A stretch of DNA of 59,242 bases, filler included, from Bipalium vagum (taxonomy: Eukaryota): NCBI GenBank assembly GCA_037834085.1. It is 3 parts of 3 records of this genome, joined end to end, with 100 filler letters (N's around TTAATTAATTAA, not from the genome) between each part and the next. Parts side by side here need not be neighbours in the genome. Positions count along the whole stretch, not along the records: positions 38,388 to 59,242 come from JBBMKC010245242.1; 2 more parts are not named here. One strand, written 5' to 3'. Below are positions 1 through 59,242 of the stretch, piece after piece. A model generated the notes under the pieces. The model worked only from the letters and a program-made list of their open reading frames with translations, searched no databases and was not told the origin of the DNA. The translations under genes were made by a program, and so were the position numbers. Every line of letters starts with the position of its first letter. Position 1 is the stretch's first letter.

Positions 1-13230: not shown

Positions 13231-14526
13231 CTGCAGTAAATCATAATTACAGACATACGTATTGCAACAACACCTTACGTCTAAACATCTCAAAAGATAC
13301 GCTGCATATGTTGCTGCCTGAAATGGACATAAGGAAGCTGTGTTCACAGATGACATGAAACAATGACAGAATTAAGTGTTGTTAGTCTTGATGCTGGTGG
13401 AGGTTGCATTGAAAATAATAAATATTGACTTTCTACATATTTTATTACTGAAAGTTTAAATAAAATCGGTTTTATATTTATGGTTGAGCCTAAGTACAAT
13501 GGGTGCAATAAGTATGTAATAGTATTCTTGTTTTATTAGAAAAAAGTATTTTAGATTTTGTGTTTGCAGAGGCTAAATACAATATTTTCAAAAGGTTTTT
13601 CGAGGGGCTAAAATATAACTTTTTGAACCAATTTAACCAAAATCCCCATATGTGGTAGGAAATACCATCCTTAACGAGAGAAGATTAAAATCGTTTAGAC
13701 ATTTTATTTTGCTGAAATTTATAAAGCATGCAATGTTGAACATGAGTGTCAGAACTGAATGTTTGAACTTTACCAAAGTGAATTCCACTGCGACAATGAT
13801 AAAGGTCATATGATGCTTTTCCAATATTGATTTTTCATCACCAGAGGAATTTTCAATTATCATTTAATTCAAAACCACGAAGATCAATTTAAAAAAGTAA
13901 TCTTATGTCCCAAACGTAGTTCGAATTGAATATTTTAATATTATTAATCTTTAACTTTTAAAGAATATCATTTTCATTTTTTGATATTACAAATATTAAG
14001 GTGATGGTTATTATTTTTATATTATTTTTATTTTTTATATTATTTTTATTTTTTATATTATTTTTTTATTTTTTATTATTTTTATTAATTTGAAAAAATA
14101 TATTTAAATTAAGATTTATAAAAAGTTGACAATTTAAACAAATCAATAATAAAATAATTATTATTTGCTTGTATCGAATGCAAGCGAAAACAACGAAATT
14201 TAAGCCAGCGGACTCTGATAAAAACATTAATTTTCATTTTCAGCTAAAATTAAATCTTTCCATTCAACAATAATCTTTTATTCGAGAACTTTTGAACATA
14301 AATTGCTTAATTAAGCTTCAAAACTAAGGGATCAAACAATAAATTAATTAAATTCTCTACAGCAGATTTTTTTCTTTCTTTAAAATATTGATCTTTAAAA
14401 CTTCTTATATTTTAAATTTTCACAAATAAAATTAAGTTTTTTGACTGATTTCATTAATTTGTTTTAATTAAGTCAATAAGTATTTCAAAAGACATTGTTA
14501 CACATACAAATGTACATTATATTTTT

Positions 14527-14658
14527 NNNNNNNNNNNNNNNNNNNNNNNNNNNNNNNNNNNNNNNNNNNNNNNNNNNNNNNNNNNNNNNNNNNNNNNNNN
14601 NNNNNNNNNNNNNNNNNNNNNNNNNNNNNNNNNNNNNNNNNNNNNNNNNNNNNNNNNN
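14527..14658. other. Assembly gap followed by an (AAT)n tract
   Basis: N run, then AAT repeats to ~14716. Confidence 0.99.
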
Positions 14659-14678
14659 TTTTAATAATAATTTTAATT

Positions 14679-14713
<35 letters not shown>

Positions 14714-15262
14714 TAATACATTATTATCTTTTCAGAAAAAATATTTAATATTATTTGTATCAGGGATTATTTGCAAGAAAATTTATCAATTTTTTTATTA
14801 ATAATTAATAAAAAATTGTTCTCAGTTTCATACGGATTTCAAAAATATTAATATTAAAAAACTCTGAATAATTTTTCCCAGAATAATAAAAATAAAAAGA
14901 TTAAGTTTTCAGAAAAAGATTTTCTGAGGTTTAAAATTATTTTTCATAAATAATTAAAGGAAAAATCTTTCGAAATATTCAGAATTAAAATCAGAATACA
15001 TTTAGAATTAATTAATTAATTACTTAATGTTTAATTTTCTGAAATTTTTATGAATAAAAGTGAATATTTAATGACTTTAACAAAGAAATAATCACTGGAC
15101 AATTATACAGAAAGAATTCCCTAAAAAATTCGATTTATCGAATGCGGATCAGTTTTCATCATTTCAATTTCATCAATGAAATTTTTCAAAGAAAATTAGA
15201 ATTTTAAAAGAAGAGGTAAATATTAAATTTTGGTAGCATGAAAATGGAAATCAATTTATATA

Positions 15263-15649
15263 CAACGAAATCCGTTTAATATCACATCGGATAATATCAT
15301 GACTCGTTTAATATTATGATGCATTGAAAACCCAATTGCCAATCGGTATGTAATTTAATGTATTAATATTAAACTAGTTCATATCACATCGGTTAATGTC
15401 AAAAAACGAGATTCCACGAAAACACGCCAGTTAACATTTGGTACGTGGTTTCAAATATCTTATTAAAATTTAGTTGCTTTTAATATTTTTCTTCTCAGTA
15501 TCAGTTAATATAAAAAAAACACAACATCAACGTTATATAGGTTTTTATCGCGAAACACTATATTAACCGTTGTCCTGTTAATATCATGACCCGCTTATTA
15601 GCATTGTTTTCCGTGGAACGAATGACATGATATTAAGTGGGTTCAACTG
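15263..15649. mobile_element. Tigger/pogo-derived MITE (~390 bp)
   Basis: Imperfect TIRs CAACGAAATCCGTTTAATATCA / CAGTTGAACCCACTTAATATCA flanked by TA. Internal repeats of the TAATATCA(T/C) motif. No coding capacity. Confidence 0.7.
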
Positions 15650-16522
15650 TATTAGGATTTTATCTTGGAAATAAATTATGGAAGGATGTATTGTTCCTAC
15701 GTGAAGGTAATCGCCAAATTTTGTTTTAATCAATTTATTATTCAAAGAAAGAACCTGAACAAATCTGCTTATTGCCATGATTGACTTCTTACAGTAATAG
15801 AAAGTTTTATAAAATTATTTACCCAAAATCCGAGACCTTAAGTAAATCTTAAAGAATAAAGGTAAGTATAGTTGGAAATTGCAGAAAAGGTTTCTAAAAG
15901 ATTTTAAACAAGTCATAAAATTGGAACCCAGAGACCTTCAGAATTGTAATGAAAAAAATACTAATTAAGTATGTTACCTAACTGCTTTTTCTTGTGTTTT
16001 CGGTTATCTAATGAAAATGAAAGACTCTAAATAATTTTTCAAAAGGAAATTTGCTTTCACTTTGTGTGGATGTTTCTCAGACATACGCGTATTTTGCTTT
16101 TCAGAAATTGATAACGAATATGAGCTGGGTTTAGACCTTTGTGAAACAGTAAGAGAGTAACCACAGATTCGAAATACTGTTAAATGAGCTTGATCAAAAG
16201 GTCAAAGAGCACTAAGCTACATCAATAAGATTTGTGTAGAAATTAGTTTTTATTATTATTTAATCCAGTAATCCTACATCGAATCATATAATTGGTCAAA
16301 TTACTTTACCTAATTGATTTTTTAAAAAATTTTGTTTATTTATTATAATATCATACATTAATATTGATAAAGAAACACATAAAAAATTCTGGAAATCATT
16401 AGAGTAACAAAAACAATCAATTTAAAAAGTAACCTGGATTAAATACTTAAATTTAATTGGCTTTAAATTAAAACTGGAAATATAAGTAATAGTAAGTTAT
16501 ATTGTAATAGTAATATGTTAAA

Positions 16523-16594
16523 TATTGGGTTGTTCAAAAAGTCAGTGCGTTTTTTTAGTAGTTTTGATAATTTGAGATTTTTTACTTAATATAC
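16523..16594. mobile_element. Mariner TIR running into an assembly gap
   Basis: TATTGGGTTGTTCAAAAAGTCAGTGCG resembles the TIR at 40192. Confidence 0.6.
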
Positions 16595-16694
16595 NNNNNN
16601 NNNNNNNNNNNNNNNNNNNNNNNNNNNNNNNNNNNNNNTTAATTAATTAANNNNNNNNNNNNNNNNNNNNNNNNNNNNNNNNNNNNNNNNNNNN
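16595..16694. other. 100-nt scaffold spacer with artificial TTAATTAATTAA linker
   Basis: 44 N + TTAATTAATTAA + 44 N, identical in structure to 38288-38387. Confidence 0.97.
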
Positions 16695-17569
16695 TTTATA
16701 GTGGTAGTGTTCCAAACGTTCATCCGTAAATCCTTCTGAGAGTCTGAATTTTGTTAAGTGACCTAAAAGTCATAGCTCAGATCTTGTAAAATCATTCAAC
16801 CTTTTAGGAAAACTTAACACTTGGTTATATTTCCCCGGGAGGGGGTGTGTTGGGTAAACCCAACAATAATAATAAAAAATCTTATATATTTTCTTACAAA
16901 TATTTCAATTTTACATACATAACGAAAATGAATATCAATAACAATGACCTATTTCTATTAAAAATATTTGAGCATATTCTCAAGAATCTAAAATATTAAT
17001 ATTTTTAAAATTAAAACTTATATAATCATCTGAATAAATAATTTTATTTTTTGGATTTATTCATTTTATTTATTCATTTGGATATTTTATTTCTAATTCC
17101 TTTAAAAAAAGAATGGGAACAAAACCCAAATCCATTATGAAAATAGTTTTGATTGATTTATCAATTATCTTACATTTATAATGAGCAGCTCCACTCGTTT
17201 AGTTTCATTTAAAATGATTATCTCAAATTTTATCTTGATTTAATTTTTTATTACAATACACATTTATTTGAATTGTTAAGCTCGCCTAAAATCACTTTCC
17301 AAGAAGATTGGGGGAAAGTAGCATAAGGAGTGTCGGAAATAATAATAATAAAAATAATTAAAAATTAAAAATAATTTTAAAGTTTAAAACAATTTTTGGC
17401 GCACTGAATTTTTTGAGTGGTGGCTATATTGAGAAAGGTACTACCACTCAGGGAAAATCAAGATTATTTTTGGAAAATTTTTCAAATCGAGACCCCATTA
17501 TTTAACTAATGGGCACTTAGCAATCACATATTTAAAAGAAAACAAATTAGGAATATTTGCTTAGAAAAT

Positions 17570-17934
17570 TGTTAAAGTTATCGGAGTTAATTATTTGCGA
17601 GGAACTACGATTATAGAGAAGATCTATAATTATTTTTTTATTCACAGTACGTATATTTGATTCATTTCAAGGACAATCAACCGACCCAATGGAGTTCGGT
17701 TGTCTTTATATACGTCTAAACTGACGATCCAAGGGTTGATTGAATTCTCACGTTCTGATACAGATTTCTTACTTTGTTATTTATATTTCTTTTGTGTATC
17801 AATTCACATTTCATTGTTAACTGTTCGATATTTCATATTCATATTTTAACTCATTTATTCTTGAACTATCGATTCATTTTTATTGATCTTCATATTCTTT
17901 CTGCTTTTACATTTTATTCATCGATTATATAACA
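17570..17934 (+). mobile_element. Candidate LTR (TGTTA...TAACA) followed by PBS-like TTGG
   Basis: 5-bp terminal inverted repeat, internal TATA-like tract, T-rich 3' part, then TTGGT. No partner LTR seen. Confidence 0.3.
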
Positions 17935-18949
17935 TTGGTTACGAATTATGATTAATTCATTCAATATGAATAATGAAGATTTGGTGTTGGAATATTTGAC
18001 ATTCGTGTTAAACACTTTTTTATTGTTGAACTTATTATTTTTCTTTCATCATTAACACCAACCATTAGTGAGAGGAAGGATAACAAATTAGATCTTGAAT
18101 ACATATTACTACTACCTTAATAACAAAATTATTAAAACCTATCTTTTCTCTTTCAATGAAAAATATTATTAAATTAGTTATTACCTTTTCTCTATAAATT
18201 ACATAATAATAGGATTTAATCAATTTTTAATACCCGTTGAGCTCTTTTTTTGCACAAATACATTAAATGTCTCAAAATCTACATATAAAATACATGAAGT
18301 CTATTTCTATGGGACTCCAAGTGAAAAAGAAAAATCTGAATTCTAAAGTAATCAATAAATCAAAATGAAGTCAGTCTTGAATTCAGCTTACTGTGTATTT
18401 GAAAGCAATAATTAATTAATCTAAATAAAAATAGTCATTCATAATGTCGGAATAATACTAAAAACTAAAATTAATAAAATAATAACAATAAATAATGTAA
18501 AGCGATATTTAATTAAGTTTAGGAGTGAAAAGGAATCTATTCCCTTGTATAACAACCTCAAGATAAAGAAAAAATTTTGATTTCAGGAAACCATAAAAAA
18601 ATGAAATAATTTTAATATCACATATTAAAGTAGTACATCAACCACCAATGGTTCTCAACAATCTGTTCAATGTAAATAGGTGATAGTTATAAGTTAGACA
18701 TAATACTACAAAAATAATTTCTTTTTGTATAAGAAATTGTTATGTATCTTTTACTATATCGTTAATTTTTTATATTAAAATAATATTATTAAATACAAAC
18801 GTTGAAAAACAATTAAAAATTATATTTCAGTTAGAAAAGTCAGTTATTTCAGTTTTTTAAAGCTTCTCTCCGTTTTTCGTATTTTGCTTTATTTAAGTCC
18901 ATTGGATAGAATCACTGTCTTAAACCAATCATTGTCCTTAAAAAGAATT

Positions 18950-19090
18950 GGAAGGCTCTGGTGTATCACTCTAACAATATTATCCCTGTCTTTGACTTGT
19001 AGAAAAGATTTTAGTAAATAAGATGAGTACTACGTTTAGCTTTATAAATATTTGAATATGAGGTCTCACCCATACCTTTTTACGTAACCA
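18950..19090 (-). mobile_element. Possible CR1/L2-type LINE RT C-terminal fragment
   Basis: Minus-strand VWVRPHIQ resembles the LVRPHLEY motif. Short and degenerate. Confidence 0.25.
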
Positions 19091-20879
19091 ATTCATTTTG
19101 TTACTTATATATTTTTCTCAACATATGTTACGATTCTAAAAATTATATTATAATGCATTGACAGCTGTCGATTTTGAGGAAATAAGTCACATAAAATCCT
19201 TTTCGTGGATATTTCTAATCTTTGTAAATATCGTAAAAGATTATGAACTTTTTATGTATGAAGTGGTAGAGTTATAACAATCACAGTGCGAAACAAATAA
19301 TGGTACTTTATTATTAGGCTTTCTTTTTTATACTTTCTCTATTACACAAATCTAAGCACTTTAAATGTTAGAATGGTGTTCAACTTATCTGTAAATTTAG
19401 ATTCCACAATACCGCGAAAGAATCACTCTCATTAATTTAGTTTTACTGGTTCCTGACAGTCCTGTTCCTACCAATTTCCAAACATCATGACATTGTTCAT
19501 GTAGAATAAATTAAATAAACCCAAACCAGGAATATTTGACTTGCCAGAAATAAAAAGGTGGCTTACTACCAGCTCACGATTTAAGTCTGAAGATCCAAGA
19601 ATTCCAAATTCTTTTAAAGTTTTCTGCGCCGCCCATAAAACCCTCTAATCCATCAAATTCCCAATCCTTAATAATTCTACCTTGCGGAAATCATCACAAA
19701 TCTCATACAGCACACGTACCCAAAAGAAATCATACACATTCATGAATTTAGTCATCCGCGGAAATGGTACTACCTCTGCTACTACAGTCGACCGCTAATA
19801 TTTTAGTATGAAAAATTGGATAGGCAATTACGGTACTAGTGTCTCTAAGCAACGAAACAGTTTAACGTATTCATGATTCAGGACATCCCCCTCATAACAA
19901 ACTACAGCATGATGATGATATTTTTAAAGGCCTCCGAGTTCGAGATCCTTATTACCTTAAAATATTAAATCTAATGTACATCCAAATACATACAGTATTT
20001 GCTTATATTTCCACATATAAACGTGGAACCTACATAGTCAAGAATGTTTTATTAGCCACACATGTGATGAGCTATAAAAATACACAAAAATAACAAAGTT
20101 GCCCCACGTTCAGTATGAATGCTAGGAAACTGGTATTGTGGATTTATCTTTTTTCATAGATCTTGATGAACTCCTTGTGTGTGAATATTTCAAAGAAACC
20201 CTCAAAAATAAAGCATTTTTTATCTATCAAAGAGGATACATTTTAAATATCCATAAAATTATGTAGCGAAAATAATTAGCACTCCGTATAAATCTCAAAG
20301 ATCGAATTCCTATGAGATTAATGTTGCAAAAAAATAAATTCTAATAAAATATCAATTCATTAAGCATTATAATATACATATTGAATTAAAAAAATTATAT
20401 TAGCATATTTAAAACTATGGTGCAACTATTTACAATTATTTAAACAAATGGTATATTGCATTTTATTCATAGAATTACAGATATATGACATTTACATGTT
20501 GTGACTATAAAAAGTGATAAAATAATAATAACAATAATAATAAAAAATAGAATAATTAAGAAATTTTTTTTAATAATTAATGGATGGATTAAGAACCTGA
20601 ATAAATTTTATTTCGCTCGAAGAGGTCTTAAAATATTTATATCTCCCTTCTCAAAAAACATATTTTTTTCGACCAAGGTATATAAATAATTACTTTTACC
20701 TAAGTAGAATATAGTTGATTTATTACATGGTGGGTTTACTTAATAATCTGTTTTTTAGAATAGGATTAATATTCAGTTTTGGAAGCAAACTACCTGATTG
20801 GTCGAAATTCTATTAAAAAAAAAGCTTCAAAAAACCATGTACTTTGAAACCCTCAAACCTAATACAGTTCTCGTTATAA

Positions 20880-22380
20880 AAGATATAAAAGAAGCCGATT
20901 ATGAATCATTTACTAATCTTCAACACGAACAGGATGATATATATGAATATCGTTCACTATGAACCAGAAATCTTATCTCCTTCCTACTCCACAAAACTAG
21001 GATATCCTTATCATCTTCATCGGAATGCAGTCTTTGCAAATATAACCACATTTAAGCCTGATACCCAAATTACTGAACATGTTTTACTTGATATGCAGGT
21101 TTTGGGATATGATGAAAATGATATCTTGTCTCCCAGAAAACGTTTTAAATCTAATTTTGAACAAACAGGTACCACGGACCTCACTTTCCAAAACGGTTAA
21201 GACGAACCGGATGCGTGTAATTTTTTCCCGGATGCTTTAAAAGGAAAAATGTTAGTGGGAAACCAAGTTGAGTATCTTTTAACTCTATGTGGTGTTTAAA
21301 CAACCCACATTGCATGATACATCTATCTGCAGTTTATTCCACAGCTAAGAACCATGCTACATTTGAAAACCAATGCCACATTACGCTTATTACCCTTGAC
21401 CAATAGGCTTAATATCCCTGAAATGGCAACCACTACAAAACGCGGTCTCGAATGAAGACAGATGCAGTTTGTCAAACATGCACATGCTCCGGGAAATATG
21501 GTCAAATTTGAACTATCAGTAAGAGCCGACCTTAAATCTTTCAGCACTAATCCCCAGATACACCATCTTATCAGGTTGAGTCAAAAGTTATTCATGGTTT
21601 TACTTTTTTAAATTTCTTGTTTTACCATATCATTTAATAATAATATTTAATAATATATTTTTATATCATTTAAAAGCCCTTGATAAGGAAAATGTAGTTA
21701 CATTTTAAAATTTAAATTTATAAAATTCCATTCACTTATTTTTACAGTTAGAATGATTAAAGAAAAAGCATTAATACGGATCCTATTACGTCATTATTGG
21801 AAAAAAAAGTCTATCAGCTGCATTTGCGACTCGAGAAATTTGCAGTGAGGAAGGCAAGAATGTGCTCAAGGAAAATATGGCTCAGTAGTGCAGATACCGG
21901 TCTTTAAGATCAGGAACGTTCATGTCGACCATCGGTGGTGAACAAGGAAGAATTTTGTGCCCTAGTAGCGTAGCAGCCCTGTACAAGCACCTGAAGACTA
22001 ACAGAGGAGCTCAAGCATTCTCAAAGCACCATCTGCATAAAATGGGTTTTGCAAATAAAAACCCACTCCGAGTTCCACGTGAATCGATAACCAAAGACCC
22101 TATACTCCAATATCAACCATAGATAATCAAACGTACTTTCAATCTATATCCCCTCAGACTAAAGCTTCCACTCACCTACCCAAACGATATCGATGCTTCT
22201 CTTCCAATTTTCCAGGGCAAACCCATCAACAGAGAAGTTCAATTAAACCAATGTCCGGCTTTCCCGTCCAGCGTTATGTCTCCCGGTGGATCAAAATTGG
22301 ATATCATAGCGGTGATCGGTCGAACAAACCGAAATCGCCATAACCTTATTGTAGAGGGAGAAATGTGGAGATTCCATAAT
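20880..22380 (+). mobile_element. Probable LTR-retrotransposon remnant (gag-like region, PPT and 3' LTR start), interrupted by a mariner
   Basis: Coding-like composition. Degenerate zinc-knuckle-like NGNHYKTRSRMKTDAVCQTCTCSGKYGQI (~21420-21510). Polypurine tract AGAGGGAGAAA (22353-22363) directly followed by TG. Confidence 0.4.
21571..22085 (+). mobile_element. Mariner 5' part (TIR, HTH, to the WVPHEL region)
   Basis: TA-TCAGGTTGAGTCAAAAGTT TIR. MIKEKALIRILLRHYWKK..SAAFATREICSEEGKNVL and ...HLHKMGFANKNPLRVPRE. Confidence 0.8.
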
Positions 22381-23397
22381 TATCAAAAATGACATACTTT
22401 TTTATGAAATTGATAATAATTTCTTTGATCCTTTTTGTGCATAAAAAAAAATTATATTTATTTTTGATTAGTTATTGTAAAAAAAGAATCCCCCCAAATA
22501 TAAACGATAAAAATAATAATTATTATCATTATGAAAAAACATGTATATAAAAAATATATAAAAATATTACAAAAAATAAAATAATAAATAAGTAAAAATA
22601 ATTAAATTATTAATTAAGGAAAACAAACCTTACTATTTATAAAATTAATAATATAATTATAAGTACATTTAATTTAAAATTAGAAAGAAAAACAAAATCA
22701 AATAAGTCACGACAGTAACAGGCATTCACCAGAAACTTTAAATATATATACGAATAATTTTTCAGTAAAAATCAAACTTAAATGCTATGTGGTAAGAATT
22801 TGTTATTGTTATATTATTGAATACATTTTTATTTATTAGCAAGTATTCATTTTATTAAAATATAATTTTATTATTATCACATACCAACAGAATTGGCAAT
22901 TCTTTTGTGTTGCACAATTTTAATAATTAAGTCTTTAAAGTAAATGTTATGGCTTAACCCCAACATCAAATAAATTTTATTTTACTTCCTTCACTTCTGT
23001 AGCAGTTCTTTTTTTTTTTAGAAATTCACATATTAATAAGAATACTGAATTAAAATTCATTGAGGGCTTTTGAGATACTGATATTTATATCAGTACAAAA
23101 AGATTCTAAACTTTAATTAATTAAACTTTTGGGGAATTTTTTTAATAGGGTTGTTGCTACACCAATCACTCTTACTTGTAACTTACATTTATTTTGCACA
23201 TTTGTTATTCAAAATTAATATATTTGATTATATTTCATATAACACTTGAATCATTTTATTAACGAATAAAACCTACCGTTAAGCTCTTAACCTGCTACAC
23301 CTTTAATTAAGACACTTAACATAGATGTAAATATATAAATATGAATTTTGAAGTAATTTTACATATTTATAAGCAAAAAATAATGAGTTAACTCTTA

Positions 23398-25147
23398 TCA
23401 TATATAAAAATTTAAGTTTTTAAGTTTGTTTGTAAGTTTCAAGACGGCTAGTAAAGTGTGAATCTTCTAGAAATTGAAATCGGTATTTGTACCCATTCGA
23501 TTTGATAGAACAAATTCTTCGGGATTTCCCATTTTCTTAATTTATATTATAGAGGTTTTGAAATTTTTAGTTGTTAAATTTGTAAATTTAGATGCGATCT
23601 GAAAAAAGAGCATTTAAAGAAATCTAACATTTTTCCAAATCAATGTAAAGTTTGATTGTGAAAGTTTAACATTTCAATTCAATATTAATAAATAACCTCA
23701 GATTATAAATTTATTTTTCATAATCAGTTATCAAAATTAGTTTAAACATATTGAAAAATTTTTAATAAATTGTGTTTTGTTGCTATTTCCTTTAAAACTA
23801 GTCTGTCATTATCCAATGATTATTATGGATATAAAAAATTAAAATTATGATTACGCTACTAATTTAATCAATTAGGTTCATTATGTTAACTTGTCTGTTG
23901 ACGCTTTTATGAAATTAAATAGGATGGCCTGTTAGGTTTAATTAGTAAATTTTATATAGATAATTCAAATAGTTAAGATGATGAAGGAAACTCTTTACTT
24001 CATTCTGCTGTAAAAAATTTTAAACCTATAACCTTTTCAAACACGAGAGATACCAAAGAAGCTGTGAATTCAGAGAATAAGCAAGGAAAGACTACTTTAT
24101 TAGGTGCAATCATTATTTTTATCAAAAATCATTTCATATTTACCAGAATGGCAATTGTGATCTTAATTCGATTTGAGACCGTTTTAATGGAAATCGATCA
24201 TATTTCAAAATTACAGTAAAGTTTGGTTGAAATTTTAACATTTCATTTCAATATTAATATATAGGGTGGCGCATTTAAAAAGTTCGAAAGTAATGATTGA
24301 TAACTTCATTCCAATGCATGCATATTTGTTTTAATGTTTCATTTTGTTCTAAGTACAGTGTGGAAATTTAAATCATTATAATTATGGATCTAGAAATCAA
24401 AATTAAAATAATTAAATTGTTTTATGAATGTATGGTGTGTAGTATCGTCTAAGTGTGTCATTGGTCATTATTTCTTCGAAATTCAAGGCAAAAGTGCAAA
24501 TGTCACTGTCGAGAGTTATTTGGAGATGTTACAACAGTTTTTTGTGCCAGAATTGCGTCGGCGTCGTATATCTATTCGTTCGACATGGTTTCAACAAGAT
24601 AGAGCAACACCGCACATCAAAAAGATCACCAAGAAATACTTGAGGACGATTTTCTCTAATCGCATCCTCTCACGGAATGCCAATTAAAGATGGCCCACCC
24701 CAGATCACCAGACCTGATAGACCCAGATTTCTTATTGCAAGGACAAGATCAATCAAACCAACCCGCAAAATATCAGACTTAAAAGATGCTATCAGATATG
24801 CAATCCGCAAGATTCCAAAAGAAATATTCACATCAGTAATAATTACCTTTTCGGCAATATGCAGAACTTGCATAAATCATCTCAATGGAGGCCATCTTAC
24901 CAATATTATACTCAAATAGCTAAATATTGCATAAATCTCCATATTTTAATGATCATGTTTAATAAATAAAAATAAAATACTCATGTTTTTTTCCAAAGCT
25001 TTGATTTTTTTACTTTCGAACGTTTTAAATGCGCCACCCTATATAACCTCAAATTATTACTTCCTTTTCTGTAAATTTTTATTTCTATTGATCAATCATA
25101 AGTAAATTATATTATTGAAATACCAATGCACGCTATGTATAAACTAA
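23398..25147 (+). mobile_element. Candidate non-autonomous Helitron containing a nested Tc1/mariner element
   Basis: A|TCATATATAAAAA...GTTTGTTTGT 5' end. 3' end ...ATGCACGCTATGTATAAACTAA|T fits CTRR. Internal ~60-bp direct duplication. The subterminal hairpin is weak. Confidence 0.5.
24262..25041 (+). mobile_element. Internally deleted DD41D-like (rosa/Visitor-type) Tc1/mariner element
   Basis: TIRs TAGGGTGGCGCATTTAAAA...TTCGAAAGTA at both ends with TA TSD. Transposase remnants VWCVVSSKCVIGHYFFE, WFQQDRATPH, RILSRNAN, PRSPDL, NGGHL. The HTH and first-D region are deleted. Confidence 0.92.
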
Positions 25148-28100
25148 TTAATATGACCATTTTACAGAAAATCGTCTTAAAATTTTGTTCATATTGTGGA
25201 GACTAACAAAATAAATATAAATAAACAATAGTACCATCCTTTTTATTAGGTGCCTTTTGTGAATAAACAATATTATACATATATTTGGTGATTTTTATAT
25301 TTTTTGTACATTTCATGTTAAATTGTCCAGGATAAAATATCTGTAAATTAGAAATATTTTCATCAAAATTAATATTTGTACATTAAGTATGAATATTTCA
25401 ATTATTTGTATTATTAGTATTGTAGACTGTAGTAGAGAGGATTTTTATTTTTATTTTACCAACATTGTTGAATATAAATATAAACTTTATCCAGGATAAT
25501 ATATCACAATTTGTATCATTGGTTAAAAATTTAAATTCCATTGAACGTGGTTATTTTAGTTATCTTAATATCGAACAAGTAATTATTAACCTTCAAAAGA
25601 CCTATTTTATAATGTGATTTTGGCTCCACACTTTTTAGGATTCTAACAATATTATTTCACAAAGTTTATTGCTAAAGAATCACTTGAAAGTTTGCTCAAT
25701 ATTGAAATAAATCACTAAAACAGATAAATTTTAATATAAATTTTATGAAATATTTTTTGTTTCATCGATGTTTGAGTAAAGTGCAATAGTATTCTTATTA
25801 ATAATATTAAGCCTCAAGGACTTGGTTTAAAATTTTTAAATGAGCTTCTAAAATATTCGACTGCCGACAAATGTTCATTAGTAGTTGTCTAAAAGAAGAC
25901 TAAAGTATATATGATTTCGTAGATTAAACAAGTTTGGATTAGTAAGTTTATCTTATTTCATGCAACATTAGAAATGAAATGGAAGTTTTTAAAGTTTCAC
26001 GTGTCCCCAAAAACGTCAAAAATTATTAACTGAAAAAATTTATAATTCAAGATATGGTAGATAACTATTAATATAAGAAATAGAAATTGGTTTATATAAA
26101 TTCCCATGTTGCATAAATTTGAAATTACAATAGTTCCAGTTAATTAATATTTGTAGTTAATAATTGCAAGATCCATATCGATTACAATATTTTTATTTCA
26201 ATTGAGTATGAAATGAAAAATGTTCATTGTTCAGAAATGATTTAAGATAAAAGACGGGGTTTTCAATTCTTTCATTCACCCGAATGATAATTCCAGAAGG
26301 ATCAACAGCACAGTTAAGTTATTGAAATAAATATTTTTAAAATGTTCGTTTACATTCTTATTTTGTCATCTCTTTTATATATTTTTTTTATTTACGAATA
26401 AGATGTCCCTAAAATTGCAGAAGAAACTTTTTACATATTTTATCAGCTTAACATTCCAAAATTGCTAATTTATGAATACAAAAAATGCACCTCAAATTGA
26501 ATGAATATAAAAATGCATATATATGTATTCAATTCAGATGCAAAGAACTTCGGCAGAAATAATAACTTATAGAAAATCAGATTACTTACACAAATACACG
26601 TATTTAAAATTAATTTAAATTTGTAAACATAAAGAAATACTTTTATATGGTTTTGTCAATTTATTTTAATAAAACTTTTTACAATGATTATTAAATTTCA
26701 TTATTGATTTGAAAATTATTTTGACCAACTAGTTCATTTTGTAAGATAAATAGAAACAATATTTGTATAAGTAAGTCTTAAGTTCTATTCTTTTGAAACG
26801 ATTGTATGTATGGACGCACTAAAAAGGAAAGCAAAGAGAGAATCAAACCAATGAAAATAACCATTAATCAATTAGCTTTCATAATCAACTAATATAATCA
26901 TCTAAATAAAAAATCAACAGTTGCTATTTCATTTAAAATATCAATTTAATGCGAAACATCTTTCATCAATCAGCGATTCAAAATCAGTTATCATTATCGA
27001 TGCCAATTTCATTTTAAAAATCATTCAATTCAAAATCAATTATAATCATGTAATCATAAAATCAAACATCCTTAAAGTTGACAATCTGAATAATAAAATA
27101 AAATTACCAAAAGAGTTTAAAATAAAATAAATTTTTAAAAAAGACGACCCCAATAATAAAAAATATTGAAAATACGTTTCCCACATATTTGACCCACATA
27201 TAAAACTATTATCGAAAATCTTAAATTGAATTCAAATCGTTATGATTGAAAACTAATTTGCTTATAGATTCTAAAAAAATCATAGGAAAACCTCTCACTT
27301 AAAGAAGTTTTGTCATAAACTTAATAATTAGTAATCCAATATATATCAAATTATATTCCATTAAAATAAACTTCACAATCTTCATTTTTCATTTTTAAGA
27401 TTTTACTGATCAGTGATCACAAAACAGCTGTTATTGTTACAAAATATAAATTTTTAAAAATATTTTGTGAAGGGTTTTCATATAAATTTTAAATAAATAA
27501 AGATTTTTATTTTTTTTATTATTTTAATAAAAGCAACTAGAGCGACAGGAACACTACCTAAAATCAATATAAAACCCGTGAAATATCGAATAATTTACAT
27601 TCTTAAATTCAAAAATTTTGCTTATTTTAATGTTAAAAATATAATATCTAATAATAAAAATTCATATGGTAAGTGTTCATATCAAATAATTTTAAAACAA
27701 AATTTAGGAATGTTTAATTAAAGTGATTTCGGGAATATTAATGAAGTCAGTTAAATAATTAATATAAAAGAAACTTCGCATCTCTTTTCATATTCATAAA
27801 GTTTTGAAATCATAGATATTCCTTTATTTACAGCAAAAAATATATTGATCGCTTTAGATTCACAAAGATATCAAGATTATTGATTTTTGTGATTTTCTAA
27901 CATGAAATGTACAAATTGTTTTGTTTCATAGTGAACGAACTTATTTGAATATAAATTGTTCTGCATCAGATATATAATATATGTAATTTCACAAACCCGT
28001 GGGATACTTTTTATGTTCAATAATAATAACTGAGAAATCAAATTATTTAAGGCAAACATGTAGTAATTATAAGTGCAAAGTTTCCTAAACTTTCATAGTT

Positions 28101-28216
28101 TTTTTTATTTTTCTATCTTGTTTACATTCTTACTATACGGAAAATGAATACAAAAGAAACTTGAAGAATCCGAATAAAGAAAATTGAAGTAATATTTCAG
28201 AAAGATTATTATACTA

Positions 28217-28849
28217 TTGTGTTGGTGCAAATGAAATTGCCGTTTTCGACATATAATTTTAAAACGATACGACATACACGTAACAAAATTTTATCAATTA
28301 ATATAACAATCATTCGATCCGTAAAATTTTTGTTTGTCTGTCAATTCATGTGATTCCAATTAATCAATTTTTTACACCTTACCTATTTCTTTTAAATAGC
28401 GCACGACTTTTGTATGATTAGCATGTAGATCTGCAAGTTCACGCACGGTTTTCTGTGGGTCAGCTTCGATTGTAGCTTTCTGTTGATAGTTATCCGGTAC
28501 TATTGGCCGAGTTACGTGCTTCTCATCTAACATACTTTCATCTTCGCTATAGAATATAGAAAACAACCATAGAACTGTTCTTTCATTAGTTGTACTTGTG
28601 CCAAAAGCAGCATCAATTTTAGAAGCTGTCTCGCCTACTCTAAGGCCGTTTTTAAATTCGTATGATAATATTTTGATTTTTCATCTTGAAAAAGTAATTT
28701 AAACTAAATTTAAAACCATTACCATATTGAACAAAATATAAGCTTCAAATTGATATAATGATTAATATTTATAAATTAATACATTTACAACAATGGTGAG
28801 GCATAATTAAAATGGCAATTTCTTTAAACAAACTTTCCGGATCACCCAA
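28217..28849 (-). mobile_element. Internally deleted mariner
   Basis: TA-TTGTGTTGGTGCAAATGAAATTGCCG TIR. Minus-strand YEFKNGLRVGETASKIDAAFG...EADPQKTVRELA...YLKEIGKV. Other end ...CACCCAA-TA. Confidence 0.85.
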
Positions 28850-28997
28850 TACATTAAGATTGTAAATAATTCAAATAACTTATTTGAAGATTATTCAATA
28901 TTATTTTGTATTTAAAAGCCTATATATTGCTCTCCTAAAAGTTAATACTTACTCTAATATCTACTTTGCTTTTAAATTAAAATTTTAATTTAGGATA

Positions 28998-29540
28998 TCA
29001 TGTCACGATTTACTCAAAATTTATTTTATTAGTTTCGACTCGGTACAAAAGCAGTTGAAACTGTTCGAAATGTTAATGAAGTTTGGGACCGTGGTTATCT
29101 AAATTAGTCAACAGTACGGCGTTGGTACCAGAGGTTCCGTAATTGAGATATATTTCTTGAAAATGTGCAACGAATTGGCCGTCCTTCTAAATTTGATGAC
29201 AAGGATTTAAAGGCTCTAATGAAAGAATATACGCGAACAACAATAAGAAAACTTGCCAAAATTCTAGATGTCAGTACTGGAACCGTTTCCAGTCATATGA
29301 AAAAATAGATAAGACAAAGAAGCTGAACACGTGTGTGCCACATGAGCTAATCATAAAAAATGAAGCGCTATGAGATATGTTCAGAAATCATTTTGAGAAT
29401 GAAAAAAGAGCTATTTCTTCATCGATTGATTACTTGTGATTGAAAATGGTGACTATATAACAATATTAAACGTTCAGTACAATTGTTAGACACCTGTGAA
29501 TGTTTCAAGTCCTTCCCAAAACTGAGTCAACAAGAAAAAA
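28998..29540 (+). mobile_element. Mariner N-terminal half
   Basis: FRLGTKAVETVRNVNEVW, TVRRWYQRFR, IGRPSKFDD, CVPHEL, LITCD*KW. Confidence 0.88.
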
Positions 29541-29719
29541 AAGTTTTCAAAATTTGAATATATTAGATATTTTTATTATAATATTCCCTTCGTGGTTTAA
29601 ATTATTTAAATTTTTCATAATTATTTTTCTACATTTTATAGAAAATCTTTAGAATGTTTTGACTTAATACTGACAGCTTATTCAGATGCCACCAATATTT
29701 CTCCAAGATACCCCACAAA

Positions 29720-29940
29720 CCACAATTTTCTGCTAGTGGTGGCTAACAGGATTTTTGAAATGACATGCACTTTATTAGATAAAAACTAAAGGAAAACTTT
29801 CATCAGTAGATGAAAAGACTGCTAAAATATTTTCAGCTGAATTAACAGAAATAATTGAAGATGGAAAGTATCATTTAGACCAAATTATTAATGCCGAATT
29901 TTAACACGGTTTTCATTGGAAGGTATTTACCATGTAAAGT
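29720..29940 (+). mobile_element. Tigger/pogo transposase fragment
   Basis: FSASG.WL and DEKTAKIFSAELTEIIEDGKYHLDQIINAE (Y.P.QIFNADE motif). Confidence 0.7.
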
Positions 29941-29969
29941 GAGTTATATACTTTTGCTTTCAAAAACCA

Positions 29970-30130
29970 TTAACTCGGATCCTATTACGTCATTATTGAA
30001 AAAGGTCTATCAGCTGCAGCTGGGACTCAAGAAAACTGCGACGTGGAAGGCAGGGATGTGCTCAAGGAAGATACGGCTCACTGTTGGTTTCGTCGTTTAA
30101 TAATGGAGATACTGGTCTTGAATGATGAAA
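29970..30130 (+). mobile_element. Mariner HTH fragment, same family as 21571-22085
   Basis: Shares CGGATCCTATTACGTCATTATTG...GTCTATCAGCTGCA...GGAAGGCA..ATGTGCTCAAGGAA with ~21775-21880. Confidence 0.85.
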
Positions 30131-30719
30131 AATTGTCATATTGAATATTTTTGTTACTCAGAATTTCCACTTTCATTTATTCCAATTTTGATATCTCTCC
30201 ATAATCACTTTTTTTGTAAATAAGCTCACTCCCTTTATTAGAACTTTAAGAAAACTTCTTATTGTTGATTATTGTATTTGTGTGATGAATATCATTTATG
30301 AATCACGACTATTATTTATTAAGATTAGAATTATAAAATTATGCTTAAAGCCAACAAGAAAGTCGTCCTCGTCAGCAAAAGAAATATAGTTCCATTTTTC
30401 CAACAAATAAAGGAAATTTCGATAATGATAATAAAATGTCCCAAACAGAAGAAAAAGTAAAGTTCCATTTGTGTTCCATATTAATTGGGAAAGGTCAAGA
30501 AATTAAATAATTTTAATTATAAAAATATGCTCATGAAAATGCCCAAAATAATTATTTAATAATATTTTATATTTAAAATATATTTAGATGACGCAGAGTA
30601 TGTCCTTTATGAGTTTAAAAGAACTTTGCCATCTTATATTTCAATAGTCAGGTAAAATTAATTTATCAACAATCAGCATTTTCACAAGAATTTTTCACAA
30701 GCATTGCTAATAACATATG

Positions 30720-31760
30720 TGATCTCCTTTTTGGATGCGCATTCACATTAATCCTTTTCAACATCAATTCAATTAAACACGAAAATTAAGTTAATTGAGT
30801 TAATACATTTCATTGTTCATTGAAGCGCTGACAAAGTTGTAATAGGGTTTCTGGTGGATAGTCTTATGTGGAGACACTCGCCTGCTCAGGATGTCCTATG
30901 GGTTCAAATCTGAAGATCTTGGCGACCATGGAAGTATTACAATACCAACTCTTTCCAGAAAAAATTTCGAGATGATTGCGATATGTGGCCTTGTATTATC
31001 GTGCATAAACATTAGACCTGGATTTTCGTGCAACAAGTAAAAAATCTCAACATCTAAATTCTATTAACGTATCACTGAGCATTCGGAATGTCATTAATAA
31101 AAATGAATCTAGATCGGAAACCATAACCGATAGCGCCCCATACCATAACAGTCATGCTGTGTAATGTACTGTTCATCAAACCCTTCAGAAATCTTTCCAT
31201 AAACTGGAACTCTTCCATCATAAAAGTCTAGGTTAAAACGTGACTCATCTGAAAACACAATATCCGTCCAATACACCATTCCTTCATTTATGCGTTTTTG
31301 GACCATTGAAACCGACAATATCTATGGACGGCGACAGAGGAGTTCTCAACAATAGTCATTCAGATTGGAAGCCAAATTGTAGAGCACGCCTGTTAAACGA
31401 TTCTGCAGATAATGGAACTGGGAAATTTGCTGCTACATAATTTTTGTTTGATTTTTATCTTATTTAATTTATAATAATTACCTAACAACCCGTATGGGAT
31501 AAAGCGATTGCTCATTATCATTCTGACTAACATGTGATCATCTCTATCAATTTCTTCCAAATATAATGGACATCAACCTGCGACAAACTAGCTTCTAATA
31601 ATCTAACAATACGATTTCTCTCAAATTGGCATGTTTCATTTCTGGGGGTCATTGTAAATTTTTAAGTTAATTATAATGATGAATTAAAACATGAAATATA
31701 TATTTCATATAAAATAGTTAATTATTCTAAAATAAATTACTTTTAATTCATGTGCTTAAC
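30720..31760 (-). mobile_element. Decayed Tc1 (DD34E-type) transposon
   Basis: Minus-strand WTDIVFSDESRFNL, FMHDNTRPH, PWSPRSSDLNP. Confidence 0.85.
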
Positions 31761-32199
31761 AAAATTTATATGAACTCATCACGTTTTCTTTAATAAATTT
31801 CACCTGCCTAATACTTTTGACGATAAGTATAATATAAAATATTAAATATTTTTTTGAACATTTGTTACTAGTACGCAACATCAAATTCAGTATGGCAAAT
31901 GTATTTCCACCAATTTTAGAAATATATGTTAGAATGTATATATTATCAAACATATTAAATGTCATCTCAATCATATATTCGTCATTATTATTAACTATAG
32001 CCTACGACTAGCTCAACAGAAAGTATTCCTTTTTCAAAAAACCAGGTGCAATAAATGATTAGATCTCCTCTTTGATCTCATCTTCATTCAAAAATCTTTT
32101 CCCTGACATGAAGTGCTGCAAGGACCCATTATTTCCAATGAAGAATGAGATCTGAGAAAACATTGTTTAAAAAAACCCTCCTCTGTAGAGTAAAGCTCG

Positions 32200-32800
32200 G
32201 CGTAAAGGTTCTCATGTAATTTTTCCAAATGATCATAGTATTTTTTGGAATCAATTAGAAAATTTTAGAAAGCCATTGGTTTTTTCTTCTTAAAACTTTT
32301 CGTTTAAGAAACTGACCAATTCTCTTCAGAATGAATTGTGACAAAGAGAAAATCAAACTTTTTATTCTTTGTGATCAATTCAAGAAATACCTAATCATCG
32401 GTTTTATATAACTTTCCAATCGTATGTTAGTGATTCTTAATTATTGCTACACTGCAGTCGAGTATATTCGCCATATCCTCAACCGTTAATCACAGATCGA
32501 CTTTTACTATATCTACCAATGATAGACGATCACTTCTTTCATTATTCAGGTCAAAAACTATTTCTGCACTTGGCAAATATAAATGGTTTCTTTATGAATA
32601 TCATTAATATTATCGGCAGACAGTTTGGTTGTATCTTTATGAAGTTTTCGTAAAGAATCCATTTACCCATGCAATTTCTAACCAAACAAACAACAAATTG
32701 ATTATCAACGTGTTCTCATAATATTATTATTTTGCATTTCAAAAAACGTTTTGACCATTTTAACCGAGTTTTTCATAATTTTTTTCGAAAGCATTTTAAA
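32200..32800 (-). mobile_element. Highly decayed mariner
   Basis: Minus-strand GKWILYEN (DEKWILYDN) and a downstream SL.NSF-like motif. Confidence 0.5.
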
Positions 32801-35800
32801 GGAAATTATTGTAAGTCGATAATTTTCTTTGGAAATATTTTTGGCGGAAAAAACACAATTAATTATAAGCCCTCTAAAGAGCCTGAAATAATATAATAAC
32901 TTCAAAATTAATATTTAAATTATAATAATACAATTATAATTAAACGTACAAAGATTAATAATAGTAATATTTTTTCAATCTTTGATGGTCTAATCTTTAG
33001 TAATTTTTAATTAGGGTCCTCTGTTATGGACCGATTTAATAATAAGTACCTCTAAAGGGAATTGATATTCCTAATAAAGAATACTGATCCACGACTAAGT
33101 AATCGTCTGATCAACAAATAAGACATTGATGTCCTCAATGGACTACCAACAATTTAGAAATTTGTTAGAATTTTTATTGACAGAAGCTTTTTATAAAACA
33201 TATTTAAGGTCGGAAGAACTTTTATTGTCAGAAAAATATATACCAGGTTTTATTTTCCTTTACGCCTATTATTATCATTATGAGACAGGAGCCAACGATG
33301 GGTTCTGCGCTGTTAGAGGTCATTTAATGATCCTAGCACCCATCATCACCTGAAGCGATGAGTGTTTAGTACATTGTTTATTTTTCTTTTCTTTTACTTT
33401 ACAAATTTTTGATGCAATCCACAAGTCTCACAAATCTCACAAGCCTCAATCTAAACCTAACAGAGTCTAATGAAAAGGAGCAGGCATCAACAACAAAGAC
33501 TCAGACAAGGACAAGTAATCCCGATTCAGCAATTTAATATTTCCTTTATATTATATGGTGATCTTAACTTTTTTATATCATGAGTTTATTTTGAACCAGA
33601 ATTTGATTGTTTTTATATAAATAATAAATTCTTTTTTTTGTTCTGTTAAAATAAAATAAACAGGTTATTCTTGTAAAAATAAACAAACATGTTGCAAAAA
33701 TACAAACAGCACTTAAGTGCTGAAAATTTGAAATAGAACAGAATCAGGTTGAGCTGTTAAAATAAAACAAATAGTACTCAAGAGCTGAAAAATGAAAATT
33801 AGAAAAAAACAATAATATTAAAATTATTTAAAATTAAAACAAAATGTTATAAAAATAAATAAAATTGTCAAAAATAAATATTTTATAAACATTTACTATA
33901 ATTAAGAAGTATCGTTCACTTATAGTAAGTATTGTAAAAAAAATAGAAAAATTAGTAAATTTAAATAACGTTATATTGTGAATGTTTTGATTCAATTATT
34001 TTCTAAAGCACTATTGACATAAGTGAAAGGGTCAGTAAAATAACCAGCAAAGTGTTAAGAAGCTTCATATAGTAGCATAAAGCCTAACATGTATGATTTT
34101 ATAAGTAGAATTATCAATAAAAGCTTAATTAACAAGCTGGTGTTGAAATTTTGGTTTCAGAATCAATGTTCGATTTCTAAAAAAAAAATGTATTTATATT
34201 TAGTTTTCTTTTTTCACTTTATTGACTTTTTATAAAAAAAGATTTGGAAACTAGGCTATTACATGTATTGGAACAAAGCACAAGATAAAATATAAGTGAC
34301 AGACCAGAGACTACAAACCGGACTGCTCTAATCGAGGTTGCATCTGAACACTCAAGACTTATCGTCCTTCTGGAAATGGATTATTCGATACTCGGCTTCC
34401 AACCGTTTGGATGAAAAGCACAATCCAATATTATCATATAATATTTTCAACCAAAAATGGGTTGCAAGACCAACCATTTATTAAGGAATCCTACAACTCT
34501 AAGCTGTTCTATGCATTTTCAATTTTGATTTGATCACTTCATTTAAAAAGCCCTAGGGTCAATTTCAAATTATCCTTTTTATTATTATTATCATAGATCA
34601 TATTAATGATAAAATCTTTTAAAAATGAAATATTAAATTATATCGTTGGATTTTTTATGATTTTTTTTTCTAATTTGATATTAAATATCAAATATATTGT
34701 TTACTTTATATTAAGTTACAATAAAAGTTAACGATATCAGCTGAAGACCGATCAACCAATATTGTATAAAATGTTTCAAAGTTACTGACGAAAGAATTTT
34801 AAATTGAAATTTACGTTTTAGTAAATAATAATGTACGTTTTTGTTGGAAAAATTGTGTTAATGAATATTCATTTCCGTAGAATTCCGCTCTTAAAAAAGT
34901 AAGATGAAAACAGAAAAATATAAAATAAATCTTTAAAATTTGTTTCTAATATTCAATACAATTTTTTTATTTTACAAGACTAGCTTACTGATTATCATAT
35001 GAATTTAAAAGAAAAATATAAAAATAATTGAGACAGAAACTGTAGAATAACATCTAGTGTAGTAGTAAACAATATAATTATCATTCATTTTAGAATTCTA
35101 AGATTTTCTTAAGACTTAAAGTCTTCAGGATATTAAATAACTTATAGAAGACAAATGCAATATAATTAAGCTTACTTTATTTTCATAAAAATGTCAACAC
35201 TTTCAAAAGTGATATTAAATAATTAATTCAAACAATTGCAAATACATAAAAAAATTTAAACAATAAAAATATTAATTTCTTAATTTTTAAAATTGTTAAA
35301 CTGCAATTTTTCTTATTATTTAATAATAATGAATTTTATGATTATCTAAATCAGTAATCTTTGCACTTTTTGTAATAGGATCCAGTTTAGGAGTTAAATT
35401 TTTTTCGTAACCCTTGAGGACCAAAATAAAAATAAAGTAATTGTTTGATAAAAAAATTTCTTAATATCAAAAAATTAAAAAATATTTAATAATAACAACG
35501 ATTTCGCATATTCTGGCATAAAACAACAAATCTTGGATCTATTTCGATTTTTTTGATTTGATATACTTGTCCATGATAAGGGGTTTTAAAAAATTAAATT
35601 ATCTTAAAAATGTATAATGCTTAAAATTACTAATTAGTTTATTAGAATATATCATTGTTGAGATTGTTTTTGCATTAAGAAAATTTTTGATATTTTGCCG
35701 TCTAATAATATCAATAAATAAATTTTATTAAAACTTATTTAAAATTAGACTTCTCCTGTTTAAAAATTTTTTAAATATGAATACTCTACTATAACTTTAA

Positions 35801-35861
35801 AATTTCTCGCGCCTCCCTATTGAAGAACATTGATATAAATCATAATTTGAAATAATTATTA

Positions 35862-36396
35862 TGTTGGGATCTATAGAAAAACTGGTAAAAAAAACGAGAC
35901 TGAACCAACACAAATGTCCAAGAAAAAGCTTCAAGGAAGCTCAGGAGCCGATGGAGAGTGAGGACAACACTCCGAAATTAATTATCGATATTTGAAACCT
36001 CTGAATTTGATTTAATATTTAATTTATTTAAATAAAATAATAAACTAATTGACCTTCATTTAGTTATAGAAGTAAATTCTTCTCATCACTAACTTTTTAC
36101 TATTCTCTTTTATTCTTTTTTTTACTGTTCTCTCGCTAATTTGATTCTGCTTCGCTATAGGTGACAGAACGCGCATTTTTGTTAACAGGACTTCTTCAGC
36201 TATCATAAATTCAAGAAGGTATTTTATTAATTAAATAATTTATTGATAAATATTAATTGTGAATTATATTTCTAACCTTGCATTCATTTATTTTTTATTC
36301 CTGAATTTTTTATTATTTACATTTCCTTCGAGGGAGTTGGTGAGCCCAGATATAAACCGCTTGTAACAATTTAGGTAAGCGACTTAGACCGTTACA
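35862..36396 (+). mobile_element. Candidate solo LTR (535 bp)
   Basis: Begins TGTTG, ends TTACA, flanked on both sides by ATTA (4-bp TSD candidate). Non-coding with raised GC. Confidence 0.45.
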
Positions 36397-38010
36397 ATTA
36401 CAAGTTAAAATATAAAAGTATAATTTTATTTTTTATATGTAATTTAAAATATATTCTTCTATCTTATTAATAACTAATCTAATAATTTTAATGAAAAAAT
36501 CTCAAAATTTTATCGTAAATACAAGCTGAAAAATACTTAGTCGATATAAATTAATTTTTTACACTATAAAATATTTTTAAAAAGCTTTAAAAACATATTA
36601 TAAAAAGAAATCAGCATTAACTTGTACTTCAAATTAAATATCTTTCAATATTTCATTATATATCATCGAATCGTCTTAGCCTTTATCTAAACATACAACC
36701 TTTTAATTTAAAAATTAACTCTCTGTGTATAAATATAACTAGGAAAATAAAATCAGAAATAAAATTGAACTATCATACTTCCATTATGTTAATGAAAAAA
36801 CAAAAAATAATGCTGAAAAAATGAAAAGTAATTAATTTTCTTTAATCTCCCCTTTTCTATTAACTAAAAGAAGTACCGGGACGCATTCGACAAAAAACGG
36901 CCTTCTAGTCTATTTCTCGCCAGCCATCTGGCCTCATTCATCTCATAAAAAATGCCTTTCAAAAAACCCCTAACTAGGGCATAATGAAAACGAGAGTGAT
37001 AAAAAAAAATAAATGTTTTATTTTATATTAGTCGAATATCTAACTACCATATTTTAAAAATATTATTAGGGTTATTTTATTATAATTATATATTATGATG
37101 ATTTATATATTACGATAAACATTATCTCTTCCTGTCATAGTTTTTACCATCACTGTCTTCGTGACAAGTGAAACATTTTGCTATCAACATGTTCAAAATT
37201 TGATTTCTCGTTAATAGTATCATACATCAAAAGAAAGTTCATAACCCCTTACGATAAGATTTTGTAATCATTCCATCCCTTTTGAGCAGCTGTATTCAAA
37301 TTAGTAACTTGAAAATTGTTTTATCAAGACGCACAATCATTTAAGTCTGGAAATCAATTAATTATAAATGAAAATATAAGCGAAATGAAAAAATGAATCG
37401 GTAATTTAAAGTTACTAAGCATAATTATTTCACTAAAAATTTTAAATTAATTAATTTTAATTAAAAATTAAAAATTGTGAAATTAAGTTACTAAATTTAG
37501 AAAGTATAAAAATAAAATAACACAAATACTGAAGCATTTTAGTATGAAATCTCGCAAAAAGTCTATTAAGGAATTAGAATTACAACTCAAGTGGATAATG
37601 AGAAAGGAAAGCACTAAGCAAAACAAGTCCTAATCAAAATAAATCAGAAGTTCCCAAAGTGTAATTAGAAGCAAAAAAGATGTTAGATACAGTCTACAGC
37701 CGACAACGAGCATTTCACAAAAAGAAACAGAAAATTAGTAAAATTATTGTCTTAGATTTAAATAATTTATTATAATAATTTGCGTACACACAGTTGATAA
37801 TCAAATAAAAGATAATAATAACACAATTATAAGGAGTGATTTGAACATTTCGTTTTCTCGAATATTTTAAATAACGACCTCACGTCTAAATTAAAAATTA
37901 TTAAATTTTTTTAATTTTAAGTTTTTAAAAATTATAATGTTACGGATTTTTAAAATATTTAAATTATTAAATTAATTATTTAAATTATTAGAAAGGAGAA
38001 AGGGATAAAT

Positions 38011-38287
38011 AAATTGACAAGTATATGTCGAAAGGAAACAGATACTGGATTATATATCTGAAACAGTAGTTTCTGTGAGATGAAATATAAAATTGACCTA
38101 ATTAAAGGATTGATCCATAGAGTGTGGTCATTAACATCAGATTACCAACAGATAGATAAAGAGCTGGACATAATCAAAGAAAGATTACTTAGAAACGAGT
38201 ATCCAGAAATAAAATAGAAAAGATCATTAATGATACCGTTTCAAATTTAATTACGCGAAAAAATATTGAAAAAGATCACCAAAAACT
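38011..38287 (+). mobile_element. Penelope-like retroelement RT (thumb region) fragment
   Basis: KLTSICRKETDTGLYI*NSSFCEMKYKIDLIKGLIHRVWSLTS...ELDIIKERLLRNEYP matches the PLE pattern TSVYRKPTHTG..S.....K...I..L..RA....E...I...L..NGYP. Truncated by a gap. Confidence 0.85.
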
Positions 38288-38387
38288 NNNNNNNNNNNNN
38301 NNNNNNNNNNNNNNNNNNNNNNNNNNNNNNNTTAATTAATTAANNNNNNNNNNNNNNNNNNNNNNNNNNNNNNNNNNNNNNNNNNNN
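38288..38387. other. 100-nt scaffold spacer with artificial TTAATTAATTAA linker
   Basis: 44 N + TTAATTAATTAA + 44 N. Confidence 0.97.
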
Positions 38388-38673
38388 TGAATGTATAATA
38401 TAATTTTTATTCGAATAAAAACTAAGAGTAGTTATTTCTTTATTTAAGTAGTCTCGTTATTTTTTTGTTATTTTTTGTTATTTATTTGTGTCACACCATG
38501 TATATTTTTACATCATATCTCATGACAGCATAACCATTTGTATTAATTGGAAATGAAGGAGTTGGTTGAATATCTAGTTTTTTTTTTCATTAAACTTCTT
38601 AAATCTTTCATCAATATTGAATTCTGGGTCGGCATTATTATAAATAAATTTGCATAAACCAAATACTCATATA

Positions 38674-40140
38674 CCAGGTGTTCAAGTTAAAAGTTCATAA
38701 ATAAAAGCTTAATATTTATTATGCTGTAAAGTTTTATTGAAAATAAATTTATTTGGTCGAATAACCTTTATTGCGGATTTAGTAAATCCGGCTTTTTATA
38801 TAAAATTATGTTGTTTAAATGCATAAATAATGACAATAAATAAATGTACGTTTAAAATTATATTTTATTTTTATACATGCCTTACATATTATCAAAATCG
38901 GATAAAATTAAGCTGGTAGAGCTAATTTTTAAAATTGAGAGTTTCGCTGAAACTCAGAGAAAATTTTCAACCGAAAAAATATAAAACGAAAGAGTGATAC
39001 GACTTCAGTACAGCAAATAAGAAAAATTATTTTTAAATTCCAGCAAACTGGTTGCATTAATAAAGATGACAATGTGCGATTTCCTAGAGCTTCAGAAGAG
39101 AAACGAAAGGATATTGATACTGTTTAATACCAGATGAAAGCAGAGGGAACTTCTACGAGGATAAGGAAACTGAGTTCTGCTTCAGGTTCCTCTATTGGAT
39201 TAGTTCACACGTATCTCAGACGTGAATTGAAATTATTTCCCTATAAAGTCACAATTGGGCAGTCTCTATCAGACAAACATAAGGCAAATCGTTATGCCTT
39301 TTGCAAACGGATGATGTCAAATATATCCAAGGATGATACATTTTTATCCCGAATTGTATGGAGTGACATTCAATCTCAATGGATGAGTGAACAGACAAAA
39401 TCTTCGATTTTGGGGGACGCAAAAGCCCAATAATGTGGTTGAATACTCAGCAAAGGTCAACGTATTCATTGCGATGTCTTCTTCCTTTCTTATTGAACCT
39501 TATTTCTTTGAGGATAATGGCAATAGTCAGACTATAAATTCGGAACGATATTTGGATATGCTTATTCACTCTCTTATTCCGAGTCTCAAATCAATGCCGA
39601 GATTTAACCGTTTAATTTTCCAACAAGATGGTGCTGCTCCCCATATTGCCAAACAAGCAAGAGTATTCTTGTAAAACAATTTTGGTTCTGGAAAAAAAAT
39701 TTCAAGAGGATTTCCTAACGAATGGTCTGCCCAAAGCCCTGATCTAATACTCTTGGATTTCTGGTTATGGTCATTCTTGAAAGAAAAAGTTTATCCAGGT
39801 TGCAATCGCCCAAATAGTCGTGAAATACTGAAAAAACGTATCATCCAAGCTGTACAGATTGTGACAGAAATTAACCTTCAAGAAGCCGTGGAAAATGTCA
39901 CTCATTGGCTGGAAGCATGCTTAGAAAATGAGGGTGGACACTTTGAATAAAAATATGATTTATGTACATATCATATTTGTAACTATTTTGATAAAATACA
40001 ACAAATCTTGTAATTCAACTTAGTTAAAAAAATAAATCCGCATATTTGATCTTTATGAAAATGTAAAATTTTCATGAATTCATTACCTGTAGGAAGTTTG
40101 AGCAATCTTTTATTTATGAACTTTTAACTTGAACACCCGG
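38674..40140 (+). mobile_element. Full-length DD41D-like (rosa/Visitor) Tc1/mariner transposon with a disrupted transposase
   Basis: 34-bp TIRs CC(A/G)GGTGTTCAAGTTAAAAGTTCATAAATAAAAG with 1 mismatch and TA TSD. ORF remnants from ATG ~38877: LKLFPYKV, IVWSD, NRQNLRFWG, FQQDGAAPH, WSAQSPDLILLDFWLW, EGGHFE. Confidence 0.95.
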
Positions 40141-40193
40141 TATTTATCCAGATATTTAACAAAGCTCACACGAAATAGAAAGTTATATTACTA

Positions 40194-40414
40194 TTGGGTT
40201 GTTCGAAAGTCACTTCGCACTTTTTACTAAAAATTTAAACCAAAATTTTTATTAGTAATAAACATTTTAATCAATGTATTGCCCTTTTTGTTCCAAGACC
40301 TTCTGATATCTACCAGGCAATTTGAATATCCAAACCTTTAAAATGTTTTAAGTGCTTTAAATTAAGATTTAAAGATAATTATAAAAAAGCGAAGTGACTT
40401 TCCGAAAAACTGAA
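40194..40414 (-). mobile_element. Mariner-derived MITE (~220 bp)
   Basis: TIRs TTGGGTTGTTCGAAAGTCACTTCGC / GCGAAGTGACTTTCCGAAAAACTGAA with TA flanks. Retains the transposase C-terminus IFKLPGRYQKVLEQKGQYID* on the minus strand. Confidence 0.82.
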
Positions 40415-43113
40415 TATTAGTTCAATTATTGATGAATTAGACAGAATTAAAATAAAAATTTTAATAACTAAAAAGTTTCTCATATATTAAGATTGATTCT
40501 TTATTAAAAATTGGTTGTCTTTTTATTAATTAAAATTATTTTTCAATTTTCATGAACTTCTATTTTTTAATTGAAACACAAAAAATTAATTTGACTTTTA
40601 ATATTTTTTAATTTTATTTTTACTAATAGAATTTTTTAAAAAATATTTTGATTAGTACTGTTACTATTTTATTTGCAATTTTAGGAATAATATTTTTTTA
40701 ACACGTTTATTTGTTTTTTAAAAAAGTATTTTAAGGTTAAAAGATTTGGAAAATGATGAAAATTAAATATATAAAAAATATGAAAAATTATTCTGGGTTT
40801 TTAGAAATAAAAATTTAAAGTTTAAAAATCCGGATAAATTATTTTATTTTAAAGTAGACGCGAACCTGAGATTTTTGGAATTTAAGAAATTTTGAAAATT
40901 AGGGTACATTCTTTTTAAATCAATATTGATTTCTATAAATTATTTGTCAGTTTCATTACATTAAGTTCTCTTTCGAAATAGGTTGAAAGAAGAATAAGTA
41001 AAAATATCCAGAATTTACCTGGGGGGGGGGGTAATCTAACCAAGAAGACATTTTTATAATATTAGCAACACTTATCAACACCAAGGAAATGCGAATGAAA
41101 TGTATTAAAAAAAACGTAGATAATTATAAAAAAGTCTCATCAAATAGTACTAAGGATATATACTGAATATATTCTTCAATTAAAGTTATTACAGTTTTTT
41201 CAAAAAAGCTAATTTCAACAAATGAATTGTTATACTTTTTTTATCCACAGGATCAATTGGTGAATTTTACAGATTAATAGTAATAATTCCATTGATCTGA
41301 TGCATTAATTAGAAACGAACTCTAATGTTAATTATTTCTATTTAATTAATAATATTTTAAGGATTACTAAAAATGTAGTGAGTCCAAAGATGAATTATTG
41401 CCAATAGAAATGCAAAACCTAAGATCTTAAGAAATTTTTGTTGTCGAAAGAATTGATTTATCAATTATTCTCGGTTTAGGATTTTGAGATAATATCTTAT
41501 TTTTAATCTTTATGTTTTTGTGTGAAAAAGTACAATAAGATTCAGTATAATTAATATTTTAATATATTCATTTCGAGTTAACTGATCCAAATTGTTATGT
41601 CATTTTCTGTAATGAGTTTAGTGATCTGATAATTTTTTAATCTGAAGGTTTCTGATTACCATCTGATCGTCCTGATTTTCTAAACGTCTGACTAAAGCAT
41701 AAATTCAGTGACTGTGGTCTCATAAGTCTCATGAATTAAAAATCGCTCTGAATTATTTTAGAAAATCAATCAAAATTTATTTTCCCATATGTCTCATACA
41801 AATCAAAAACACTTTTCTATACAATGTTAACAGAGCTTGAATCAATTCTTTCGAATTAAAAAAAAGAAAAGTGGAATAAATTCGTTTAATTATTATTTAT
41901 GAGTTTTCATTTGTTTAAATGCAGTCATTATTCTGGTAACTTTAATTCATGTTTTAATCAGGTTAATTTTCTATTGATCGAATTTAGCTATCTTTTTAAA
42001 GCTTTTAATAATTGCATTAAATTCAGAAATTTAAGGTTTGAAACCAGCAATGTTTCAAAACATAGATATAATTTTTAAAATTAAAAATTAGATAATTGGT
42101 TAAAAATAATAAAAAAATGTGGAGGATGTTACCAATATTATCTTTAGATATGTATTGAGTTTATTATTTAATATTATTTTTCAAAAATTATACTTGAAAT
42201 AATAAACGATATTATCACTTTAATTTAAATTTTCTGTTTAAAATTAAAATAATAGATAAACCTTAATTTAAAAAAATATTCAAATTTTTTGATTTTTATA
42301 TTAAAATGTATAGATTAATTCAGAAAAAATTCTTAAATTCTAATTTATGCAAAAAATTATTATTTATATGAAAATTAATCATTTCAAAATTCAAGTCTTA
42401 TTAAGAAAATCATAATTAAACTATGTTAAAAACAAAATTGACATTAGTCTTCAAAGCTGAATCAGAAAAATTAAATTAATTTTTTTAAAATTTAAAATCA
42501 TTTTTTTATGTAACATAAAGATGTTTTGATTTTAAAAAATTATATTTTTTGAAAATATTTTTTCTGCTTTAATATTATTTTTTTTAGAAAAATATATTTG
42601 GAAATTTGGATTTTTATATTCTTGAAACTTATTTCATAAAAAGTAATGAAAGAATTTTCTTAAAAATATATTCATTATTTATAAAAAAAATCAATGTTTC
42701 TTAAATGATAAAATATTCCAATTAATTCTACCTCAGTTCTGATAAGGTAAGTCTTAAAGTATTTCCAATGCTTGCACTGAGGATTGATTAATGTCTTATT
42801 TAAGTCTCATGGGTAGGAGAATTAGTTGAAAATTCAACTGACCCAGAGATGCTTTCTTTAACTTAAATTATCATGAGCCAAACATCTTAATGGTATTTAT
42901 TTTTAAAACTTTTTAACTCAGCTTTCTTGGTAATATAATTTTTTTATTATATTTATTAAGGATAGTATATATCGTAGCCCGTATATTAATTTGGTTTTGT
43001 TTAAATTAAATTAAAATTGTTTTTAATTAGATTTTCGTGTGTAAAATTTTCAGTAAGATGCTTAATAATTAAAAATAATAAATTTTAAAAAATATTTTAC
43101 AATTGCATATTTT

Positions 43114-43179
<66 letters not shown>
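43114..43179. repeat. (AAT)n microsatellite
   Basis: About 21 perfect units. Confidence 0.95.
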
Positions 43180-43181
<2 letters not shown>

Positions 43182-43289
43182 AAAATATATTGGTAAATGT
43201 TTTCAGAATTAAATTCTAATGCATTAGGTTGTTTGGATATTTACTAAGATTTTTCATGCTATCATATTGCAATAACTGATAATATAATA

Positions 43290-43757
43290 TACATAATAGA
43301 TCCCGGCTTTTGATCACGAATGTTTCGCTTGGGCGTCGATGTAGAAGTATGGCCGAGCTCTCTCCACGATCTTTTTCCTTAGGATTACTGTAGTACATCC
43401 ATTTTTAATCGCCCGTTACGACACAATGCAAGAAAGATTTTCGTCTTTGACGTTGAAGCAATTGTTTACAGATACACAAATGATGTTCTACGTCTCTCGG
43501 TCTCAATTCGTATGGCATCCATCTTCATAGTTTCTGAATCATTCTCATGAATTGTAAATGTTTGCCATGGTAGAACGATCGACTCTCAATGATATTGACA
43601 TTTGGTCTTGTGTTTGACATGAAACTTGGCTGAGCAAAGTCTTCAATTCTTCATGATCAAACTTTTTCGGGCGCATAAATCGATCATCGTCCTTGATGTT
43701 GAAATCATCATTTTTAAACCGATGAAACCATTCAAAACATTGTGCTTTTGACACCAT
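43290..43757 (-). mobile_element. Mariner (Mos1/mauritiana-like) internal fragment
   Basis: CFEWFHRFKNDDFNIKDDDR..RPKKFDHEELKTLL, WMPYELRPRDVE, FLHCVVTGD*KWMYYSNP. Confidence 0.9.
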
Positions 43758-44740
43758 TTTTCCATTATTACTTTTTTGATTGTTTCCTCATCTTGTTTCA
43801 TTATCGACGTTAATGAAATATAGTTGCTATACTGATCTATAATAGCTAGTATGTATCGTTTTTTTCGAAAAGTTTCTTTTAACGGAGCACAAATATCAAT
43901 ATATATATTTTCAAATGGCTCATCTGCTGATAATTTCATTGTATCTTCTTTCGTTTTTGTTGTGACTACTTTATGTGTTGACAGATTTCACATATTTTTA
44001 TTACTTCGGCTGCTGTCTCTCTCAGGTTTTTCATATCGTACAAATCAGTTGTATACTTAATAACTTTTTCGCTCCCAGCATGTGTTCGAGATCTGTGAAT
44101 CTCTTCCACTAACATTCGGCTCTTGATTTTTGGAATCCATATATTTCCTTCGAACGTTTTGACCAGACCATCTTCCAAGCGGAAATAAGATGTAATTCTC
44201 TTTTCAATATCTTCTTTAATCTGATTGATTTCATTTTCATTATTCTGCTATTTATATACTGCCTCTTCGTTTATTGTATTTATTGTCCTGATCTTCCTTT
44301 TTTCTGTTTTTGGCTCTTCATGAATCATCATACACTGAGATCATGTACCGCAAGTTTTTCTCAATAAAATGTCTGCATTCGTGTGGTCAATTCCTTTTCT
44401 GTATTTAAGCTCTATATCTAGATTGCTGAGATAGTTCATCCACGTCTGAAATTGTGGTGCTATTGGCTTTGTCGTTTTGAACATGAATTCTATTGCCTTG
44501 TGATGGGTTCTCACCAGATTTTTTTCCATACAAGTAATGCTTCAAGTGGTTACAGAAGTAATAGATTGCTAACAGTTCCTTTCTTGTGATGCAGTATTTT
44601 TTTCATGACTGTTCATTGCATGTGATTCGTACGCGATCACTCTCTCTTTTCCATTATCGTCTGTCTGTGACAACACTGCTCCAATCGCTTAAAAACTGGT
44701 GTCAGTGTCTAATATAAACGTTCTTTTAATGTCTGGAATG
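43758..44740 (-). mobile_element. Gypsy/Ty3 LTR retrotransposon pol fragment (RNase H and integrase)
   Basis: FILDTDTSF*AIGAVLSQ, YCITRKELLA, YRKGIDHTNADIL, HHCC zinc finger (IH...HAG...CEICQ), integrase core PFENIYIDICAPL...YILAIIDQYS. Confidence 0.93.
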
Positions 44741-45006
44741 TATTTATATTATATTATTATATTTTTTTGTATTTTTAATTATAGAAAATCTATGTTACTA
44801 TTTTTAGAATTCATCTTAAAATTATTTACTATAAATTTATTTATAGAAATATTTATTGTAAAAATTATTTATAGTAACTTTATGTAACTGACCAATTTTT
44901 TTCCCAATATTTTATAAATTAATCATCAAAATGATTATCTTTTTAATTAATTATAAATATAATAATGATCTTTTATATTTTATATTATTTTTACTATAAT
45001 TTTATA

Positions 45007-45557
45007 CTCCCTCCGTTCGGAAATATGGTATACATTTGCGAAAAAATAAAATAAACCAAAAAATGTACATGACAAGTATATTATATTAACTTTATTTGAA
45101 ACATTCTAATTGAATAAGAATTATTTTTTTCACTCGAAATTTGATTTGGCTTTAACGGTTAGCGTGGAAACTAGAAACGCAGTAGCAATTTCATTGATTG
45201 CACCGTGTTTTAGCTTAATCTCCTTCATCTGTTGTAATAATTTTTCTAATATACCTTGACGTTGTTCTTTGGTTAATGGTTTATATTTGGACTCCCTTCT
45301 TTCTAAGTTTAACAAATTTCCTTCAGAATTTTCCATATTCGTCTTGCAGCGGTATTAATTTTATTTGTCTCAAGAAACACTGATGTTTGAGCGTTAAGTT
45401 TTTAACTAAGAATGATATTGCTTACGTCAAATATTTCAGGTTATATTGTCATGAGTATTTACTATAACAATGTAATGACAGTTGCCAATTTATTTTTATA
45501 ATCACGATAATCTACGATTTTTGTTGAAATGTTTACCATAATTCCGGACGGAGGGAG
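45007..45557 (-). mobile_element. Stowaway/DD39D (plant-mariner, Guest)-type deleted element
   Basis: 31-bp TIRs CTCCCTCCGTTCGGAAATATGGTATACATTT / CTCCCTCCGTCCGGAATTATGGTAAACATTT with TA TSD. Internal ORF 45130-45336 LTKEQRQGILEKLL...KLKHGAINEIATAFLVSTLTV resembles the N-terminal HTH of DD39D transposases. Confidence 0.85.
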
Positions 45558-45774
45558 TATTTCATATTTTATTTTATATTTTAAACAGATAGAAAGAAAA
45601 ATTAATTAAACTCTGGGTTTTAACTCTACATAAAAATAAAAATTATATTTACATAAAATTCTATTTGAAAATAACACAAAAACAAATATATAAAAGAACA
45701 TAAAAAACACTAAAACGCTATAATGTTTTTCAGAGTAAAGAATAATCACTATATTTTCATCTATTGTTATTTTG

Positions 45775-46486
45775 TAGAGAATTTGGGATCGGGCCTGGAA
45801 GTCTCCACAACTCTTTCAATTCTTGGAAGGCTACATATTAATTCGGTCCATATTAATTTTTCATTGTTCTTCCCACACAATTGTTCTAACACTCTTGACT
45901 TTTTTGCATACCCATTGATAAAATTGAAAGCTTCTTAAATTTTTTACGCATTTTGGCCTCTCGAAGGTTCTGATTACCTCAATTTTCGCTGGGTCGGTCT
46001 TGATTCCTTGTTTGTCAATTAGATGTCCTAGAAATTTGACTTCTGCTCTTAGGAGATGGCATTTCTCTGAATTCACTCTAAGTCCTGCTTCTTTTATCCT
46101 CTTTAGCACTTCATTTAATACGGCGTAATGATGTTCTATATCCTTTGTGTAAATCATAATATCATCTAAATAGACCATCGTATTTTTCAAATTTCTTAAA
46201 ACCTTTGTCATTAACTCTTGAAAAGTTCCCGGAGCAGCGGCTATACCAAAAGGCATTCTTGTGAAGCAAAATTGTCCTTCTTTTGTCGAAAAACCTGTTT
46301 TTCTTGTGAATCCGTCATCAATTCAACCTGGTAGTTTGCATTACCCAAGTCAATCGTGTGAAAATATTTAGCTTCTTCTAATCTATTCAGTAGATTCTCT
46401 ATATTTAGAATCGGAAAAGCCTGACGCTCAGTTTTATGAAGTCCAGACATAATCTGACATCTTTTCTTTCTTTTTTCCAAACGCAA
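45775..46486 (-). mobile_element. Gypsy/Ty3 reverse transcriptase fragment
   Basis: AFPILNIENLL, YFHTIDLGNANYQV, MPFGIAAAPGTFQ, YLDDIMIY, GLRVNSEKC, VKFLGH. Frameshifted. Confidence 0.95.
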
Positions 46487-48052
46487 ATTAGAAGCTTTTA
46501 TATTATTTGATGATGAAAATATAAATGTCGAGATTTCGATTGGATTCTTTATAAATTAAAAGAAGATGAAAATAAGAACAAGGATTTTAAAACCAGAAAA
46601 CAATTATGTTTTTAAAATAAATTTCTAAAAGAATTGCGATTAAAATTACATTTTTTATTTTTACAATTTTTAAATAGAATTTTTTATAACATACAAAGAG
46701 AACATTTACAAGCAAAATAAATATAAATCAAGTAATTTTTTATGGAACAAAAAAAATTAATGAAAAGAATCAAAGATGAGAAATCTATAAAAAATATGAA
46801 TTATTTATCAAGACATTGTGAAGAAAGAAATTTGATAAAAGAAACAAAACAAAATTTACAATTATTTAATGTTCTTAATAAACCAATTTTATTTCTTTGA
46901 TTTTAGAGAAACAGAATTTGATTTTTTAAAAATTTGTTTGTTTATTCAAGATATAATAAATTGTAAGAGTTCAAGTTAATAAATAACATTATCCTTTAAA
47001 TTCACTTCAATTTAAAGAGAGTAAAAATAATGGAACTTAATTAAATTATGTAAAAGATTGTAAATATTTAAATACAAATCCACAATTAAGTTTGTTAGAA
47101 TTTCAAAATTTATATTTTATATGTTGTCTTGATTTAGTAGATCTACTTGAAAATTTATCTTTAAATAGAACTACGATAACTTAACATATTTTAAAAGAAA
47201 AACTTTTATAGGAAAAATAAATGTTGTTTTATTATAGGAACAGTTTATAGAATTAAAAATAAAAGAAATAAAATGTTTAATATTGAAACTAAAACGAAAC
47301 TTGTATAAATTATAGATAATTAGAATTTAAGATATTATTTATTAATTCTTTCACAATATTCATCTTAATAAAAATTGACTAATGTTATAATGAATCACCA
47401 TATCAATATAAAGATAAATTTTATAATAATGAAAATAATATTAATGGTATTCCAGAAGAATCAGATTTAAAATTTTTACATATAATCAGAAATAATATAA
47501 AAATTAGGAAATTGAAATTCACCATTACATTTCTTTTGAATATAATAGTCTTATTGTTTTAATCTTTTGTTGAAGCTTCTAGAAATTATCTTTATTTTCA
47601 TTTCCTTTTAGTTTATCAGGTCTCCATCCAAATATTACTCCATTATTATTTTCATTATCAAACATTAAAATATTACTTATTGAATTTGAGGTTCCCAAAT
47701 TTTCTATTGATTTTACTCCTGTGATTTTAATTTTACAATTTTATTTGACAATAAATTTGAAAATAAATTATTCTGCAAAATTATATTTATTATTATTGTC
47801 TTTTAATTCTATTTCAAAAACCAATAAAGTCTCCATTAAATTAAAATCATTTCTGCGTGTAATTAATAAAATGCTACACTCATAACTTTAGAGATTAAAT
47901 GAATTGTTAATGTAAAATGATTAATGCAGCAGTTTGTTTACCATTTTTTATTTACAAAATCAAAGAGAACAATCACACATTGACAAATTATACTTCATCA
48001 TGACAAAATAAGTTCTCATACGAACATTCATTTCACAGCCACCACAAATGTA

Positions 48053-49283
48053 TTAATTTGTAAAGAAATTAATGGGGGTTTTTATGACTTTATTCTTGCC
48101 TTTTAAATTGTTAAATGAAATTTTGTTTAATTAATATAAGTTTGTTTATATCTTAAAGATAAATATTTTATAAAGGTAAGTCAACAAAAATTTCTAATAA
48201 AGAAAAATTATATAAAATCTTTTAGGCATTGGTAAACGAGATGAACTACATCCAAATCAGAATAGTGTTTCTTTATGAATACAAAATGAGTGGTAATTCT
48301 GGACAAGCCGCTCGAAATCTGAACCGTATATTTTGAGAAGGTATGACTAATCAACGTAGCGCTTAACGCTGGTTTCAGAGATTTAAGAATGGAGATAAAT
48401 ATATATAATATGAAGATGGTCTTTGACGAAAAATGTTCATCTAAAATAAATATTTGAACTCACTGGTTGAGAGTAATCCACAAACAAATGTTCGAGAGCT
48501 TAGGTATTTCAGGTATGACTGTTTCCAATCATCTGCGAGAAATAATAGAAAAGTCCAAAAAACACAACAAATGGGTTCCACACGATTTGACAGAAAAGCA
48601 AAAATTTTGTCGTTTTGAGATGTTGTCAGTACTTCTTTTGCTCAAATAAAAATGAACCTTTCTTTTGTGACATCTGATGAGAAATGATTCCAATACGACA
48701 ACCGCCGACGTTCTCAGCAGCGGTTAGATCGACATGAACCTCCTAAGCCTAAGTTGCACCGACGTAAGGTTTTGGTGCCTGTTTGGTGATGTTCCACTGA
48801 TTTGATCCATTTTAAATTCGTGAAATGTGGTTAAAAAATTATCGCCAAAATATGTTGTGTGGAAAAATTGAAATGTATATAACCAGCCTTGGTCAATAGA
48901 AAAGGCCTATTGCTTCTCCAAGGTAACACCAGACCACAAGTCGCGCAATCTATCATACAAAAATTGAACCAGCTTGATATTGAAATTCTGCCTTACCAAA
49001 CCTACTTACTGGACCTCTCGCCTACTGATTATTATTTCTTCAAACATTTGGAAAAGTTCTTCAGCTAGCGAACCTATCACAATGATGATGTGTCATTAAA
49101 GCCTTTGAAGATTTCGTCACATCTAGAACTCCAGATTTTTATCGAATCTGGATAAATAAGCTTGTGACTCGTTGGGAGAAATGTGTACAGTGTAATGGTT
49201 TTGATCAATAAAATTTTTTAAAGCTGTGATTTGTTCATATGAAGTTCACTGTTAAAAACCACCATTTATTTCTTTACACCTAA
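48053..49283 (+). mobile_element. Full-length decayed mariner (DD34D)
   Basis: TIR pair TTAATTTGTAAAGAAATTAATGGGGGTTTT / AAAACCACCATTTATTTCTTTACACCTAA with TA flanks. Motifs LYEYK, RWFQRFKNGD, WVPHDL, VTSDEK, LQGNTRP, DLSPTDYYFF, LVTRWEKCV. Confidence 0.92.
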
Positions 49284-49319
49284 TAGAATTAAGAACACAA
49301 CCTGCATTCACATCGTGAT

Positions 49320-49565
49320 TTCTTTTTATTCCAACCATCAAAAAGAAATTACGCATTAAGCGTTTTCATCGACGTATCGCAAAATTCGACGTATTGGTAT
49401 TTGAAGTTTCAACTTTAGAATGATAAAAATGTTTCGAAAATTAATTCGACTGCATGCAAAAGTGTATTGACTTTGAAGGCCATTATTTTGAAAATAATAT
49501 ATTTTTGCTTTAGTTTATTTTTTTAATGTACTAGATTCTACAAACTTTCCAAGCAACCCATCTTA
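49320..49565 (+). mobile_element. Mariner 3' fragment
   Basis: MQKCIDFEGHYFE C-terminus and TIR-like AAACTTTCCAAGCAACCC. Confidence 0.6.
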
Positions 49566-50796
49566 TACTGTTTAATATTATTTAAAGTATTTTTCTTAAT
49601 ATTTTATGTTTCACTTTAAGAATTTTTAAAAATAAAATTTGATAAAAAAATATATTAAATTTGAAGAAATGACTGTAAAATACTTAATTAAAATCAAATA
49701 TGGAATTGAGTTGTTCATGTATTTTTATCACAAGAAAGCAGTATCTGAAGAAAATAAATTAGATATTCTTCATATGAGGAATTGCCAAGGATGGTTTATT
49801 GGTTTCAATGCTTAAAATTCTAATTGAAGAGGGGCTTCTATATCTGTAGGTTAATGTAAATAATAGTTTGCTGTTTAAGACTGCAATCGAAAAAATCGGC
49901 AAACTCTTGATGAAATGATTGAAAAAATGAAAGATTGATTTCACTTCGAGAATTGTTTACTATCACTGGAAAAATAAATATTCACTGGGTAAACATGATG
50001 ATAATTGGAGTCACCGCCCACCAGGACAACGAACACAAAGCACTATAAGGAAGATAATCAAAGAAAATAAGAATAACTTATAAAAATAACTTCTTTCTTC
50101 ATGCAGGTCAGACATTATATTGTATTGCTTAATGCAATATTTCCTAGTTGGAAACTATTTCGTTCTTATGAAGATATTAATATTGACAACCACGATTTTC
50201 GATATCAGACAAGAGAAGTTTAGAAAAGAAATTGTTTTTTCATTAAATTAACATTGCGAAATCAAATGTTGATCAGGTATTTTATGAACATCTCTGTTCC
50301 GAGTACTTTTTATACTTACAATTTTGTTAAAGAAGATATCACTTTCAAAATGACTGAATAATTATTATCATATTGAAATAAAAAAAAATAAAAATAATGA
50401 GAAATATGATAATAGATTTGTTGAATTAGAACTCTCAAGTGATTAAAGTATGAGTTAGGCTGTCGAATTAGTCGGTATATAAAATATCTAAAACTTATAA
50501 TTAATAATAATAATATTATTATTATCAATAATAATTATATTAATAATAATATTAATAATAATATTAATAATAGTATTAATAATAATTATTAATTGTTCGA
50601 TTTTAAGTTTTAACACAAAATAATGAATAAATAAATAAATAGTTCCAGGTCTATGTATTAATCCAAAATCTTATAATGATTTGTATAAATGGTTTAATTA
50701 TAACAAATATTAATATGAAGCATCTTCTACTTTATTTGATATTTTACATCTAGATTTATAAGAGGTTTTAGTTTTGGCTAATTTTTCAATGAGTAT

Positions 50797-51283
50797 TTAA
50801 ACAATATCATCATGATTATTGTTCATATTAGTATTGTTACTCAAAGTATTATTTCCAACCAGAGTTCGAGAAGTTTTCATATCTGAATCTAAGGAAGATC
50901 TCAAAATCCAAGCTGTGTTTTTTAAATCATCTGATTCATTTAATCTTTTGTGACGATAAATGTGCCAGAGTTCAGTTGTCAAATCTGTAACAATAACTTC
51001 TCCGATATTTGAACCGATCAGTTTTAGGATAAAAACAACATCCGGCTTGAGATAATGGAGAACAAATTGTCTACTTGCACTAAGATCAGTGTCTTTAAGC
51101 ACTCCACTGATGCGAAGTTGTTGCCTGATAAATCTGATTCTTCTTCTTAAAGATAATATTTGACTTGACCATGAAAGAATGCTCATAAAATTAATCACTC
51201 CCAGCAATACGTGCCAAAACCACAGAAAAATGAATATCTTTTCCAAAAACATGTTCATTGGCAAAACACATTGCAGGGTATAC
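50797..51283 (-). CDS. Innexin (gap-junction protein), terminal coding exon
   Basis: YTLQCVLPMNMFLEKIFIFLWFW is the second-extracellular-loop/TM4 signature. FVLHYLKPDVVFILKLIGSN.G.VIV.DL..ELW is the conserved C-terminal block. Acceptor tctatttttcattttag|G at 51284/51283, TAA at 50797, AATAAA on the minus strand at 50731-50736. Confidence 0.95.
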
Positions 51284-51540
51284 CTAAAATGAAAAATAGA
51301 CATTTCTTTTTAAAAATCGTAAAAAATTATGAAATCTAATTAAAAATAAATTGCAAAGAAAATTAAAATCATTTTTATAAATTCAAATGTTTTTATGGTT
51401 TATTACTAGGTCGTCCAAAATGTTTACGGAGCATCCCAGCATTACGACATTGATGTACTAAAAATTTTAAAAGAAACATTTGGACCGCACAAGATCATTC
51501 TGCATATTCATTTTTCAAAGTTGTCAAATTAAGATTAATA

Positions 51541-52848
51541 ACGGGTGGCCAATAAAGAATGATAAATTGTTTAAATACATTATTTTTAAACTAAAAAATT
51601 TAAATTTGAATTATTAATTGATTTAATTTATGCCAAGGTTTTTAATATCTTGCAAAATAAACATACGTTATTTTTAGCAATATTTTCTTTTAGATAATGA
51701 CGTATGAGAGCTGTGTAAGAAATTTGATAAAAACTCATTATGAAAATGGGAAAACAACGGAAGAAATTTATGAACCTGTAGCAAAAACGGTACCAAAGTT
51801 CTCTATTTATAGATGGACTAAACTAATAAAAGAGGGAAAATCATTACTTGCTCGAAATTCTCCTGGACGTCCAAGAACTGTAAGAACGAAAAACTTTATC
51901 AAAAATCTTAATGGAAACCTTACAACAAACAAAAAAAGAAATCAGCTAGAAAGTTAAATTTGGATTTCAAATGTTCAAGATGAACGATTGGAAATATTAT
52001 ACATAATGACTTGGGATTTAAGTGCTACAGGAAAATAAAAGTTCCCTTTCTATCTGAGTCCCAAATCAATAGACGAAAGACGTGCTCATCTTGGTTAAGA
52101 AAAAGATTTAGTAAACAGGCAGTGAACAAAATTATGTTTAGTGATGAAAAATCTTTTGATGCAGATGGTAAGTTTAATCCACACAACAACGTCGTTTATG
52201 CTGGCTCTAGAAAAGATGCAAATTTAAAAGGTTGACTTTTTTCAAAGAGAAAATATCCTTTGAAAGTGATGGTAGGGGTTGGACTGACATATCAGGGTCC
52301 GACGAAACCTATATTCTTACCGACAAAAACATCTTTTGATACAAGATTTTATATATCAAATGTACTTTCAATCGTTGCAAAATATGGAAGGGATCGCATT
52401 GGAAGCGATTTCATATATCAGCAGGATGGTGCTAGCTGTCACAGAAGCAAAGAAACAATCGCGGCATTCAAAAAGACTGGTATTTCAAAAATAGCTCCAA
52501 ATCATTGACCACCAAATTCACCAGATCTTAGTCTTCTTGATTATTTATTTTGGGATGAAGTATCAACGAGACTGAAAACAAAAAATTGAAAATCGTACAA
52601 AACTGATTGAAAAAATTAAAGAAACAGTTGCAGAAATTCCATTAAATATGATTCGTCAAGCCATCGATTCCTTTCGACAAAGAGTTTTGACCATAGACAG
52701 GCACAAAGGAGGTTTAATAATTAACTGTTTTAATTAAATAAATTTTGATTTTATTATTTATTAAATACTTTTAATTGAGTTAATTTAACATTATGCTGTC
52801 TATGCCAAGCGTCATTCAAAGAATTATCATTCTTTATTGGCCACCCGT
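51541..52848 (+). mobile_element. Full-length DD37D (maT) transposon with a disrupted transposase, inside the innexin intron
   Basis: Perfect 25-bp TIRs ACGGGTGGCCAATAAAGAATGATAA with TA TSD. Motifs SPGRPRT, MFSDEKSF, YQQDGASCH, *PPNSPDLSLLDY. 37 codons counted between the second and third D. Confidence 0.96.
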
Positions 52849-53086
52849 TAGCGCTTAAACTACACTACAGATAAAAGACACCATTATTTTTAAATATTTC
52901 TGTGTTAAAAATAATAAAAAAACGGTTGGAGTCATACTTGTACATCTTAACATGTGATATTTAACTTAAAAAATTTTTTTTACTTATTAAAATATTTATT
53001 AATCTATTTTGTTTTTATTTTATCATTTTTATATAAATTTATTTTTGCTTTTATTTTATTATTATTCTTACATTAATATTTTATTA

Positions 53087-53400
53087 GGTCGTTTCATGAT
53101 TTCTGTTGGTTTTTACTAACACTAAAATTAAAAAAGCAGCATAATTGAAAGATTTTATTTATCACAATAATCTCTAAAACAACTTTCAATTTACAAACAA
53201 GATTTTATTGGTTTATAAAATTCTAGATTTTTAATATTGAAAAACCAGTCGAGACCTTTTTTAGTATCTTCACAGGAACTGAATCTTTTGCCAGCTGAGT
53301 AGTTTTATTATTAATAGATAGATCTAAAGATTTGATAATCAGAAGATGCAAAATCAGGAATATGCAGTGGGTGCAGAAGAATTAAACCTTTTAAAAAAAC
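53087..53400 (-). mobile_element. Mariner 3' fragment with TIR
   Basis: TA-TTAGGTCGTTTCATGATTTC TIR. Minus-strand HPLHIPDFASSDYQIFRS (HPPYSPDLAPSDYHLFRS). Confidence 0.75.
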
Positions 53401-53829
53401 TAATAAAGAAAAAGAACATCAAAATATTAAGGCTATAAATTTTTAACAGAAATTTTTTTTTCACAGAGATATTTCCACACTGAAAAATTTTACAACGGTA
53501 ATCCTTGAATTTCAACCTCACAGATGAGATCATTATATGAGATCTCTTTCGTTAACAATTCTGATACTTGAAATTTTATGTGATGAGATAGATAGTCAAT
53601 ATAGCTCACATCTTTAGACAGTGAGATCAAGTGGCTTTTCTCGCACGGCTCTTAAAAGGCTGCCAAAATTGTAAGATGAATTTTTTAAATTTTTTAAGTA
53701 AAGAAAATCGTTCTGAAGAACAAATTAAAACAATGCCTTGATAAGAAATCTTTTTCCATTAAAATGAAGTTATTTTTCTTTTCAAATTAATATTTATAAA
53801 TTGACTGTTTAGTATTCGTTTTCTGGCAA

Positions 53830-53990
53830 NNNNNNNNNNNNNNNNNNNNNNNNNNNNNNNNNNNNNNNNNNNNNNNNNNNNNNNNNNNNNNNNNNNNNNN
53901 NNNNNNNNNNNNNNNNNNNNNNNNNNNNNNNNNNNNNNNNNNNNNNNNNNNNNNNNNNNNNNNNNNNNNNNNNNNNNNNNNNNNNNNNNN
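53830..53990. other. Assembly gap followed by an (AAT)n tract
   Basis: N run, then AAT repeats to ~54052. Confidence 0.99.
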
Positions 53991-54016
53991 ATAGTAATTA
54001 TAATAATATTATTGTT

Positions 54017-54055
<39 letters not shown>

Positions 54056-54683
54056 CATTGATCTTGATGCTTAACAGAATATTAAGTAAATTTTAAATAA
54101 TGACCTGAGTCACATTCTGAGTATAAATTTTGGATCTTAAAATTCTTTCAATATGAAAAATAATATAGTTTATTACTATAAAAATTTAAACAAAAAATTG
54201 ATAAACTCTAAAAATTATTATTTATTATAAAGACTGAATTTTAACAATCAATCATTTCTTTTAAAAATTAAATCCAGGAAAATAATGTTTTTTAATAAAT
54301 AAAGAAAGAGCTTTATCAACACTGAATTATTATTTATTATTAATTTTAGTGATTTCAAAGTATTGATTTTTATTGATTTTTAAGAGCGAATTAGCATTTT
54401 ATGAAAAATGATTAATTTATATTAAATTAAAAAAATATTAAAGCATCTTTTCGTACTTTTGTGAAGACGAGAAACTCTTATTATCAACGAAGAACCCTTA
54501 TCATTATTGTTGGGTTCTAGAATTAATAATAATAATAACAATAACAATTAATAATGATATTATTAATTAATAATAATAATATTAACATTACAAAAATTTT
54601 TTTTTTGAAAAGCTATATATTAAAATCTCGCCGTGGGAGTTTTGATATATTAGCTAATGAATTTTTTTGACAATCGTGTGTAC

Positions 54684-55355
54684 TGTAGGTTTCAATCGGA
54701 CTCTATCTCAGCGTGGAGATAGAGTTTGATTAATGGCTATTAGGGAAAATAGCCGCCTATAAGCGTAGGGATTGGAGATCGTAAATCAATCTCTATGACT
54801 ATATAAAGAGACGGCTATTTCCAGAAAACCGCCCAGAATAATTTTGTCAGATAAATACCGTGGATAACAATTTTGTCAGAAGAAAAACCGTGGATCATAA
54901 TTATCATAGAAGAAAAAACCTTTGATTTGCAGTAAGCTATGATCGTTTTGCTGAGGACAGTTGTAAGCCAATTAATTTTCAGTTTATTTCCAGATGACAA
55001 TTCAAAAGGATTCTACAGTGAGTCCCATCGAGTTCGGGAATCCCTAGATGACCTGAAAATGGCCTAGTGAATGACCCGGGGACCTGTTGCTGCTCTGGGT
55101 GAGACGGATTCATTTACGTTATTTTGCTTCCGTTTTCGTTACTTAATTATTATTATCGATTATTTATTTGATTATATTTTTCTTTATTATTAACCTTGCC
55201 ATTGGACTTGATTTCATTTAATTTTAGACATTGATAGATTTACGGTTTTGATTTGATTTATGAGTTGATTTTGATTTGTAATTGTTATGATAGAGTGCAT
55301 AAATCTTTCTGTGAGTGTTTTGATTCAGCTTTTAGGGTGAGGATAAAGTATTACA
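54684..55355 (+). mobile_element. Candidate LTR (~670 bp)
   Basis: TGTAG...TTACA termini, TATATAAA at 54800, GC-richer core and T-rich 3' segment, followed by AATTGG. No TSD or partner LTR seen. Confidence 0.45.
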
Positions 55356-55559
55356 AATTGGAGTTTTGATTCAGTGAGAAAGCAGATAAGGTTTTATCGT
55401 GGGTGTTTTTATTCATTTTGGTTTTAAATTCGAAAAAACGAACACAAACATTAAAGTAAGGAGTTTTCGATAGATGAGCGAAGGTTACTTCTTAAGTTAT
55501 AATAGTAACATTATGTATGACATTTATATATTCGGTTCTTTAATGTAAAATAACAAAGT

Positions 55560-56060
55560 AAATCTTAACAACATTGAAAATCTTTATTATATAACATATT
55601 GGTCATTACTATCACAAATGTGCTGCCATCTTTCAGGTAATATCATGATTCTCTTTTCATAAAATTTCTAGTCTTTTTTTTTAGCAAAAACAAGCCCAGG
55701 TAACTTTGACACCGCCATCTGAGAGAAATATTTTCTCAGCCAATGAGTTTTGTAGAGAGCGAAACACAAAGTAATCTGACAGTGCAAAATTAGGACTATA
55801 TGGTGATGTTGGTGATGGGAACAACATCTCTACGAATACCGATTCCGGACGTTTCTACTTCAAGGAATCATTTAATTGGTCATATTGGTGACAAGAAACA
55901 TCGGAAATAATTGTATTTCTAGTTTTGCTAGTAAAAGTATTCCTAGGCAAAAGTTCAAAATATACCATTTCCCTATAATCCAACCATATGGACATCACGA
56001 GCTTTTCTGATGTCTTTCAGATTTTGAATTGTTTGAGATGACTCACGACCACGACCTTTA
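55560..56060 (-). mobile_element. Decayed mariner C-terminal fragment
   Basis: Minus-strand SPYSPNFALSDYFVFRSLQNSLAE (YSPDLAPSDY.LFRSLQN). Confidence 0.75.
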
Positions 56061-58119
56061 ACGGATTATATTACTGTACTACAATAGTCAAAATCACCAA
56101 AGTGAACTCTGGCTATAAATTTGGAATAGAATACAATTTGAATTCAGAAATATGAAATCAAAGATAAAAAAATGAAACATTCGTCTACAAGGTTCATGGA
56201 AGAATTTTTGGAAAAACAAGCAGAAAAGAAATTAACTGATAAGGTGAACCATTTACCAGACGATTTGATCCTCATTATCCTTGGGGGTGATGAATTTTGT
56301 TATTGAGTATTCATCAATAAATGTCCTCTTGCTTATTAAATAAGTTAACTAAAACACTCAGTTTTTTAGGTTCCCCTCTTATATTCGATACAAAAAATAA
56401 TATAGCACCATTTTATAACAATCGGATACTCAATTGTTCTTTCACTATTTGCTCAAACCTCTCTTTATTCAACTCAAATGACCAGGGGTTATTTTCATCC
56501 TATGAATCTTGAAAAAAATCCCTTACAATGATGAATAAAAAAGAAACTCCAATCATTACAGTAAGTGTAATTAAAATCGGAACTCTATATTCAAACGTTA
56601 AAATTCTTTTCAAGCATTAAAACAAAAATTAATGTATAAAAGGAATTTATTATCGAAAAAATGAAAGAAAACTCAACTCTGTGTTCCTACCAGTTTTGTT
56701 TTATCTAATCCGTTGGAAGTGTTCAGAGATACGATCAAGACAGTAAGCATCTTGGAGAAATTCTTAAGTTATACAAATTCATTTAATAAAATGGCAAAAA
56801 CAATTAGAATAATTTAAGCTGGTTGCCATAAACTGACAGTTATGAATTTAATTTTTTTCCCCAGCAATGGTCTATAGCAGTTTTTACCATTGAACAAATA
56901 TTGTTAGCAACGTGGTTTAACTCATTTGTAAATTGTCTTTAGGTAAACCTTTCCCAAACAGATTAAACTGTCAGTCATGAGGAAAACAATAATATATTCT
57001 TTCTACGAAACTTCTCAAATTGCTTCAAGTGCTCTGATTTTAATAATATAAAAAAATTTAATATAATTCTCATAATTTTTTTCTCACAATTTCCTCTCAG
57101 TTGGAAAGTCATTAGTATCATTAAAATTATGATAAATATAACCAATTTCATTTTATGACAGATACTTTCTCTTAAAATATCTCAAAACACTTAAAAAATT
57201 GTTCGATATGAAAATATATTTTATTATCATTTATTATTTGATGGAACCATTTCAGTGGGTTGGAGAAAATTTGGGAAACTACTGACGCTTACATTTGATT
57301 GTCTGATGTACAACAGTGTACTTATTTTAAAAATAAATATAAATAATAATAATAATAATAATGAAAATAACGATTAATAAAAATAATAATGTGGAAAAGG
57401 TAATATTACAGCATTTTTTTCAACGGCTAAGTTATTTTTAAATTGCTTAAGTTTTTGAAAAGTTATTGTTAATTGATGCAGTAAAACAATGTCGTTTTGT
57501 AAGAAAAAATCAAATCGAATTTAACTGATTTTTTTAGTCTCTCTCAATCAATTGAATTAAATTATGCTGTAATTATTATAGATTTATTATAGACAAAGCC
57601 ATCTTTTAAGAACAGACCGAAAAAATCTGTACATCTACTATATTGATTTGAATAACCTCTTAAAAATGAATATCAGTCAGCCAAAAATGTAAGAATTACA
57701 ATTAGCAACAAATTCAGAACTCAAGTCATTGAATATTGAAAACCACGGACAACCAATTGTAATGGATGCTGAAGATTTGAAGCTGAATGAAAAAACGGCA
57801 AATTCGATTATTAGATGTTTAAGAAACATAGGAAGACCAGAAAGAGCCGAATACGAGGACATCCTCCAAAAGATTAGCACCAGAATTCGATGAATTTATC
57901 AAAGGAATTATCGAAAGATATTTATGTGTAACCTTAGAATGTATTAAACAGGTTTAAATAAATAGATTTTCATTAATAATAATAAGTATAGGGAGGCGCA
58001 ATTTAGACATCAAAATGGAATCCAGGAAATTAATGTCAAACAGAAATCCAATTTGTCAGTAAACGAAAATAGTAGAATTAATAAATAATAATAATTTTAC
58101 TCTTCAAAATAATAACTCT

Positions 58120-58525
58120 TGCGTAAGATTTTCGGTAAACGGATAATTTTAAGAAACTCGACATTCAACTGGCCATCGTTCACCAGATTTATTACATCCA
58201 GATTATTTTTTTGGGATATCTGAAGGAGAAAGCTTATGTTAATAATCCTCCAAAGTTCATTCAACAAGTAAAAAACAATATTTGTGATGAAATTAATACC
58301 ATAAATCCGAAAGTTTTACCTGATGTCATGGAGAACTCTGTAAAAAGAGCATAACTTTGTGAGGTACAAAATGGTAGTCACTTAAATGACATAATTTTCA
58401 AAAATAGTTTTACAAACCTCTATGACTCATTGTTTATGTATCCTATTCGAAATAAATAATTGTCTTGAACATTTGTGTTATATAATTGTTTAAAATCATT
58501 AAGTAACCTTTGCGCTAACCTGTAT
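58120..58525 (+). mobile_element. 3' fragment of a DD41D-like Tc1/mariner element
   Basis: FGKRIILRNSTFNWP.SPDL, GYLKEKAYVNNP, LCEVQNGSHLNDIIFK, and terminal TTTGCGCTAACCTG-TA. Confidence 0.8.
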
Positions 58526-59220
58526 AGCTAGTGTTTACTTCTGATGTAGCCACCATGTTAGTGATGGTTAGTTTATTTCATTATCGTTTGAAATTAGCAT
58601 CCTCGGAAACTTGATAATAACATTTATTAATATTAAAAATGTTTTTGGTTTTTATCTGAGACTAACATATAAATAAATTAAATTTTTTATTCTTTTAAAA
58701 CTTTGACTAAAAATTTTAATAATATTCTTACAATGACAAAAGTAAGGGTAATAATAATAGTAATGATAATAATAATTGTTATTTTTATTATTACACCTAT
58801 TATTTGATTTTATTGTTTTTAGTTATCTTAGATTTGTTTACTTGAAATTTCATGCTTGGTTGACTTTTAATTCTATTATAAATTGGTTAACTGTGCCAAC
58901 TTGCTACAACTGTTATGAAAATTTTTCAGACTGCACCAAAAATATGTACCATCATTAGTGGAAAATAGTATCTGTCTTGCCATGCCAAATCTATTTGGAC
59001 TTTGTATATATCCTATCAGAAATACCGAAGTGACACTAGGTATGAAATCCCCTGGTAGTAAATATATTTATGAATTATTTCAATATCGAACGAAAGGAGA
59101 TTAAGTATATAATACTATTTTATTTTCGACATTAATTAGGAATGCACGGAGACAATTTGGAAACTTGCGAAGGTTATGAAAATATGGTGATAAAGTGACG
59201 GTGACAAAACATAGCCGATA

Positions 59221-59241
59221 TCTCTCTCTCTCTCTCTCTCT
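59221..59241. repeat. (TC)n microsatellite
   Basis: About 10 TC units at the window end. Confidence 0.9.
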
Positions 59242-59242
59242 A

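Follow-up and report, generated by a model that had tools for sequence, protein, structure and literature searches.

The window (the whole stretch of 59,242 nucleotides of Bipalium vagum DNA that was analysed, filler included) carries a 551-bp deletion derivative of a DD39D mariner transposon in what is a flatworm genome. The element belongs to a non-plant branch of its family, and this branch has likely passed horizontally between a flatworm lineage and Hamiltosporidium, either directly or by way of other hosts. Hamiltosporidium species are microsporidian parasites of water fleas (Daphnia). Horizontal transfer is the best reading because high identity, patchiness and position in the tree point to it together. 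The single copy in the window is an ordinary dead element; its interest lies in the sharing between flatworm and microsporidian, an event of a known kind.

The element spans positions 45007-45557 and is intact at both ends. Its closest intact relative is P0174, a complete 445-amino-acid transposase that is a member of the cluster of one relative of the element's open reading frame (ORF); P0174, like P0002 and P0003 among the other relatives, may come from a species other than the window's host. The features of the element and its insertion site are as follows.

45007..45557, minus strand (transposase sense): whole non-autonomous DD39D (Guest/PlantMar) mariner deletion derivative
45005..45006, unstranded: TA target-site duplication, left copy
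45558..45559, unstranded: TA target-site duplication, right copy
45527..45557, minus strand: 5′ terminal inverted repeat, 31 bp, starting CTCCCTCCGT
45007..45037, plus strand: 3′ terminal inverted repeat, 31 bp, with three mismatches to the 5′ repeat
45154..45336, minus strand: transposase codons 1-61 with the first helix-turn-helix (HTH; DUF7769), 54 of 61 residues identical to P0174; PF24964, E 6e-8
45130..45153, minus strand: last seven transposase codons and stop, in frame with codon 61; 7 of 7 residues as in the C-termini of P0174 and P0050
44745..45004, unstranded: AT-rich repeat, left part, 12% GC, target of the element insertion; outer border approximate
45560..45775, unstranded: AT-rich repeat, right part, 18% GC; outer border approximate

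The first-pass annotation had described 31-bp inverted repeats with three mismatches and a TA duplication, and both end alignment and shuffling bear this out. The mismatches fall at positions 11, 17 and 25 of the 31 bp. When the 2 kb around the element were block-shuffled 50 times, the best 31-bp inverted pair carried 6-9 mismatches, compared with three in the element. When one mismatch is allowed, the terminal 10-mer CTCCCTCCGT occurs in the window at the two ends of the element only, which gives a count of one element within the window; taken alone this test is weak, because 3 of 100 shuffles also gave two hits. An empty site is present in sequencing run X1, in which a single contig, with a short side of 22 bases, joins 45004 to 45558 of the flanking repeat and skips 553 bp (551 + 2). 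Another joint in X1, from 45062 to 45634, was rejected as an artefact of AT-rich repeats.

The repeat that received the element is about 0.5 kb long and unclassified; terminal inverted repeats were looked for in it and none were found. It interrupts a decayed Ty3/gypsy pol between the reverse transcriptase and RNase H parts. The pol remnant itself extends over window positions 43300-46555 (minus strand) as reverse transcriptase, RNase H and integrase pieces with stops and frameshifts, and its split at ~44745-45775 by the mariner-bearing AT-rich repeat makes a three-level nest. As the element is nested in host repeats, it does not lie on a stray contig.

Residence in an animal genome, as first annotated, is evident from the genes in the same window, namely an innexin exon (Pfam E 5e-26) and a rhodopsin-type G-protein-coupled receptor (GPCR). 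The receptor has 16 relatives (best match 73%), and all 13 of those with species names are Platyhelminthes, parasitic flatworms at 33-38% identity. These matches, the innexin and a GC content of about 27% point to a flatworm as the host, and we infer that it is a free-living planarian. The receptor is a single ORF at window positions 4351-5388 (minus strand), and every named member of its family comes from a flatworm; the innexin exon, at 50800-51293 (minus strand), is the last of its gene.

Several other transposon remnants lie in the window. A decayed Tc1/mariner element at 38671-40143 has 40-bp inverted repeats (95%) and a broken transposase weakly like P0003 (E 0.002). The element at 24258-25045, 788 bp long, carries transposase-like fragments within 36-bp inverted repeats (97%) and is probably another internally deleted mariner-type element. 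A 1.3-kb element at 51539-52850, whose 36-bp inverted repeats match at 89% and whose Tc1/mariner-like transposase is broken, sits just upstream of the innexin exon and probably in an innexin intron. Mos1-type (DD34D) mariner-like remnants occupy 48200-49270 and 28375-28680, the second with a Pfam HTH_48 match.

Judged by sequence, the earlier assignment to the DD39D family is right. The catalytic triad of P0174 is D185/D309/D349, a spacing of 39 residues between the last two, and P0003 also has D309 and D349; the window copy itself has no catalytic domain. The spacing check recommended by the first-pass annotation gave 39 residues in full-length relatives, and in 65 of the 71 proteins for which both motifs were located, within a 162-sequence set that includes fragments and GPCRs. 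Relatives of the ORF in the protein search were not pogo, Tc1 or DD34D transposases. Plant and diatom proteins match the transposase over its whole length at E < 1e-110, it shares the DUF7769 domain with plant mariner transposases, and the nearest Atlas clusters consist of oomycete and streptophyte DUF7769 proteins. A TA-flanked CTCCC end motif was found, with at most one mismatch, in 41 of 80 related metagenome loci.

A search of solved structures by sequence gave chance hits only, so a fold search was needed. The AlphaFold model of P0174 (pLDDT 88, from a 93-sequence alignment) has its best structural match in the Mos1 transposase (E 2e-12), followed by Sleeping Beauty and SETMAR, and P0174 is thus predicted to combine a paired HTH DNA-binding domain with an RNase H-like DDD core.

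An origin of the element in plants, whether it was transferred recently or reached the assembly as a contaminant, has next to no probability. Such an origin might be suggested by the ends, which agree with the primer sequence for rice Stowaway/Osmar14 given in PMC3660474, and by descriptions of the family as mainly or only a plant one. Against it, P0174 is only 48-49% identical to three plant proteins (and 47% to a diatom protein), plant proteins group apart in the tree described below, and the AT-rich repeat that received the element is embedded in a gypsy remnant located between flatworm genes. The original judgement that plant contamination was unlikely therefore holds.

The 68-amino-acid ORF with its own ATG was recovered at 45130-45336 on the minus strand. 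It had been taken for the N-terminal HTH of a DD39D transposase, and the DUF7769 match and the helices predicted in the P0174 model (23-35, 46-54 and 58-73 for the first HTH) agree with this for residues 1-61. The ORF is more than an N-terminal fragment, however, because its last seven residues are those of the transposase C-terminus, and of predicted helix 3 the peptide would retain just four residues, up to residue 61. The third helix of the HTH fold is the recognition helix. The composition of the ORF, residues 1-61 plus the last seven of the 445 in P0174, also substantiates the proposal that the element is a deletion derivative. A single internal deletion has removed about 1,131 bp (377 codons) at the ORF junction, which gives an inferred parent of ~1.68 kb (about 1,682 bp); 207 bp of the element derive from the transposase gene and 221 bp upstream of it are kept. 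Two X1 contigs span the deletion junction, one side covering only 20 bases. By its sequence, the ORF is a by-product in which both transposase ends have been fused in frame, and the copy shows no sign of a host function.

Sequence words from the element are shared with 20 sequencing runs from 12 studies under nine organism labels. Four of these runs (X1, X2, X3 and X8) were compared by contig, and word shares in runs X4-X7 and X9-X20 were not used as evidence. Run X1 shares the AT-rich flanking repeat, at high depth, and pieces of the gypsy remnant, and appears to be the host itself or a close relative. There is almost none of the flanking repeat in X2, X3 and X8, which match the innexin exon over 62 bases only, at ~89%; poor cover of this exon in all four runs is a gap in the contigs and proves nothing alone. 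These three runs, which could be a single species entered under more than one label and apparently represent another innexin-bearing animal, carry the element at 97-99% identity without the flanks found in the window. There are four differences in 332 bases in X2, 12 differences and 12 gaps over 45018-45560 in X3, and three differences in 242 mostly non-coding bases in X8, whose contig has another flank. The deletion junction in the three runs lies at most about 15 bases from that in the window.

Comparison with these copies bears on the state of the ORF. At least six differences separate it from X2, X3 and X8, and five of the six listed are amino-acid changing; at those five, the three runs keep the residue of P0174 and the window copy departs from it. 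In the X2, X3 and X8 copies 11 bases are missing at the junction and the frame is broken. Because of the changes away from P0174 and these frameshifted copies, the 68-amino-acid peptide is probably non-functional, and the ORF is likely decaying neutrally. A peptide kept by selection, acting perhaps as a repressor through binding of the element ends or poisoning of transposase dimers, would fit a frame open from native ATG to native stop, the retained 221 bp upstream and the fact that six element-bearing runs are recorded as RNA. We regard selection as very improbable nonetheless, given the truncation of the predicted recognition helix (58-73), the predominance of amino-acid-changing differences and the frameshifts in three other runs.

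A check of the protein relatives of the ORF, as the first-pass annotation had advised, returned DUF7769 and DD39D proteins of which the closest named ones come from Hamiltosporidium. Nine longer relatives of the ORF were found, two at 90% and 79% identity and seven at 68-85%, and these seven, which are all of the species-named ones, are Hamiltosporidium proteins. P0174 and 14 Hamiltosporidium proteins are 70-92% identical per ungapped segment. The longest of them, P0164 from H. tvaerminnensis, has 87% identity to P0174 over 389 residues, and C-terminal pieces reach 90-92%.

Two trees were built from the best 120 of 2,082 protein matches with close extras. Both are quick searches, rooted at the midpoint and supported by SH-aLRT values alone, in which the window row occupies just 13-14% of the columns. 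In the 127-row tree, one clade (SH-aLRT 99) unites the window ORF with two near-copies and seven Hamiltosporidium rows and is nested in a ladder of relatives at 55-77% identity; a separate branch (SH-aLRT 97) holds the 21 named plant rows. A 28-row tree that includes P0174 gave the same clade with SH-aLRT 100 and a Hamiltosporidium subclade with 87. In both trees the flatworm ORF and the microsporidian copies make up one short-branched clade. The phylogeny that had been called for thus places a separate non-plant DD39D branch in a flatworm, in one clade with microsporidian sequences (99-100). The characterization of the element as plant-type and mostly of plants stands as to the family, but its nearest named relatives are microsporidian and its plant relatives distant. 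Two DD39D transposases, P0065 and P0144, appear under cyanobacterial and archaeal metagenome bins; they lie among eukaryote-type rows and probably reflect binning contamination.

Since Hamiltosporidium species are intracellular parasites sequenced out of infected hosts, the hits in their assemblies might be DNA of Daphnia or another animal, in which case the element would be shared from animal to animal with microsporidia uninvolved; several ENA records also cluster with the Hamiltosporidium hits. This is unlikely, in our estimation. TcMar-Stowaway elements are recorded in both Hamiltosporidium species and in all four of their assemblies, at 0.6-1.4% of transposable element (TE) content (PMC7313128, supplement 5). 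The copies lie on contigs of up to 39.7 kb and form a subclade of their own (support 87-92), and no named Daphnia protein occurs among the nine ORF relatives or the best 120 of the 2,082 matches.

Descent of an old opisthokont DD39D lineage, vertical in both flatworms and microsporidia and lost elsewhere, is extremely improbable. The ladder of many relatives at 55-77% identity does indicate that a large non-plant DD39D radiation exists. Microsporidian proteins evolve fast, and a protein identity of 87-92% in decayed copies is unexpected over the animal-fungal split. In addition, the other 43 of the 47 assemblies in the microsporidian set have a TcMar-Stowaway value of zero or no TEs (PMC7313128, supplement 5), and even Schmidtea species differ from one another by 0.3-0.6 substitutions per fourfold site, according to the accessible text of PMC11410931.

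We therefore return to horizontal transfer, which is likely because the identity appears far too high for the animal-microsporidian split: at the protein level, P0174 shares 87-92% with the best Hamiltosporidium copies. The patchy distribution (4 of 47 assemblies in the published table) and a tree that conflicts with the host relationships point the same way. The first-pass annotation had offered either horizontal transfer or an overlooked animal lineage. A separate non-plant DD39D branch does occur in a flatworm, and transfer is likely, with Hamiltosporidium as the partner and not plants.

The window copy may have arisen as follows. A parent of ~1.68 kb would have lost ~1.13 kb of coding DNA, probably by abortive gap repair after excision. 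The shortened copy would have kept both inverted repeats, so that a full-length transposase supplied in trans could cut it out, and it would then have been pasted into a TA of the AT-rich repeat inside the Ty3/gypsy remnant. Mobilization in trans has a precedent in Stowaway elements, which Osmar14 moves in yeast, as described in the accessible part of PMC3660474. The 68-amino-acid ORF would be an accident of a deletion that happened to be in frame (one chance in three) and would now be decaying.

A more extended history, to which we give slightly less than an even chance, is that a non-plant DD39D subfamily circulates among freshwater flatworms and microsporidia, has crossed between a planarian lineage and Hamiltosporidium, and has given rise to a 0.55-kb derivative that moved recently between planarian species. 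The non-coding parts of the element have 97-99% DNA identity in other runs while a host gene gives no alignment at 85%. If X2, X3 and X8 represent another planarian species, this would hint at recent movement of the short derivative between species. Such circulation, if true, would break the one-way switch to plants that is claimed for PlantMar in the accessible text of PMC7325037, and would suggest microsporidia as vectors into planarians.

Viral contigs contained no protein relative of the transposase and no match to the terminal inverted repeat pattern. JGI metagenome contigs gave 80 loci, none above 60% identity, and parent element DNA was not recovered from them; several complete DD39D elements of ~2.67 kb, with both TA-flanked ends and 42-45% GC, are present among these loci (L035-L042). 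A literature search, screened mostly at title level and with the main DD39D survey outside its scope, found no report of a flatworm DD39D element shared with Hamiltosporidium. That survey, by Wang et al. in 2021, is said to describe a few GT elements in animals and cross-kingdom transfer, and may list a planarian copy. The accessible portions of PMC9777934, PMC8533490, PMC10379824, PMC12400950, PMC5751038, PMC10542269 and two bioRxiv preprints hold nothing on this pairing, and the same is true of what was accessible in the three supplementary files of PMC11410931. Known already, from the accessible text of the reports, are DD39D elements in bees (PMC8472432) and an exchange of Merlin elements between planarian and microsporidian (PMC4202319). 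What the present case offers is a separate DD39D branch in a flatworm, with ~90% protein identity to a microsporidian genus and with intact relatives in public data, and a concrete and datable test of whether microsporidian parasites carry transposons between freshwater animals.

Among known systems, the element shares with the DD39D/Guest (GT)/PlantMar family (Soymar1, Osmar and Ppmar type) short inverted repeats that start with CTCCC, a TA duplication, DUF7769 and, in its intact relative, the DD39D triad. It differs in its flatworm host, in being non-autonomous and in belonging to a branch separate from the plant elements. In its accessible text, PMC7325037 restricts PlantMar to plants and a few oomycetes, reached by a one-way host switch, and states a length of 2-6 kb; the element departs from both, with a flatworm host and an inferred parent of ~1.68 kb, and as far as that text goes this mismatch reflects the sampling of the survey rather than a limit of the family.

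With plant Stowaway miniature elements (MITEs) it has in common the terminal motif, the TA target and a short length, and both would be mobilized in trans by a DD39D transposase. The size limit of Stowaway MITEs is about 600 bp, and at 551 bp, with its ends and TA duplication, the element behaves like one. The definition does not fully fit, since a Stowaway has no coding remnant or clear autonomous link and the window element keeps both ends of its transposase gene; rice Stowaways, in contrast, are described in the accessible part of PMC3660474 as orphan families that bear little resemblance to autonomous elements.

DD39D elements are less unexpected in animals than the first-pass annotation implied. 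The DD39D/GT element of the stingless bee Lepidotrigona, as presented in the accessible text of PMC8472432, likewise starts with CTCCC and is without an intact transposase; it differs in its insect host and its 2,381 bp, against 551 bp in the flatworm. TcMar-Stowaway is also listed for another bee in the accessible part of PMC7268684.

The Hamiltosporidium TcMar-Stowaway elements (TBU08947.1, TBU12259.1 and TBU00161.1) are of the same subfamily and clade as the window element, at 87-92% to P0174 in their best-preserved stretches. They differ in having a microsporidian host, in being broken or partial in all 14 proteins compared, and in forming their own subclade, and the accessible text of their source papers draws no link to animals. 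The closest precedent for the pairing is the exchange of Merlin7 and Merlin10 between Schmidtea mediterranea and Anncaliia algerae, reported in the accessible text of PMC4202319, where planarians are said not to be known as microsporidian hosts. There, too, a DNA transposon is common to a flatworm and a microsporidian, but the superfamily is Merlin and the microsporidian genus a different one; the DD39D case would thus add a second transposon superfamily to the traffic between planarians and microsporidia.
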